This document shows positions 1-64,000 of a stretch of DNA of 64,000 bases, piece after piece (positions within the stretch are counted from its first letter, which is position 1; each line of letters opens with the position of its first letter). Made by a program: the position numbers and the translations under genes. Source of the stretch: an uncultured virus (IMG/VR IMGVR_UViG_2814123177_000001). Taxonomy: Duplodnaviria > Heunggongvirae > Uroviricota > Caudoviricetes. The notes below the pieces were generated by a model. That model made no database searches. It saw only the letters and a list, made by a program, of their open reading frames with translations, and was not told where the DNA came from. Location: the IMG/VR virus record IMGVR_UViG_2814123177_000001; one strand, written 5' to 3'.

Positions 1-369
1 TTAAAAGCTTATGGAATGTAACTCTTGTTCCATTTTCAGTACACTTTGCTCCCAATCCTTGATGATTCCTGGATGAGCTATTAGGAAATCATACATTATC
101 TGCAGTCTATCAGGTATGCACTCCACCTCTACCTTAATGGAACGAATAGAATTGTTTGATTCAAAGAAATAAGCATATGGTCGATCAAAGATCTCCATGA
201 ACATGACTAATTGCTCTGCTTTCACCTTGGTTTTTCCTGTTTCTAACCGCCAGTAAGCTGAAAGATCCATATCCATAGATTTAGCCATTTCTTCAAGCGT
301 TAGTTTCTTTTGTCCTCTTGCTTCTCTTAGCTTGTTGTGATTAAATTTCATAGCATCAAATCCTTTCAT
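1..369 (-). CDS. XRE-family HTH transcriptional regulator
   Basis: KLREARGQKKLTLEEMAKSMDMDLSAYWRLETG is a cro/CI-type HTH. Confidence 0.85.
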   Translation of the reverse strand: MKGFDAMKFNHNKLREARGQKKLTLEEMAKSMDMDLSAYWRLETGKTKVKAEQLVMFMEIFDRPYAYFFESNNSIRSIKVEVECIPDRLQIMYDFLIAHPGIIKDWEQSVLKMEQELHSISF

Positions 370-774
370 TAACTTCTAATAGTTTCATTACTTGGATTTT
401 GAGCTATATATAATATTTTGTTGAAAAATGGTAGTTGAATCGCAAATTAATAGTATTACCGTTGATTTTTGCTTATCTCAACATCTTCAACAAATCACTT
501 ACTTTTGAATTTACTAGATATAGAGAAATCAACAGATTCTAATCCCTTTATTGCCAAGGCTTTAACGTTTGAATTCTCCCTTTATAAAAACGTTGATTTT
601 ATTATGTTCTCTTCGTTTTTATAAAAAGATATAAATTGCTTCGCTTACACCTAGTTTGAATATGATTAGAACTAATATCTGTTTCATTTTGTAAAAGACT
701 TTTATTATTGTCGTTCAGTGATTAATCTCCTGACTTTGCTAAGAGAAAATAGAAATGATAAAACAGCTTTGCCT

Positions 775-1083
775 TTACTTTCTGATACCTATACTTTCTA
801 GTAATCTATCAAGCGCTCTATATGTTTCTATCTTTTCTAGCGTCAATTTATAGACTTGACTTATTAACTTCGCTTCTTTGACCGGCTCCCCATGCTCTAA
901 CCTGGTTAATCTACCATAGTCCACTCCTGTTTCTCGAGCAACAAATGCTCTTGATAAACCTAACTTTTCTCGCCACTTTAGTAGCTGATCACCTTCTTTG
1001 AACCACTTTTGTCTCGTTCTTTGAACTGATTCCGACCCTTCTTTCGATTCCTCGTCAGAAAATTGTAGATAAGCTTTCTTCAT
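775..1083 (-). CDS. XRE-family HTH protein
   Basis: REKLGLSRAFVARETGVDYGRLTRLEHG; RBS AAGGAGG. Confidence 0.8.
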   Translation of the reverse strand: MKKAYLQFSDEESKEGSESVQRTRQKWFKEGDQLLKWREKLGLSRAFVARETGVDYGRLTRLEHGEPVKEAKLISQVYKLTLEKIETYRALDRLLESIGIRK

Positions 1084-1248
1084 TTCAATATTCCTCCTTT
1101 TGATTTTTAATTACTAAAAACAAAAAACGCCCAGTACGTCAAAATATAATCGATAGCACAACAAAACAGTTGAACTACCTATACTTGACGCCTGAGCGTT
1201 TTATCTGAAAGTGTTTTATATTTTTCATTTTTCTATTCGTGTAAATAT

Positions 1249-1277
1249 AGCATACAAAGTTTATATTAAAAGGTCAA
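1249..1277 (-). promoter_or_regulatory. SigA-type promoter for the 775-1083 gene
   Basis: TTGACC-N17-TATGCT on the minus strand. Confidence 0.6.
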
Positions 1278-1340
1278 TATTTTTTATTTATTACTAAAAG
1301 CCTCTAAGAGCCTTTGGTATTTACTGTTTTTAATTTAAAG

Positions 1341-2114
1341 CTATGACATATTATAATTTTTTTCAGCTTCTAACAGCGCTTTATATGATGCTATAGCAAC
1401 TTCTAAATGTTCTATAGACGGCTTAGAAGTAAAGAAAAGATACTGTAAAAGTCCTCCAACCCAATAAAAAGGTGTCATAAATTTTGATTGAATAAGAAAG
1501 ATTTCAAATCCCAAACAGAAACTTAAAATAATTAATACAAAAATATCTGAGATAAAAAATGAAGATATAAAATAAGTAATTAATATAAAAACAGCAAGAT
1601 GCGTTCCACAACGTTTATGTATTCTTGACTGTTTAACTACATCAGTCAAAGCAATGCTAGAAAATCTGTTGTACGATGTATCCGTCATATGTTCAGCTCC
1701 ATGATACTTCCCAAGGTTACTCAATTTGATAACAATTGTAAAAATAACCAATATGATAGCTATTAGAAATAATGAGTGATTTTGCATCCATTCAACAATA
1801 ATCGATACCGGAAGAAACGATGAACCCTCTGAATTTTTTTCACTATCATAACTTACCGATTTAAGGAAAATAAAAAGTGGAAGAAATACCATTAAATAAA
1901 TTTTCCACATAACGATTATAGGCCTTGCAAATAAGTATAATCCACGAAGGAACGGTACAACACTAACTAATTCCTCGAACTTAGAAGCAATCTTTCGTTT
2001 AGATATATCTATAATAATTGTTCCATCTTTATTTCTTATAGCTTTTGAACTAAAATTCTCGGAATAAAAGGCCACACTTTTAAACCCTGCTGCACCACCT
2101 TTAATTATTGACAT
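1341..2114 (-). CDS. DUF1385/YqhQ-like membrane protein
   Basis: N-terminal GG-A motif, PFLRG, YHGAEH, SRIHKRCGT, several TM segments. Confidence 0.75.
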   Translation of the reverse strand: MSIIKGGAAGFKSVAFYSENFSSKAIRNKDGTIIIDISKRKIASKFEELVSVVPFLRGLYLFARPIIVMWKIYLMVFLPLFIFLKSVSYDSEKNSEGSSFLPVSIIVEWMQNHSLFLIAIILVIFTIVIKLSNLGKYHGAEHMTDTSYNRFSSIALTDVVKQSRIHKRCGTHLAVFILITYFISSFFISDIFVLIILSFCLGFEIFLIQSKFMTPFYWVGGLLQYLFFTSKPSIEHLEVAIASYKALLEAEKNYNMS

Positions 2115-2151
2115 ATTAACTTAACCTCCAATACTAATGATCATTATGATC

Positions 2152-2970
2152 TCAGTCTTTCCAAAGGGTAATTAATTTCTGATTGTCAAAGATATTAAAA
2201 CTTAATAACATGATTGCATGTAAAAATATATGTTGACAAGTATCATAGTCATTATTTGTTTCATCATGGAATTTATTAATCTTCTTTAACAACAGAGTCA
2301 ACTTTTTTATGAGAGGGTTGTTTTTTGATTCAGAATTATATTGAACCTTCATCAAGATACACATGAGGTGTTCATCTATTCTTTCAGTAATTAAAGGCTT
2401 ATCTAAAACAATATTGAAGATATAGTCATCAAAACCCTTCACTACATCTAAACTCCAAAATTCCGACTCAAATTCATGTTCAATATTATAAAGATCCCTG
2501 TATACATCAATTACATTCGCTTTGTATAGATAATAATTATACATAGATTTTAGAGTTTCATTTTCAGGATATACGATTTTTTCACTAATTATTTCTTCTA
2601 GTAACTCTTCAAATTCGTCATCCAACTCTAGCACACTGCTGCAATAAATATAGAAGTATTTCTTGGAAGCTATGTAATTTTCTGTACAATCATAGTTTTG
2701 AAAGACCCTATAAATTTCTTGAATTCTCTCAGTAAATGAAGGTGATTCCTCAAGAAATTTATTAAGTGTTTTAATTGTAGAGTATGGCATCTTAATATCA
2801 TCTTTTAAACCACTATACATAGAGAGCAGACCTATTAGTTCATCAGTATATCCATACCCCCAACTCTCTCTCTCCGGAATTATAACTTTTCGTTCTCTCA
2901 TTTCAGTTATTCGATGTCTTTTTAATCCAGTAATCCTCATAGCATCAGATATTCTTAATTTCTTAGACAT
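2152..2970 (-). CDS. Hypothetical protein with MerR-like N-terminal HTH
   Basis: LRISDAMRITGLKRHRI...IIPER...YTDE resembles a MerR winged HTH; remainder unassigned. Confidence 0.5.
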   Translation of the reverse strand: MSKKLRISDAMRITGLKRHRITEMRERKVIIPERESWGYGYTDELIGLLSMYSGLKDDIKMPYSTIKTLNKFLEESPSFTERIQEIYRVFQNYDCTENYIASKKYFYIYCSSVLELDDEFEELLEEIISEKIVYPENETLKSMYNYYLYKANVIDVYRDLYNIEHEFESEFWSLDVVKGFDDYIFNIVLDKPLITERIDEHLMCILMKVQYNSESKNNPLIKKLTLLLKKINKFHDETNNDYDTCQHIFLHAIMLLSFNIFDNQKLITLWKD

Positions 2971-3146
2971 AAATTCACCCTCTAATTTGTTCTAGAATTC
3001 TATAAATTAATTTTAACTGTAATAGTAGTCTTACAGTCAAGAGCTTACAGCAGCAAAACAAGTTTCATAAGTCTCGTCATCTTGTAATGCTAATATTCTA
3101 GAACAATTGAAATATAAGTGTTAATTATCCCTCTGAGCAAACCGTA

Positions 3147-3175
3147 TTGACAAAAAATAATAAATCCTATAAATT
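3147..3175 (+). promoter_or_regulatory. SigA-type promoter upstream of the DUF771/integrase operon
   Basis: TTGACA-N17-TAAATT. Confidence 0.55.
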
Positions 3176-3447
3176 ATATTTACAAACTGAATAATACTTA
3201 GACACTAAAACTAATACACACTATGATAAAGCGCATTCGCGATAAGACACTGTTAGACTTCCTACTTGGAGTCTGCACTTATCAGCGGATGCGCTATTTG
3301 TTTATAAAAAACACATAAGTAACTTTATGGTTATGTGACAAGGATTGGATACTCTGATTGTTTCTCTAATGCACATTCAAGGAACCTAAAACATTTCAGA
3401 TAAAAACGTTTTGAAAAAAATTCATATTAAATCTGGAGGAGAACCAT

Positions 3448-3768
3448 ATGCAACAACTATCAGTTAACTTAACAATCCCAATCCCATCTGATTCAGTCCT
3501 TATTACAAAAATTGAACTAGAGGAACTAAAACAACAACAATTAACCGGAGTTTATTGGTCAATGAAAGATCTTGAAGCAAGAATCAATCGAAAACATGAA
3601 TGGATTAAAGAGAATATTCTCTATTCACCTAAGTTCCGAAAATTGCTCGATGTAGAATATGGCGGATTTGTATTTTATCCCCCCAAAAAAGGTCAAACAT
3701 GGTCTTTTCAGGCAACAAAAATGGCTGATTTTTTGGAGAAAAATTTTCACCGAATATTTTCTATTTAA
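3448..3768 (+). CDS. DUF771-family protein (putative excisionase/RDF)
   Basis: YWSMKDLE...WIKENILY.P.F...GGFVFYP...W.F pattern; adjacent to integrase. Confidence 0.7.
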   Translation: MQQLSVNLTIPIPSDSVLITKIELEELKQQQLTGVYWSMKDLEARINRKHEWIKENILYSPKFRKLLDVEYGGFVFYPPKKGQTWSFQATKMADFLEKNFHRIFSI

Positions 3769-3867
3769 TTGCAATCATTCATAACTACAAAAATTGAGTA
3801 AAACTTGTTAAGATAAGGGTGACCTATTATCGGCCAGACACCCTTATCAATTAAGTGAGGGGATATT

Positions 3868-4977
3868 ATGGCTAGCATTCAAAAGAGAGGTAAAACATAT
3901 CAGTTCACCGTCAGTCGTACTGTAAATGGAAAATCGAAACCTATTCGTAAAGGAGGATTTCGCACAAAGAAAGAAGCTCAAATAGCAGCTGCAGAAATAG
4001 AATCACAACTAAGCAAAGGTTTGCTTCCACATCTAACTCCAGTTCCAATAGATGAGTATTTTGACAAATGGGTGAATCTTTATAAGACAAATATAAGTGT
4101 TACTACTCGTATGCATTATGAATACACATCTAGGGCAATAAGAACATTTTTCGGCAGTAAACCATTGCAGGAAATCACTAGACATGGTTATCAGATGTTT
4201 ATCAATGAGTTCGGTTCCAATAAAGCAAAGGAAACCGTAGAAAAAGTCAATACTCATATCCGGGCTTGTGTGAAGGATGCAGTGGATGAACAAATCATAC
4301 ATCGTGACTTTACGAGAAATGCTAAAATAACCTTTACAACGCCTGCTAAAAAATCTGATGAAAAGCACTTACACTACAAAGAAAGTGAATTGCTGTTAAA
4401 AGAGATCTGGAATCGCCTTGGTCAAGGATTAGGCTACTCCTTATTACTCCTAGGATTAACTTCTGGAATGCGCTTTGGAGAGCTTGTGGGACTGACGAGA
4501 AGCGATTTTGATTTTGTTAATAATACAATCAGAATCAATAAAACATGGGGCTATTTGAAAAGGCATCCTGAAGGATTCGGGCCAACAAAAAATGAGCAAT
4601 CGAATCGAACAATAAAAATGGATTCCAAGACCATGGGGCACTTTAAAATGCTATTTAAAAGTATGCCTACAAATATTCATCAGTTAGTCTTTTATAGCCC
4701 ATCTTCCAAATACAAAGTAATCAGCAATACGAATGCAAATAAGCTGCTAAGGAAGATATTAACTGAGCTTAAGATAGATCCAATTACCATGCATGGATTA
4801 CGACATACTCATGCCAGTGTTCTGTTGTATAAAAAGGTTTCAATTTATTATGTAAGTGAACGACTTGGACATAGTGACATTGATACAACGTTAAGGGCAT
4901 ACACGCACGTCATTAAAGAGTTACGAGAAAAAGATGAGCTTGGAACTATCAATACTTTCGAGAAAATGATTGTGTAA
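3868..4977 (+). CDS. int: Tyrosine site-specific integrase
   Basis: N-terminal arm-binding GGFRTKKEA; catalytic SGMRFGE, HGLRHTH, RLGH, AYTHV. Confidence 0.95.
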   Translation: MASIQKRGKTYQFTVSRTVNGKSKPIRKGGFRTKKEAQIAAAEIESQLSKGLLPHLTPVPIDEYFDKWVNLYKTNISVTTRMHYEYTSRAIRTFFGSKPLQEITRHGYQMFINEFGSNKAKETVEKVNTHIRACVKDAVDEQIIHRDFTRNAKITFTTPAKKSDEKHLHYKESELLLKEIWNRLGQGLGYSLLLLGLTSGMRFGELVGLTRSDFDFVNNTIRINKTWGYLKRHPEGFGPTKNEQSNRTIKMDSKTMGHFKMLFKSMPTNIHQLVFYSPSSKYKVISNTNANKLLRKILTELKIDPITMHGLRHTHASVLLYKKVSIYYVSERLGHSDIDTTLRAYTHVIKELREKDELGTINTFEKMIV

Positions 4978-5114
4978 AAAATGTGTAAAATAATTTGAAA
5001 TTCTATCGATTTCTATCGTAAAGTACAATAAAATAAAAAGCTCACAAATCCTTTCATATCAAGGATTCATGAGCTTTTTCGAATGATTAATCTTAGCATA
5101 AATTAATCTAATGA

Positions 5115-5196
5115 TACCGGTGGTCGGGGTCGAACCGACACTCCAGAAGGAACACGATTTTGAGTCGTGCGCGTCTGCCAATTCCGCCACACCGGC
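5115..5196 (-). tRNA. tRNA-Leu (anticodon CAA); CCA not encoded (followed by TCA)
   Basis: GCCGGTGTGGCGGAATTGGCAGACGCGCACGACTCAAAATCGTGTTCCTTCTGGAGTGTCGGTTCGACCCCGACCACCGGTA: full cloverleaf with long variable arm. Confidence 0.95.
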
Positions 5197-5338
5197 GCTA
5201 TGACTGGATTCGCAAGCACTTTCGGTTCGTATTATTCGAACGTGGTGCGTACTATCCGGTTTATTGTCGATCATCGCGCGTCATATCATACGAAGCTATG
5301 TCGTTACGTAATCGAATCGTGCGTAATGAACAATTAAT

Positions 5339-5368
5339 AATATATCATCACGCGTATGAAGTTGTCAA
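5339..5368 (-). promoter_or_regulatory. SigA-type promoter pointing into tRNA-Leu
   Basis: TTGACA-N18-TATATT with extended -10 TG. Confidence 0.65.
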
Positions 5369-5385
5369 CGGTTAATTTCGAAATT

Positions 5386-6201
5386 TTATTCGTCAAACCA
5401 TTCCGCAAATCTACCCGCCATGCTGTTCGCCTTTTCGCGTATCCTTTTCGAAGTCAAGGTCGCCTGCTTCCAACTCGCAAATAAGTAATCGTCCATGCGT
5501 TTTACCTTGCGTTGTTTCGCTTTTAGTATCGTAGCATTCCACGCCTCAATGAACGGCGCTTCGTTATCTTCGATGACTACGGTCGGATCCACGCTTGCTT
5601 TTGCTCGCAATAGAATTCCGTAATATTTATAAATGGACTCGGCGTTATGAAAATATTTCACGATTGCGTTATATATTCCGCTAGGCAGCACGTTTTTTAA
5701 TGCGTTTGGCTCCACCGCCGTATCTAATACGTAATTGCCTTTTAAAGGCTTAATAAAATTCGATGGTTCATTTCCGGAATTGCTTGCCTCCGCCTTACTC
5801 TCCGTTGGCTTGTCGCTGCCTGCCCGATTGGACACGCTCGACTGGACATGTTGCTCCGCACCATTATTTCGCTCGCCTCCCGCCGGCAATATCCGCAGTA
5901 TATTAGCGCCTTTGCCTCCGTTCACCTTCCGCGTTGTTGCAACCTTTTCGATGATTCCTAATTCCGCCAGCTTGTTAACGATGCGCCTTGCCGTCTTTTC
6001 GCTGCGATCGATTAACTCGCTGATAGTTGACGCTTTTAAGTGGCACGCGCCTGCAAACTTAACGCAATAGCGAGCGATCATTTTCAGCGCCTTGCGGTCC
6101 GTTTCGTTTAATTCGTATGTATGATTGCGTATATGTTCGTATACTGCTGCGTTTAATTGCGCGGTAGAATCGAACGTAGAATGTTCCGCTAAATAGTGCA
6201 T
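5386..6201 (-). CDS. HTH-domain replication-initiator-like protein
   Basis: Winged HTH (STISELIDRSEKTARRIVNKLAELGII), low-complexity linker, C-terminal helical domain; start set at MHYLAEH after RBS AAAGGAG. Confidence 0.6.
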   Translation of the reverse strand: MHYLAEHSTFDSTAQLNAAVYEHIRNHTYELNETDRKALKMIARYCVKFAGACHLKASTISELIDRSEKTARRIVNKLAELGIIEKVATTRKVNGGKGANILRILPAGGERNNGAEQHVQSSVSNRAGSDKPTESKAEASNSGNEPSNFIKPLKGNYVLDTAVEPNALKNVLPSGIYNAIVKYFHNAESIYKYYGILLRAKASVDPTVVIEDNEAPFIEAWNATILKAKQRKVKRMDDYLFASWKQATLTSKRIREKANSMAGRFAEWFDE

Positions 6202-6223
6202 ACTGGTTTCTCCTTTCGTTAAA

Positions 6224-6543
6224 TACGTAATTACGTACAACTCATACATCTTATTATAATACGTAATTGCGTAATGTCAATAATTGTTTTATAATATTAA
6301 TAGTATTAGATGGGAGTGGTTTTGATGGAAATATACGTTAAAGTTAAGGAGATTTTAGAAGAAAGAAATATTACACAATTACAATTAGCTGAGATGACAG
6401 GAATACGACGAGCGGGGATTAATGAGATATGTCGCAATCAGACTAAAGCAATCAATCGTGACCATATTGTAAAAATCGCTGAAGCTCTAAACATAAAAGA
6501 TTTGTCTGAAATTATTGAATTAAGGGGTTGAACGCAATTACGT
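6224..6543. promoter_or_regulatory. Three copies of palindromic operator ACGYAATTRCGT at divergent promoters
   Basis: 6224-6237, 6260-6273 (within TTGACA-N16-TATAAT, minus) and 6532-6543 (within TTGAAC-N17-TACAAT, plus). Confidence 0.75.
6310..6531 (+). CDS. XRE/Cro-like repressor
   Basis: ILEERNITQLQLAEMTGIRRAGINEICRN. Confidence 0.85.
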   Translation: MGVVLMEIYVKVKEILEERNITQLQLAEMTGIRRAGINEICRNQTKAINRDHIVKIAEALNIKDLSEIIELRG

Positions 6544-6586
6544 AATAGTGTACAATTAAGATATCAATTAATAGGAGGTTACGTTA

Positions 6587-6982
6587 ATGAAGTTATCCCT
6601 TTCAGATTCCCAACATGAAACTACAGAAGTATATGTAAGAACTAGTAGTGGAGATTTAAGTTTAATTGGAGAGACTAACCTAACCAATGTGCAAAAAATT
6701 TATGATATGGTAGACGCGACACCTGAGGATAAACCTATTGTTAGAAATAAACATACTTTTAATATAGAATTACGTCTAAAAGATATATTAAAAGAGCGTA
6801 GAATTGAGCAACAGGACTTTGCTAGATTGACGGGTTTATCTACTCGTACGGTAAGTGAATTATGCACTGGAAAAATGAAAAGGTATCCTAAGGACGCGTT
6901 GGAAAAAATAATTACTGAGCTAAAAATAACAGACATGAATCTTCTATTTAATATAACCACAAAAGAAGCCTCTTCCAACTAA
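6587..6982 (+). CDS. Protein with C-terminal XRE HTH
   Basis: LKDILKERRIEQQDFARLTGLSTRTVSELC. Confidence 0.8.
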   Translation: MKLSLSDSQHETTEVYVRTSSGDLSLIGETNLTNVQKIYDMVDATPEDKPIVRNKHTFNIELRLKDILKERRIEQQDFARLTGLSTRTVSELCTGKMKRYPKDALEKIITELKITDMNLLFNITTKEASSN

Positions 6983-7004
6983 GGATGGGGCTTTTACACT
7001 AACA

Positions 7005-7349
7005 TTAAATATCTAACACTTTAACGCCAATCACGTCCGACATATAAACCCGATCTAGCGATTCGTATTTGTCGAGCAACTTTATGCGGAAGTTCTTGCC
7101 GACGGCATCTACGTAATGAACGCGACCAACCGCAACGGAAACATAACCGTCATGCCAAGACGTAAACTCGACCGGATAGTTATATTCCATTGCGTATTCA
7201 ATTAACGAATCAAATTCCGCTTGCTGATATTCGTCAATGATCGGCTTATCTGTGCGGTACTCTTCCTCGTATATTGCGTCGCGTAATTCTTCGATTAGTT
7301 CCGGTAGCATTATCGAAGTCCATTTCTTTGTTCCTCGGTCTTTAATCAC
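7005..7349 (-). CDS. YolD-like protein
   Basis: GTG start after GGAGG gives MIKDRGTKKWTSIMLPE, the typical YolD-family N-terminus. Confidence 0.8.
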   Translation of the reverse strand: MIKDRGTKKWTSIMLPELIEELRDAIYEEEYRTDKPIIDEYQQAEFDSLIEYAMEYNYPVEFTSWHDGYVSVAVGRVHYVDAVGKNFRIKLLDKYESLDRVYMSDVIGVKVLDI

Positions 7350-7506
7350 GCCTAACACCTCCGAAGGCTTTTTCGTCATTATAACCGAACGTAAGTTCGC
7401 AGTCAAGGCGTCCGTGATTCACTTCGTAATAATAAATCATCTGCGCCACGTCTTCAGGCGTGAGCCCACGTTCTTCTAATATCGCAATGAATTCCGACCA
7501 AGTCAT
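7342..7506 (-). CDS. Small hypothetical protein (54 aa, MTWSEFIAILEERG...), not in the ORF track
   Basis: RBS GGGAGG; ATG directly after the ATPase stop; open to TAA at 7342. Confidence 0.45.
   Translation of the reverse strand: MTWSEFIAILEERGLTPEDVAQMIYYYEVNHGRLDCELTFGYNDEKAFGGVRRD
7378..7406 (-). promoter_or_regulatory. SigA promoter with LexA (Cheo) box in its spacer
   Basis: TTGACT-N17-TATAAT; CGAAC-GTAA-GTTCG at 7386-7399. Confidence 0.85.
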
Positions 7507-7508
7507 CG

Positions 7509-10127
7509 TTACACCTCCCCGCTTGCTAGTAGTTTTTCAACCGTTTGCCAATGGCGCCCATACATTCGCGAATGCCTTTTCGTTAAGAATGAATTATCGT
7601 ATTGCTGCACACGTTGACTTGCCGGCGGTAACGCACGCATTAAGAACGCATTTTGCCTTCGACCTCCAAACCGTGCCAACACAATCGCATCGTACGCTTC
7701 GATTCGCAACGCTAAGTCAACGTCGAATGTCGGTTTCAATTGCGCTTCCAGCCGTTCGAACACCTTACGATTGTCATTGGCGAATAAGAACCAGTTAATG
7801 CCGCCGCTGATTAAATCGTCGTCTAGGCCGTATCGCAATAAATCGAAATGATGAAATGCGAATATGCCAGCGAGTCGCCACTTCGGTCCTTCGAGCACGA
7901 TACGTTGCATTAGCGCTTTAAGCCCTGGCGTTAGGAATTGATGCGGTTCGTTAAATACGATGAATGCGCCGCCGTCGTTCGGATCCATTAATAGCTTCGT
8001 CATGAATATTTTTAGCGTAATCCAATGAATCAATGTTTTCGCCGACAATGCGCCTAGTTTCCGATTCGGCACGCGTAATATAACGACCTTGCCCTCGCGT
8101 ATCCAATTTGCGAAATCAATATCCGCCGATGCTGGTTGCGCAAAAATACGGAACAACATATCGTCGCCAAGCATTTCGTCGAGCCGGTTGAGTATCGCGC
8201 TTGCTTTGCCGTCGATCGCCTTTTGACCGTCGCGTATTAACTTCGGATTGCCCTTTGCATCTACGCCCCATTCTGACGTGTATTTCTCGATGAATTCCGC
8301 AGTCCTTACGTTACCTTGTTGCCGTAGTTCATTCGCCTTTTCTGCACGATATCCCTCGTCTTCGAGCAATCGTTTAATCGCAAATAATGAGCCGCCACTT
8401 GCCTTCGCAAATTCTCGCAAGATTGCACGCGATTGCCCCATCGATTCCATGTCGCCAAAGAAGTCGATTAGTTCCTGCGCAAAACGATTCGCACCATTTG
8501 CGCCAAGCTGCTCGACTATTTCCGTAAGGTCCATCGGCACGGGGTATTCTGCGTCTGACAAATCGATATCAATTATGCGATCAGGCGGTAACGAATCCCG
8601 CACTCCGTCCGCAAATCCGCGTTCTCCGTCTTCCATTATTGCGTCGATAACAAACGAAGCTATGTCGTGCTGCAATGCGCCTTCAATGACGACATTTTTC
8701 GCTAATGTATCTTTACCCATTCGAGGCGCTCCGACTAACCCGTAACTGCGGAATGTTTCGTCGAGGTTGTTCGTCGGCAATCCAATCGGATACTGGATGC
8801 CCCGCACTTCGCTATGTCCGACGAGTATGCCGTTTATTTTACGGCGGTTTACAGGCAAATCAGCGCCTTTTCGCGTTATGTTACATTCGCCTATACTAAT
8901 GCGGATTCCTTCTATTTCGACATATTTTTGCGCTGGTTTATGTAGCATCACTTTTGGCAGGTCCGTTTCTACTCGGCGATTTGTTGCGAGTTCTTCTTCG
9001 TAACGTTGTTGCACGATTGCAGTCGGCATTTGTAGCGCTACTTTCGCCAGTTCATCGCATGATAGCAACGAAACGTCCCCGTCGGCTCTTGTTCGCGCGG
9101 AAAGATGCAGCGTATTTAATTCGTCGAGTATTTCTTGCTTACGCGCTTTCATGCGAACCTTAAACGGAACCAATTCGTTATTGCCCGCTAATTCCCCAAA
9201 CGCGCTACTTATCGTATTCGCTACGAGCTGACCGCGTAGAATTTCTTTCGTGCTAGCAACAACGCGAACGTGCGATTTCCAAACCGCTTGGTTTATTTTA
9301 TCGGCAGACTTGGCACTTAATTTATTCGCCTGGATTTCTTCGATCAATGCGTCGGGCTTATCAATTGCCTTGCGCTTTTCAAAGCCGCCAGCACTTTTAA
9401 AGAATACGTTACTGATTGCGTGTAGTGTGTCGTTTACAATATCGTATATTTCGTTTAACATCGTAGCGAGCGCCTTACCTAGCGTTTTATACGCCTTGTC
9501 TGCCGTTAGTTTAGCACGTTGTGGTACTTTGCCCTTCGTTAACTTTTCATGCGCATATGAGGCGTTCTGTGACCACTTACGACGGTCTAGCGTTTCGGAA
9601 CAAACGGACAGCCTTGCGTAATCTCCGTCTTCCGCAATATCATCGAGCGCGGTTAAAATTGAAGCGACCGGCGAAGTCTGTTCGGCTGCATTCGTTTGTA
9701 GAGCAAATATGTCATGGCGGGCAAGGCGCAGTTCATTCAGCGTTACTTCGTTCCCCGCCGGCACAACAAGCGCTGATTTGTCCGCAACTTCGACCGTTAC
9801 ATGCATAAAGTTTTCGACTATCTCGCGAAACTTCTTCGCCCATATTTGCGACGTACTGACGTAATACTCAACCGACTTCACGCCGGCAACCTGGCGAAAC
9901 ACTACGTCAAACCAAATCGTATCTTTCTCGCGCATCGTAAATCGAAATCCTTCGCGTGTTAAGCGCGTTGGCATGCGATCATATATTTCGTACATTTTAT
10001 GCAACACTCGCCACATCTTTGCGTTTTGATTATTCGTTACATTGCTGTGTGGCGTGATTCGGTACGTTATCATTTCGTTGCGTTGATAAGCGAAGAACTC
10101 GCGCAAGCTCATGCGTTGAGTAGCCAT
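7509..10127 (-). CDS. Large FtsK/HerA/VirB4-like P-loop ATPase
   Basis: Walker A-like GAPRMGKD, Walker B-like FIVFNEPHQ, IREGKVVILRVP; start set at MATQR overlapping the upstream gene. Confidence 0.7.
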   Translation of the reverse strand: MATQRMSLREFFAYQRNEMITYRITPHSNVTNNQNAKMWRVLHKMYEIYDRMPTRLTREGFRFTMREKDTIWFDVVFRQVAGVKSVEYYVSTSQIWAKKFREIVENFMHVTVEVADKSALVVPAGNEVTLNELRLARHDIFALQTNAAEQTSPVASILTALDDIAEDGDYARLSVCSETLDRRKWSQNASYAHEKLTKGKVPQRAKLTADKAYKTLGKALATMLNEIYDIVNDTLHAISNVFFKSAGGFEKRKAIDKPDALIEEIQANKLSAKSADKINQAVWKSHVRVVASTKEILRGQLVANTISSAFGELAGNNELVPFKVRMKARKQEILDELNTLHLSARTRADGDVSLLSCDELAKVALQMPTAIVQQRYEEELATNRRVETDLPKVMLHKPAQKYVEIEGIRISIGECNITRKGADLPVNRRKINGILVGHSEVRGIQYPIGLPTNNLDETFRSYGLVGAPRMGKDTLAKNVVIEGALQHDIASFVIDAIMEDGERGFADGVRDSLPPDRIIDIDLSDAEYPVPMDLTEIVEQLGANGANRFAQELIDFFGDMESMGQSRAILREFAKASGGSLFAIKRLLEDEGYRAEKANELRQQGNVRTAEFIEKYTSEWGVDAKGNPKLIRDGQKAIDGKASAILNRLDEMLGDDMLFRIFAQPASADIDFANWIREGKVVILRVPNRKLGALSAKTLIHWITLKIFMTKLLMDPNDGGAFIVFNEPHQFLTPGLKALMQRIVLEGPKWRLAGIFAFHHFDLLRYGLDDDLISGGINWFLFANDNRKVFERLEAQLKPTFDVDLALRIEAYDAIVLARFGGRRQNAFLMRALPPASQRVQQYDNSFLTKRHSRMYGRHWQTVEKLLASGEV

Positions 10128-10342
10128 ATAATCGCACCGCCTACGCCGACCGCCATTCGCCCAAGCCATTTCGGAACATCGCCCGTTATCATTATCATAA
10201 CGCCACAAACTAATACGACCCCTGCGCCTATTTCCGGCATAGTTGCCGTTAGGATTTCCGTTAAATGATTTGCGCCTTCTACTAACGCCTCGCCAATCGG
10301 TTTTAGTACAACCTTTTCGCTAAAATCTTCGAACCATCGCAT
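10109..10342 (-). CDS. Small two-TM membrane protein
   Basis: Two hydrophobic segments; RBS AAGGAGG. Confidence 0.7.
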   Translation of the reverse strand: MRWFEDFSEKVVLKPIGEALVEGANHLTEILTATMPEIGAGVVLVCGVMIMITGDVPKWLGRMAVGVGGAIIWLLNA

Positions 10343-10362
10343 TTCGTCCGCCTCCTTCGTAT

Positions 10363-10713
10363 TTACAACGCTTTAAGAAAATTACGCATATCAATCGCAT
10401 GCCTGGCGAGTATATAGCCGGCTGCCCCGCCGATTAACAATTCGAGTGCCTTCGTGCGGTGTCCGAACATCCACGACACGCCAGCGAATATAAATACGCC
10501 AACAACGATCCAGTCAACCGTATTCATAATTGCCGACCATATATTGCCGAACGTTGCGTCTGCCGTCGCTGCAAGCGCATGTCTTGGCGCCATAACTGCG
10601 AATAGTTTTCCGCCTAGCGCAATTACTTTATAAACGTTGGTGCCTTCGCTTCCTTTCAGTTCCGCCGGGCGCATAAACTCGCCAATAGTCCCGACCGTTT
10701 GTAACTTTCGCAT
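10363..10713 (-). CDS. VirB2/TrbC pilin-like membrane protein
   Basis: Leader ending in ALA-A, then two hydrophobic helices (WIVVGVFIFAGVSWMFG; LLIGGAAGYIL); start MRKLQ after GGAGG. Confidence 0.55.
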   Translation of the reverse strand: MRKLQTVGTIGEFMRPAELKGSEGTNVYKVIALGGKLFAVMAPRHALAATADATFGNIWSAIMNTVDWIVVGVFIFAGVSWMFGHRTKALELLIGGAAGYILARHAIDMRNFLKAL

Positions 10714-10729
10714 TTTTCTTCGCCTCCAT

Positions 10730-10759
10730 GAATACGTACGCGACTTAACGTACATACTA
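10730..10759 (+). promoter_or_regulatory. SigG-like (forespore) promoter
   Basis: GAATA-N18-CATACTA matches the B. subtilis sigG consensus GHATR-N17/18-CATAHTA. Confidence 0.55.
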
Positions 10760-10789
10760 TCATTATAACTAGCCGAAGGAGTGAGTCGC

Positions 10790-10855
10790 ATGAATTTTCT
10801 TATAGGCGCTGGCATTGGCGCATTAGTTGGATTGTTTACGTTGATTTTCGGCTGA
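10790..10855 (+). CDS. 21-aa hydrophobic peptide MNFLIGAGIGALVGLFTLIFG
   Basis: RBS AAGGAG; upstream sigG-like promoter; GxxxGxxxG motif. Confidence 0.55.
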   Translation: MNFLIGAGIGALVGLFTLIFG

Positions 10856-10862
10856 TTTACCG

Positions 10863-11081
10863 TTAGATAAGACCGTGCAGCATATCGATATTAACACCGC
10901 CGTCCTCCACATCATCCGTCTGCTGCTCGTTACTTATATGACCGCCTTCCATGTCGCGTTGAATTAACGACTTTATATACGCCGAGTAGTTCGAATATTG
11001 TAAAGTGTGTTCGTATAACTTGCGTTGGTACGGGTCGTTAATATTAAACGAGACGGGGCGGTTTTTAATTTGTTTTGGCAT
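10863..11081 (-). CDS. Ribbon-helix-helix DNA-binding protein (ParR-like)
   Basis: RPVSFN...NYSAYIKSLIQRDM with acidic tail; overlaps the parM stop. Confidence 0.65.
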   Translation of the reverse strand: MPKQIKNRPVSFNINDPYQRKLYEHTLQYSNYSAYIKSLIQRDMEGGHISNEQQTDDVEDGGVNIDMLHGLI

Positions 11082-11889
11082 ATACAGCGCTCCCTATTGC
11101 GTATGAGCCAACCGCATTAGCAAATATCGCGTCGAGCCTTTCGCCCTTAAACATCGGCGTTATTTTTCTAGCGTTCGGATAATACGCTTGTAATATTGGC
11201 GTAAGAACTGTTGCCGCTCCACCCACTACGTAAATTAAATCGCCAGGATTCCATTTCTTCGAAGTTTGCGTCACAACTCCGCGCACTAATTCGTTAGGGT
11301 CGGCGTTTTTAACCGTGTTCAGTCCGAACGGCAACGTAAAGGAATCGCGGTCGATGAATCGCTTATTATTAAACGTTGCGCAATTTACCGTGCCACCGCC
11401 GACATCAATCACGCGCACAATGCCCGCTCTAGGTTCCGCTAAGAAAGCCGCTCCGCCTTCCGCCGCAATTACTACGTCGTTAATGCGAAAAGTCCGCTCG
11501 ATATTATTCACCGCGATTTTGTGCTCGCCGATTAACATTGTCCGAATCGCTGCTTTTTCCGCATCGTCGTGTTTGCTTATCGGTTGATTTACGACGAGAT
11601 TATATACGTTCGATGCGCCGAGTCTATGTAACGCAATTAACACGCGCAACTTTGCGTCTACGTGCGCTTTACTTTCGCCCATGATTGCACCACCGTATTC
11701 GGATTCATAAAGCGCTAGTGTGCCAGCGAATCCTTTGCGTCCTTCATATTCGTAGATAATGTCGTCCTTGCCGTGCTTCTCCTTAATATTGCGCTCGCGG
11801 TATTCACCTATTGCGGACGGAAATCGATCCACTCCGTAAGCACTTACCGTTTTAACATCGCTATTTCCTGCGTCTACTGATACTATCAT
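11065..11889 (-). CDS. ParM/StbA-family actin-like ATPase
   Basis: VDAGNSDVK (phosphate 1), AEG, IDVGGGTVN (phosphate 2), VGGAA, ANAVG. Confidence 0.88.
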   Translation of the reverse strand: MIVSVDAGNSDVKTVSAYGVDRFPSAIGEYRERNIKEKHGKDDIIYEYEGRKGFAGTLALYESEYGGAIMGESKAHVDAKLRVLIALHRLGASNVYNLVVNQPISKHDDAEKAAIRTMLIGEHKIAVNNIERTFRINDVVIAAEGGAAFLAEPRAGIVRVIDVGGGTVNCATFNNKRFIDRDSFTLPFGLNTVKNADPNELVRGVVTQTSKKWNPGDLIYVVGGAATVLTPILQAYYPNARKITPMFKGERLDAIFANAVGSYAIGSAVYAKTN

Positions 11890-11913
11890 TTCGTTTCACC
11901 TCGCGTTAAAGTA

Positions 11914-11968
11914 CGGTTGATATCTAGTTGATAACCGATCGTTTTCGGTTGATACGTAGATGATAACC
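11914..11968. repeat. Two 23-bp direct repeats (parC-like/operator) upstream of parM
   Basis: CGGTTGATATCTAGTTGATAACC (11914) and CGGTTGATACGTAGATGATAACC (11946). Confidence 0.7.
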
Positions 11969-12040
11969 ACCGCCTACTTTAAATATACGTGAATTCACGT
12001 ACTCTATGCAAGTCCTAGTAAAAATATTCGCAAAATAAAC

Positions 12041-12076
12041 AAAAAAAACGCCGTCTATCTTTCGAGGTAGACGGCG
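12041..12076 (-). terminator. Intrinsic terminator
   Basis: CGCCGTCTACCT-CGAA-AGATAGACGGCG followed by T8. Confidence 0.75.
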
Positions 12077-12170
12077 CGTAGTTCTCCTACGGACGCTTTA
12101 TCGCGTTGCACTTACGCTAAAGCATATGCGGGCGCAGGCGAATTAATGCAAGTACCGGCGGATATTTTTA

Positions 12171-12473
12171 TTATTTCCAATCGATAACGGTCAATTGACG
12201 ACATTTTGAACACGTAAAATTTTCCGCTGTTTTTATAACTGGCGATTTCTTACCGCAATGAGGGCATGCGACTTTCTGCTTTCCCATTGCCGCGTAAATG
12301 ATTCCGAGCGACATTCCGAATAATCCAATCGCAGGCAATATGCCGATAATCGTTACAAATAATATGCACGAAATAAGTACGCCTAATCCTCCGACGATAA
12401 AGCCGATCATGCGCCCGACGAATCCCATTGCGCTACCTTTTTTGCGTTCTACTTCTATTCTTGATAACTCCAC
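12171..12473 (-). CDS. Membrane protein with C-terminal zinc ribbon
   Basis: Two TM helices, then CPHC...CSKC. Confidence 0.7.
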   Translation of the reverse strand: MELSRIEVERKKGSAMGFVGRMIGFIVGGLGVLISCILFVTIIGILPAIGLFGMSLGIIYAAMGKQKVACPHCGKKSPVIKTAENFTCSKCRQLTVIDWK

Positions 12474-12556
12474 TATTTCTCACGCCCCTTTTTCCGAATT
12501 ATACCATAAGAACGCAAAAAATAGGCGCATAGTTTTTATACTATACGCATCCCATT

Positions 12557-12967
12557 TTATTTGTTTTTTAAAGGTCCTGTAAAATCATAATCACCAGGTT
12601 GTGGTATTTCTAATAACTCTATTACCTCTTCGTACTTCTCTTTTTCTATATAACTTTTAATTTTATATAACTTAGTAAGATATGATTTGTTTACGTCTAG
12701 TTTTTTTAGTTCATTGATATAATTATCGGTGAAATCTATATAAGGCTTATTTACCTTCGAAGAATAATTAGTTAATTGCGATTTAGAGAACGCCAAAATC
12801 GTATTTTCATAAGCTGCGGATTCTCTTTCATCTAAAAATACGCTTTCCTCATTACTTTGTGTGTAGGGCTCACCTTCTACAACATTGCTCTTTTTTATAT
12901 CAGCTATTATAAATATAGCTATAGTTAGTGAGAAAATAATCAATATTTTATAGATATTCTTCATCAC
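12557..12967 (-). CDS. Exported or membrane-anchored hypothetical protein (AT-rich moron)
   Basis: N-terminal hydrophobic segment; low GC. Confidence 0.6.
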   Translation of the reverse strand: MMKNIYKILIIFSLTIAIFIIADIKKSNVVEGEPYTQSNEESVFLDERESAAYENTILAFSKSQLTNYSSKVNKPYIDFTDNYINELKKLDVNKSYLTKLYKIKSYIEKEKYEEVIELLEIPQPGDYDFTGPLKNK

Positions 12968-13061
12968 ACAACACGTCCTTTTTCCCTTATTTTACCTCTA
13001 TAACAATATGTACGCAAGAAAAAACAAAAAGTTTCGTTTTTTCTCGCTTTTTTTCGTTTAT

Positions 13062-13250
13062 TTATTCGTCTTTAAATCCGCTTCCGATTGAAGGGTTATT
13101 AATTACCCCTGCAAGGATTAATACGTAAAGGATTTTCTCTACGTATCCATTAAATACCGTCGTGTCCGGAATAAACCCGAAGTCCACCAATGCCATACCA
13201 ACAACCGCTGCCACTGCAATCCATAATGCGTAATTCTTAAAACGTTTCAT
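13062..13250 (-). CDS. Holin
   Basis: RFKNYALWIA...LILAGVINNPS, two TMs, next to endolysin. Confidence 0.8.
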   Translation of the reverse strand: MKRFKNYALWIAVAAVVGMALVDFGFIPDTTVFNGYVEKILYVLILAGVINNPSIGSGFKDE

Positions 13251-13276
13251 TCCGTTTCCTCCTTCGTTTGTTTGCG

Positions 13277-14422
13277 TTACTTGACTCGTAATTTTTGTCC
13301 GGGATAAATCGTATAGTCACTGTCGAGTTTATTCCACGCTTTGATTTGCGCAGAAGTTGACCCGTATTTAACCGCTAATTTAGATACAACGTCGCCCGAC
13401 TTAACGGTGTGATATTCCGCCTTTGCTGCCGATTTCTTTGCCGGCACTTTTAACTTTTGACCTGCGTAAATAACATTCGCATTTTTAATTCCGTTCAGCT
13501 TTTGCAATTCCGCAGTAGTCGTTCCGTGATTCGCGGCGATCTTACTCAAAGCATCGCCCGCTTTAACGACATATGTGTCGGTGCTGACTTTCGCTTGCGT
13601 CGTTTTCTTCGGCGCGCTAAATCGCAATTTCTGACCTGCAGCAATTACGTTTGGATTAGCGATATTGTTCCACGCAACTAAATTCGCAGTAGAAACGCCG
13701 AAGTCCGCCGCGATTTCGCCTAACGTGTCGCCTGCAACAACGGTATACGTGCCGTCGCTGTTTTTCTTGCGCTTAGACGCTGGCTTAGGAGCCGGCTTCT
13801 TTACGACTTCCGCTTCGACTTTCGTCGCCGGCGGTTTAACTACGCCCACTTTGCCGGTAAACCATTCGAGCGATTTATTGCCGTTTAGCTTGTTTAAGTC
13901 TACGCCACCATTTACGCCGCCAACTTTTCCGCTTTCGGTATACTGCCATAAGTCGCAAGGATAATCAGGCTTTTTCGTGCTATAGCGTGGAATCCACGTA
14001 AAGTCCAAGCCGTCCACTTTGTCGAGTCCCAGCGCTTTATACGTATGGTGTCCGAAGTAACCGCCGACTTTCTTAGCGCCTAGTTTACGTAACTCATCTA
14101 CATATGCTTGCGTTCCTGCCGTCATATCACCCATCGTTTTTACTTCGACGTCGGCGACCCAAAACAACGCATCTTTGTCGCCTCGTGCGTAGAAATCTTG
14201 CGCCTCTTTGCGCGCGTCGGCAACCGAAACAAATCGGCAAAATGCGTAGTGGCCAAACGGAATGCCTCGTTTCTTTGCTTCGGCGACATATGTTTTGTAT
14301 TCGCGGTCGATTACGGAACTACCGTCTTGTACGCGAATGATTACAAGCGCAACCTCTTTCGCGAATTTATCCCAATCGATTTTACCTTGCCAATGCGAAA
14401 TATCTACGATTTTTTTCGTCAT
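13277..14422 (-). CDS. Endolysin, GH25 muramidase with three LysM domains
   Basis: DISHWQG, DVE, WQYTESG; three YTV.GD-type LysM repeats. Confidence 0.92.
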
Positions 14423-14634
14423 TATTCTTCGTCCTTTCCGCCGCTTAGTCGGCTTTTAATATCGCGAAGCTCGTCAATTACAACGTCATATTTATCGCTA
14501 AATTTTTCGAGCAAATCATGCAGGCGGGCTTCGCGCTCGGTATTGCGTTTCATTACGTAAAAAAGGAGCCATACGAATAACACTGCGAATGGCCCCTGCG
14601 TGATAAAAAATTCCGTTACATTTATTCCGTCCAT
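14422..14634 (-). CDS. BhlA/UviB-family holin-like protein
   Basis: [24 protein letters not shown]. Confidence 0.85.
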
Positions 14635-14655
14635 GCTACACCGCCTTTCTGAACG

Positions 14656-14832
14656 TTATTCTTCAACTTTTACTACTGATTTAACGTCAATTCGCGAAAT
14701 AATTACATCCCCGAATAACACAGTAATAATCGAGTTATTATTTATATCTGCATTTATTTGTACCGGGTCGTATTCTGCAACTTCACTTCTATAAACCTCA
14801 CCGCTATGTGTTTTAATTTCCAATTTAATCAT
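14656..14832 (-). CDS. Small phage protein (58 aa, MIKLEIKTHSG...), not in the ORF track
   Basis: ATG overlaps the stop of the tail gene; open frame fills the gap before the holin. Confidence 0.65.
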   Translation of the reverse strand: MIKLEIKTHSGEVYRSEVAEYDPVQINADINNNSIITVLFGDVIISRIDVKSVVKVEE

Positions 14833-16703
14833 CAATAATCGCCTCCCCCGCGGCTTTGTAAGAACACTTGCGAAAATACTTGCGCTGTAATCCGTGCAAG
14901 TTTGTTCGGTTTAATTTGAATCGTATGCCATCCGCGAGTAACCTTTCCGCTTGAATCTACGTCAAGATACGGAATTAAATCGATAAGATCCGCGCTTGTC
15001 GATGTAACTGGAACGATGTTTCCGTCGACTATTATTTGCACCGCGGTTGCTACTTCGTCCAACTCGAAAATACCAAAATCGATACCGTGCGTATGATTTG
15101 GCAACGTAATTTCATGCGTATGATTCGGTACAGTAACAGTGTGGGTATGATTAGGAACGTCGAATTCATGTGTATGATTCGGTATCGTGACACTGTGGGT
15201 ATGATTTCCGCTAGATCCTGCTGTGTAAATATCTCCACCGCTTCCCTCTACCTCAATAATGCCTCCACCATTAGCTCCTCGATATCTAGTAGGTTGAACA
15301 GGACCCACGTAATCGGCTGCCGTTAAGACTAAATGGTTATGATCTCCACCAGCTCCGGAAGATTCTACATTACCTCCACCACTTGCAGTCGATTTACTAA
15401 CTCCCCCGCCGCTTGAACTTGTTTGTGTTGAACCCCCTCCGGCACTAGTTGTATCCACCGAAGCACCTCCGCCTTTAATTGCGCGTTCGTAGGCACGGAA
15501 TTTATCGGTCTTATGCGACATAACAAGCTTGTTTATACGCACCAACTCATCCGGCAAATAAAATTTAATCTCCGCAGGATTGTCGGGATCGGCATTATCC
15601 GCAAAATTATGCGAATCGATATTCGTCGCACCTTGCGCATAAACTTCGTTGATTTCGCGCGATCTTTCCAAGCCGGCGATCGAATCGGCAATATCCTCGT
15701 ATTTATTCGCAATTTCTAACGATACATCTTCCGGCGTACCTCTTACATCGCTTCGAGACTCGCTCACAATTCGCTGTTCGAATGTGCCGAAATCCGGGTC
15801 AATAATTCGTACGACTTTCCCGCATCTAAACTCGTCTGAACTAACGCCGGTAATCTTCGATAAGTCGGCAGCCGTTACGCTATACATTAATCTTGGCGTG
15901 CTTGATTGTTTCAATAACGCCTTTACCGTCGCAAATAAAGTCTCCGCATCTTCTACTGCGGTATCCGCATATACATACGATTTGAGACCGTATTTTTCGA
16001 TCGATGCGTTATCTTCTACGTAAGGCTTACCGCCGTTTACTTTTTCGATGGTTAATTGATTTATACCCTCACCGTAACCTAATGCGTAAATCCGATTCGT
16101 TATATTGCTTGGATCATCTTCGCGTGTAATTCCGATAAGATTTTTCGCGTACCTAATTTCGCAAGTAGGCGTGCTGCTTGGCTTAATTAAATTCAACGTC
16201 CACGGATACGAAGATGTGTCGTATGTCCATTCGTAATTTTCATCGAATGGTTCCGCGATAGAATGTATCGGACCTAATAATCCGTTCTCATTTTCCCATT
16301 TATAGGCGAAATACTTTTCGAAAGCACACTCGCCAAGAACCCAATTCTTTGTTGTTTGGTGCGAAAGAATATATTCGATATTGTAGCGCGTTGTGCGATT
16401 CGTCGTTTGATGGTAGCGAAATAGCACATCGTCGAGCAACGTAGCGAGAACGTGTTCCAATTCGAATGTTATTGCGCTTGTGCTTTCGTTTCGTTGCGCT
16501 GAATTAGGCATAATTCGAAATAACCCGTAGTCAGGAATATCGACGTAATAGAACGGTTTACACTCCGCCACTTTCGGATCATTTAACGGCAAAGAAAAAG
16601 AAGCCGACGGAATTTCGTTCAGCTTCTTATCATAGGATACTGCGTATGCATTTTCGAGATATGCGACCGGTTGTTGGTCTGTGTTTAAAACTTTCAGGAG
16701 CAA
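14832..16703 (-). CDS. Tail tip / baseplate hub protein (prophage endopeptidase-tail type) with NHTH repeats
   Basis: N-terminal AYLENA...TNRIYALGYGEG; Gly/Ser repeats; five 9-aa NHTH repeats. Confidence 0.8.
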   Translation of the reverse strand: MLLKVLNTDQQPVAYLENAYAVSYDKKLNEIPSASFSLPLNDPKVAECKPFYYVDIPDYGLFRIMPNSAQRNESTSAITFELEHVLATLLDDVLFRYHQTTNRTTRYNIEYILSHQTTKNWVLGECAFEKYFAYKWENENGLLGPIHSIAEPFDENYEWTYDTSSYPWTLNLIKPSSTPTCEIRYAKNLIGITREDDPSNITNRIYALGYGEGINQLTIEKVNGGKPYVEDNASIEKYGLKSYVYADTAVEDAETLFATVKALLKQSSTPRLMYSVTAADLSKITGVSSDEFRCGKVVRIIDPDFGTFEQRIVSESRSDVRGTPEDVSLEIANKYEDIADSIAGLERSREINEVYAQGATNIDSHNFADNADPDNPAEIKFYLPDELVRINKLVMSHKTDKFRAYERAIKGGGASVDTTSAGGGSTQTSSSGGGVSKSTASGGGNVESSGAGGDHNHLVLTAADYVGPVQPTRYRGANGGGIIEVEGSGGDIYTAGSSGNHTHSVTIPNHTHEFDVPNHTHTVTVPNHTHEITLPNHTHGIDFGIFELDEVATAVQIIVDGNIVPVTSTSADLIDLIPYLDVDSSGKVTRGWHTIQIKPNKLARITAQVFSQVFLQSRGGGDY

Positions 16704-16709
16704 TCTTAA

Positions 16710-17873
16710 TCACCTCTCGTTTGTTATAATTCTTCTTATGAATATATTCTTACCTTTCGTTGGTTTACCTTTATAATCAAAACCATATTCACCTGAAGCC
16801 TCAAGCTTAATGGTATGTTTACCTTTAGATAAATCATTAGATATTATTATTTGTTTCTCCCGTGGTTCAGCAGTATACGGATTGACTTGTTGTTTAAGTT
16901 CTCCATCAATATATACATTAATTAAACCACTATCATCAGTACCTAACAAAGTGAAACCAATCATGTTACCAACAAACTCTTTTTCAAGATACGAGCCCTT
17001 CTTATTACTCGTGAAGTAATTATTATTACTGAAGCTATAATTCTCAAACCCTTCATTAGTATCAAAGTTTGAATTAGATATTAGCTTAGTGTATTGATTT
17101 TCTAGATACATTAATTTTTGATTCAATTCAGCTGGTTTTTTCTTTTGATCTATACTTTGTTTAAGTGCTTTAAAAATTACATCAGCATAAATTTCATAAC
17201 CCTCATTTGTCGGGTGAATTGAGTCAACAGTCATTTCGGCTTTAGTCTTACCATCAGCCCAAAATTCATCTCGAGTATCAATTAGGATTGTGTTATGTCT
17301 TTTGGATAATTTTTTAGCAGTATCTGCAAATTCTTCATCTTCAATACTACTTTCTATCAAGGAAACAATTTCTGCTTTTGGGTTATTCTCTTTAATACTT
17401 CTTATTAAATTTTCATAAAATATTCCGTAATCTTTTGGAGACATAACCGCTTGGTCGTTTTGTCCAAAACATATAAAAACTAGGTCATATGCATGTACAA
17501 TATCTGTCGGAAAATAATTAACATAACCATCAAAAATTGTAGCTCCACCAGCAGTGATCTTTTTGGTAGTGATAAAGTTTATATTGAATTCTTTTTTTAA
17601 CTTTTCATTTAGTAAGTTAAACCAAAAGTAGTCTTTATCACCAGTACCACTACTTTGTCCAATACTATCACCAATAATCAGATAGTTTATATCTTCCTTT
17701 TTAGATACTTTTTCATAAAAATCGGTGTATTCTATATTGTATTTTTCCTTATCAATATTAGAAACACCGCTAGGGTTCTTCGAGTTATTAAAATTTAGCC
17801 ATCCTATTACGATAACAACGATTAGTAATAAAATTAGGATAGGCAGTAAAAAAGCTTTTATTCTTTTTTCCAT
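16710..17873 (-). CDS. Membrane-anchored SGNH/GDSL hydrolase (moron)
   Basis: N-terminal TM; GDSIG, GQND, DSIHP; own TATAAT and GGAGG; AT-rich. Confidence 0.8.
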   Translation of the reverse strand: MEKRIKAFLLPILILLLIVVIVIGWLNFNNSKNPSGVSNIDKEKYNIEYTDFYEKVSKKEDINYLIIGDSIGQSSGTGDKDYFWFNLLNEKLKKEFNINFITTKKITAGGATIFDGYVNYFPTDIVHAYDLVFICFGQNDQAVMSPKDYGIFYENLIRSIKENNPKAEIVSLIESSIEDEEFADTAKKLSKRHNTILIDTRDEFWADGKTKAEMTVDSIHPTNEGYEIYADVIFKALKQSIDQKKKPAELNQKLMYLENQYTKLISNSNFDTNEGFENYSFSNNNYFTSNKKGSYLEKEFVGNMIGFTLLGTDDSGLINVYIDGELKQQVNPYTAEPREKQIIISNDLSKGKHTIKLEASGEYGFDYKGKPTKGKNIFIRRIITNER

Positions 17874-17941
17874 AACTTCCTCCAATTAATATCTTGTAAG
17901 GAAAATTATACAATAAATATTTCTTTAAAAAAACAATCTTA

Positions 17942-19651
17942 TTACAAATTCTTGATAAATGCCGCTATCTGCTTACCAATTTTTTCGTGTCCAACATCGT
18001 TAGGGTGTAGACCATCGACAGTTAATTCATCTAAATTTAAATCAGTAAAACCAGAAGTGTGATACAAATCTAAAACAGGGACAGCATACCTCGCACAAAC
18101 TTCCTTAATTGCATTTACAACATCTACTAGTTTATATCCCAATTCATTAACTGTAGTTTCACTCCAACCATTCAATGTAGTGGTTGGACTAGTTTTAAAG
18201 TTTCTTTGTAAAGGAGTTATAAAGAACAATTTAGTTGTTGGTGCATTTGTAAGAACTGTTCTTATAATGCTATCAATCGCTCCATAAACAGTTGTTTTTT
18301 GGGTATCTCCTATTTGACCTAATGGTTTTGCTGGTATGTTTCCCCAATCATTTGTACCGCCACTTATACTAATTACATCTGCTGTAAAGTCCATGTTCGT
18401 TACTCTATACGCCATAGAAGTAGTATCATTTTCATCTGTAGAAGCTAGACACGTTCCACCAATACCATAATTATTTATCGTCTTAAACCCTATTACTTGG
18501 TTTATTACAGCTTGGTATTTACCTGCAGCAGTGATTGAATCTCCCATAGAATTGTATTTTTTTAAAAAGAATTGATTTTCTAACGACTTACCATTTACGG
18601 TTAAAATTGCATTCAACTTATTTTGATAAAAGTTATTTAACCAAAACAGTCCAATGAATAACAATGATTCAGAGCTAGCTGCTGTTGCAGTTCTCGCCTC
18701 CATTATTCCTGTATCACTGTTAAAAAATAGAATCGCAACACCTGAATATGAACTAAGATCTAAAGTACCTGCATATAACCTTGTTCTCGAAAGACCGCTT
18801 CCAAAAACATACGTATCACTCCAACTTAACGTTTTTGTTGTTGGGTTGTAATCTATAGGATCAGAAATAAAACAATACCGACCAAATGGAGTTCTTTGAG
18901 TGGATAGTGTTTTTACATCTACTCCATTAACAGTTAATTTGAAATTTAGCAAACTTCTTGTGAAGTTATTTAACCACAGAATACCTAAAGTAATGTGGTC
19001 TTCAGAAGCAGATTCCAATGCGCTTTTTGCGTTAATAGTTCCTGTTGAACTATTGAAATAAATTATAACCGAACCTGAAAAATTGGTTAAATCTACAGAC
19101 CCCGCGTTTAAAGGTGTCCTAGATAGTGTGCCTCCAAATACGTAGGTTGCATTCCAACTTAGAAGTTTTGTTGTTGTGTTATAATCTACGGTATCAGGAA
19201 TAAAAGCCCAGCGACCAAATTTCGATATTTGATCCGAAGTAATTAATGGAATACTCCCGTTTACTTTCAATTTAAAATTAAGGATACTGCTTTTTAAATC
19301 ACTTAAATACATGATACCTAGTAAAATATCCGTATCTGTAGATGTATCGGTAGCGAATCTAGCAATGATCACACCATTTTTAGAGTCAAAAAATAAAACG
19401 ACTGAATTATTTCCAAATTTAGTCAAATCGATTTCTCCACTACGTAAGGGAATACGATTTGACTTAGTGCCAAATACATATGTGTCTGGCCAACTAAGTA
19501 TGTGACTAGTTGTATCATAATTCAAAGCATCTGAAATGTTTATATAGTTCCCAAGTACTTTATTCCGGATATCATCCATACCAAGAATTACGGTGTTAAT
19601 CTTGTTTCTACCTACGTTTAACGAGTCCTGGGCATTTATTAAATCAGCCAT
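17942..19651 (-). CDS. Putative virion protein with three tandem repeats and a C-terminal SGNH esterase
   Basis: Three ~107-aa repeats (Y..TT..LSW..TYVFG); GDSIT, GTND, DGLHP; follows Dit. Confidence 0.75.
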   Translation of the reverse strand: MADLINAQDSLNVGRNKINTVILGMDDIRNKVLGNYINISDALNYDTTSHILSWPDTYVFGTKSNRIPLRSGEIDLTKFGNNSVVLFFDSKNGVIIARFATDTSTDTDILLGIMYLSDLKSSILNFKLKVNGSIPLITSDQISKFGRWAFIPDTVDYNTTTKLLSWNATYVFGGTLSRTPLNAGSVDLTNFSGSVIIYFNSSTGTINAKSALESASEDHITLGILWLNNFTRSLLNFKLTVNGVDVKTLSTQRTPFGRYCFISDPIDYNPTTKTLSWSDTYVFGSGLSRTRLYAGTLDLSSYSGVAILFFNSDTGIMEARTATAASSESLLFIGLFWLNNFYQNKLNAILTVNGKSLENQFFLKKYNSMGDSITAAGKYQAVINQVIGFKTINNYGIGGTCLASTDENDTTSMAYRVTNMDFTADVISISGGTNDWGNIPAKPLGQIGDTQKTTVYGAIDSIIRTVLTNAPTTKLFFITPLQRNFKTSPTTTLNGWSETTVNELGYKLVDVVNAIKEVCARYAVPVLDLYHTSGFTDLNLDELTVDGLHPNDVGHEKIGKQIAAFIKNL

Positions 19652-19667
19652 CTACTTTCCTCACTCC

Positions 19668-20474
19668 TTAGATAAATTGATCTCGGAATTTTGTCGCGAT
19701 TGTCAGATTCAGATTAGTTCCGCTGATACTTATGGAGTTATCTCCGTTGAGCAACTCGATAAAGTTACCGCTTAAAATTGAAAGTGAACTTTCTCCATTA
19801 ACAGTCACAGTGAAATTTTCGCAATCAATAATAATTATTTTGTTTTCAAAAGATTCAAGTAACATTTCATTACCGTTTACACCTATTACTACATCAGTAC
19901 CTGAACCTTCAATTGCAATAACAGGCCTAACCAATAGACCTTCTACGTACACATTGAGAGATGTGGCATTTGTGATTGTCACTGGTTTCCCTCCTCCGCT
20001 ATTTCCTAAAGAATACTGCGACTCGAAGGTAATCTTTTCGCTTCCCCATGCAACCTCGTCGTTTGTTACCAGCGACTTGGCGTATGGGTCAAATGCAGTC
20101 ATCGGCACAGTGAATTTCGCCGTATATGCAATCTTATCAACCGGAATATTCCCGCTATATCGCACATAATAAAAACGGTCAGGCTCCGATTCAAAACGAA
20201 GCTTAACCGTCTTTGGTCTTCCGTATCTATCAATTAATAGTTGCGTAAACTCCCGCACTTTTGTCGCTATTAGGTTATGATCACGCACGCCGGCAATGGC
20301 GCAATTTAGTTCGAAGTTTCTAACGCCTAATTCACCGCCTAAATCATACGCGCCAGGTCTACCTGGAATAACTACCGACCGATCTCTAGTAGTAGGTAGC
20401 GCAGGTTCCTCGCCGCCTACTAATACTATTACGCCGATATCTGGCAAATAAGTTTCGTCAATCCATACGCTCAT
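19668..20474 (-). CDS. Distal tail protein (Dit)
   Basis: IPGRPGAYD, EPDRFYY, FDPYA; follows the tape measure gene. Confidence 0.85.
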   Translation of the reverse strand: MSVWIDETYLPDIGVIVLVGGEEPALPTTRDRSVVIPGRPGAYDLGGELGVRNFELNCAIAGVRDHNLIATKVREFTQLLIDRYGRPKTVKLRFESEPDRFYYVRYSGNIPVDKIAYTAKFTVPMTAFDPYAKSLVTNDEVAWGSEKITFESQYSLGNSGGGKPVTITNATSLNVYVEGLLVRPVIAIEGSGTDVVIGVNGNEMLLESFENKIIIIDCENFTVTVNGESSLSILSGNFIELLNGDNSISISGTNLNLTIATKFRDQFI

Positions 20475-22787
20475 TTACCTACGCCCCTTCCTGCGTTTTG
20501 CTTGTTGTTCTAGGCGGTGTAATTCCCTCGCCATTGTAAGCGCATCTTGCTCGCCATTTATGTTAAACGTAGCGCCGTCGAACATTCGCTCGAAGTTTAC
20601 AATCGATTCTGACTGCACTTGTTCTGACGGATTAACCGTCGCAAATCCACTTACACTGCCAGTCGGTGTATCATACGCTAAGGTAGCGCTCATAGCTTCC
20701 GGCATTATAGCTTTCGACATCTCTTTCGTTGCCGCTATAACCGTCTTGATATTTCCGGTGATACCGTCGGCAACACCTGCCGGAATCCAACGTCCAACGT
20801 CTTTTTTCATAACTTTCGATGGTGAATTAATATCGAAGAAGGAAGTAAAGCCGTCTTTTATCTTTTCACCGATATTTGATACCGCATTTTTAACCGACCT
20901 AACCATCGATGAAATACCATTTATTAATCCGCCAATGATATCTGCCCCGATTTGGTACAAATCAATGCCTTCGAAATATCCAACGATGTTATTCCAAATC
21001 TCTTTCGCGGTGGACTTAATTGTTTCCCAAGCGCCTTTCCAGTCTCCTTGTATCAACTTCATCACCGTTTGTATAATACCGAGCACTAAGCTAATCGCCG
21101 TACTCACGACAGATTTTATCGTAGCCCATGCGATTTTAATAATACCTACAATTAACGGCCAAGCGACTTGGAAAACACCTTTAATTACGCCCATAACTGT
21201 TTTGATAATTTCGACTACAATCCCGAATGCTGTAGTAACGATAATCATAATCGCTTTCCCATTTTCGTCCCAAAACGCTTTTATCTTCGCAAGTTGCTGC
21301 GATATAAACTCGCTGATGTCGGCCATAACGAACTGAACAACACCTTTGATATATTCAAGCGCTATAAAGAATGCGTTCTTTATCCATGCCCACGCCGCAT
21401 CTACCATGTCACGAAACCATTCAACTTTTTGGTATGCAATTACAAAAGCTGCCCCAAGCGCAATAACTCCTAAAACTATCCCCGCTACAACTCCTATTGT
21501 AGTAAGAATAGCTGCAGAAGTTGTTCCGAGAGCAATTGCAAGTGATCCTAGTCCACTCGAGACTAAACCTACAAAACCTAGTAATAATCCGAAACCTGAA
21601 ATAAGTAGAGATATTCCACCAATAATCGCGGTTATTATCACAAGTGTTTTCTTCATACCTTCCGGCATTTTATTAAACCAATTAAGCAATTTCGAAAGCC
21701 ATACCGCTACGGTCTGAACAGCTGGCGCTAATTGGTCACCGATTGAAATAACAAGCGACTCAATCGCGCCACTCATTTCCTCTAATGCGCCACCTATACC
21801 CGCTTTCATCTGATCCGCTGCTTTTTTCGATGCACCTTCGCTACCTTCTAACGATGCCGTCATTTCGTCGATTTTTTTCGGTCCAGCTTCCATCAAAGCT
21901 AAAAAGCCGGATACCGCTTCGGTTCCGACTAACGCAGCAAGATTGGCTGCTTTCTGTGTGTCTGTCATGCCTTCCATAGATTTCGATATATTATCAACTA
22001 ATCCTGATAAACCTACGAAATTACCTTTTGCATCTGTTATTGCAATCCCCATTGATTCCATCATCTTCGAGTTCTTCTCCGACGGATTTAATAGCGCCAA
22101 CATTGACGCACGAAGCGCTGTTCCGGCGTTCTCGCCTTTTAAACCAGCATTCGTCATTAAACCGATTGCCGCAGATAATTCTTCCATCGAAACTCCTAAC
22201 GCTGCGGCTGGCGCACCAGCATATTTAAACGCATATTGCATATCTTCGATTCCTGCTGCCGTTGAGTTCGCTGACTCCGCTAACACGTCCGCAACTCGAC
22301 TAGCCTCACTCGCTTCTAATCCCCATATGTTTAACGCCGAAGATACAGTATCAGATGTCATCGCTAAGTCTTCACCGGATGCCTCCGCTGCGGATATTAC
22401 GCCAGGCATTGCGGCGATTACTTGATTAGCGTCGAATCCTTTGGCGGCAAGTTCTGTCATTGCGATTGCCACTTCGCTCGCACTTTTCGATGTATTGGCG
22501 CCGAGTTCAATTGCCGACTGTTTCATAGCGTCAAATTCTGCCGTGTTAGCACCCGCAATTGCGCCAGCTTTACGCATCGCAGAATCAAAATCTGCCGACT
22601 GCTTAACTGCAAAACCTAACCCTGCACCGATACTTAGCCCGACCGAACCAAAACCTTTCGCGATATCAGCACCTAATTGTTGCGTTCGAGAACCAAAATC
22701 GGAAAGTGTATTGTTTGCACTTCGGAGATTATTCGTCAAGTTTGATATATTTGCACCTAACTCAACGATAATACTATGGTCTGCCAT
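20475..22787 (-). CDS. Tail tape measure protein (TP901 core)
   Basis: ADFDSAM...AIELGANT...AGTALR; Trp-spaced repeats; FDINSPSKV. Confidence 0.92.
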   Translation of the reverse strand: MADHSIIVELGANISNLTNNLRSANNTLSDFGSRTQQLGADIAKGFGSVGLSIGAGLGFAVKQSADFDSAMRKAGAIAGANTAEFDAMKQSAIELGANTSKSASEVAIAMTELAAKGFDANQVIAAMPGVISAAEASGEDLAMTSDTVSSALNIWGLEASEASRVADVLAESANSTAAGIEDMQYAFKYAGAPAAALGVSMEELSAAIGLMTNAGLKGENAGTALRASMLALLNPSEKNSKMMESMGIAITDAKGNFVGLSGLVDNISKSMEGMTDTQKAANLAALVGTEAVSGFLALMEAGPKKIDEMTASLEGSEGASKKAADQMKAGIGGALEEMSGAIESLVISIGDQLAPAVQTVAVWLSKLLNWFNKMPEGMKKTLVIITAIIGGISLLISGFGLLLGFVGLVSSGLGSLAIALGTTSAAILTTIGVVAGIVLGVIALGAAFVIAYQKVEWFRDMVDAAWAWIKNAFFIALEYIKGVVQFVMADISEFISQQLAKIKAFWDENGKAIMIIVTTAFGIVVEIIKTVMGVIKGVFQVAWPLIVGIIKIAWATIKSVVSTAISLVLGIIQTVMKLIQGDWKGAWETIKSTAKEIWNNIVGYFEGIDLYQIGADIIGGLINGISSMVRSVKNAVSNIGEKIKDGFTSFFDINSPSKVMKKDVGRWIPAGVADGITGNIKTVIAATKEMSKAIMPEAMSATLAYDTPTGSVSGFATVNPSEQVQSESIVNFERMFDGATFNINGEQDALTMARELHRLEQQAKRRKGRR

Positions 22788-23064
22788 TCGCTTCCTCCTT
22801 TCCGCTAAACTGCTCGAATTGGGATAACCATTCCGATGCGTGTTTCGCTTTTTCTATGCCTTCTTGGAGTTCTGCTTCCGCTTTTTCGTCTGCTGGCCGT
22901 TTGAATAAGTCGGTTGCTTTAATTGACTTTTTCGCATTCTGCGCCTTTAGATTCATGATTGCAAAATGAGATTGGCGTTCATATTCGTCATACTTTCGTT
23001 CCATTTGCGCACCTAATAGCAACCGAAATTCTTTTGGCGTTAAGTCGTAAACTTGTTCGGGCAA
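22774..23064 (-). CDS. Tail assembly chaperone C-terminal (-1 frameshift) portion
   Basis: LTPKEF motif; frame open back to the slippery site at 23178-23184. Confidence 0.7.
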   Translation of the reverse strand: MPEQVYDLTPKEFRLLLGAQMERKYDEYERQSHFAIMNLKAQNAKKSIKATDLFKRPADEKAEAELQEGIEKAKHASEWLSQFEQFSGKEEANGRP

Positions 23065-23102
23065 AAGTTGTAAGTATCGCCAACCGTCCGAAAGGATTTT
23101 AT

Positions 23103-23468
23103 CTATCCTAAAATCTCTTTCATCATCTCGAACGTTTTCGGATCTTTCTTCGCTAATTTCGCCACGGTTTTCTTGAAGAAAAAACTTTCCACAACCACCT
23201 CGTTAGATATTTTCAAAATTGCATCCATATCGAGTTGCTCTGATTCGAATGCTTTTTCGATTGCTTCTTCAATTTTTTTTAGCGAGAAGTTTTCGCCAGT
23301 ATGAAATAATCCTGCATGGACGATGTTTGCGAATGTATCTAAATCGCCAGTCATTGCTCGCCCGATGAGTTCAAGCGCTCCGCCATCGTACAAACTTCCT
23401 AAATGTCTAACACTAGCGAATGTAAGTTTTACTTCATACTCTTTCCCTTCTACTTCAAAACGTGCCAT
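23103..23468 (-). CDS. Tail assembly chaperone
   Basis: Between major tail and TMP; contains T TTT TTC slippery heptamer. Confidence 0.8.
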   Translation of the reverse strand: MARFEVEGKEYEVKLTFASVRHLGSLYDGGALELIGRAMTGDLDTFANIVHAGLFHTGENFSLKKIEEAIEKAFESEQLDMDAILKISNEVVVESFFFKKTVAKLAKKDPKTFEMMKEILG

Positions 23469-23512
23469 CTATATCATCCTCTCGGTAATTTTCGAAATTA
23501 AAAAAGAGCGCG

Positions 23513-23947
23513 TTATTGCGCTCCTTCCGGTATTGTCGTTAACGTTTCCTCAGTAACTTCTCCATTTAATGTTCCGCTTAGTGAATACGTTGCAAAATCA
23601 CTTGTTCCAAACGATCTCTCGAATGATGAAATCATATACATTCCCCATTCCGCTTTTTTCGTTCTCGTATCCACTTCGTAAATCTTAACGAATTCTTTAG
23701 CTCTTATTGCTTTCTTAATATACGTAATAAACGGGTCTCCTTCTGAAATAACTCCTTCCAAAGAAACCTCTTCCGTTATTTTTGCGTAATCCGATCCCGA
23801 TTTATCTTTTGTGTCTAAATCAATTGAATCGGCAGAGATATTGGTAGACCCCGCAGTTTGGTTGAATGGTCTATGCAACGTTTCTTCGGACGTTTCTCCT
23901 GGTATCGCTACTACAAAAAGGATCTCTTCGCCTTTATATTCGATCAC
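23513..23947 (-). CDS. Major tail protein (TP901-1 type)
   Basis: YKGEEIL...DSIDLDTKD...ATYSLSGTLNG. Confidence 0.8.
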   Translation of the reverse strand: MIEYKGEEILFVVAIPGETSEETLHRPFNQTAGSTNISADSIDLDTKDKSGSDYAKITEEVSLEGVISEGDPFITYIKKAIRAKEFVKIYEVDTRTKKAEWGMYMISSFERSFGTSDFATYSLSGTLNGEVTEETLTTIPEGAQ

Positions 23948-24381
23948 TAATAACTCCCCCTATTTTTCGTTAGTTCCACCGATATATCGAAATACATGTG
24001 GTGGTATTGCGTTGTGTTACTAATGTCATCCGCTGGTATTGGCGTTTCTGTGGCTACGTCAACATAAAAAGAACCGATAGTTTGCGATGGAACTGTCACA
24101 GTGACTAACGGTATCTCGTCGAATAAAAATATTTCTTTTACGGCGTCTTGTAATTTCGCACGCTCACTCGAACTACTCGCAAATAAACCAACTTGAAATC
24201 GGTACGTTGTCGCCATAGTTTCGCGCAACTTCGCAACTTGCGTTATATTATTCTGCAATTGTTCTATCGTAAGAAACGGCTTAGTCTTCGGCAACTCAAC
24301 CCCATCGAACACCCATACGCAGTTCATTCCGGTTTTATTCGCAAGCCAAGTACGAATAGAGTGCTGCAGTTCTATCTGCAT
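23947..24381 (-). CDS. Tail terminator / completion protein
   Basis: Position and size. Confidence 0.6.
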   Translation of the reverse strand: MQIELQHSIRTWLANKTGMNCVWVFDGVELPKTKPFLTIEQLQNNITQVAKLRETMATTYRFQVGLFASSSSERAKLQDAVKEIFLFDEIPLVTVTVPSQTIGSFYVDVATETPIPADDISNTTQYHHMYFDISVELTKNRGSY

Positions 24382-24385
24382 GTCA

Positions 24386-24733
24386 TCACCTTCCTAAATC
24401 GCGAACGTATCCGAGTATTTTTTCGCGGTAAGGTTCTTCGTTATTCCAAACTGATTTACGGATAAATGCCTTCTTCGTCTTATTCTCGTATTCTTGTTTT
24501 CGTGCATAATCAACGTTCGATCCATACTGCCAATGAGTTTCATCTATTTGTTCCGGACTAGCAACGATAGAGTTTCGCAATATACCATCTTTGACTGGCG
24601 CCATTTCCGCAGCTTCATTTGCAGCTTTGCGCGTATATGCTTCTGTCGTGTTTGCGACATCCCGTACTAAATCGTCATATTCCAACGAAGACAACACTCG
24701 GTTTAATCCTTGGATGCGAATAGTCATGACCAC
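24386..24733 (-). CDS. HK97 gp10-like neck protein
   Basis: APVKDGILRNSI, SNVDYARKQEY. Confidence 0.75.
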   Translation of the reverse strand: MVMTIRIQGLNRVLSSLEYDDLVRDVANTTEAYTRKAANEAAEMAPVKDGILRNSIVASPEQIDETHWQYGSNVDYARKQEYENKTKKAFIRKSVWNNEEPYREKILGYVRDLGR

Positions 24734-25122
24734 TTCCTCCCTAAAAACTCGATTCGATTCCGTTTGCCAATCCCTTTCTTATCGCTCGCTAATATTTCAT
24801 AGTCAACTCCGTCATATTTTACAAGCGTAATAGTTTTCGCTACGTCTTCGATTAAATCGATGTTCACCGAAAACCAAATGTCACCTGTTTCAATTAGTAT
24901 TCCGTTTATTAGTTCACGTTCACTATTCGCTGAAGCAGTCGAAGATATTTCCGTCACAACTGACGGCACAATTCGTTCGCCAGGTACTTCGCCAATTGGC
25001 TCGTTTGTGATTGGATCGTATGAAACTTCACCGGCATAATAAACGGTTATATCATGCGTACGTTTGGCGGTTATTTCCGCCCGGTTTTGCTTCATAAATT
25101 CGATATCAGCATCCGTTAGCAT
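24724..25122 (-). CDS. Head closure / head-tail joining protein
   Basis: Position and size. Confidence 0.55.
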   Translation of the reverse strand: MLTDADIEFMKQNRAEITAKRTHDITVYYAGEVSYDPITNEPIGEVPGERIVPSVVTEISSTASANSERELINGILIETGDIWFSVNIDLIEDVAKTITLVKYDGVDYEILASDKKGIGKRNRIEFLGRKWS

Positions 25123-25123
25123 C

Positions 25124-25912
25124 TTATAACCACCTTTCGTTTAGTACGTACGTTAAGAATCCGGTGCAATTCGGATGAGGATTATAAATCTCGCTTGCTG
25201 TTGGCGGATATATTCCAGGACCCATTCCGTAAGAATCTGCCTTTTCGAGAATTGTACAACGGTGATTAGGTCGGTCTGCTTTACCGTGGTGTACTCGCAT
25301 CGCCTTGACTACTTTGCTTTGTTGCGCCGAATATGCCGCTGCGGTACGAAATGCCGTATTGCCTTCCGTCACAACCAATCGCTTAATTTTCCACGTTTCG
25401 TTTTCGTAAACTTTTCTAACCGCCGCAATCATCGTTGTAACAGCCTCGCCGCGAATGACGCCCGAGCGAATTGTTTTCGATAGTTCCTCGCGTTGGTCGC
25501 CCGCTAACTGCCAAACGCGATCGGAAAGAACAAGACCGTCCTCTCCGAAGCGATTGACTACATAGCGAAATACATTTGCGTTTACTTTATCGAAGGAAAT
25601 TCCGTCGGCAATAATCGAAGCAGCGATGCCGTCCGTTAAAGCCGACGCCGATTCCTTAATGATCGATTCCAGCGCGTTCATGCCGTTCTTGCGGACCGCT
25701 TTTTCAATCGTTTCTAATTCGCGTAATAATGCGTTTAAACGCTGTCGTTTAATTATTCCGTCGCTATCTGCATATTCCGCTAATTTTTCGACTAACTCGG
25801 CCCGTACGCGATTAATTTCCGCAACTGCAAAGCGTTGCTGCTTGGCGTTAAGTTTAATATATTTATCGGAAAGACTTTCGAGCAGCTTGTCGAGTTTCTC
25901 TTGGTTCGTCAT
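25124..25912 (-). CDS. Minor head protein (MuF/SPP1 gp7-like)
   Basis: LSDRVW, RLVVTE, PHPNC motifs. Confidence 0.7.
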   Translation of the reverse strand: MTNQEKLDKLLESLSDKYIKLNAKQQRFAVAEINRVRAELVEKLAEYADSDGIIKRQRLNALLRELETIEKAVRKNGMNALESIIKESASALTDGIAASIIADGISFDKVNANVFRYVVNRFGEDGLVLSDRVWQLAGDQREELSKTIRSGVIRGEAVTTMIAAVRKVYENETWKIKRLVVTEGNTAFRTAAAYSAQQSKVVKAMRVHHGKADRPNHRCTILEKADSYGMGPGIYPPTASEIYNPHPNCTGFLTYVLNERWL

Positions 25913-26280
25913 AAACGATCAACTCGCTTTAAATGGCGGAAATTTGAACCGCCTGTAACTGCCTTTTTCTGCTCATATTGCGAACGTAAGTCCGACGCTA
26001 ATTTGCGATACTGTTCCGATATCTTAGTTTTATCGACTTGTTCTTCACCGTCACGATATGAGAAGTAGTGCGCAGTTGCTAAAGCGATTTGTCCAGCGCC
26101 TTCCGCTTGTGCATAAAGTAAAATTAACGAGTCCTTTTCGGAAGGGATGTTATCCGACGTTTTATAGCCGTGCTCCAATAACGCCTCTTCCGTCCAATCA
26201 GTCGCGTCGGTAATTGTTATATTAGGTACGCCTTTGAAACGTTTGAATAAACGTTCTGAAAGCTCGGTTAAATTCGCCAT
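25909..26280 (-). CDS. Head-tail adaptor
   Basis: Position after capsid; helical ~120 aa. Confidence 0.55.
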   Translation of the reverse strand: MANLTELSERLFKRFKGVPNITITDATDWTEEALLEHGYKTSDNIPSEKDSLILLYAQAEGAGQIALATAHYFSYRDGEEQVDKTKISEQYRKLASDLRSQYEQKKAVTGGSNFRHLKRVDRL

Positions 26281-26292
26281 GATTACGTCCTC

Positions 26293-26478
26293 CTATTCCG
26301 TTTTTTTGCGTCTTCTTGTCGCTGGCTTTTTCGGTTCTTCCTCCGGATCTTTTTCTTGCGGAAGAATTTCGACGTACTTTATAGCTGCGAGGTGTTTCGC
26401 TGATTGTTCGTCAATTTCGATAATAGAACCGGTAGTGCTCCCATCCACTACCGCGTTCAGTACTTTCACTTTTACCAT
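26293..26478 (-). CDS. Small head-associated protein
   Basis: VKVKVL...GSIIEIDE..AKHL with basic tail, typical after MCP. Confidence 0.6.
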   Translation of the reverse strand: MVKVKVLNAVVDGSTTGSIIEIDEQSAKHLAAIKYVEILPQEKDPEEEPKKPATRRRKKTE

Positions 26479-27494
26479 TACGCAGTATATACGTCTGCGT
26501 GGAAGATTAAGGACGGTTTTTCCAGCGCTGGGAACCCGGCAGCAACCGCACGTAAAATTGATTGAATTGGCTCGTCTTTGTCCTTCGCTTCAAGCACGAT
26601 ACCTGGTTGGAAATCGTTCTCTACGGTTGGACCTAGTAAAAATTCGCCAATACCTTCGGACAGCATTACGATTCTGTTAGCAGGCATAAATTCGATAACT
26701 TCGTCGTTTCCTGTGTAAATATCTTTTACCGTAACTTTGCGATCAGTAACAACTTGAACTGGTGGTAATCCAAATCCACCTAATACTTCGTTTAGTTCCG
26801 CTTGACTTACTCGAGTAGAACCGACCGGGCGACCTGCTTCTGTAACGATAATCTTATTCGTTAGCAATTTCGCTTGCGCTTCGCGACTCATTAAAATAAC
26901 AGACGGCGATTGACCATTAGTTGCTTCGTAAGTGGCTACGAATCCAAGTAAGTCTGCAATTACATCGCGATCTGCTTCGTTCCAATCTGCACCTGCTGTT
27001 AACGCAACCTTATGCTCGGCTGGCACTCCGAAATCAACGGAAACTTTAACACCATTTTTGTTATATGCGAAGTTACCTTTCGTTAGTGCTTCCATTTTAA
27101 TAACGTCGATACGTCGTTGGATTGCGTTAACAAGGTCAACACCTTTAAGCGTTAACTTATCAACCATTGCAGCATGCTCGCCATCATTACGCGCTTGATG
27201 TAACGCAAGTAATTCCTCTTCCGTAGCGATATATTTTAAACCCATTTTCGCGATTTCGCCCATTTTAGAAGCAACTGCGTCACGGTCAACAACTGGTGGC
27301 TCTGAACCGTAACCAATCATTGCGCCAATATATTTATTCGTTTTGATAATGTCGTATGAGAAAGTATTTGAGTACGTATTAGCATTCGGTAAGAAACGAT
27401 CTCCTAACGTTGGAACTGCGTCTTGAACGGATGCATCAACAAGTCCGCGAAGTGATGGTTTTTGAAATTCTTTTAAGTGTGTAATACCTGCCAT
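26478..27494 (-). CDS. Major capsid protein (lambda gpE-like family)
   Basis: 338 aa; VDFGVP; follows scaffold and decoration genes. Confidence 0.85.
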   Translation of the reverse strand: MAGITHLKEFQKPSLRGLVDASVQDAVPTLGDRFLPNANTYSNTFSYDIIKTNKYIGAMIGYGSEPPVVDRDAVASKMGEIAKMGLKYIATEEELLALHQARNDGEHAAMVDKLTLKGVDLVNAIQRRIDVIKMEALTKGNFAYNKNGVKVSVDFGVPAEHKVALTAGADWNEADRDVIADLLGFVATYEATNGQSPSVILMSREAQAKLLTNKIIVTEAGRPVGSTRVSQAELNEVLGGFGLPPVQVVTDRKVTVKDIYTGNDEVIEFMPANRIVMLSEGIGEFLLGPTVENDFQPGIVLEAKDKDEPIQSILRAVAAGFPALEKPSLIFHADVYTA

Positions 27495-27533
27495 TATTAT
27501 TTCCTCCTAAAATTGAGTAGTTTTATTTGCTAA

Positions 27534-27893
27534 TTAAATGTGTTTTACAAAACGGATATTAGGTACTTCTGCTTTAAATGCGTCTGTTGCCCCAACTAAT
27601 TTAGCGTCATAAACAGAACCTCTAACAATAACTTCACCAACAATTGCGTCGTAAGTTGTTGCGTCTGCGTCGACATTAAGAATGCCAAAATCATCGTAAT
27701 TAGCAACGTCTGCATCTACGAATTTTACCCATTTACCTGTTGAAGTTTCACGAGCAATTGCCTGACCTACTGCAAGAGCACCTTGCCCCGCTTTAAGGGT
27801 TACGCCAGCCTCAACGAATTGAAAATGTTCGGAAGCTAGAATGTTTTTTCCGCCTTTGAATGACGTTTGAGAAGTTTGTAAGTTGTATGCCAT
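27534..27893 (-). CDS. Head decoration protein
   Basis: 119 aa between scaffold and MCP. Confidence 0.65.
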   Translation of the reverse strand: MAYNLQTSQTSFKGGKNILASEHFQFVEAGVTLKAGQGALAVGQAIARETSTGKWVKFVDADVANYDDFGILNVDADATTYDAIVGEVIVRGSVYDAKLVGATDAFKAEVPNIRFVKHI

Positions 27894-27917
27894 TTCGGTT
27901 TTCCTCCTAGTATTGTT

Positions 27918-28487
27918 TTATCGGCGAATTTTTCCCGCCGCTTTTAATCGTTCGTAAAGTGAACGTCCTTCTTCCGCTGGGTCTTTCGCTGGTGGTTGTT
28001 GCCTTTGCGGATTACTAACGCTAGGGTCAACGCCACCGAATTTCGGCGGAATGTCTTGCTTTAATTCTTCGAGTGATGCTTTTATTGCATCTTCGTCGGC
28101 GCCAACAATATATTTGCGTACGCGTTCTAATTGCTCGCCAGTGTAGCCGGCATTAACGAGCAAATTAGTTTTGAGGGATTCGATCTTACTTTGCTCCGCC
28201 TCTTTGCGGATTTGTTCGAGTTCTTGTTTCGTAGTCTCATATAGAGACTTGAACTCATTTTGCTCTTCTAACTTCCTACGTTCTGCTTCTTGTTTTGCTG
28301 TTTCTAATTCGGCTAACTTACGTTTTAATTCGTTAGCTTCATCGACCTTCTGCTTAAAGCGATCGTAAGGAATTTTGTTGTCGACTTCGTTTGTATCGGG
28401 TTTTTGCGCCTCCGCAGGCTGATCGTCGACTATATCTTCGGAAAAGTGTTGTAAATTTAGTTTTAATAACTTAATTGGTTGTTTCAT
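27918..28487 (-). CDS. Capsid scaffold protein
   Basis: LKLNLQHF (Prp-cleavage-like motif), IPYDRF, coiled coil. Confidence 0.8.
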   Translation of the reverse strand: MKQPIKLLKLNLQHFSEDIVDDQPAEAQKPDTNEVDNKIPYDRFKQKVDEANELKRKLAELETAKQEAERRKLEEQNEFKSLYETTKQELEQIRKEAEQSKIESLKTNLLVNAGYTGEQLERVRKYIVGADEDAIKASLEELKQDIPPKFGGVDPSVSNPQRQQPPAKDPAEEGRSLYERLKAAGKIRR

Positions 28488-28532
28488 AATAACCTCCGCT
28501 TAACGTCTCTCGGACGAGAATTTGACGTCAGT

Positions 28533-30101
28533 TTATATCGACGTATCGTCACCGGTCGAATTTACTTCACTATACGGGTCTTCTGAAATTCTTCGCTGTA
28601 CAGATTCGTTATTTACTTCTTGTTTCTTGGCGTTTACATTCTCAACCCCTAGGCGATTCATTGCACCCGCGATTGACTCGAATCCTGCGCTAGTTTCTAA
28701 AGTTAGTAACTCGACAAGTTCTTTTCGATTGTCCGGTAACGGCAATACGAATTTAATTTCGTTCTCATAGTCCGTTCCGATAGATTTAACGACTTCACGG
28801 TCGTAACCGAATTTCGAACGATCAGTACGAGCCTGCAAATATCGAATAGTCTTTTCGTGCAATTCTTCCAATCGAGGACCCCAAGACAACCAGTGTTCTT
28901 CCGTTTCTTGAATAATCTCTTGAAATAAAACATGCAGTGCATCCGCGTTTAATCCCCCGAAGTTTAACTCTTGCGGAACAATTTGCGGAAGTGATGTTAT
29001 CTCATGCAAAGCTGACTTAACGCGTGAATATTGATCCTTAAACGCTTCTTTCCACCGAAATCCGCCTTCGATTTTCTTGATATCCGGTGTAGCACCTTCT
29101 ATCGATCCTTTTGCTTCGACTGCTCCACCCGGCTCAATACGAACCTTATCGATTGTACCCTCCGGAACATTTAAGAACGCCGTCATAGAAAACATTTCGA
29201 ATTTAAGCGAATCTATTGCGTCTTCGTTCATTTTGTTAAGTACGTCCGTTTGCTCTTTCATATCATCGATTTCCGTGCTATCCGCTACTTCTCCGCTTAA
29301 ATCAGATACCGGAAACAAAACGACAGGAATGAAATCAAGTTCCATCGATTGCTTTTTCGTAATTGTTTTCTGCAATGTCAAATCGGTCGTATATATACCT
29401 TCTTCGAGATAACAGACACCATTTTCGATACTGAACGTTTGTTTTTGAATTACTTCGATATCCTTAATCGTCTTAAACGTGACGAAGTGTACTGCGATTA
29501 ATTCTTCGAAATCATCATCGGAATAAACAGGAATAATTTCCGTATCGGGGCGAAACACCCACTTTATTTTTCCAGTATTCGGATTGAACATGATTTTACA
29601 GCCAACTCTACCGGCGATTAAACGGTCACGAGCAGCTTGTAGTAACTTTTCGCGCATTTTATTTTCGCGCCAAATCTGATACAACAATCGTTCATAGTTT
29701 TCCGCTCGGTCATTTTCGCTTTTTTGCGCTTCACTAGGCGTATATTCCGGTTTAACCGCGTCGATAATGCTGTCGATTTGTTTAGGCGATACGGAAATTC
29801 CGTGCTGACCACCCATTTGCCATCGTGCTTTACGCTTAATGAACGACTTAAAATAATTCGTGGCGTAGCGTGTTGGGTCATAATCGAGTCCTGGCGGTCT
29901 TTCCAATTCGGACGCCTTAACGAGTTGTCCTGTCCTTGGATCAACGTGCTGCTTTCCTTCGTAGTATTCATAGTTTCTTATTTGTCGTTGCATGCGCTCA
30001 ACTGTCGCTTTACCTAGTGCTTGTTGATACGGCGAGAATAATAATTCGTCCATATCCGGCGCGGACATTAAGTTATAATCCGCTAGAACATTAAATGGCA
30101 T
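28533..30101 (-). CDS. Portal protein (SPP1-like)
   Basis: YEYYEGKQH, FIPVVLFP; follows TerL. Confidence 0.85.
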   Translation of the reverse strand: MPFNVLADYNLMSAPDMDELLFSPYQQALGKATVERMQRQIRNYEYYEGKQHVDPRTGQLVKASELERPPGLDYDPTRYATNYFKSFIKRKARWQMGGQHGISVSPKQIDSIIDAVKPEYTPSEAQKSENDRAENYERLLYQIWRENKMREKLLQAARDRLIAGRVGCKIMFNPNTGKIKWVFRPDTEIIPVYSDDDFEELIAVHFVTFKTIKDIEVIQKQTFSIENGVCYLEEGIYTTDLTLQKTITKKQSMELDFIPVVLFPVSDLSGEVADSTEIDDMKEQTDVLNKMNEDAIDSLKFEMFSMTAFLNVPEGTIDKVRIEPGGAVEAKGSIEGATPDIKKIEGGFRWKEAFKDQYSRVKSALHEITSLPQIVPQELNFGGLNADALHVLFQEIIQETEEHWLSWGPRLEELHEKTIRYLQARTDRSKFGYDREVVKSIGTDYENEIKFVLPLPDNRKELVELLTLETSAGFESIAGAMNRLGVENVNAKKQEVNNESVQRRISEDPYSEVNSTGDDTSI

Positions 30102-30122
30102 TTAAACGCCTCCTTTCGCTTG

Positions 30123-31829
30123 TTATCGCGTTCTTTTCGCTATCGACCGTACTGATACCTTAGTACCCTTAGCGAGCTTATATGCGTCTGCTAATGCGTC
30201 TGGACCATCGTCATGATTATGGTTCGGGTACAGTTCGAACATTTCGAGTAATAATCGATGCTCTTTCTTAAATCGGATACGACCGCTTTGTACGTCGGGC
30301 AATAACGCCTCGATACGCAATGCCTTCCGCGTTTTTTGCTTAACCTTGCTAAGTCGTGTTTGCGCGGGATAGCCGTGTTTTTGTAATTCTTCTTGCAGCT
30401 TATCTGCGAACCATTCCTGCGCTTGTTGAGCCTCAACCGCTAATCCTTCATATTGATACTTCAACGTTCTTTTAACGATTTCTTGCATGAATTTATCCGG
30501 CTTTACTCGCTCTAAGAAACAATCAATAACGTAACAAACGCCGGTATCTTGTTTTCTTGCGATTGAGATAAATGCCGAGTAATCGCCTTTTTCCTTACCC
30601 ATCGCAAAGTCTGCCGCGGCATATAAGTCACATTGTGTTAAATCTAAGTCGTAGTCTTCGTAGTAAGTAAATTCGTCAATTTTAAATATCTGCGATTCCT
30701 CATCGACTGGATTGCCGAGATATTCTTGGTTGAAAGCTCGCGCGCCCATCGATTCGCGTTTCTCCATGAAATATTTATAACTATACGCTTGTGGCCAAAG
30801 GACCTTCGTGCCTCGATCCATTTCCGCTTTGTTTGCTTCGTAAAACGAATCCGCATTTATCTTCGCGTCTTTATCATCAGCGTTATAAATCTTGCGCCAT
30901 TCTTCCCATAAATCTTCGCGTTCAGACCACGAAAGGATTGCTGGGAACTTCTTTGATACGAAGTCTTTGCGTTTAGTTAGTACGTGATTAAGGAGCGAAT
31001 CGTAATGAACGATTGTACCCATGTAAATACACTTGCCGCCAAACCCCAACGCCTCTAACATTTCCGAACGGAACCAATGCAAGTTCTTTGCACGTAGTTC
31101 GGGCGTATTCGTATTCTCGCCGCTTTCTAAATCGTCCAGGATGAAAATTCCAGGGCGTTCGGAAAGATGGCGGAGTCCTCTCATTTGCGTTCCAATACCT
31201 TTCGCTTCCACCTTCGTACCCGCCGACGTAATGAATTCGTATTTATTATCGACTTCATTCATCGAAGGACGCGGATGCAATAAAGGACCGAAATCGTCGC
31301 GAAGCTTTTCGTTAAACTTCAACTGATTTACGGTCCATTTAATAAAGTCGCCGGCAACGTCGGTCGTTTCGGAAACTTCTACGATGTATTTTTGATGCCT
31401 AAACGCGCATTGATGCGCCAAGTAGGAATTCGATAAGTAAGCCGTTTTCGCATGCCGTCGTCCTACCGACCAGCCTACGTTCGTTTCTTGTTCTCCGCGT
31501 GTCACTTCGTCGAGCAGCGAGCAAAGCGTTACGTGAAAGTCCGCCGCATCTTCGTATCGCTGTCCTTCCGGAATCAAGTTCGACGGGTTTTCCGGGTTGC
31601 AGTCCGCGCTAAAATATTCGTACGTAAAGTAAAGTAAATCGTACTCGGCGCGATGTACCCGGTTAAGTTTTTTCAATTCCGCCGCGTCTTGCATCATGAT
31701 ATCGATATGTGATTCGGTCGCATTGCCTGTTTCGTATAATTTGCGAATTTTAAGCACGCGTTCCTTTAACAAGTCGATACGAGCTTGACGGGCTTCTCGG
31801 TCGAGCCATTTTCCGTCTATATACGCCAT
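30123..31829 (-). CDS. terL: Terminase large subunit
   Basis: GRRHAKT, ILDDLE, FNQEYLGNP, GDYSA, HDDGPDAL. Confidence 0.92.
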   Translation of the reverse strand: MAYIDGKWLDREARQARIDLLKERVLKIRKLYETGNATESHIDIMMQDAAELKKLNRVHRAEYDLLYFTYEYFSADCNPENPSNLIPEGQRYEDAADFHVTLCSLLDEVTRGEQETNVGWSVGRRHAKTAYLSNSYLAHQCAFRHQKYIVEVSETTDVAGDFIKWTVNQLKFNEKLRDDFGPLLHPRPSMNEVDNKYEFITSAGTKVEAKGIGTQMRGLRHLSERPGIFILDDLESGENTNTPELRAKNLHWFRSEMLEALGFGGKCIYMGTIVHYDSLLNHVLTKRKDFVSKKFPAILSWSEREDLWEEWRKIYNADDKDAKINADSFYEANKAEMDRGTKVLWPQAYSYKYFMEKRESMGARAFNQEYLGNPVDEESQIFKIDEFTYYEDYDLDLTQCDLYAAADFAMGKEKGDYSAFISIARKQDTGVCYVIDCFLERVKPDKFMQEIVKRTLKYQYEGLAVEAQQAQEWFADKLQEELQKHGYPAQTRLSKVKQKTRKALRIEALLPDVQSGRIRFKKEHRLLLEMFELYPNHNHDDGPDALADAYKLAKGTKVSVRSIAKRTR

Positions 31830-31845
31830 CCACCCGTCACCTCCC

Positions 31846-32280
31846 TTATTTGTTTTCGTCTTTAAGCAGCGAATCTAATTCCGCTAGCTGGCGTTTAATT
31901 TCGGCCTCACTGCGTTGGGCGTTGTCGTTATTCTCGACGATCGTCTTATCCGTCAGCAAACTAAATCGGCGCATAAACAAATCGATTGCCTTAACGCTCG
32001 GCTGATCGCTTTCGATTAGCTTCAACAATTGTCCGTAAACCTTCGACCGCTTTTCGCTAAGGAAATCGTCGCTGATTTCGTTTTTATATTCGATAAAATT
32101 GCGATTCTTCGTTTTCCATTCCCAAATCGTTTTATAGGTCACGCCTACCTCTTCGGCAATTTCAGCGTAAGATAATTTCGATTCATCTTTGTTCGACTTC
32201 AAATCGTTTTCGACGAGCATATACGCTGCTTTCTTTTGCTGCTCCGTTAATTTTGCTGCGAGTTCTTGTAATCGGCTCAT
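31846..32280 (-). CDS. terS: Terminase small subunit (phBC6A51-type HTH)
   Basis: LTEQQKKAA...EIAEEVGVTYKTIWEWK; upstream of TerL. Confidence 0.75.
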   Translation of the reverse strand: MSRLQELAAKLTEQQKKAAYMLVENDLKSNKDESKLSYAEIAEEVGVTYKTIWEWKTKNRNFIEYKNEISDDFLSEKRSKVYGQLLKLIESDQPSVKAIDLFMRRFSLLTDKTIVENNDNAQRSEAEIKRQLAELDSLLKDENK

Positions 32281-32342
32281 TTCGTTGCCCCTCCTTCGGT
32301 TTATTTTTGCGCATAGAAAAAGGCAACCGGCTGTGCGTCCGA

Positions 32343-32897
32343 TTACCCTTTGCGTTCTTTTAAGTATTTGTATAACGTTGTTTTTCCAATGCCGGTCATT
32401 TCCGTAATTTCCGGCACGGTATAGTCGCCACTGTCATATAGTCGCAGCGCTTTGTCTACTGCGTCATTCTTGGCGCTTGGTCGTCCGCCTTTGCGTCCGC
32501 GTGCCCTCGCCGACTCTAAGCCCGCCTTAGTACGCTCGCTTATGATATCGCGTTCTAATTCCGCAATAGAAGCCATTGTGCGAAAGAAGAACCGCCCCAT
32601 TGCCGTTGACGTGTCGATTTTATCCTGGATTGATTCGAAGTCCACTCCGGCAGCCTCGAACGTTTCTGTCAATTCGATGAGATGCTTCGTTGACCGTGAA
32701 ATACGATCGAGTTTATATACGACTATCTTGTCGCCTTTTCGCATCTTGCCGAGCATTTCGTTTAACTTCGGTCGGTCTTTCTTTGTGCCGCTTATTTTTT
32801 CGACGAATAATTCGTCCACTCCGATTTTAGTTAACGCATCAATTTGCAAATCCAACGATTGATCTTCCGTACTAACACGCGCATATCCAAACAACAT
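32343..32897 (-). CDS. Small serine resolvase/invertase
   Basis: GYARVST, LDRISRS, GRKGGRP, C-terminal HTH. Confidence 0.95.
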   Translation of the reverse strand: MLFGYARVSTEDQSLDLQIDALTKIGVDELFVEKISGTKKDRPKLNEMLGKMRKGDKIVVYKLDRISRSTKHLIELTETFEAAGVDFESIQDKIDTSTAMGRFFFRTMASIAELERDIISERTKAGLESARARGRKGGRPSAKNDAVDKALRLYDSGDYTVPEITEMTGIGKTTLYKYLKERKG

Positions 32898-32949
32898 TTC
32901 CGACGCCTCCGTTTTCGTTTCTTTTCGTCTGTACTTCGTTTATAATTCG

Positions 32950-32978
32950 ATTGTACACGAAACGAGTGATTGCGTCAA
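32950..32978 (-). promoter_or_regulatory. SigA promoter of the resolvase, probably within a res site
   Basis: TTGACG-N17-TACAAT. Confidence 0.6.
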
Positions 32979-33437
32979 TAGATTTACGGACGTTTTACGG
33001 AAGATTTATTCGACGCCCCGAGTTTGAAAATTTTGCGAGAAAGTTTCCGGCACCAGGAGCGATTTGTTTTTCTGGACCGCCCCGGCCCCTTCCGCTTTCA
33101 TCGTTCGTTTAACGGTTTGCATTTCCGAACTCCGAACGTTGATTAACGAACGGCTTTTCGAACTGTATAATCGGCATTAATGCGTTACAATCATCGTGTT
33201 ACTCATTCGTTCAGTAAACGGTCGTTAAACGAACGATTATACTTTGCAATACGTGAGCAACCCCGTGAGTTTGACAAGCGTCTCTCCTTCGACGACCGAA
33301 AGCTGGTTGTAGTTACGGTAGATAACCGCATAGCATGCGTATTATTCCGAGTTCCTACTATTATATTGTATGCGTATATACGGGCGTAATATGGTGCGTT
33401 ATTTCCTACCATACTTTACACGATATTTATGCGCCTA

Positions 33438-33668
33438 ATTCCCGCTCATAGGAATCGGGCGTCATATTATTCTCTTTCATCGCTTACGCTCTTTTATTTG
33501 CAATAAGATATATGCAATAATAACTACAGCGTCTATTTACGAAAGTAAATGGGCGCAATCTTTATTATTATTAATTTGTTCTTGTTAATTTGTTCTTATT
33601 ATATTCCCGTTCATAGGAATTGATTAATTCCCATTCGTAGGAATCGAATGATTCCCGTTGGTAGGAAT
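33438..33668. repeat. Four 18-bp ATTCC-N8-GGAAT repeats plus AT-rich repeats (iteron-like)
   Basis: Copies at 33438, 33603, 33627, 33651 (24-bp period for the last three); ttaatttgttctt x2. Confidence 0.8.
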
Positions 33669-33677
33669 CGGGCAACT

Positions 33678-34064
33678 TTACGCCTCATCTTTCCGTTCAT
33701 ACAACGGCATATACATTTTCTTCGTATGTCCATACCACGGAATCTTTCGCGTAATCATTACGCCTTCACTAACGAGTATGTCGAATAATCCTTTTATGCG
33801 GTCTTTATGAATGCCGGTATCCTCTGCGATCTGAGTCACGCTAGGAAACGCCCATAAATACGCCTGCTGCTCGCTCTGTCCATTTACGTAGGCATGAACG
33901 TACATATACAGCGTAAGGCAATCACGGGCTTTCTTACCGTCGTATTTCGTCTTTAATTCCGGCAATAACTCACGGTAAATAAAATGTGGTATCGGCGCAT
34001 AACCGCCTTTCAACACGCGCTCTTTTTGGCGCATGGCTTCGAGCTGTTCCTTCGATAGATTCAT
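33678..34064 (-). CDS. Winged-HTH DNA-binding protein
   Basis: WAFPSVTQIAEDTGI motif typical of initiator-type HTH. Confidence 0.7.
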   Translation of the reverse strand: MNLSKEQLEAMRQKERVLKGGYAPIPHFIYRELLPELKTKYDGKKARDCLTLYMYVHAYVNGQSEQQAYLWAFPSVTQIAEDTGIHKDRIKGLFDILVSEGVMITRKIPWYGHTKKMYMPLYERKDEA

Positions 34065-34316
34065 CGTATCGTCCTCCGTTTATAAGAATTCAATTTAACG
34101 CGCTGGCTGATCTGCGGCTTGTTACGCGGGTCTTTTCGCAGCCCATTCGCTCAACAATCGATGTAATTCGTCGGTGCGTTTATATTGCCAAAACTTACGC
34201 ATTGTCTTTTCGTTTAGACCTGCGCAAATATAGCGCTGGTTGTGCTCCGTTAGGAATGCGTGTAGCTTAATCGAATAGCAATAGTAAAATTCGTTCATGT
34301 AAATACCTCCGTTAAA

Positions 34317-34559
34317 TTAAACTTTTTCGTAAGTTTGCTCGAATATATCCGGTTTGCACGGATAGCGTTCGCCTTTCACACCGGTAATAATATAATCACC
34401 TGGAGAAACGATCATATCGCCTTCAAGCGTTTTAATATACGGTTTCATTACCACTCCACGGACGTTTTCTGCTATAGGCGCTAATGTAAAACCGTCCTCT
34501 AACCCTTCTCGATACAGTTCCGCTTCGACTACGACTGGTTTCTTTCGATATTTACTCAT
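34317..34559 (-). CDS. Conserved phage protein (PGDYG-like)
   Basis: KYRKKPVVVEA...IKTLEG...PGDYIITGVKGE.YPCKPDIF. Confidence 0.75.
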   Translation of the reverse strand: MSKYRKKPVVVEAELYREGLEDGFTLAPIAENVRGVVMKPYIKTLEGDMIVSPGDYIITGVKGERYPCKPDIFEQTYEKV

Positions 34560-35113
34560 TCGCTGCCACCTCGCACAGGAAAGTTACCTTGTACTTCGTT
34601 TATAGTCGAAATATATACGGTATGATTTTTACCGTCAGTTACCGTATATCCTTTAGTCGGATGATTAACGTCTTTATCTGCCGGAAATACGTGCCCATTT
34701 CTATGACGTCCTTGCATAATCGCTTCAACGACCTTTTCGGCGTCTTCCGTGCTAATCGGAAGTGAATTCGCAATTATGTTCGCTAAGTTAAATTGCGGCG
34801 CTTCTTCCAGTTCGCGCAATACTTGCGAAGAACTTTCAAGTTCGCGTAGTTCTTTTGCGGCCTTTTTCGCTTCACGTTGCAGCGCTTTAAGTCCGGTAAG
34901 TGCTTCGGAAATGTCTACGTCAACCTTACACGTTAATTCTCCGACTGTTTTTACGTTGTCTTCCTTGAGAAAATAACGACTATCGTTAATGTATAACGTT
35001 ATCCCCTTCGGTTCTTTTTCTACGCCATTAACCTCCGGATAATTCTCGTCTAATACGACCTTTTTTAATACGTCCATTACTACTTCGCGCGACGTTTCGT
35101 TTTTGTCCGCCAT
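34556..35113 (-). CDS. Hypothetical phage protein
   Basis: RBS AAAGGAG before MADKN; coiled coil. Confidence 0.6.
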   Translation of the reverse strand: MADKNETSREVVMDVLKKVVLDENYPEVNGVEKEPKGITLYINDSRYFLKEDNVKTVGELTCKVDVDISEALTGLKALQREAKKAAKELRELESSSQVLRELEEAPQFNLANIIANSLPISTEDAEKVVEAIMQGRHRNGHVFPADKDVNHPTKGYTVTDGKNHTVYISTINEVQGNFPVRGGSE

Positions 35114-35354
35114 GTTCATCGTCTCCTTTGCGTTAAGTAAAATAAAAGCCCGCCGAAGCGAGCGTGACAATATGCGGAATGGCTCCGAAAGGAATCCCGA
35201 AGCTGGATTTTAGCGCCCTAACCGGCGTGATACCATCCGCCTAGTATCGATTAATCTACGATTTTAAGGCGATAATCGTGAACGCAGTTAATTTTTTCGC
35301 TAAAAGGGGCTTACCCACTTTATATACCGCGAAACTAAGCGAAAGTAAGACGAA

Positions 35355-35744
35355 TCACCTTAAATAACTCGCCGACTTGGCGCTCTGCATCGTATTGTCT
35401 GCGTCTATAAACGTCGTCGCTCGCTTGCCGGTTATGTGTGCCGGTCCTATTTCGATTTCCTCGCGCCACCATTCGCGCTTTTTCCTGCGGTCATACTGGC
35501 GATCACTAAGAACCGGCTCGTCTTCGTGCGTCATTTTATGCTCGTTCGGGTCCGTCACTTCCTCGTACAGACACAACGTCGCCAATCGGTCCAATGCGTT
35601 TACTGGCGGTCTTTTCCCATTCGCCGCAATATATTCCTCCGTAAGCCTTTCGATTGCTTCAAATCGTGCACCACGCGGTAAGTTGCCCGCTTTTGTCTGC
35701 GCCCATAATTCGTCTATTTGCGCGTTTAGTTGCTCGTTGTTCAT
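35355..35744 (-). CDS. Hypothetical phage protein
   Basis: Coupled to the upstream sigma-r4 gene. Confidence 0.65.
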   Translation of the reverse strand: MNNEQLNAQIDELWAQTKAGNLPRGARFEAIERLTEEYIAANGKRPPVNALDRLATLCLYEEVTDPNEHKMTHEDEPVLSDRQYDRRKKREWWREEIEIGPAHITGKRATTFIDADNTMQSAKSASYLR

Positions 35745-36106
35745 ACTTCCGCCTCCACTGTCGTATTTTCATCGCTCAAACTGTAACCCTCACCGCGCCT
35801 GCTCCACGCCTCATACACGCGAGCAATCTTCGTCAGCGCCACGTTTACCAACCGATTCACCGTTTGCTTACTTACGCCGAGCTGCTGCGCCGTATCCACT
35901 TGCGACAAGTCCTGGCGAAACACTAACGTCAGTGCTTGCCGTTGCCTTGTCGTTAAGTCCGCACGCTCGATTGCCGTTTCTAAGTCGGCAAGGATAACGC
36001 AAGCATCGTAATCGCCTGCATAACGCCTGCTGACTAGCGCGTGGTAGTCGCCGAGTAATATGCGAACTCCGTCGGCATTGTCGAGCGCTGGGTATTTCGC
36101 TTCCAA
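35741..36106 (-). CDS. Sigma-70 region-4-like HTH protein (putative late activator)
   Basis: LTTRQRQALTLVFRQDLSQVDTAQQLGVSKQTV. Confidence 0.75.
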   Translation of the reverse strand: MEAKYPALDNADGVRILLGDYHALVSRRYAGDYDACVILADLETAIERADLTTRQRQALTLVFRQDLSQVDTAQQLGVSKQTVNRLVNVALTKIARVYEAWSRRGEGYSLSDENTTVEAEV

Positions 36107-36212
36107 TGCGCGCTCCTTTGCGTGTAAATCCGTTTTGACTGTTCCGATAGCAATCAGTCCCCTTTCGCGTTGTCATTTTCGTTCTAATTGCGTATAATGT
36201 TCGTATAAATCA

Positions 36213-36593
36213 ATGATTGGACGTGTTATTATGCCGTTTACTCCGTTAAATTTCGGCGGTCGTGGCGAAGTCGCAATGACGATCGATGTGGCCATGCGCT
36301 TGCGATTTTCTGCCAAAGCCGTTAAAGAATTAGCGTTAACTCAATTTACGCCTGTTGTCGTAAGTGTCGACGTTGAAAATAAGCGAATCGGCGTTGCGAA
36401 ACAAGAACTTGCGAAGGTGCCGAACGCCTCGACTGTGCGCCCTGACAAACGCAATTACCTCGGCACGAAAGCCGGTAAGGACGTTTGCGATAAATTAGCG
36501 CTGACCAAGGCGGACTTGCCAGCGACGTTTAAATACGTAGGGAAAGTCGACGAAGGTACCGTATTTTGGCACGCGTTTGAACTAAACCGTTAG
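36213..36593 (+). CDS. Hypothetical protein, opposite strand
   Basis: Fills the gap between MTase and sigma-r4 genes; upstream TATAAT. Confidence 0.6.
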   Translation: MIGRVIMPFTPLNFGGRGEVAMTIDVAMRLRFSAKAVKELALTQFTPVVVSVDVENKRIGVAKQELAKVPNASTVRPDKRNYLGTKAGKDVCDKLALTKADLPATFKYVGKVDEGTVFWHAFELNR

Positions 36594-36602
36594 GGTGATC
36601 CG

Positions 36603-37871
36603 TTAATTTAGGTACGTGATAAGTCGCTTGCCTATTGCGCTTATTACGTTGACCGTGACGGCATTGCCCGCCTGTTTATACAATTGGCTATTCGAAATGC
36701 CACCTTCGACTAGCTTATCGAACTCGCTATCCGGAAAGCCTTGCAGGCGGAAACATTCGCGCGGAGTTAGCTTGCGGATGCGGTAGTGTGGTGCGCTCGT
36801 TATTCGGTTGCCTTCGCCCTTGTTTGTTGTAAGGGTCGGCGCTAATCCCGCGTCTATATCGTAAACTTGCCCGTTCATTCCGCTGCCAGACGGATTGGTG
36901 TTTCCGATAGATTTTACGCTAACCTCTTCCGCACCGAGCATTTGCGGTTCGACCACGCCTTGATTAATTCCGCGCTTTGTTGCTTCCCTGATAGGTAAGC
37001 CCTCTATAATGCCGTGTCTATCCTTGACAGTCAGAGCGCTCATAGGCTCATCATTGGATTTTATACGAGTTCCATTCTGATTTTTAGTAACTATTTCAGG
37101 TGAACAAATCGCATTAATATCCTTATCCTCTCTTTTTTCTAGGACTTCGATTTCTCTACCGCGCAATTTAGCCACTAGTTTCGCTGTCTTCTCTTCGCTC
37201 AAATAATACTTTTCATCGACGTTATCCTCGAGTATATCTCGCAATCTAGTCGTTACTTCTTCCTGCGCTGGCCAATCGAAATTAAACGTCTTAACGCCTT
37301 CTATTTCGCTTATTCTTTTCTTTCCTTTCGCTACAACGTTCGACCCTTCGATTTGCCACGGTTGGTGTTCGATTAAATCGTCCCTTACTGCGATGATAAA
37401 GATACGCTCGCGATTCTGTGGGACACCGAAGTATTTCGAATTCAGCACGTTAAAATCAACGGTGTAGCCGATATCAGCCAACGTTTGAATAATCGTATCT
37501 AGCGTTTTGCCTTTATCGTGCGATATAAGACCTTTCACGTTTTCGAGCAGTAGCGCTTTTGGTCGCTTCACTTTCGCAATACGTGCGATTTCGAAGAATA
37601 ACGTTCCGCGAGTGTCATCGAATCCTAATCGCTTACCCGCAACGCTGAATGCTTGGCAAGGAAACCCGCCGACTAATAAATCGTGATCCGGCACATCTTC
37701 CGGAGCGATCTTCGTAACGTCACCGACTGTTGGGTGTCCGTATAATATTTCGTACGATTGATTCGCATATTTATCTATTTCGGAAGCCATTACGCAAGTG
37801 CCACCGAGTTTATTTAACGCTTGCTCAAACCCGCCTATGCCGGAAAATAAAGATACATAATTAAACGTCAT
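36603..37871 (-). CDS. DNA (cytosine-5) methyltransferase, probably multispecific
   Basis: LFSGIGG, GFPCQ, ENVKG, PQNRER, RLQGF, GNAV; several TRD-like modules. Confidence 0.92.
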   Translation of the reverse strand: MTFNYVSLFSGIGGFEQALNKLGGTCVMASEIDKYANQSYEILYGHPTVGDVTKIAPEDVPDHDLLVGGFPCQAFSVAGKRLGFDDTRGTLFFEIARIAKVKRPKALLLENVKGLISHDKGKTLDTIIQTLADIGYTVDFNVLNSKYFGVPQNRERIFIIAVRDDLIEHQPWQIEGSNVVAKGKKRISEIEGVKTFNFDWPAQEEVTTRLRDILEDNVDEKYYLSEEKTAKLVAKLRGREIEVLEKREDKDINAICSPEIVTKNQNGTRIKSNDEPMSALTVKDRHGIIEGLPIREATKRGINQGVVEPQMLGAEEVSVKSIGNTNPSGSGMNGQVYDIDAGLAPTLTTNKGEGNRITSAPHYRIRKLTPRECFRLQGFPDSEFDKLVEGGISNSQLYKQAGNAVTVNVISAIGKRLITYLN

Positions 37872-38420
37872 TCAATCCGCCCCTCTCAATTCGCTCATCA
37901 TCGCGTCAACTTTCGCGTGTAATTCGTAGATAGTCCCATCGTTAACTATTTCGTAATCAACCGCAAACCCTGCGACGTGCTGCTCGGTATCATGCGCCAA
38001 GTCCTTTGCGTCAAATTGGTCGCCAGCAGCTTTCGCCCGTGCCAAGCGTAGTTCAGCCGGCGCTGTTACCCTTACGATAATCCAGCCGTTTGCTCGCGCC
38101 CATTCATATTCGTTCGGCTGGCGCAAGTCCGTAATCAGCACGCCGTCGGGTCGTTTCACGCGTTCGTAAAACCCTAACATCCGCTCGGCATGGCGTATCC
38201 ATATATCTTCGCCGAATTGTTCGCGGGCAAGCTGACCGAATTGCTGATAGCCGGCGCGCGGTTTCGGGTCGGTCGGCACCCACGGCAGCAATTCGTGGTA
38301 GAGTCGTTTGAGCGCGTCGCCGAACGCCAGCTTTTCGAAATAGTCATGCGTATGGTAAATGCGATTGGCTACTTCGTCCTTGCCGGCGCGTAGCTGACCG
38401 CAGATGGCAATTTTAATCAT
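37872..38420 (-). CDS. Deoxynucleotide monophosphate kinase
   Basis: GQLRAGKD, AFGDALK, ITDLRQPNE. Confidence 0.8.
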   Translation of the reverse strand: MIKIAICGQLRAGKDEVANRIYHTHDYFEKLAFGDALKRLYHELLPWVPTDPKPRAGYQQFGQLAREQFGEDIWIRHAERMLGFYERVKRPDGVLITDLRQPNEYEWARANGWIIVRVTAPAELRLARAKAAGDQFDAKDLAHDTEQHVAGFAVDYEIVNDGTIYELHAKVDAMMSELRGAD

Positions 38421-38862
38421 TGGCGCCAACTCCTAACGCTTTGATGATTTCGGCAACTTGTTTCGCTGTGAACTTTTCGCCCGAACGATTTGCTACGTCG
38501 CGAAATAGTGCGTTATATTGGCTGACGCGTTGTTCCAATTTGGTCACTCGGCGCGCAAGGTTTCCGAGTAATTCGATTATTTGGTCGGGATTGTCTGCGC
38601 TTGCTGTTACGAATTCTTCTTCTTCGGGCTCGATCGGTTCTAGTACGCGATATTCGTCGTGTAAAATCCCCGCCAAATCTCCATCATCATCTATTACATC
38701 AAGAAAACTATCGTAATCATTATTAATTACTTTATATATATTACCTATGGTAAATGAAGCTTCTCCTGCATTTTCTAGATTAGTAATGATGACATTTTCA
38801 CCGACTTTCGCTTCTCGCTCAACCTCAACGTATTGCTTTCCGTCAATTGTGTGTACCTTCAT
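38413..38862 (-). CDS. Hypothetical phage protein (EAKVGE domain)
   Basis: Shares an N-terminal motif with the 61370 and 62122 ORFs. Confidence 0.6.
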   Translation of the reverse strand: MKVHTIDGKQYVEVEREAKVGENVIITNLENAGEASFTIGNIYKVINNDYDSFLDVIDDDGDLAGILHDEYRVLEPIEPEEEEFVTASADNPDQIIELLGNLARRVTKLEQRVSQYNALFRDVANRSGEKFTAKQVAEIIKALGVGAND

Positions 38863-38863
38863 A

Positions 38864-39121
38864 TTAAACTGCCACCTTTCGTAGTTTATAGGTAGTGTGT
38901 TTTGTCATAAAAATAATGACACTATCTTTTTCTAGGTATTCAATATCTTCCACGCGAGAAGTTACTATCGATTTGGTATGATCGTTTTCATGCACCAAAA
39001 CAGCACTTGCATTGTGTTGAATCAGTGCCGGGATTACACGTCTACCTATTCGCATTAAATCGGCGTCTATCTCACCGGCTTTTCGCTCAATCGATTCGAT
39101 TACATACACGTTTTGTGTCAT
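38864..39121 (-). CDS. Hypothetical phage protein
   Basis: Tight packing within the operon. Confidence 0.55.
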   Translation of the reverse strand: MTQNVYVIESIERKAGEIDADLMRIGRRVIPALIQHNASAVLVHENDHTKSIVTSRVEDIEYLEKDSVIIFMTKHTTYKLRKVAV

Positions 39122-39122
39122 A

Positions 39123-39911
39123 TTACTTCGCCTCGCTTTCGAAGAATTGTGCCGTCCACGGTTCAACGGCTGTTACCGCGTTCTTTAATTCCGTTGCTAA
39201 GTCCGCTATTTCTTTCTGCGCACCGTTGCCCGGCTTACGTTTCGAATAGAATTCGAGCAGTCCGCGAAGGTTAGCCGTCATTACTAGATTCGTAGCTGCT
39301 GCGTTAGGTAGGACTGCGCGTGCATCTTCCGCTGGAACGCCGGAACTCCTTAAAGCATCATAATATTCTTGCGCAGATATCATCGCAGTTTCGAATATTT
39401 CTTCGGCACTATGGTCAGTTACTCTCGATTCAGCAACGTTATAAAATGGCGTTTCCTTTTCGTTCTTTTTAACAGTATCCGGAATTACGTAACTCATTCC
39501 ACCACTCCGATCGCCCGACCCGAATCGAACATAACGCTGTGACTGAACGCTAAAGGAGAAGCCGACACGATGGCGTGTTAACTGCGCGAGCAACGCACGG
39601 CTCACGCCTTCTATTGCGAATGTGAACGATAAGTGCTCCAATGTTGACGTGTGCCCGCTGCTAACAATCATGCGGAATAGTCGGTCGGCTTCCGTGCCAG
39701 CTTTACCGTCGGTTGCCTTTGCGCCAAAGTATTTCGCTCCTTCCTTCGCAACTATTTCGCTAGGAAGTCCCGGCGAGTAACACGTACGTATTGCGGTAAG
39801 GGCAATCGCTTGACCATCGGAAGGTAAGATTGTTGTTCGTGTCTCATCGGATAGAAGGTAATCACAAAAACTCTCGCTTAATTGCGTATGTGCCAATAAT
39901 TTAACGTTCAT
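39123..39911 (-). CDS. thyX: Flavin-dependent thymidylate synthase
   Basis: GHTSTLEH, QLTRHR-x8-SQRY, EDARAVLP, AQKEI. Confidence 0.92.
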   Translation of the reverse strand: MNVKLLAHTQLSESFCDYLLSDETRTTILPSDGQAIALTAIRTCYSPGLPSEIVAKEGAKYFGAKATDGKAGTEADRLFRMIVSSGHTSTLEHLSFTFAIEGVSRALLAQLTRHRVGFSFSVQSQRYVRFGSGDRSGGMSYVIPDTVKKNEKETPFYNVAESRVTDHSAEEIFETAMISAQEYYDALRSSGVPAEDARAVLPNAAATNLVMTANLRGLLEFYSKRKPGNGAQKEIADLATELKNAVTAVEPWTAQFFESEAK

Positions 39912-40103
39912 TTATTCGCCCTCCAATATTAGTATTTCGCCAAGTTTCTTACTGATTTTGTTAAGTTGCGTTCGTCTCTTTGCGATTTCCCTATCGAGTA
40001 AATTAGCGATATCTTCTTCGGTACTAAACTTTCGAACTTCCTCTAACGCTTTCCATTCGGATTTAAGAGTCGCATATAAATACGCTAATTCCCTTGCGGT
40101 CAT
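39912..40103 (-). CDS. Hypothetical protein
   Basis: Abuts neighbours in the operon. Confidence 0.55.
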   Translation of the reverse strand: MTARELAYLYATLKSEWKALEEVRKFSTEEDIANLLDREIAKRRTQLNKISKKLGEILILEGE

Positions 40104-40568
40104 TTATTCCGCCTCCTGCTCTTCAATATAAATCGTCGTTTCCGTATGATAGTCGGATAGTTTGCGAGATTCCTTCCGCAACCCTTTTGCCTGTCGTTCA
40201 ATTTCCGCTTGCAGTAACGGTTCAGGTCGAACGAACGTTGGCGGCTTTATGATTTTTCCCGTTTCGGGATCCGTATGCGGTTTTCCATCCGGCCATATCT
40301 TCGACATATTAGCTTCGTGAACAATTTCGAATAGCTTTTCGGGCTTTACACCGAGCTCAACCATCGTACCTATTGCGAGATAAATTAAATCTATCATTGC
40401 GTCCGCTTGATCGACAACTTCGCTCGATTCCATAAACTCTGTCAATTCTTCCGCCATATACGCGTATCTATCCTTTTGTCTTGAACGGTTCATAACGGTC
40501 GGCTTATCCGCTACCGGTTGCCCCATTTTCGATTGAAATTCGCGTACCATTTCGTATTGTTTATTCAT
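40104..40568 (-). CDS. MazG-like all-alpha NTP pyrophosphatase
   Basis: EELTEF, DAMIDLIY, VHEANMSK, GKIIKP. Confidence 0.8.
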   Translation of the reverse strand: MNKQYEMVREFQSKMGQPVADKPTVMNRSRQKDRYAYMAEELTEFMESSEVVDQADAMIDLIYLAIGTMVELGVKPEKLFEIVHEANMSKIWPDGKPHTDPETGKIIKPPTFVRPEPLLQAEIERQAKGLRKESRKLSDYHTETTIYIEEQEAE

Positions 40569-40592
40569 TCGTTTGCCTCCTTTTATTGTGTT

Positions 40593-40880
40593 TCATCGTA
40601 CCGACTCCTTTCGGTCCAGGCGTTCCATGATGGCGAGTATTTCCGTGGCGCCTTCCGGTTTGTTGCGTTTAACCCATAAGCGCAATTCGTTCCAACGTAG
40701 CGCATGATTTTCGGCGCGAATATGGTCGGCATCGCGTTTCCAATAATCGGCAACCTCGCGAACTTTACTGTAGATGTCATGGCGCGATTTATCCGAAAGG
40801 TGGATCGATTCGTTCGTTTGAACGTGATAGACGATTAGGGACGCGGCGTGCTCGATGCGTTGGTCCTGCGCCCTTACCAT
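40593..40880 (-). CDS. Hypothetical protein
   Basis: ATG overlaps the end of phoH. Confidence 0.45.
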   Translation of the reverse strand: MVRAQDQRIEHAASLIVYHVQTNESIHLSDKSRHDIYSKVREVADYWKRDADHIRAENHALRWNELRLWVKRNKPEGATEILAIMERLDRKESVR

Positions 40881-41527
40881 GTTAAATCGTCTGCTTTCTG
40901 CGCTAATTTGCCGCGGAAGTTCTTCGTAAGTTCGACCGTTTTGCAATACGGTTCGTCGGCGAAGTGATTAATATACGGTACAAATCCGCTTTTCTTCGGA
41001 TCGGGCAAATCGCATTGGCCATCATGACCGATCATAATAACGTTGCAACTATCGTGTATGCGCGTTAGTAATTTCTTTAATTCGCCGCGTGTAAAGTTTT
41101 GGCATTCGTCTATAATTACCGTATATTCTTCCATGTTCGTGCCGCGAGCGAATATATGCGATTTCGGATAAACCCAAACGTGCCCTGCTTTGAGCGCGTC
41201 CGGGTTATCTTCGCTATACATTACTTTCGAAGGGTTCTCGTTGATTTTCAGCAACGCATCGACTAACGGCTGGTAATATTCGTTTTCCTTTTCCGCTTGC
41301 TTGCCAGGTCGGTAGCCCATCGCCTTTTCTTGCACCGGCGCGAATACGTATACTAAAGGCTTGCCGATTAACTTAGCGCATGCAACTGCTAACGTTGTCT
41401 TGCCGGTACCACTTTTCGCATTAACTATCGTAAGTTGATTATCGAAAATTGAGTCGACGTAAATGCGTTGTTCGTCCGTTAATTTATTCGCGAATCCAAA
41501 TAGCATATTATCTTTCGGCAATGGCAT
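40874..41527 (-). CDS. phoH: PhoH-like ATPase
   Basis: SGTGKT, RGTN, IIDECQN, LLTRI, GHDGQCD. Confidence 0.88.
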   Translation of the reverse strand: MPLPKDNMLFGFANKLTDEQRIYVDSIFDNQLTIVNAKSGTGKTTLAVACAKLIGKPLVYVFAPVQEKAMGYRPGKQAEKENEYYQPLVDALLKINENPSKVMYSEDNPDALKAGHVWVYPKSHIFARGTNMEEYTVIIDECQNFTRGELKKLLTRIHDSCNVIMIGHDGQCDLPDPKKSGFVPYINHFADEPYCKTVELTKNFRGKLAQKADDLTW

Positions 41528-41555
41528 GATAAGATCGCTCCCTTTATCCGTTTAT

Positions 41556-41685
41556 TTATAATAAGTGCGGTCGGTCGTTGTCGCGCAGTTTATAACCTGT
41601 TTGATTAATAATACCCGCGCCACTTTAATGTCGCGCAACGATTCGCTTATACTAGGTGATACAATTTACGGCGGTCCTTCGCACA
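41556..41685 (-). promoter_or_regulatory. Tandem putative phage-sigma promoters TGYGCGA-N17-TAT
   Basis: Copies at 41556-41587, 41606-41637 and a weaker one at 41654-41685; same motif at 53820-53851. Confidence 0.6.
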
Positions 41686-41686
41686 T

Positions 41687-42664
41687 TTATGCGTCAGCAA
41701 AATCGAAATCGTCATCCGATAAGTGCTCGACCTTTGTCGCTTTGACATAGCCGTTTCCTTTTACGCTAAAGAAATCGTGATTCTTCGTGTCGGTTTTCAA
41801 GCCGTTTTCCACTATCGGATTAATTGGCTCGCTCTCAAACGCAGGCGCAACTCCGAGACACATGCACGCTTTATTTGCGTTGTAGCGAATGAAGCGATTA
41901 ACTTCGTCGACTAAGCCGATGTCCGCGTAAAGGTCATGCGTATATTCCAATTCGTTGTTGTATAATTTCGTTAGCAATTCGGCGCGTTCTTGTTCCACTG
42001 CGTCTTGTACGTCCGGCGGCAACTGTGCGAATAGTTCCTGCGCAAGTAAGCCGACATATACGCCGTGTATCGATTCATCGCGTAAGATTAAGTTAATCAC
42101 CTCGCCCGACGCCGTTAGCTTTCCTTGACCGGCAAGATACAACGGATAAAAGAATCCGGAGTAGAAAAGGAACGATTCAAGATAAACGGAAGCGACCATC
42201 GCCATATATAAATCGGACTTGCTAATCGTTGGCTTGAACAGGCGCATGTAGTAATCGCTGACGATTTTTCCTTTGCGTTGCAATTGCGGGTGATTATGCA
42301 CCCACTCGAACACCTCGTCGATTTCTGCGTCGGTTGCAAGCGTTGTGAATATCGTCGAGTAGGACTTCGCATGTATTTGCTCCATCGCCCCCATGAACGC
42401 TAACACTCCTTTGCGTTGTAGCCCTTCGACGTGCATTGCGATTAACGGCATGCCCTCGCCGCCTTGTTCCGTGTCGAGCAGCGTTAGGCCGCCGAGCACT
42501 TTTTTATACGTTTCTTTTTCCGCTGGCGTTAATTCCGCCCACGTATTTTTGTCGGCGCTAATGCTGATTTCTTCCGGCAGCCAAAACTGGCGTGTGTTCT
42601 GCGTATAAAACATTTGCGTAAAGTCGTCTTCGTGTAAATTCCAATTAACGGCTAATTTAGTCAA
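41687..42664 (-). CDS. nrdF: Class Ib ribonucleotide reductase beta subunit
   Basis: [44 protein letters not shown] start. Confidence 0.93.
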
Positions 42665-42683
42665 TCCGTTCCCTCCTTTTCGT

Positions 42684-44774
42684 TTAAACCGCGCATGACG
42701 TACAATCCTCAATCGCAAGGTTTCTCGTTCGCGTGTAGTAAAGACCTTTCAATCCGATTTTGTCGGCGTAAATGTAATATCGTGCAATATCTTTCGTCGA
42801 CGCATCCGCATTAACGAATAGAATCGTCGAGATACCTTGGTCGATATGCTCCTGCGCTGCTGCGAATAAATCCATCACGCGGAATTGATTCATGTCGAAC
42901 GCCGATTTATAAAACCACATATTCGTTTCGTCCATAAACGGCATTGGATAATACGTTGTGCTATTTGCGTATGTGCGTGATTCGATTTGATTAACGATAG
43001 GCGCAATCGAAGCTGTGGCGTTTTGAATATAGCCGATTGATTGTGTCGGTGCGATCGCAAGTCTATATGCGTTATATAAGCCGTGCTCTTTTACTTGCGT
43101 TGCTAATTGCGCCCAATCTTCGCGTGTTGGTACGTAAATTCCCTCGAATAATGCTTGCGCCTTTTCCGTTTTCGGCGCGTAGTCATTTTGCGTATACTTT
43201 TCGAAGTAAGTGCCTTTCGCATATTCGGACTTATCGAAGTCTTTGAACGTTTCGCCTCGCTCTTTCGCAATTAGCATCGATTTTTCCAGCGAGTAATAAT
43301 TCATCATCATGAAGAACGTTCGCACAAAGTCGCGTGCTTCGGCGGACTCATAGGCGATTTTATTTTTCGCAAGGTAGCCGTGCAGGTTCATTGCGCCAAG
43401 ACCAACCGCATGCAACTCCTCGTTCGCCTTCTTGACCGACGGCGCGTTCTGTACTCGTGAAATGTCCGAAACGGTCGTCAGCGCTTCGATGCCTACGTGA
43501 ACGGAATCGCGGAAAGTGTTGCCGGGCTTCATTACGTTTGGAATATTCAGCGAGCCGAGATTGCAGTTGATATCGCGACGAATAACGTCATCGACGCCGT
43601 AATCGTTTATTTCCGACGTTTCCTGTAGCTGGTATATTTCGGTGCAAAGGTTACTCATTTTAATCTGACCGATGTCTTTCAACGCATGCGCTTCGTTCGC
43701 ATTCGATTTATTCATAAAATACGGATAGCCCGATTCGAGCTGTATTTGCGCAATCTTTACGAGTAGTTCGCGCGCAGTCATTAATACGCGTTTCTTTACG
43801 TTCGGATTGGCGACTAACTCTTCGTACATATCGTCCATTCGCATATCGTCCATGTGTACGCCGTATTCTTTGTATACGCTATATGGAGCGAATACGTATA
43901 AGTCTTTGTCGGCGCGTGCTAATTCGAATAATTTATGCTCGACAATTAACCCGATCGATAGCGTTTGAATGCGCGATTTCTCGTCCGCGTTAATTTTCTT
44001 CGTATCGAGGAATTCGCTAACGTCCCAGTGGAAAACGTTAAGGTAAACTGCGCCTGCCCCTTTTCGCTGCCCTAATTGATTCGCATAGGAAAACGTATCT
44101 TCGAGCAGTTTCATGACCGGCACGACGCCCGACGCCGCATTGTCGATGCCTTTTATTTGCTCGTTACGTGCGCGTAATTTCGAAAGGTTTAATGCCACGC
44201 CTCCGCCTATTTTCGAAAGCTGGCCAGCAGTATTGATATTATGGAATATCGAATTAAGCGAATCGTCCATTTCGAGCAGGAAGCACGAAACCATTTCGCC
44301 TCGTCGACTGCGCCCTGCGTTTAAGAACGTTGGCGTTGCCGGCTGGTATCGCTGTTCCATCATTGCGCGAATATACAAAATTGCTTTATCGACGTTGCCT
44401 TGCGCTAAGTATAACGCTACAATAACTACGTGTTCTGCATACGATTCGAGGTATTGCTTTTTATCGTCCGTTTTAAGTGCGTAGTCTTTATAAAACTTCG
44501 AAACTGCCATGTACGATTGAAATTCGAAATTGTACTGATACGCTAACCAATGCGCCTTTATTAGAAACGACTCTTCGTACTGTTTAAATACATCGTAGTA
44601 AAAATCGTTATCTACTAAATACCGTAGTCGCTCGATTGGGTCCGCAAACTTCACCGTGCGTTCTTCTACTTCGCGCATGAATTCCGCCACTGCCTCGCGA
44701 TCCTTTTCCAGCCGGTAAAATCCGTTATCCTTACGCTGTGTTATTTCGTTATTTAACTCGATATGTCTCGTCAA
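42684..44774 (-). CDS. nrdE: Class Ib ribonucleotide reductase alpha subunit
   Basis: [32 protein letters not shown]-terminal CTSC. Confidence 0.95.
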
Positions 44775-45120
44775 TACATCGCACCCTTTCCGTAAAATAT
44801 TTCGTATCCTCTTCCGTGCCCGACAATTCGAATTTAAGTATGATTGGCACGTTATATTGTTCGCTGATTAAATCGGATGCCCTCGCAAAGTTGGCGCCCC
44901 AGTTACGATTTCCGCTGCTCGCAACCGCAATTAAATGGCGGTGGTTATTGCGTAGGAAGGCGGATACTGGCGCAGGCACTTCGCCGAATCCGAGCGTATT
45001 CGTAACGAGGACGAACGGCTCGGCTGCGATAGTGCTTGCGGTGAGTAGTTCCGCGTCAAGTTGGCAGTTTGCGAGAAACCGACGAATGTTGCCGGCGATA
45101 GAATAGTAGTATATTTTCAT
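44749..45120 (-). CDS. nrdI: NrdI flavodoxin
   Basis: YYSIAGNIRRF, SGNRNWG, KFELSG. Confidence 0.92.
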   Translation of the reverse strand: MKIYYYSIAGNIRRFLANCQLDAELLTASTIAAEPFVLVTNTLGFGEVPAPVSAFLRNNHRHLIAVASSGNRNWGANFARASDLISEQYNVPIILKFELSGTEEDTKYFTERVRCIDETYRVK

Positions 45121-45390
45121 TGCGACTGCCTCAATTCTGCGATTGCCCTTTCGACGGTGGCTCGGCGAGCGATTAAGTCCGCCCTTTTTTCGTCGACGCG
45201 TTTAATGCGGTAGTTTATGTCTGCTAGTTCGCGTAGGTTAGCTTCGAGTAACTGTTTGTTTAGGTTCATTCGCCTTTCTCCTCGATTTCCTTTTTCGCAA
45301 CATATTTACCGAGATAGAACGCGGTGAAAATTGCCGCCATGTATATAACCACCGACAAAATATTTTCCCACAGGAACATACGAATCACTC

Positions 45391-45723
45391 CTATCGCAAT
45401 TTACTTTCGTCGTAACTATCGAATACTATCTTAGCTGGACAACTCTGCATTTTTCCGTCCTTGAAATATTTAACCCATAAATCGCCGGACTCTTCGCCTT
45501 CACCTCTCAGCGTGAACAATACTCCCGGAAATTCCTTCGAAACTTCTTTCATATCCGTTTCATGATCGTACCACTTATAGCCATCCCAAGAGTTTCCATC
45601 CGCGTCGAAAAGACAATCAAACGTTTCACTATACGAGTTAATTTCCTTTTTGAGTAATTCTTCCATTACTTCCGGAACGTCTGTTTCTAATTCGAATCGT
45701 GTATAATAGCCCATTCCGCTCAC
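45391..45723 (-). CDS. Hypothetical phage protein
   Basis: MGYYT...KWYDHETDM...GEGEESGDLW. Confidence 0.65.
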   Translation of the reverse strand: MSGMGYYTRFELETDVPEVMEELLKKEINSYSETFDCLFDADGNSWDGYKWYDHETDMKEVSKEFPGVLFTLRGEGEESGDLWVKYFKDGKMQSCPAKIVFDSYDESKLR

Positions 45724-46214
45724 TCCTTCGTTATTATTTTCGAATTAATTAAATACGCCAATCCTATCGCAACAGCATCGCTTTCATCATCGCAAGCAAA
45801 TTCGCCAGTATAACCGGTCCACTCCCGCACCGCTGCAGCTACTTCGTCTTTTTCCGCCTTGCCTACGCCGACCACCGCTTTCTTAACGGCGGACTGCGAA
45901 ATAGCTGGTGTTGTAAAGTTCAAGCCGAATTTGTTCAGCGCCTGGTCGATCGCTCCCCATGCGGAGTAAACTGGATGCGCTTGTTTGCTCGTTCGCCCAA
46001 CGAAATCTTCGCGCACGATTACGTCGAATTTAGCGCCGTGTTTATGGATAAAACTGACCGCCCACGCCTCGACTATTTCAGCACGAAGACCGTGCGGTTG
46101 GCTCGCCGTTGTTTTAACGTGGCTGACTGCTAGGACTTTCGCTTTGCCGTTTTTCACTTCGAGTAAGGCAACTCCGGGCGATGACATGCTAGTGTCAAAC
46201 GCTAGGACTCTCAC
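45720..46214 (-). CDS. RuvC-like Holliday junction resolvase
   Basis: VLAFDTS, VRE, VKKAVVGVGKAEK, DESDAVAIG. Confidence 0.85.
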   Translation of the reverse strand: MRVLAFDTSMSSPGVALLEVKNGKAKVLAVSHVKTTASQPHGLRAEIVEAWAVSFIHKHGAKFDVIVREDFVGRTSKQAHPVYSAWGAIDQALNKFGLNFTTPAISQSAVKKAVVGVGKAEKDEVAAAVREWTGYTGEFACDDESDAVAIGLAYLINSKIITKE

Positions 46215-46429
46215 AACGTTTCGCCCCGAGTTTCTGCGAATAATTTATGCGCTAATTGTACCATCCCTTCTCGGATATCCTTCGGCGATGTAGTATCAAA
46301 TATATCGCGATATTGAATTAAGATTTCCTCTCGCTCTTCATCCGAAAAGCACTCTTCGTAATTAGCTTCATGTATAAGAAAGTCATCTATTGCGCTAATA
46401 ATTAATATCTTTTCTTTCAGCGTCATCAA
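46211..46429 (-). CDS. Hypothetical protein
   Basis: Coupled overlaps with both neighbours. Confidence 0.55.
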   Translation of the reverse strand: MMTLKEKILIISAIDDFLIHEANYEECFSDEEREEILIQYRDIFDTTSPKDIREGMVQLAHKLFAETRGETL

Positions 46430-47424
46430 ACCGCCTCCCCTTTCGCTCGCGTCTCTTTTATAAATTCGTAAGCGTCATAGATTTCTTCTTTATCGCTCTG
46501 ACGCATATTTGATCGTAATACTCGTTTCGTATATTCCTTCAATTCCACCATTTCTTCTTCGGAAAGGTCTTTAGCACACGCAGTCTTGAAATTATTGAAT
46601 GTCCATTTCGTTAAGTCTAGCGCCGGTGGTTGTTTCGTTTTAGCACATTCAAGTATATCAACTAGATAATCGTACAACTCCACGCGATCATCTTCCGTAA
46701 ACGAAAGTCCAAACGCTCGAATGTCCGGCGTTTTTGCGAAATCTTCATCGCTGATAAACCAGGACTTCTTCGATGCGTTAACATAGAGAATGATATAATG
46801 GTCCACGTTGTACATTTTCGAATATCCGACCGTTTGCTTAACGTGTTTAATGTCCGGCTCTTTAAGCGAAAACTCCGACGTCTTGGCTGCGCTAGTTTGC
46901 TTACTCTTTATTTCGAGCCCAATCCGCAATACTTCGCCTGTTTCCGGATCAACATAACGCATGATACCGTCCGGGGTTCCGTAAAGATAAAACTTATGCC
47001 CTCGGTGATTCACTTCCGCATTTGTTTTCGCAAAGTCCTCGAACATCGGGCGTCCTTTTGCGTCGCGCTCAAACGTAAATGATGCAGGTTTTCCGGTTAG
47101 GCGCTCGAAGTGTTTCTCGGCGAATAGCAAGTCGCGTTGGATAATGTCGCCGATAGCCGTTCCAATACGTTGCCATCTCGACTGGTATGGACGTCGTGGG
47201 AATGCGTCTTTTTTAGCGCCTAACGTTTTCATATACAATTCGCGCTTGTCGGAATTCGCAGCAGATGGCGAGAAATAAGGACGCTTCGGCCAAACGTTTT
47301 CCACTTCGGCATACCATCGATGAATCTGTGCGTCGAGTGCATTGTCGTAAACTTCGGGAAGCGAATGCCATGCGTTTAAATAATCCGTAAATTCTTTCGC
47401 GATACGTTCAATGTTAACCGTCAA
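46426..47424 (-). CDS. PD-(D/E)XK exonuclease (Cas4/RecB-like)
   Basis: FSPS, GTPDG, LEIKS, QTVGY. Confidence 0.75.
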   Translation of the reverse strand: MTVNIERIAKEFTDYLNAWHSLPEVYDNALDAQIHRWYAEVENVWPKRPYFSPSAANSDKRELYMKTLGAKKDAFPRRPYQSRWQRIGTAIGDIIQRDLLFAEKHFERLTGKPASFTFERDAKGRPMFEDFAKTNAEVNHRGHKFYLYGTPDGIMRYVDPETGEVLRIGLEIKSKQTSAAKTSEFSLKEPDIKHVKQTVGYSKMYNVDHYIILYVNASKKSWFISDEDFAKTPDIRAFGLSFTEDDRVELYDYLVDILECAKTKQPPALDLTKWTFNNFKTACAKDLSEEEMVELKEYTKRVLRSNMRQSDKEEIYDAYEFIKETRAKGEAV

Positions 47425-48051
47425 TTAATCACGTCCTTTTCTAATCGGTAATAGTAACGCTAATAACTCATCGTTTGGTCCTGCGGTTAATGTGAACGGA
47501 CGGAATGCGCCATAATATCGGAATGTAACTTCCTCTGCACCAGCGTCCTTAAACAACGAAATAGCATCAATAAAATATTGCGTGTTAAATACTATCGGCT
47601 CTCCTTCGCCTTCAACGGTGGAAATCGGCTTATAGTGCGCTTGGGCGATAGGATTGTTTGCGGAAAATAATACGCTCGCCTCGTCGGTTACTTCCGCCTC
47701 TACATACACGTTTTTCCTATCGTGGATTTGATTGATTTTCAATAACGCTGCAAATGCGTCGCTTGTTTCTTTAACGGATAACTTAACGGTGTATTTCGCA
47801 TCAGAAATATAGGGTAATAATCGCGACACATCCGGGTAGTTACCTTCGATTGTTCCCCCAGTTTTCGGGTCGATAATATCGCCAGCAGTATTTGCGTGTG
47901 CATTTTTCGCTATATACAAACGGTGCGAATCCGTGACAGCAAGCGATCCATCTTCCGCGTGGTGAACGCCTTTTAATACCGGTCGACTTGCCGGTGCTGC
48001 TTTCGTTACTTTTTCCGCATGCTTCATAAACTTTACGTATGGAATAATCAT
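47425..48051 (-). CDS. Beta sliding-clamp-like protein (two domains)
   Basis: RPVLKGV, TDSHRL, GNYPDVSRLLP, FNTQYFIDA, LLLPIR match DnaN middle and C-terminal motifs. Confidence 0.7.
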   Translation of the reverse strand: MIIPYVKFMKHAEKVTKAAPASRPVLKGVHHAEDGSLAVTDSHRLYIAKNAHANTAGDIIDPKTGGTIEGNYPDVSRLLPYISDAKYTVKLSVKETSDAFAALLKINQIHDRKNVYVEAEVTDEASVLFSANNPIAQAHYKPISTVEGEGEPIVFNTQYFIDAISLFKDAGAEEVTFRYYGAFRPFTLTAGPNDELLALLLPIRKGRD

Positions 48052-48264
48052 CTAATCGTCCTCCCCTTCGTCTTCTACTATTCGCCATGTATGAAACGGC
48101 TGTTCCTCCGCTTTCACCGTAATACCTTCCGTCAGCACGAACCGCGCTACGAAAAGCAGTAACGTAATGACTGCCGATTGCACGATCGTCGGCTCGTACG
48201 GAAAGCCCATCGGCACAATAAAATATACAATAAGCATGACGGTCATAAATCCGATTACTTTCAT
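48052..48264 (-). CDS. Small membrane protein
   Basis: Two hydrophobic segments. Confidence 0.55.
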   Translation of the reverse strand: MKVIGFMTVMLIVYFIVPMGFPYEPTIVQSAVITLLLFVARFVLTEGITVKAEEQPFHTWRIVEDEGEDD

Positions 48265-50462
48265 ACGTTCGCCTCCTTCGATTTAAACCATTCGTCAATT
48301 GGTACGCCTTCGCCCCATCTGCGCATTACCTCGATATCGGTTCCGTTAGGCACAACGTCGCCCCATACGTAGGAATTCAGCATAATGTCGCGAATGTCTT
48401 GCGCTTCTTCTTGCGTAAAATCTTCCGGCACTTCGAATATCAATTCGTCATGCACGCTACACCATAACGACCAACCCGGCTTATTTGCGCAATATTCATG
48501 CGCCTTAATCATCGTTACTTTCGTTTGAATTGACGATGACCCTTGTACGCGAGCATTCGTCGCTTGTCGCATCGCTCGGTTTTTCTTGGCGAAGGTAGGA
48601 TCGCCCCAACCTTTCAGTTTCAACTTTGCGTCGGGTAGTCGGCGTTTACGCGCTTCTTTGTCCGCCCATACATAGCCGTTACGCTCGACGAATTTCTTAT
48701 TTGCTTCAATCCATGCGTTTAGCTTCGGCATACTTTCGAAAAGGTCCGTTTGAAACTGCACGGCTGCCTTCACATCTACGCCAAGCATTTCTGCCAGCGA
48801 ATATTTACTCATGCCGTATAGTGTCGCTAGCCATACGACTTTCATTTGCTTACGCTCTTTCGTATCGCTTCCGTCAGCGTTCTTGTATACTTCGTCATAA
48901 GGTCGCTTATAGAAGTTCGATGCCATCATTGCGTATGGATCGCGTTCTTCCAGGAATGCGTTAATTAAAACCGGCTCGCCCGACAAGTACCCTACGCAAC
49001 GAATTTCCTGCGCTTTAAAGTCGGCGCCCACGAGCACTTTTCCAGGCGACGCAACGAACATCGGCCGTGCTTCCGGCGGTTGATTCTGCACGTTAAATTG
49101 ACCGTCATTCGCTTCCTCTTTGCCGGAACTGAATCGTCCGGTCACCGTTCCCATCGGATTAAACCGCGAGTGCCAGCGCTTTGTGGTCGGATTTTGCTTT
49201 AACGGTAACGAGTCGATATATGTGCCGCTCAACTTGACGATTTTCTTAAATTCGAGCAAGTCCGCCACGATTTGGTGCTCACCTTTTAACGGTTTCAGCG
49301 TTTTCTTTGCGTCCATATTCGGCAGCTCCTTGCCGATTGCTTTCGATAGTGCTGGTCGCATTTGTTGCGTAGAATTTAAGTTAATCGGTTCGTCGCCGTC
49401 GTGGTATGGCGTTAATTGTTCGACCAAACTCACTTTTAACTCTTCGGCACGATTATTTAATTCCTCACCGTATTGCTTAGCGAAATCTAAGTCGAGCACA
49501 TAGCCGTTTGCTTCTAACGCAACAATTACGTAAAGCAACGGCACTTCCACCGTTTCGTAGTAGTGTAAAATCGTCGGCATCTTCGCCATGTGTGCTCGCT
49601 GAAACTCGTATAACTTCCACGTTAATTCCGTATCCTTTGCCGCATACACTAGCGCAATATCCAACGGAACTTCGCGAAACTGTGCGTTCTTACCGAAAAG
49701 CGTATCGAAAGTATCGGATGCCACTCCGGGGTATTTCGGCGCTAAATCTTTCAGTTTAAACGACTCTTCATTTTCGTTTAGCAAGTGCATCGCCGTCATC
49801 GTATCCCACTTAACGCCAATTAAGTCGGAGCCATGTCGACGAAACATTGCGATATCAAATATTGCGTTGTGTAAAACCTTGCCGATGGACTCGTCGTATA
49901 ACACGTCGTGCAATCCTTCGAGCACATAGTCGCGACTTAACTGATCGCAATTATCGTGTGCAACCGGAATATAAACGTGCTTGCCAGCGCGTGGCAGCGA
50001 AAAGGATATGCCGACTATTACGTCCGTGTAAACGTCGACGCCTGTTGTTTCCGTATCGACTGCAATTATTTGCTCGGCTGTCAATTCGGTTAGTAATTCG
50101 CGGAATTGCCGTTCCGTCGTTATTAATTCGTAATTGCTCGGCGTTTCGTCCACCATCTTGCGCAAGGTTGATTCGCGCTTCGCTTCCGCCAACGTTTTGT
50201 GCAATCGCAAGGCTTCCGCTTTGCTGAAACGTTTGGCAGCCGACGCGGGTTCTCTGCCTATCAGTCCCGCCGTCATTGCCGCCTGTACTTCGATTAGTTT
50301 CGCTTGGTCCGTGTCGCTATTTTTCATCGCAAGGATTCGCGCCCAAGCCTCGTCGACTGTCTCCGTCGCGGCTTTCTTTCGTTGTGCCGCCGCTTGGATT
50401 CTTTCGTTCGCTTGCTGCGCCTCCACTTCGCTAGGTTGCGCCACGTTTAGCCGTAATCTCAA
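48261..50462 (-). CDS. polA: Family A DNA polymerase with 3'-5' exonuclease
   Basis: DTET, HNAIFD, YAAKD, TGRFSS, DFKAQEIR, RKQMK...LYG, VHDE. Confidence 0.95.
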   Translation of the reverse strand: MRLRLNVAQPSEVEAQQANERIQAAAQRKKAATETVDEAWARILAMKNSDTDQAKLIEVQAAMTAGLIGREPASAAKRFSKAEALRLHKTLAEAKRESTLRKMVDETPSNYELITTERQFRELLTELTAEQIIAVDTETTGVDVYTDVIVGISFSLPRAGKHVYIPVAHDNCDQLSRDYVLEGLHDVLYDESIGKVLHNAIFDIAMFRRHGSDLIGVKWDTMTAMHLLNENEESFKLKDLAPKYPGVASDTFDTLFGKNAQFREVPLDIALVYAAKDTELTWKLYEFQRAHMAKMPTILHYYETVEVPLLYVIVALEANGYVLDLDFAKQYGEELNNRAEELKVSLVEQLTPYHDGDEPINLNSTQQMRPALSKAIGKELPNMDAKKTLKPLKGEHQIVADLLEFKKIVKLSGTYIDSLPLKQNPTTKRWHSRFNPMGTVTGRFSSGKEEANDGQFNVQNQPPEARPMFVASPGKVLVGADFKAQEIRCVGYLSGEPVLINAFLEERDPYAMMASNFYKRPYDEVYKNADGSDTKERKQMKVVWLATLYGMSKYSLAEMLGVDVKAAVQFQTDLFESMPKLNAWIEANKKFVERNGYVWADKEARKRRLPDAKLKLKGWGDPTFAKKNRAMRQATNARVQGSSSIQTKVTMIKAHEYCANKPGWSLWCSVHDELIFEVPEDFTQEEAQDIRDIMLNSYVWGDVVPNGTDIEVMRRWGEGVPIDEWFKSKEANV

Positions 50463-50653
50463 TCGCCAATCACCTCCGGAATTAACTCGCCTTCGTCACG
50501 TTGCTGCTCAACGTAGCAATGATCGTCGCAATAGTAACGTCCGGTATTAACGCATTTTACGTATTCGATGCTTGCGTACAGGTCACCGTGGCAACATGCG
50601 CATTTTCCTGCGATAATTGGTTCTGGCGGATTTAGATGTGATTCGAGAATCAT
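50459..50653 (-). CDS. Small Cys-rich protein
   Basis: CACC...C...CDDHC. Confidence 0.55.
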   Translation of the reverse strand: MILESHLNPPEPIIAGKCACCHGDLYASIEYVKCVNTGRYYCDDHCYVEQQRDEGELIPEVIGD

Positions 50654-50659
50654 GCCGTT

Positions 50660-51055
50660 TCACACCTCCGCTATTTTTAAATTTTCGATTCCCGTTTTTA
50701 AATGCGTCCATTTTGTAGCTAAGTCTTTCGCAGCCACCCAATACTCCGAAATGCCGCGATTGTCAAACAGGTACACGTCGCCATTCAGCACCGCAATGAA
50801 CATGTCGCAATCATTGGCGTCGTAAGGCTTGCCGTTATTCTTGCGTGCGTTACATACGATTTCGCCGTTTCGGTCGTCACGAACTCTTGCGCTCTTAATT
50901 TGAATCGTGGTCCATTCCGCCGATCCAGGCGCTCGGGCTACGAGGTCGAACGGTTCGGGCGCCACCGGTTCACATACCTCCCATCCGTTCGCTAGTAACG
51001 CCGTTTGCGCAAGGAGTTCCGAATGGCGACCTTTCGTAATAGTTTCATGCGCCAT
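50660..51055 (-). CDS. PD-(D/E)XK endonuclease (intron-associated type fold)
   Basis: KG..SE, PFDLV, IQIKS. Confidence 0.7.
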   Translation of the reverse strand: MAHETITKGRHSELLAQTALLANGWEVCEPVAPEPFDLVARAPGSAEWTTIQIKSARVRDDRNGEIVCNARKNNGKPYDANDCDMFIAVLNGDVYLFDNRGISEYWVAAKDLATKWTHLKTGIENLKIAEV

Positions 51056-51226
51056 TATTCCGCCTCCAATGCTTCTGCTATGCTATACGCAATAATTAAA
51101 ATCATAGGTATTAACGCATCTACCAGCGTGATTGGTTTGTCTGATACGACGAGTATAACAACGTTAATTGTCCACATTATTGCGATTAATATATTTAAGA
51201 TTCGGTACACTCGCAATCACCTCCGT

Positions 51227-52021
51227 TTAAAATACGTCCGTTGGATTTACTTCGCTTGCCTGCGCGCCTGCACCAACCGTTAAGCCGATCAGCGAAATGT
51301 CAAAGCCCGCCGCGACTAAGTTTTCCGTTTGTGTCTTTTCGTCCGCTTCGAACAGTAAGCCTTCGAATAACTTAACGTTAAATTCTTTGCCGACGAACTT
51401 TTCGAAGTTTGCGCGTTCTTTGTCCGTCAAGTCGTCGTCCATATCAAGCACCGGCGTAATCGTAATTTTCGTATCCTGCCTTGCGCCTGTCTTTTCGATT
51501 TCAAACGCAACTTTATCGCGCTTGCCATCGAATTTCACTAGCGCAGCCTTGATGATTTCTTCGAATTGCTTCTTCGTAAAGTCCAGCACGATTTCCTTGC
51601 CGACTTCTAAATCGATGAAGCCAACGGCATACCGGCGCTTCCCGCTGTACTTAAATCCTTCGCTGCTTAACGCTTTGTATTCCGCGCTTTCCTTGATCGC
51701 TTTTACTTCCGCTTCGTCCGTTACGTCTTTAACCATTTCGTAAGCCTTATCGTAGTAATACTTTGACGCTAAGTCCCACGGCGTATGATTCGCTTCGACG
51801 AAGCCTTTTTCGTTGCGGTCTGACGGATTCTTTGCGATAAACGTATTCACTTTCTTAAACACGCCATATCCGTAGTAGCGCATTACGTTTTGCAAACCGG
51901 TTAGTTTTACTTTCAGCGATGTACCGCTCGGTAGTTTTGCGAATTCACCACCGCCAGTTGAACCGCCTCCGCTTGCGTTTGTTTCTTCGATTGCGTCCAT
52001 TCCGAATTTGAATTGACTCAT
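51227..52021 (-). CDS. Putative single-stranded DNA-binding protein
   Basis: Near polymerase; Gly-rich N-terminus; acidic aromatic C-terminus (TDVF); RBS AAAGGGAG. Confidence 0.6.
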   Translation of the reverse strand: MSQFKFGMDAIEETNASGGGSTGGGEFAKLPSGTSLKVKLTGLQNVMRYYGYGVFKKVNTFIAKNPSDRNEKGFVEANHTPWDLASKYYYDKAYEMVKDVTDEAEVKAIKESAEYKALSSEGFKYSGKRRYAVGFIDLEVGKEIVLDFTKKQFEEIIKAALVKFDGKRDKVAFEIEKTGARQDTKITITPVLDMDDDLTDKERANFEKFVGKEFNVKLFEGLLFEADEKTQTENLVAAGFDISLIGLTVGAGAQASEVNPTDVF

Positions 52022-52269
52022 TAAATCGCTCCCTTTCGTTTTGTTCGTCTTTCGACGTAAGTCGAACGCTGGATTGTTCCCGCGCCCGCTGAACCGCCAA
52101 ATTCTACGTAGTAACCTTCGCAATCAGCCCTGCTGTTCTCGGTCGCGGGGAAAATTGCGCCGGTAATTTGACGGTTTAGCCGACGCGGAGTCGACCTCGT
52201 ATATCCACCGCAGACAGTTGCCTAGACCAATCTCCGGAACATATACGATAATTAATTTACGGCGCAGTA

Positions 52270-52338
52270 ATGAACGTGGCGGAATCGAACCGCCGACCTT
52301 TTCCGGATAAGCTTGCTCTACCACTGAGCTAACGTTCC
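52270..52338 (-). ncRNA. tRNA-like element with degenerate anticodon arm
   Basis: GAACGT/ACGTTC acceptor, TAGCTCAGTGGTAGAGC D-arm, GGCGG-TTCGATT-CCGCC T-arm. Confidence 0.65.
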
Positions 52339-52477
52339 TGCACCGACCGAGCATAGCGTCCTACGCCCGTCGCAAAGCACGAATCTCTACAGCCGAAACC
52401 AAACCGGCAATTAATTGCGGCAGCTTGGCGACCACTTTACCAAACGACTGTCTTCGTACTCTCCGACCGGCGCAGTT

Positions 52478-52678
52478 TTACTTTCCGCCAGTTTTTAAAC
52501 GCTCCACTATGTCGGCGAACATTTCGTTATCGGTTACCATTACGTATATAGAGATAATAATAAACGCAAGTGTAATGATATTTAATTTTGCTTCGAAAAG
52601 GATATCTAATATAAATCCGATTAACACTCCGATAGTTACTGCGATTTGAAACGCCTCAGCTAATATTCGAATATTCAT
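52478..52678 (-). CDS. Small membrane protein
   Basis: Two hydrophobic segments. Confidence 0.55.
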   Translation of the reverse strand: MNIRILAEAFQIAVTIGVLIGFILDILFEAKLNIITLAFIIISIYVMVTDNEMFADIVERLKTGGK

Positions 52679-53193
52679 TTGGCACCAACCTTCGCATAAC
52701 TGTTTCCGTAAAACGCAACGTATTGTGCTTCGATTTCTTTGCGTCTGCGTTGCGCTTTTAACTTCGCTAAATCGATTACGTTAGTTTTCATCGCTGCCAG
52801 CCGCCTTCCATACCGTTGCGATTATTGCGATGAAGTATATTGCGAATAATAATGCAAAAAAGTTCATCCGAGGCGCACCGCCTTTACAACCGGATAGTCG
52901 TGCTCGCCCGTACCTTCGTATAGACGTACCGGATCTTGTGCAATTCGTTGAAATTTTTTCGCTAAATAGGTTTTATCGCCGAATAATCGGGCATATTTAT
53001 TAGTAGACGGCTGATATGCCGAATTAGATTTACGTTTCATAGTAATGCGAACCTCCGTTCTCTCTTGCGGAATTTGTCGAAACTTGTTATGATTACACTA
53101 TAGTCAATGGTTACTAAAACTTTGACTTTCGTGTATAATAAAACCGTGGTACGCCACACGACACAGTGCCTAAGTGCCGTGTAGTCCACTAAT

Positions 53194-53793
53194 TTAAAGC
53201 GCAACTAAATAATCGCGGTGTGAACCGTATTGTTTAGAATCGAATTTGCTCGCCAGCTTTTCGAGTTTGCGTATCACCGTTGAATGATGCAGTCCTAAGC
53301 TTTTACCGATTGCCGTCGGTGTAGGTTTCGGATGTTTCAAGAACGTTTTAACTACGCCAATAGTTAATTCGTCCGCGTCTTTCAGCAAGGAGTCGATCAG
53401 CGCCAACTGGTCGGCTTCTTTAATTTCGCTAATTTCTAAGTTTGAGGATTCGTCTTTGATTTCGAATAACTTTCCGTCATCCGATTCTAGTTGGTGTATT
53501 TCGTTCTTCAAGCGATTTCCGTTTTTTAGGTAAACATCGCGTCTTGCTCGCCAAATACTTCGTTTTAACAAATTCGTAAAGTTTCCTCTTCCATCATACA
53601 CTTCGATACACCTTAGTAGAGTATCTTCGTATATTGCTAACGTCTCGTGTTCGTCTGATCGTATCGACTTTGCTACCGAACGAAGCCCTCTCCATTCCGC
53701 TGAAACGATACTATATATCTCGCCAAAGATAATATCGCAATGAGTCTCTTGGTAAGAAATAACTAACTTATTTAATTTTTCGTTTTTATCCAA
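53194..53793 (-). CDS. Phage sigma-factor-like protein
   Basis: Region-2-like YEDTLLRCIEVYDGRGNFTNLL; region-4 HTH TAIGKSLGLHHSTVIRKL. Confidence 0.7.
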   Translation of the reverse strand: MDKNEKLNKLVISYQETHCDIIFGEIYSIVSAEWRGLRSVAKSIRSDEHETLAIYEDTLLRCIEVYDGRGNFTNLLKRSIWRARRDVYLKNGNRLKNEIHQLESDDGKLFEIKDESSNLEISEIKEADQLALIDSLLKDADELTIGVVKTFLKHPKPTPTAIGKSLGLHHSTVIRKLEKLASKFDSKQYGSHRDYLVAL

Positions 53794-53968
53794 TTTAATA
53801 CTCCCCTTTCATTTACATATAATAATAAGGTTATTAATGAAGTTTCGCGCAGCTTTTTTTTAAAAAATTAAATATTTACTTCTTACCGTTATATTACAAC
53901 AATTTCCTTTAATTCCCTTAGTTTGTGACTGATTTTATTTTCTGAAAATAGTTCACATAAGTGAACAT

Positions 53969-53995
53969 AAAAAAAGTCCAATGGGGAATTGGACT
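53969..53995 (-). terminator. Terminator after aimP
   Basis: AGTCCAAT-N5-ATTGGACT followed by a T run. Confidence 0.7.
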
Positions 53996-54023
53996 GTTGA
54001 TTTATTATTTATATTAGCGGTTA

Positions 54024-54200
54024 TCAGCCTCCCCCGATACCTCCACCACCGCCAGGAATGTACATAGGTGACATTACTCCCGACTCTACTTGACTGCTCT
54101 CTTCTTGAGATGTAGGATCTGTTTCTTCTGCAGAAACTACTGGTGCTGTTAATCCGATAATAATTGAAAGTGTTAATAGTAATGCTGCTATCTTTTTCAA
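54024..54200 (-). CDS. aimP: Arbitrium pro-peptide AimP (58 aa), not in the ORF track
   Basis: TTG start after AGGGAG; MKKIAALLLTLSIIIGLTAPVVSA signal, acidic spacer, C-terminus MYIPGGGGGIGGG. Confidence 0.85.
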   Translation of the reverse strand: MKKIAALLLTLSIIIGLTAPVVSAEETDPTSQEESSQVESGVMSPMYIPGGGGGIGGG

Positions 54201-54213
54201 GTTATCTTCTCCC

Positions 54214-55374
54214 TTAAATAATATTTAGACTACTTAATAACGGAGAAACGATTTGTTTATGGGAATCATCTAAGTAACTTAAAGGAAGTTTAGCGAATAA
54301 TTTATTACCCGAATTTAGTAATTTCCCAATAGATTTAACTAGATAATCTGTCGACCCTAACGCTAGACCTTTATAGCACTCAAAGAATGGATCCCCTTTA
54401 TCTTCTATACCTTCTAATATCTCTAAGGCCAAATCCGTTTCACCAATCTTCGCATAAAAATGCGCTTGTTCAATCTTAGACGAATCTTTAATTTCAGTTT
54501 CGGTATTTACTCCCCAAAAAGTACGTAAAAAAGGATAGTCATTTTCTAATACATACATTAACTTATCCTCAAGATTATACTCTTGTAAATAACCAACATA
54601 TTCATCTAAGTATTTAACCGCCATTTCGTAATCTTCAAAGAAATACGAAAGGCTCATATTATAATAAGCGAAAAAGTTGAATCTCGCGCATGTTAGTGGT
54701 GAAAGAATTAAAGAATTTAAATAAAATCTAGCTTTCTTCTCTTCTCCTTTTGCAAAAAGATACACATTTGCTAAAATCTCATTTAACCTCAATTGAAATG
54801 TCTCTTTTAAATAATCATTCATTTTCTTACTTTCTAAATTTAAAGTAATTTCCACAGACATCTCAAGAACCCTTTTGTAATGACCTTTCTTATAATACAA
54901 ATATGCAACTAGTATCTTTTTAAAAATCACCATGTCATACGATTTGACTTTAATGCTATTTAATTGCTTTTCTATATCTTTAATTGATAAATCTTGAGTT
55001 TGAAATTTATAGGCGATACTATACACTTGATGCCACTCTTTACAGGTTGTATTCGATGTATCCATAGTCTTCAAAGCTTTGCCTAACTCATCCAATAAAC
55101 CATTAATAGATAAATACTCAAGCGAAAGCCTTGTGTTTTGTTGTTGTCTCTCTACGATAAAAATTTCTATCGCTTCGATCATTAACTTTTGCTCGTTATT
55201 TGGATTCAGAAATTTAAGTGATTTTAATACATTATAGAAAGATAAATCATTTTTATAGTTAAAAAACTTCGAAAATGTACTATGATGAACATTAATATTT
55301 GCTGCTAACTCGGTTGAATTAATATCATATGTAACGCGTTCCATTTCTGATAATAAGAGTCGACGAAGTGGCAT
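54214..55374 (-). CDS. aimR: Arbitrium receptor AimR (HTH + TPR)
   Basis: 386 aa; N-terminal HTH; SLEYL, EQAHF, PFFECYKGLA, GNKLFAKLP; followed by a secreted peptide gene. Confidence 0.88.
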   Translation of the reverse strand: MPLRRLLLSEMERVTYDINSTELAANINVHHSTFSKFFNYKNDLSFYNVLKSLKFLNPNNEQKLMIEAIEIFIVERQQQNTRLSLEYLSINGLLDELGKALKTMDTSNTTCKEWHQVYSIAYKFQTQDLSIKDIEKQLNSIKVKSYDMVIFKKILVAYLYYKKGHYKRVLEMSVEITLNLESKKMNDYLKETFQLRLNEILANVYLFAKGEEKKARFYLNSLILSPLTCARFNFFAYYNMSLSYFFEDYEMAVKYLDEYVGYLQEYNLEDKLMYVLENDYPFLRTFWGVNTETEIKDSSKIEQAHFYAKIGETDLALEILEGIEDKGDPFFECYKGLALGSTDYLVKSIGKLLNSGNKLFAKLPLSYLDDSHKQIVSPLLSSLNII

Positions 55375-55506
55375 ATTGTTTATCTCCTTTGTTTTAAATT
55401 AACCTAGGTAGGTAGAAATAATTACAAATATCTGTTATATTTATAGTATACTACAAATGTTCATATATGTGAACATTTTTGTCCAAAAAATTAACGGAGG
55501 TGTAAG

Positions 55507-55707
55507 ATGATTAGTTATGACCCCTTATTTAAAACTTTAAAGTTTAGAAATTTAGTCATTAGTGATTTAAGGAATAAACCTTTACATCCAACTACAATTG
55601 CTAAAATTAATCGCGGTGAATCTATATCCCTTACTAAAGTTGATGAACTATGTAAGGTTTTGAATGTAAAAATACAGGATATAGTAGAAATTATTATAGA
55701 AGATTAA
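55507..55707 (+). CDS. Cro/XRE regulator divergent from aimR
   Basis: MISYDPLFKTL...TIAKINRGESISL..VDELCKVL. Confidence 0.85.
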   Translation: MISYDPLFKTLKFRNLVISDLRNKPLHPTTIAKINRGESISLTKVDELCKVLNVKIQDIVEIIIED

Positions 55708-55737
55708 ATCAATTACATAAATATGAGGTGAAGCGCC

Positions 55738-55968
55738 ACGAAACGGGTCGGAAGGTGCTTGATCGGCGACTATCGTAAGCGTATGAAACTAACGCAAACA
55801 CAACTCGGCGAACTAGTCGGCATGGATAAGTCCCGCGTATCGGATTACGAAAACTTGCGCTACGTAATGAAAGTCGATACCGCGAAACCATTTGCCGATG
55901 TATTCAATTGCTCCATCGAAGAACTTTACGAATGGGTCGACGACGAATCAAGCGACACGGAAGGGTAA
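55738..55968 (+). CDS. XRE regulator, possible ACG start
   Basis: LTQTQLGELVGMDKSRVSDYEN; RBS GAGGTG 7 nt before an in-frame ACG. Confidence 0.75.
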   Translation, partial: TKRVGRCLIGDYRKRMKLTQTQLGELVGMDKSRVSDYENLRYVMKVDTAKPFADVFNCSIEELYEWVDDESSDTEG

Positions 55969-55985
55969 GCGAATTAAAACATTAC

Positions 55986-56981
55986 TTACCCGAGGCGCAA
56001 TGTACTCAAATTCACGTACAAAGAACTACGACCTTCCGCCCGAGCAACCGCATCCCTCAACGAAGCCACTCCGAACTTCATCAACGCCTCATTCGCGTCC
56101 TTCACCCGCTGATCCACTCGCACATGTCCGATTCGCACTCGCCCTTTCAACGCCTGCTCTATTTCCGCTCGTAACTTTTCGCCAGCCTTATCGTTATCCG
56201 TTGCGATGAGTAATTCTTCGATTGGCGACGTTAAAATTAAATCGCGCTTAAACTCGTTAAAACTTGCCCCGCCAGTAGCCAGCGCATCGTAGCCAGCAAC
56301 GCGCCAACTTAACGCATCAATCTCTGCCTCGCAAATTAATGCGGTCTTGCCTACTCGGTCGATTCCGAATAGCAACTCACGGATTGGCCACGCTCCTTTC
56401 GCATACCAAAACACCTTGCCGCGTGTTTGGCGATACTTTACGTTCGCAAGTCGGCCGTCCGCTTGTCTCCACGGTATCACGACCGCATGACTTTTCGCAT
56501 CGAACTTTATTCCTATTTCCGATTGGAAGTTCGCTCCAATTCCGCGCGACTCTAAATACGAATAATCCTCGGCGTATTGCGCCAGGAACTCGGCACCCAA
56601 CGCTTGCCTAATGCGCTGGGGCTTTACGTGTATTTTGCGCAATTGGATCGGCGCATTTTCGTCGGCTGCAAACGGAGCATATTCCGCCAATAAATAGTCT
56701 TCCGTTTCTTCCGCCGTTTCGTTGCGCAGGAATGCGAGTAATTTTACAAGGCCGCCGCTGGACCATTCGTTGTCATAGGCGCCGCTGTCGTGGAAGGTGC
56801 CCGCCGGATAGTCACCGTGTTGTTCGAGCCGCACGAAAAAGCTAGGCGTTCGATCATAGCGAAAAGGACTGGCTGCGATTAACTTGTCGCTGGACCAATT
56901 CGGTCGAGTCCATGCGAATTGTTCGAGTTCCGTACGTACGTCAATGTCAACCGGTTGATTGCGTATATATACCTCCGCCAA
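55986..56981 (-). CDS. DNA primase (TOPRIM)
   Basis: SPFRYDRTPSF, CEAEIDA, ATDND.AG, KDANE; TTG start after AAAGGAGG. Confidence 0.88.
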   Translation of the reverse strand: MAEVYIRNQPVDIDVRTELEQFAWTRPNWSSDKLIAASPFRYDRTPSFFVRLEQHGDYPAGTFHDSGAYDNEWSSGGLVKLLAFLRNETAEETEDYLLAEYAPFAADENAPIQLRKIHVKPQRIRQALGAEFLAQYAEDYSYLESRGIGANFQSEIGIKFDAKSHAVVIPWRQADGRLANVKYRQTRGKVFWYAKGAWPIRELLFGIDRVGKTALICEAEIDALSWRVAGYDALATGGASFNEFKRDLILTSPIEELLIATDNDKAGEKLRAEIEQALKGRVRIGHVRVDQRVKDANEALMKFGVASLRDAVARAEGRSSLYVNLSTLRLG

Positions 56982-57390
56982 TGGTAACGCCTCCTTTGTA
57001 ATAAACTTGTAATAATATCTTACAATAACAGTACACATGTACGCAATAGAAATGTTCGTAATAGCGAATTTTGTCGAATCTTAGTTTCGTGCTATTCATT
57101 AGTTTTCTTATAATCATCTGCACATTCTTTACAACAAAACACTTTTCCATATTGTTTGTAATCAAGACCTAACAGGGTTAAAACTTCACTTTTGCAATAT
57201 TCACATTTAGTACCATCAGAAAAATTCATTCATACCATTCCTTCACAATAGTTATCTACTTCTTATTTTTCAATTTATTTTCATAACGTACAACTACCTC
57301 ACATGCCCTGCAATAATAACTAACTACCTTTCTGTCCGGGTATTCTCGCCCGCATCTTTTGCAAATCTTCTTTTCCATAAACGCTTTCTC

Positions 57391-58737
57391 CTAAAATGCA
57401 AATTGTTTCGCCGCTTCCTCACCGGTTGGCAACTCTCGCAACACTCCATAATCGAATAATGCCGTCAATTCCAAGCGAAAATCCTCTCCGCCATTACGCC
57501 CCTTTTCGATACCTAACATCGCTATATGCTGCTTCTCTACGCTGTCAAATCCGATTAGATTCGTCGCAATATCGAGCAATCGTTTCGATGTTTTCACTTG
57601 GTCACGCGTCGGCATTTTCAACTCGCGTTCGCCAGCATCATCGGTTTGTTTTTTCTCAACGGTCGCCTGCACGGTATAAAAGCCAACGACATCATGATCG
57701 CCGATTATCTGCTCGAATCTAGTTGCCGCATATTCTGCCGCACCGCCAGCCGTTTTGTTTGCGTTCTTTCCATATACATCAGTCAGTCCGTAGAATGGGT
57801 CGATAACAACCGCATCCACTCCGCCTTGCATTAATTCGCGTTCTAAATCGTCGAGTGTTCTCGTTAATTCCTTTCCGCTTTTCCCTTGAAAGAATAACTG
57901 CCCCGGATAATAGGAATCCAGCGTGTCAATCACTTCTATGAATTTATCGCGAACAATATCGTCTAAATTTCCGCTAAGGATTTTCTTGTTCGGAATTCCT
58001 ACCTTACGCCCTAATTCGTCGACCAATAACTCGTCGGTTGCCGTTGCGATAGATATTAACCTCGCAATAGAAACGTATTCCTTTACTTCGTAAGATTTCC
58101 ATAAAACTTTCGCACCTTGACGCAATAATGAGTCGATGATTTTTGCGCTAAGGTATGATTTACCGCGACCTGATTCGCCCATGATTCCGTAAATGTCGCC
58201 GCTGAACCATCCGCCAATTTCCTGCGTAAGTCCTTTAAACGGCGTGTCCCAACGCTTGGCGGATTTCCCTTCTGCGCGCTTTTCATACTCCGCCTTGACG
58301 TCCGATTTAATTTCGGTCAGCGTTCGGCCAATTGATTTTCGAACACTTGTTCTCATTATAGCCGATGATAGGTCGTCTTGCAACCACTTTAGCACGTCAA
58401 CTCCGTTCGGAATTTCTTCGAGTTTCTTCGCTAGTTCGCCGCTATTTACAAGGTCGATTATGTGATTTTTCGCTGCTTGCCCTTTGATTTTACCCGCAAG
58501 ATATTCGTATTGATCGCTGACCATTGGCGTATAATTGAACGACGGGCATTGCGCCACCACGTTCGCATAGGAAGGTGCAGCGCCGCCGTTTTTCGCCGAG
58601 TAGTCCGTTATGAATCGATAGGTTGCCCGCTCGCCGTCCGTTGTCAGGTCGCGTTCGGTGATGCCGTACTTGACGAGTGCTTGCGGGTTATTTTCGTCGA
58701 TGATTTTCGAAAATAGTAAGTTTGCGTGTTGACTCAT
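57391..58737 (-). CDS. Replicative DnaB-like helicase
   Basis: GESGRGKS, SYE, VVIDPFY, EKGRNG. Confidence 0.88.
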   Translation of the reverse strand: MSQHANLLFSKIIDENNPQALVKYGITERDLTTDGERATYRFITDYSAKNGGAAPSYANVVAQCPSFNYTPMVSDQYEYLAGKIKGQAAKNHIIDLVNSGELAKKLEEIPNGVDVLKWLQDDLSSAIMRTSVRKSIGRTLTEIKSDVKAEYEKRAEGKSAKRWDTPFKGLTQEIGGWFSGDIYGIMGESGRGKSYLSAKIIDSLLRQGAKVLWKSYEVKEYVSIARLISIATATDELLVDELGRKVGIPNKKILSGNLDDIVRDKFIEVIDTLDSYYPGQLFFQGKSGKELTRTLDDLERELMQGGVDAVVIDPFYGLTDVYGKNANKTAGGAAEYAATRFEQIIGDHDVVGFYTVQATVEKKQTDDAGERELKMPTRDQVKTSKRLLDIATNLIGFDSVEKQHIAMLGIEKGRNGGEDFRLELTALFDYGVLRELPTGEEAAKQFAF

Positions 58738-58951
58738 TTCGTCAGCTCCTTTCGGTTGCTTATCCGTTTATCAGTACTTTATAACAAGTGATTATTCTTG
58801 GCAATACCGCCTAAATCGCTGTCCTTAATATCCATTGTTTACCAGCTATTGTTCTTATATGAAAGTATATTGTTCCACCATTAGATTTCTGTTCCACTCA
58901 CCCCAAATCACAGAACTAGGCCAAATATCACATTTTAATATTTTTTTTTAT

Positions 58952-59533
58952 TCATCGTTTGATTTCGCATATCTTCTTCAATTCCGCTTCCACTTCCGCA
59001 ATCTTTGCCGCATACTCCTGTTCGCCAGTCTCCGCGAACTTCTTACGATTCCAATTCGCAATATCCAGTAAGTTATCGATTTGGTCGGCGCGTTCCTTTC
59101 GGGCTGCCTTTCGCCTTTCCGCTTCCTGCGCTGACAATTCCCTTGCGGTCGGCTTGCGTGGTTCCTTCGGTTGTTTCCCGTACAGCATGCGCATCTCCTC
59201 CATTCCTCTATTAAACTCTCGCTCAATAATCTCGCTTTCTCTTTCGGTTAATGGCGACATGTAATCCGTCAAGTCAATCGTCGGCTGTCCGACCGTGGTT
59301 AAATATTCATCCGCGTTGGCTGCCGGCGCAACTAACGTTAAATCTTCGACGTCTGCTTCGAGCCATTCCAGCGTAAATGCTCCATGCAATTCGTATACCA
59401 TTTCGGTCCATTCTTCGTCGGGATATTCGTAATGTTCTTTGCGTCGACCATCTACGACGAATACTTGCGGCCAGTAGCCAGCGACACGGACCAAATCGCC
59501 GAAGTTAAATTGCGGTTTCTTTTCGTTGGTCAT
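58952..59533 (-). CDS. Hypothetical phage protein
   Basis: SH3-like N-terminus (FNFGDLVRV), helical C-terminus. Confidence 0.65.
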   Translation of the reverse strand: MTNEKKPQFNFGDLVRVAGYWPQVFVVDGRRKEHYEYPDEEWTEMVYELHGAFTLEWLEADVEDLTLVAPAANADEYLTTVGQPTIDLTDYMSPLTERESEIIEREFNRGMEEMRMLYGKQPKEPRKPTARELSAQEAERRKAARKERADQIDNLLDIANWNRKKFAETGEQEYAAKIAEVEAELKKICEIKR

Positions 59534-59723
59534 TCGGTTGCCTCCTTATCGTTGTAGCTATAGCGTTTAATAATTCATTGAGACTTACTTCGACTGCAAT
59601 ACGACTATATGTGAACGAATCAATTACTTCTTTTCTATGACGGAAGGTTTCGCCGACTCCCAATCCAGTTTGAATCGCGAATTGTATTAAGCATTTTCGT
59701 TCAAACACTATATCCTTGGTCAT
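59505..59723 (-). CDS. Hypothetical protein
   Basis: Operon packing. Confidence 0.45.
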   Translation of the reverse strand: MTKDIVFERKCLIQFAIQTGLGVGETFRHRKEVIDSFTYSRIAVEVSLNELLNAIATTIRRQPNDQRKETAI

Positions 59724-59919
59724 TCGACGGACTCCTTTCTGAACGTTGTGGAAATCGGAAACACCTCACGCCCATCATCGTTTATTATTTTGAATATTAG
59801 TTGGCTATGTGACGGATGAACTTGCGTAACTGTGTATGTCTTTCCCTTCGTTGTTCCGTCGGGGAAACCGCACCAAGCCACCGCGATTAATTTGTCGCCT
59901 ACTTTGATATCCCCGTTCT

Positions 59920-60675
59920 TCACTTTCGCATCCCCCTTTGCGATTTCCCTACGAACCCCAACTCGGCACATTGATCGCGCATTCTATCGTAAAGCCTCGC
60001 GTCAAATACTCGTTCCATTTCCACCAATGGCAAGTTCGAAGTGTACACCGTCGGCAATCCGTTCGTCACACGCGCATTAATTACTGCATGTAAGTCGCCG
60101 CGGAATGCCTCGGTTGCATTGCGGACACCAATATCGTCGAGCACTGCGAACGGCGCCGTCTTAGCTGCTTGCATTTGGCGATAATACTGACGGCTTGCCT
60201 CTTCGCCAATGTCGGCCGGAATGTTGCTGCGGTTAAACTCGTTGAACAACGTTTGCCAGGCGTTGACATCGAGCATATAAGCCGGAAGAGAACGCGCCTG
60301 CCTACCGCGCTTTAAACTTCCGATATAATGTTGCGTTAAATATTCATTCAAGATCGCGCTTGCTGTCGTCGTTTTACCCGTGCCAGGACTTGCGCTGTAA
60401 AGATAAAGCGATTTTATGCGGTCGCCAGTCACATCATCGAATTGCCGTTCGAATGTTCCTACGTATGCCTCCACCGATTTATATACTTTCGCTTGTTCCG
60501 CTCTTGCTGGCGAATTCGCTACCGTCACGAGTCTATAATCGTTGGGCACTCCACTCGCTCGCAGTCGGCTGTTCGTCGCGATGAAATGCGGGCACTGGAA
60601 ATTGCACGATTTGCCGTTCGCGACGGTGCAACGGTCGGCTAATACGCATTTGCTTGCGTGATCGTTCGTTGTCAT
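59920..60675 (-). CDS. DnaC/IstB-like helicase loader ATPase
   Basis: PGTGKTT, VLDDIG, PTVYTSN, RLYDR. Confidence 0.85.
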   Translation of the reverse strand: MTTNDHASKCVLADRCTVANGKSCNFQCPHFIATNSRLRASGVPNDYRLVTVANSPARAEQAKVYKSVEAYVGTFERQFDDVTGDRIKSLYLYSASPGTGKTTTASAILNEYLTQHYIGSLKRGRQARSLPAYMLDVNAWQTLFNEFNRSNIPADIGEEASRQYYRQMQAAKTAPFAVLDDIGVRNATEAFRGDLHAVINARVTNGLPTVYTSNLPLVEMERVFDARLYDRMRDQCAELGFVGKSQRGMRK

Positions 60676-61367
60676 TCGCTCACTCTCCTCTCTTTTTCTG
60701 CATAACATTCATTTACATATCTGATATAATCTTCTTTTGACATATCGTTTTCCTTAGCCAAATAGTCAATTAGTTTATCGAACTTCACAGTTTCAAGACT
60801 GTATCGGGAATTGTAGGATTTAAACCACTCGAAAGGGTTTTTATCACCTTTAGACCTATTTAAAGTATCTTCTATAAGAATCATATTCTCTTTTACTGAA
60901 CCTACTTTGCCCGTAGATAACGTAATGAAATGATCCCAAACTAAATTGGATTCTGCACCGCTCAACGCACACTTCCCTTGGAATGAATCTAAAATATCGC
61001 CTAATTCATTTTTAGTGATGGTCGCTGGCAATCCGAGATGTTTAGCTCTTTTTCTATGTTGAATCGCAGCCATTGCTAAAGGATTTTCTCTTGCCCACTT
61101 AGCAGAAGCATTTCTGCACTTATCGTAGTTTTCGACACGATATTTTTTATGACGTGATTTTTCTTTATCTTCATTAAGTTTCCTGTAAATTGCTTTTGCA
61201 GAACTTTCGCAAGATTTACATCTGGCATTTCGACCACCAACCCCTAATCTGTTTCGATAAAAATCGAATAAAGGTTTTGTTTCGTTGCAAACAGTACACA
61301 TTTTAGCATTGAATAGGTCACCATCTATATATAACTTTACAATTTTATGCGGGGAACCTGCGGGCAA
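60672..61367 (-). CDS. HNH-type endonuclease with N-terminal zinc finger
   Basis: CTVC...CKSC; CALSG...WDHFI...N...NRSK; AT-rich insert. Confidence 0.75.
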   Translation of the reverse strand: MPAGSPHKIVKLYIDGDLFNAKMCTVCNETKPLFDFYRNRLGVGGRNARCKSCESSAKAIYRKLNEDKEKSRHKKYRVENYDKCRNASAKWARENPLAMAAIQHRKRAKHLGLPATITKNELGDILDSFQGKCALSGAESNLVWDHFITLSTGKVGSVKENMILIEDTLNRSKGDKNPFEWFKSYNSRYSLETVKFDKLIDYLAKENDMSKEDYIRYVNECYAEKERRVSE

Positions 61368-61369
61368 TA

Positions 61370-62125
61370 TTATTCACTCCAATCGATTGTTAAATATTCG
61401 GCAGGCACGTCTAAACCTAATGCACGGCGCAACGCTATTGCACGCCCAATATGAACGTTAAAGCAGTCGGTCGGCGCACACTTGGCGATTCCTTTTGCTC
61501 GAATTTTACCGCTACTGACTCCACGCAGGAGGCAGACAACCGTACGCTTTTCTTTATTGACGATAAATTCAACGTTACATGACCACGGATCCCAACTATT
61601 CGGATCGTTAACGAAATATTGTTTACCGTTTCCTTTCGTATTTTTAAGACCCACCACATCGCGCTTTGCCTGTTCGATAATCTCATCGCGTTGTTGCTGC
61701 GGGGTTTTTAACGCACGTCTTGCCGCATTCCCTAATCGGTTTAATGCTTTAGCGATTTCCTCTCCGTTCAATTGAATCGAATGCCCAAATTGAACTACCG
61801 TTTCCTTTTGCGATTTGATTACAACTTCCGCCTGTGCCTTCGCCTTAATTGCGTCCAGTAACTCTTCGTATGAGTAGTCCGTTAGTTGCTTAGTTTCCAT
61901 TTCGTTTTCCTCCTTCGGATTAACTTCCTCGATAATAACTTCGTATTCACAATCCGCTACCCCTGCGTTTACTCCTTCGAATTGAACGAATACACTCTCT
62001 ACGCCTAAGCCTAACACTTCGCCCACATTTCCGTTTTTATACCGATGTTCCCAATCGTATTTATTCGTAATCAATATGCGTTCGCCTACTTTAGCCCTGC
62101 GTTTAACTGTGCGAAATTGTTTCAT
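61370..62125 (-). CDS. Conserved phage protein
   Basis: AKVGERI N-terminal domain; GIAKCAPTDCFNVHIGRAIALRRA C-terminal domain. Confidence 0.7.
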   Translation of the reverse strand: MKQFRTVKRRAKVGERILITNKYDWEHRYKNGNVGEVLGLGVESVFVQFEGVNAGVADCEYEVIIEEVNPKEENEMETKQLTDYSYEELLDAIKAKAQAEVVIKSQKETVVQFGHSIQLNGEEIAKALNRLGNAARRALKTPQQQRDEIIEQAKRDVVGLKNTKGNGKQYFVNDPNSWDPWSCNVEFIVNKEKRTVVCLLRGVSSGKIRAKGIAKCAPTDCFNVHIGRAIALRRALGLDVPAEYLTIDWSE

Positions 62126-62322
62126 GCGCTTTCCTCCCCGATAATAACTTCGTATTCATCCTCTAAAATTAGCGCATCTTCCGAGTACACTCCGTAACTA
62201 TCCGAATCTGTTACAGTCAGAATATCGCCGTCATCATAACGCGTTTCCATAAATTGCGCATGCGTAATTAGAATACGCTCTCCAACAAGAGCTTTACGTT
62301 TTACTGTGTGAAATTCTTCCAT
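62122..62322 (-). CDS. Small phage protein paralogous to the N-terminus of the next gene
   Basis: TVKRKALVGERILIT...EYEVII. Confidence 0.65.
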   Translation of the reverse strand: MEEFHTVKRKALVGERILITHAQFMETRYDDGDILTVTDSDSYGVYSEDALILEDEYEVIIGEESA

Positions 62323-62334
62323 CCCGCTCTCCTC

Positions 62335-62535
62335 CTATTCGTTTGGTGCATATGTCATGTCTTCGTCGTATCTTTGATTCGCCTTATTCCAAATTTCGTC
62401 ATTATCAGCGTTATTTACTTCGATGAACAAATAAATCAATTGCAAAACGTAACTATACTCTTCCGCCAATTTATTAAATTCCGCCTTCTTTTCCTCGCTT
62501 AAATCATCGAAAGGTATTACGTACTCATCTTCCAT
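62335..62535 (-). CDS. Hypothetical protein
   Basis: RBS GGAGGTG before MEDEY. Confidence 0.5.
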   Translation of the reverse strand: MEDEYVIPFDDLSEEKKAEFNKLAEEYSYVLQLIYLFIEVNNADNDEIWNKANQRYDEDMTYAPNE

Positions 62536-62649
62536 CCCGCTCACCTCCACTCGTTTTATTTTCGGTTCCTTATGCCTAGACGAATTAGTCCTACCGTTCC
62601 TACTGCACCGGTTATCACGCCAGTTAAAAATACGAATATGACCACGCAA

Positions 62650-63057
62650 TCACCACCAATCTTCGCTAATTTCTTCGAATTTCTGCGCCGTTTCCGCCTC
62701 GCGCTGTTCCCTCGCCACCGACGACTGTGCCGGCTGAAAGTTGCGATCCATATACGAATACATGAACGTAAATGTCGGGTACGGATATTCGTCCGGCTTG
62801 TTCGTGCGATATTCCGCCCAGCATATTTCGATGAATTGACGCAACACCGCATTACCGTATCGCCCTTGCGCCTGTTTCAGCATGCCACGTTCGCGCGCCC
62901 ATCGCGTTGACTTAGCGCCTCGACCGCCCGGCTGATAATCGGCGTTGTAGCGTTCGGCTGTCGTTTCGGTAATAAATGCGATGAATGTGCTAACGTTCCA
63001 GTCGGCGATATTTCGTGCGCGCCAGTCCGTTGCGGGCGGTAATTTCGGTTTAGTCAT
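62650..63057 (-). CDS. Hypothetical phage protein, possibly replication-associated
   Basis: Start MTKPK after AAGGGTGG. Confidence 0.6.
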   Translation of the reverse strand: MTKPKLPPATDWRARNIADWNVSTFIAFITETTAERYNADYQPGGRGAKSTRWARERGMLKQAQGRYGNAVLRQFIEICWAEYRTNKPDEYPYPTFTFMYSYMDRNFQPAQSSVAREQREAETAQKFEEISEDWW

Positions 63058-63388
63058 CGCTATCCCACCCTTCGATATATTGTTCGAGTCCATAATGCGA
63101 ATATTTATTAATTCGGTACTCTAATTCGGATAGAATTCCGAAATACTTTTCGTTTACCTTTCGCAATCTTTCGACTTCGGCAATGAGCGCTGGGATATCT
63201 TCGCGAGCATGTGCGATGAATTCCGCATCAATACTTCTATCTGCGAAAGCGATTGCGTCTGTAAATCCGCTACCAATCGGGTCTTCACGAACTATATCGG
63301 TATTGTGTGTGACAGTCCAGGCGCCTAATGACGCCTTTTCCGCGCGTTCTTTTATTGCGTTGAGTTGTTCCGTTGTTAACATCGTCAT
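63050..63388 (-). CDS. Ead/Ea22-like phage protein
   Basis: IKERAEKA...DAEFIAHAREDIPALIAEVERL. Confidence 0.65.
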   Translation of the reverse strand: MTMLTTEQLNAIKERAEKASLGAWTVTHNTDIVREDPIGSGFTDAIAFADRSIDAEFIAHAREDIPALIAEVERLRKVNEKYFGILSELEYRINKYSHYGLEQYIEGWDSDD

Positions 63389-63653
63389 TCCTCCTCACAT
63401 AAGACGTGTAATACTTTTCGCAATTCAGTTTTGCGAATACTAAACGTACTTCCGTTGTGGTGGTTAATTTCGATAAAGTCGCAATCATCTTCAAACGTAA
63501 CCTTATCGTCCACCCAATCGGTATGTTGTTTCGTTGTCAATTCGATTTTAATGTGCATTTTACCGCCTCATTTCCGTTTGTTTTAGCCGCCGAGACTTAT
63601 TGTATTCCGTGCTATTCATCGCGTCTGTATGCGCCACACATAGCGTGTGAAGG

Positions 63654-63980
63654 CTATGAGTTGATGCCGTCGATTGTGATTCCGAGAATTTGTATCGCTT
63701 TGTGAATTCCGTCTCTCTCAGCGTGTCTAATTAACCAAGAATGACTGGCGGCAGGTAGTGTATTCATTTCATCCGATAATTTATCGTAATACTCACGCAA
63801 TTTATCTTCGGGCGATTGCTCGACTTCGTATCCGTTGATTAGTGCGCTCATGAGTAAGTCAACGTTCTTTTTACCGGAAATTTCATAGGCGAATGATTGG
63901 ATATCCGTTTCTAGCTGCGATTTTGGTGTTCCGAAAATTATGCGGATAATCGAATAGTTATCTCGTCCCTCATTTCGCAA
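63654..63980 (-). CDS. Hypothetical phage protein, possibly 5'-truncated by the window edge
   Basis: ALINGYEVE motif common in Bacillus phage early genes. Confidence 0.55.
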   Translation of the reverse strand: MRNEGRDNYSIIRIIFGTPKSQLETDIQSFAYEISGKKNVDLLMSALINGYEVEQSPEDKLREYYDKLSDEMNTLPAASHSWLIRHAERDGIHKAIQILGITIDGINS

Positions 63981-64000
63981 AGATTCGATTGCGTTGGCTA

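Follow-up and report, generated by a model that had tools for sequence, protein, structure and literature searches.

An arbitrium locus with a predicted long glycine-rich signal and a sigma-like neighbour gene in a Niallia prophage

Does a receptor gene followed by a pro-peptide with a long glycine-rich end constitute an arbitrium system and, if so, how long is its signal and which gene does it control? The locus raising this question lies in a stretch of 64,000 nucleotides, here called the window, which belongs to an IMG/VR provirus record of 66,101 bases; positions 53000-56000 are identical to a stretch in a Niallia circulans record (L113). In the available text of the surveys, predicted mature AimPs have 6-10 residues and fall into nine or ten clades (10.1101/2025.10.13.681967; PMC13220667; 10.1101/2021.09.20.460909), and only the six-residue clade 2 systems are well characterised (10.1101/2025.10.13.681967; PMC13220667).

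According to ORF calls in the window, aimP lies 13 bp past aimR, both genes are on the minus strand and a terminator-like hairpin comes next (Table 1), so the 58-aa pro-peptide ORF and the terminator are where the original prediction had put them. The receptor matches Pfam PF22871 (E 5e-51, 174 bits, cut-off 26.7) and NCBIfam NF038310 (217.5 bits, cut-off 70), and phmmer relates it to solved AimR proteins at E 6e-20. Its AlphaFold model, built from a 142-row alignment, reaches pLDDT 96.6, and Foldseek aligns the model with Katmira/SPbeta AimR (6s7i/6hp3) at TM 0.80. Family matches and fold thus bear out the AimR-like HTH-TPR gene. Given an AimR-family receptor, a short ORF with conserved C-terminus directly 3' of it and a temperate phage (an IMG/VR provirus with an integrase, phrog_1, at 3868-4977), the assignment to arbitrium stands as well.

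Table 1. Features of the aimRP locus and its surroundings (positions in the window)
Feature	Position	Strand	Basis
aimR, HTH-TPR arbitrium receptor, 386 aa	54214..55374	-	PF22871, NF038310, fold
aimP, 58-aa pro-peptide, TTG start, end SPMYIPGGGGGIGGG	54024..54200	-	kept in L002; RBS-like AGGGAG
15-codon conserved tail with predicted mature signal	54027..54071	-	codon comparison with L002
IPGGGGGIGGG, within aimP tail	54027-54059	-	
Intrinsic terminator-like hairpin (53995-53975) and T run, 3' of aimP	53967..53995	-	identical in L002
GTTC-N8-GAAC palindrome, downstream copy, candidate AimR antitermination site	53951..53966	.	motif search
GTTC-N8-GAAC palindrome, second copy, over -35 hexamer of predicted aimR promoter	55459..55474	.	
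Predicted aimR promoter	55473-55445	-	
TGCGCGA-N17-TATTAT, phage-type promoter-like, before sigma-like gene	53822..53851 (end approximate)	-	
Sigma-70-like gene, 199 aa, opens replication/metabolism run	53194..53793	-	TIGR02937, weak
Small Cro/C1-type HTH gene, divergent from aimR, repressor candidate	55507..55707	+	PF13443, E 7e-7
Second small HTH gene	55759..55968	+	PF01381, E 8e-11; phrog_8/phrog_3

The N-terminus of the aimP product is signal-like, as judged by eye and by a simple hydrophobicity score: KK and a hydrophobic stretch lead to VSA-EE, an acidic linker comes next, and the C-terminus reads VMSPMYIPGGGGGIGGG. AGGGAG stands 6 nt ahead of the TTG start. The product matches no family in Pfam or PHROGs and has only two weak matches in NCBIfam, which lie in the signal-peptide region and below the cut-off. 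In tblastn the pro-peptide found no match in the phage bank, a weak test since the low-complexity filter was on, and a peptide-pattern scan of viral contigs returned only three contigs, all already known. In L002, whose receptor is 90% identical, aimP is retained 13 bp past aimR with synonymous changes in its tail, and equivalent ORFs also follow related receptors; aimP is therefore more than a chance ORF. Codon by codon, the last 15 positions differ from L002 by four synonymous and no non-synonymous changes (0/15), against 6 of 12 non-synonymous codons in the linker (residues 27-38), 7 of 24 in the signal part and one of five in residues 39-43. The differences from the linker, both for the last 15 residues (Fisher p 0.003) and for residues 44-52, the nine that precede the final six (p 0.019), come from one allele pair, for the allele of run X1 matches L002 and is hence not independent. 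As read from these codons, the tail is under constraint; its xPG start is common to the window and its relatives.

Relatives of the receptor are mostly distant. Although 52 records of the phage bank match it, every one is less than 30% identical; a word-indexed homolog search gave two close receptors only, and among 344 relatives from a library-wide search (E<=0.001) the nearest past close alleles are 33-42% identical. Loci of relatives were gathered by primase-anchored searches and by profile searches of 269, 401 and 44 genomes; the profile searches revealed no further member of the window's lineage besides G003, and a viral scan with P0010 revealed none. A quick tree was computed from 100 non-redundant of 206 receptor ORFs and 29 library proteins, and a chosen subset of 55 rows was bootstrapped. 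There, the window receptor sits in a 15-row group (support 100/99) that contains neither phi3T, SPbeta, Wbeta-type phages, B83/BMBtp14 and Waukesha92/LY4 nor the DPPVGM loci, which their peptide would assign to the clade 1 type. It does not group with Wbeta-type references (peptides of the EIKPGG type, PMC8878798) or phi106-type (DPPVGM) ones. B83 belongs to clade 7 (PMC6669507) and MMVDPGGGGW to clade 9 (PMC11526630), where Waukesha92 is probably to be placed as well, judging from its peptide; the Waukesha92/clade 9 and B83/clade 7 references form a separate 100/100 group of 14 rows. A relationship to the PGGG class, proposed originally, consequently holds for the peptide motif and fails for the receptor, whose lineage is without any characterised reference among those used. 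Since the tree has no verified references for the published clades 3, 5, 6, 8 and 10, this lineage may overlap one of them.

Five of the 15 lineage rows come with DNA and ten are proteins only, so the pro-peptides of the lineage derive from these five. They end in IPGGGGGIGGG (two alleles), SPGGGGIGGD (L114/L230, a Cytobacillus purgationiresistens record), CPGGGGGGGNSMC (L156; the metagenome locus L110 has the same peptide with synonymous changes) and CPGGNGGTGGNCSG (L103). A cysteine within the last 20 residues was found in only two of 85 predicted pro-peptides, namely CPGGGGGGGNSMC and CPGGNGGTGGNCSG, each of which carries two cysteines around a glycine loop, and the receptors of the two are not sisters in the tree. 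Such ends might form a disulfide loop. Candidate disulfide-cyclised signals lie at L156/L021, with aimP 16-166 nt past aimR, and also at L110 and L103/L027; among literature judged by titles and abstract starts, no cysteine-bearing or cyclic AimP was found.

The neighbouring group of ten rows has DPG-start peptides of 7-12 residues, several of them as tandem repeats. Tandem copies of a predicted signal occur in the pro-peptides of L101, L102, L167, L191, L158, L244, L260, L263 and L265 (for example, YDPGDGPIGGAS twice and KKDPGTGGL twice), and AimPs with multiple peptide copies have already been reported (PMC9765709). In L106-L108, DPPVGM is internal and a basic tail of 17-23 residues follows, so that a signal placed there would need trimming on both sides. 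AimR-like genes themselves also stand in tandem within single genomes, three or four per run (G395:C1:4445553-4450192; G274:C7:93235-99066; G518:C2:199837-203201).

Whether the tail represents a new communication code, as originally suggested, depends on what has been catalogued. We did not find it in the supplement tables of PMC9765709, PMC11343458 and PMC13220667, each covered in part, with the two largest catalogues outside this search; the part of the PMC9765709 table covered contains no YIPGG, GGIGG or CPGG. Comparably long glycine-rich xPGG tails do appear in catalogues, however: the long AimP ADPGTGGGTGGRLVG in the PMC9765709 table, and a clade 2 AimP of N. circulans ending in AYIPGDGRPGG (PMC13220667 Table S1). 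The novelty claim thus holds for the tail itself in the tables searched, not for its general type, and the tail may be listed in Stokar-Avihail 2019 or Kabel 2025, both of which survey genomes that may include this prophage. In row 19 of the same Table S1, the proposed active peptide GDGGRP is absent from the listed AimP of N. circulans 7521-2 (the AYIPGDGRPGG end) and seems to be copied from the row above. The L002 receptor is, letter for letter, WP_123260718.1, for which the propeptide cell of the PMC9765709 table is empty. Set against the clear TTG-start aimP in L002, this empty cell suggests that some 'eavesdropper' receptors may be annotation misses.

Next, we turn to the DNA around the terminator. 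The 4.5 kb scanned contain 11 terminator-like sites, compared with 3.3 in shuffled sequence. The palindrome GTTC-N8-GAAC has exactly two copies in the whole record, at 53951 and 55459, with 0.07 expected for its five-base-arm form; both this motif and the promoter-like motif described below were defined after inspection of the data. The palindrome is found directly past the T run in the window, L153, L230, L156, L110 and L103. Of 43 loci, 5 have the pair, and these are precisely the loci of the window's receptor lineage; L131 has the downstream copy alone. The divergent Cro/C1-type gene keeps its position across the phage family, and in L101, L102, L234 and L242 the neighbouring HTH gene is as similar to that of the window, yet the palindrome is missing. 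Since the box tracks receptor lineage and not HTH similarity, AimR is favoured as its binder. In phi3T and SPbeta, AimR antiterminates via a site past the aimP terminator (PMC10769878); by its place behind the terminator, the downstream palindrome is a candidate AimR antitermination site. SPbeta-type operators consist of 6-bp arms 25 bp apart (PMC9232636) and, because known AimR operators have such spaced arms, the compact box may be the target of a different regulator. In both alleles, the downstream half-site of the downstream box is also the start of a long-spacer palindrome, TGTGA-N24-TCACA, and many other loci have long-spacer palindromes at the same place behind aimP. Between terminator and sigma-like gene we detected no LexA-like box (with up to two mismatches) and no ORF with a ribosome-binding site. 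A 30-aa TTG ORF starting within the terminator was considered as aimX and rejected for lack of an RBS.

The next gene after aimP, 230 nt on, is the sigma-like gene. Its match to TIGR02937 is weak (E 4e-4, 20 bits against a cut-off of 42.9), 15 of 20 homologues match the same family weakly at E<=0.01, and a Foldseek search with its model has sigma factors on top (best E 5e-3, none at E<=0.001). A homologue in phage 268TH002, directly after the AimR gene, is annotated 'RNA polymerase sigma factor'. Primase-anchored searches yielded 196 loci (repeats included), 113 of them with a full aimR. Sufficient DNA on the downstream side was available for 61 distinct receptors, of which 54 have a sigma-like gene as the next gene within 450 nt; this count describes one phage family because the loci were fetched by their primase, and receptors from several tree groups occupy one slot in it. 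Behind the other seven receptors (L028, L029, L031, L039, L051, L064, L224), the next gene codes for 175-210 aa, is unmatched by the sigma-like profile and is possibly a diverged or replaced output gene. Public runs yielded no transcript evidence; their RNA contigs span about 250 nt of the sigma-like gene only.

The promoter-like motif TGCGCGA-N17-TATTAT has five matches in the genome (53851, 54690, 41587, 41637, 64819), all on the minus, that is lytic, strand; a loose form occurs in 25 of 57 loci, at least three of them off position. One copy (54690-54660) falls within aimR, some 490 nt ahead of aimP and across the codons of CARFNFFAYY, and is a possible internal promoter for aimP. With a promoter-like motif of its own, the sigma-like gene need not depend on read-through. 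If the motif is indeed the phage sigma factor's own promoter, read-through by AimR would start a loop of positive feedback.

Starting from the genes, their order and conservation, the motifs and the fold and lineage of the receptor, we infer export, processing site, binding, antitermination, sigma activity and feedback, and propose, with slightly less than even confidence, that a temperate Niallia phage decides between lysis and lysogeny through an arbitrium system with a long signal and AimR read-through into the sigma-like gene, an output that would differ from the established antirepressor pathway. AimP would be exported and trimmed to a signal of 11-15 aa whose first residue is the Ile of Ile-Pro or one shortly before it, and the mature peptide, re-imported, would turn AimR off. 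Without signal, AimR would bind the site past the terminator and transcription would continue into the sigma-like gene. The sigma-like protein would then activate the TGCGCGA-type promoter of its own gene together with further promoters on the lytic strand, leading to positive feedback and lysis. With signal, transcription would end past aimP and the phage would remain dormant. The second palindrome could let AimR restrain its own promoter, and the motif copy inside aimR could make the phage produce more peptide in the lytic phase. Neither the operator pair nor the sigma-like output gene nor the two-cysteine relatives figured in the original prediction.

How long, then, is the mature signal? 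A long C-terminal form of 11-15 residues is our best guess, with about an even chance of being right. Counted from the residue that precedes Pro through the C-terminus, the window has 11 residues, lineage relatives with DNA have 10-14 and the Waukesha92/B83-type references 5-8; since the tested Waukesha92 peptide MMSEPGGGGW has three more residues in front (PMC11945551), the count extends from 11 to 14-15. The originally predicted length of some 12-13 residues falls inside this range and within the conserved block of 15, while the receptor's anchor residues leave room for a hexapeptide. SPbeta AimR holds its six-residue peptide by N202, R228 and E300 (PMC9232636), which align with N203, R231 and E302 of the window receptor. 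Because these anchors, E300 for the N-terminus and R228 for the C-terminal carboxylate among them, are kept by alignment, the signal may be of ordinary length, GGIGGG or 7-8 residues, the upstream residues being a protease-recognition leader. Such a signal would agree with the modelled fold, the same overall as in hexapeptide receptors, and a Gly at position 4 would fit the loss of the Arg4-binding set in the alignment (N206 to F, N329 in a gap, D360 to N). What makes it unlikely is that the R228 and N202 equivalents are not retained elsewhere in the lineage (K/N/T and R/H/Y in the alignment), that E300 is retained also in the long-peptide systems LY4, B83 and IEBH, and that the R231 codon is within the promoter-like copy at 54690 and could be held for another reason. 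Moreover, GGIGGG barely differs from the GGIGGD of relatives whose receptors are 33% identical, and the repeat units of sister systems comprise 7-10 or more residues, opening at DPG (in L101, L102, L167 and L191 each unit opens at xDPG, and sister-system repeats delimit DPGxGPIGG as one unit). An internal 9-10-mer such as MYIPGGGGG(I), cut on both sides as an analogue of the clade 9 peptide MMSEPGGGGW and leaving IGGG as a tail, is likewise improbable: conservation extends to the IGG end (IGGG, IGGD, PIGG; L230, L101, L102) and the receptor stands outside the Waukesha92 group. In its favour, the register MxxPGGGG matches MMSEPGGGGW and MMVDPGGGGW, and tailed precedents exist in the DPPVGM pro-peptides of L106-L108 and the spaced repeats of L101/L102. 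Neutral proteases cleave before hydrophobic residues such as Ile, which would suit this cut.

The output, too, could differ from the favoured read-through into the sigma-like gene. Read-through might yield an RNA regulator or express a very short leaderless ORF, with the palindromes as operators of the small HTH repressor and the sigma-like gene under its own promoter only. SPbeta aimX, which in the available text seems to act as RNA (10.1101/2025.11.23.689978), is a precedent. The compact palindromes suit small HTH dimers, and one copy lies in the 132-bp gap common to aimR and the HTH gene; the separate TGTGA-N24-TCACA overlapping the downstream box fits SPbeta operator geometry, and in both alleles the T run contains the start of a 16-codon ATG ORF that lacks an RBS. 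We nevertheless consider this quite improbable, as the box follows the receptor lineage rather than HTH gene similarity, the 233-nt region past the terminator folds no better than shuffles (z -1.46), and the minus strand shows no second terminator-like site from 53951 to the start of the sigma-like gene.

Compared with clade 2 (phi3T SAIRGA, SPbeta GMPRGA), the locus shares the order aimR-aimP-terminator, the receptor fold (TM 0.75-0.80), a candidate operator just past the terminator and the absence of aimC downstream. Unlike clade 2, its receptor falls outside the phi3T/SPbeta group (21-24% identity in structural alignment), its tail is glycine-rich instead of xxxRGA, its palindrome is compact and its next gene is sigma-like instead of a MazE-like aimX or sro operon. 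The Waukesha92/clade 9-type and B83/clade 7 systems (MMSEPGGGGW, MMVDPGGGGW, MADPGGSVG) share with it the M-x-x-P-GGG motif near the pro-peptide end and a divergent HTH gene upstream of aimR, and offer a mature peptide of up to 10 aa as precedent; however, they have their own downstream small ORF and opposite-strand HTH gene, both missing from the window, they count 7 residues rather than 11 from the one preceding Pro onward, and the window receptor is in its separate 100/99 lineage. Roughly 75% of arbitrium systems carry an aimX-aimC-aimL module downstream and some 4% resemble SPbeta (available text of 10.1101/2025.11.23.689978). In the extended module aimR-aimP-aimX-aimC-aimL described there the arbitrium pair controls early lytic/replication genes, as is proposed here, whereas the window has no opposite-strand HTH repressor or cro-like gene downstream, and aimX, aimC and aimL were not found past its aimP. 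The locus would fall in the 'generic RP' class, which the same source, as far as available, leaves unexplained; the portion of its main text covered never mentions 'sigma'.

Closest in layout are the Bacillus phages 268TH002, 268TH007 and phi18-2 together with Mgbh1, which have the order primase - two HTH - (aimR) - sigma-like - ssDNA-binding - DNA polymerase, as compared by region in 268TH002 and Mgbh1. They differ in that 268TH002 has another AimR type and no annotated aimP, and Mgbh1 the same backbone without aimRP. The GenBank entry of 268TH002 (L292) has AimR, then the sigma factor, and no aimP in the gap at 3738-4001. A literature search by titles found no functional study of these four phages.

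A long signal is plausible and would exceed the known lengths only modestly; more surprising and testable are the two-cysteine relatives and the sigma output. Taken jointly, the observations could describe an uncharacterised lineage with glycine loops of 11-15 residues, some closed by a disulfide (CPGGGGGGGNSMC, CPGGNGGTGGNC), and a Bacillaceae phage family of about 65 kb in which AimR antitermination primes a self-activating sigma factor and receptor-peptide cassettes of several clades have been exchanged in one slot, a reading that we offer as tentative and on balance doubtful. If true, CPGGGGGGGNSMC and CPGGNGGTGGNC would be unprecedented as cyclic and perhaps redox-sensitive arbitrium peptides, and the AimR-primed phage sigma factor would be a third output wiring. 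A longer or cyclised signal would widen the range of oligopeptide permease import and of reading by a TPR pocket. For lysis control by arbitrium beyond the SPbeta and aimX-aimC designs, the locus offers a testable answer, read-through into a sigma factor, and this idea is approachable in B. subtilis phages that are in culture, 268TH002 for instance.

At the left end of the window (1-7400), the integrase on the plus strand is accompanied by a number of HTH genes and, at 5386-6249, by an HTH protein that resembles a replication initiator. This part may be a second element or an accessory region, the phage having its own primase, helicase and polymerase. Further on, at 7509-10208 on the minus strand, an 899-aa protein matches phrog_5156 (E 1e-195).
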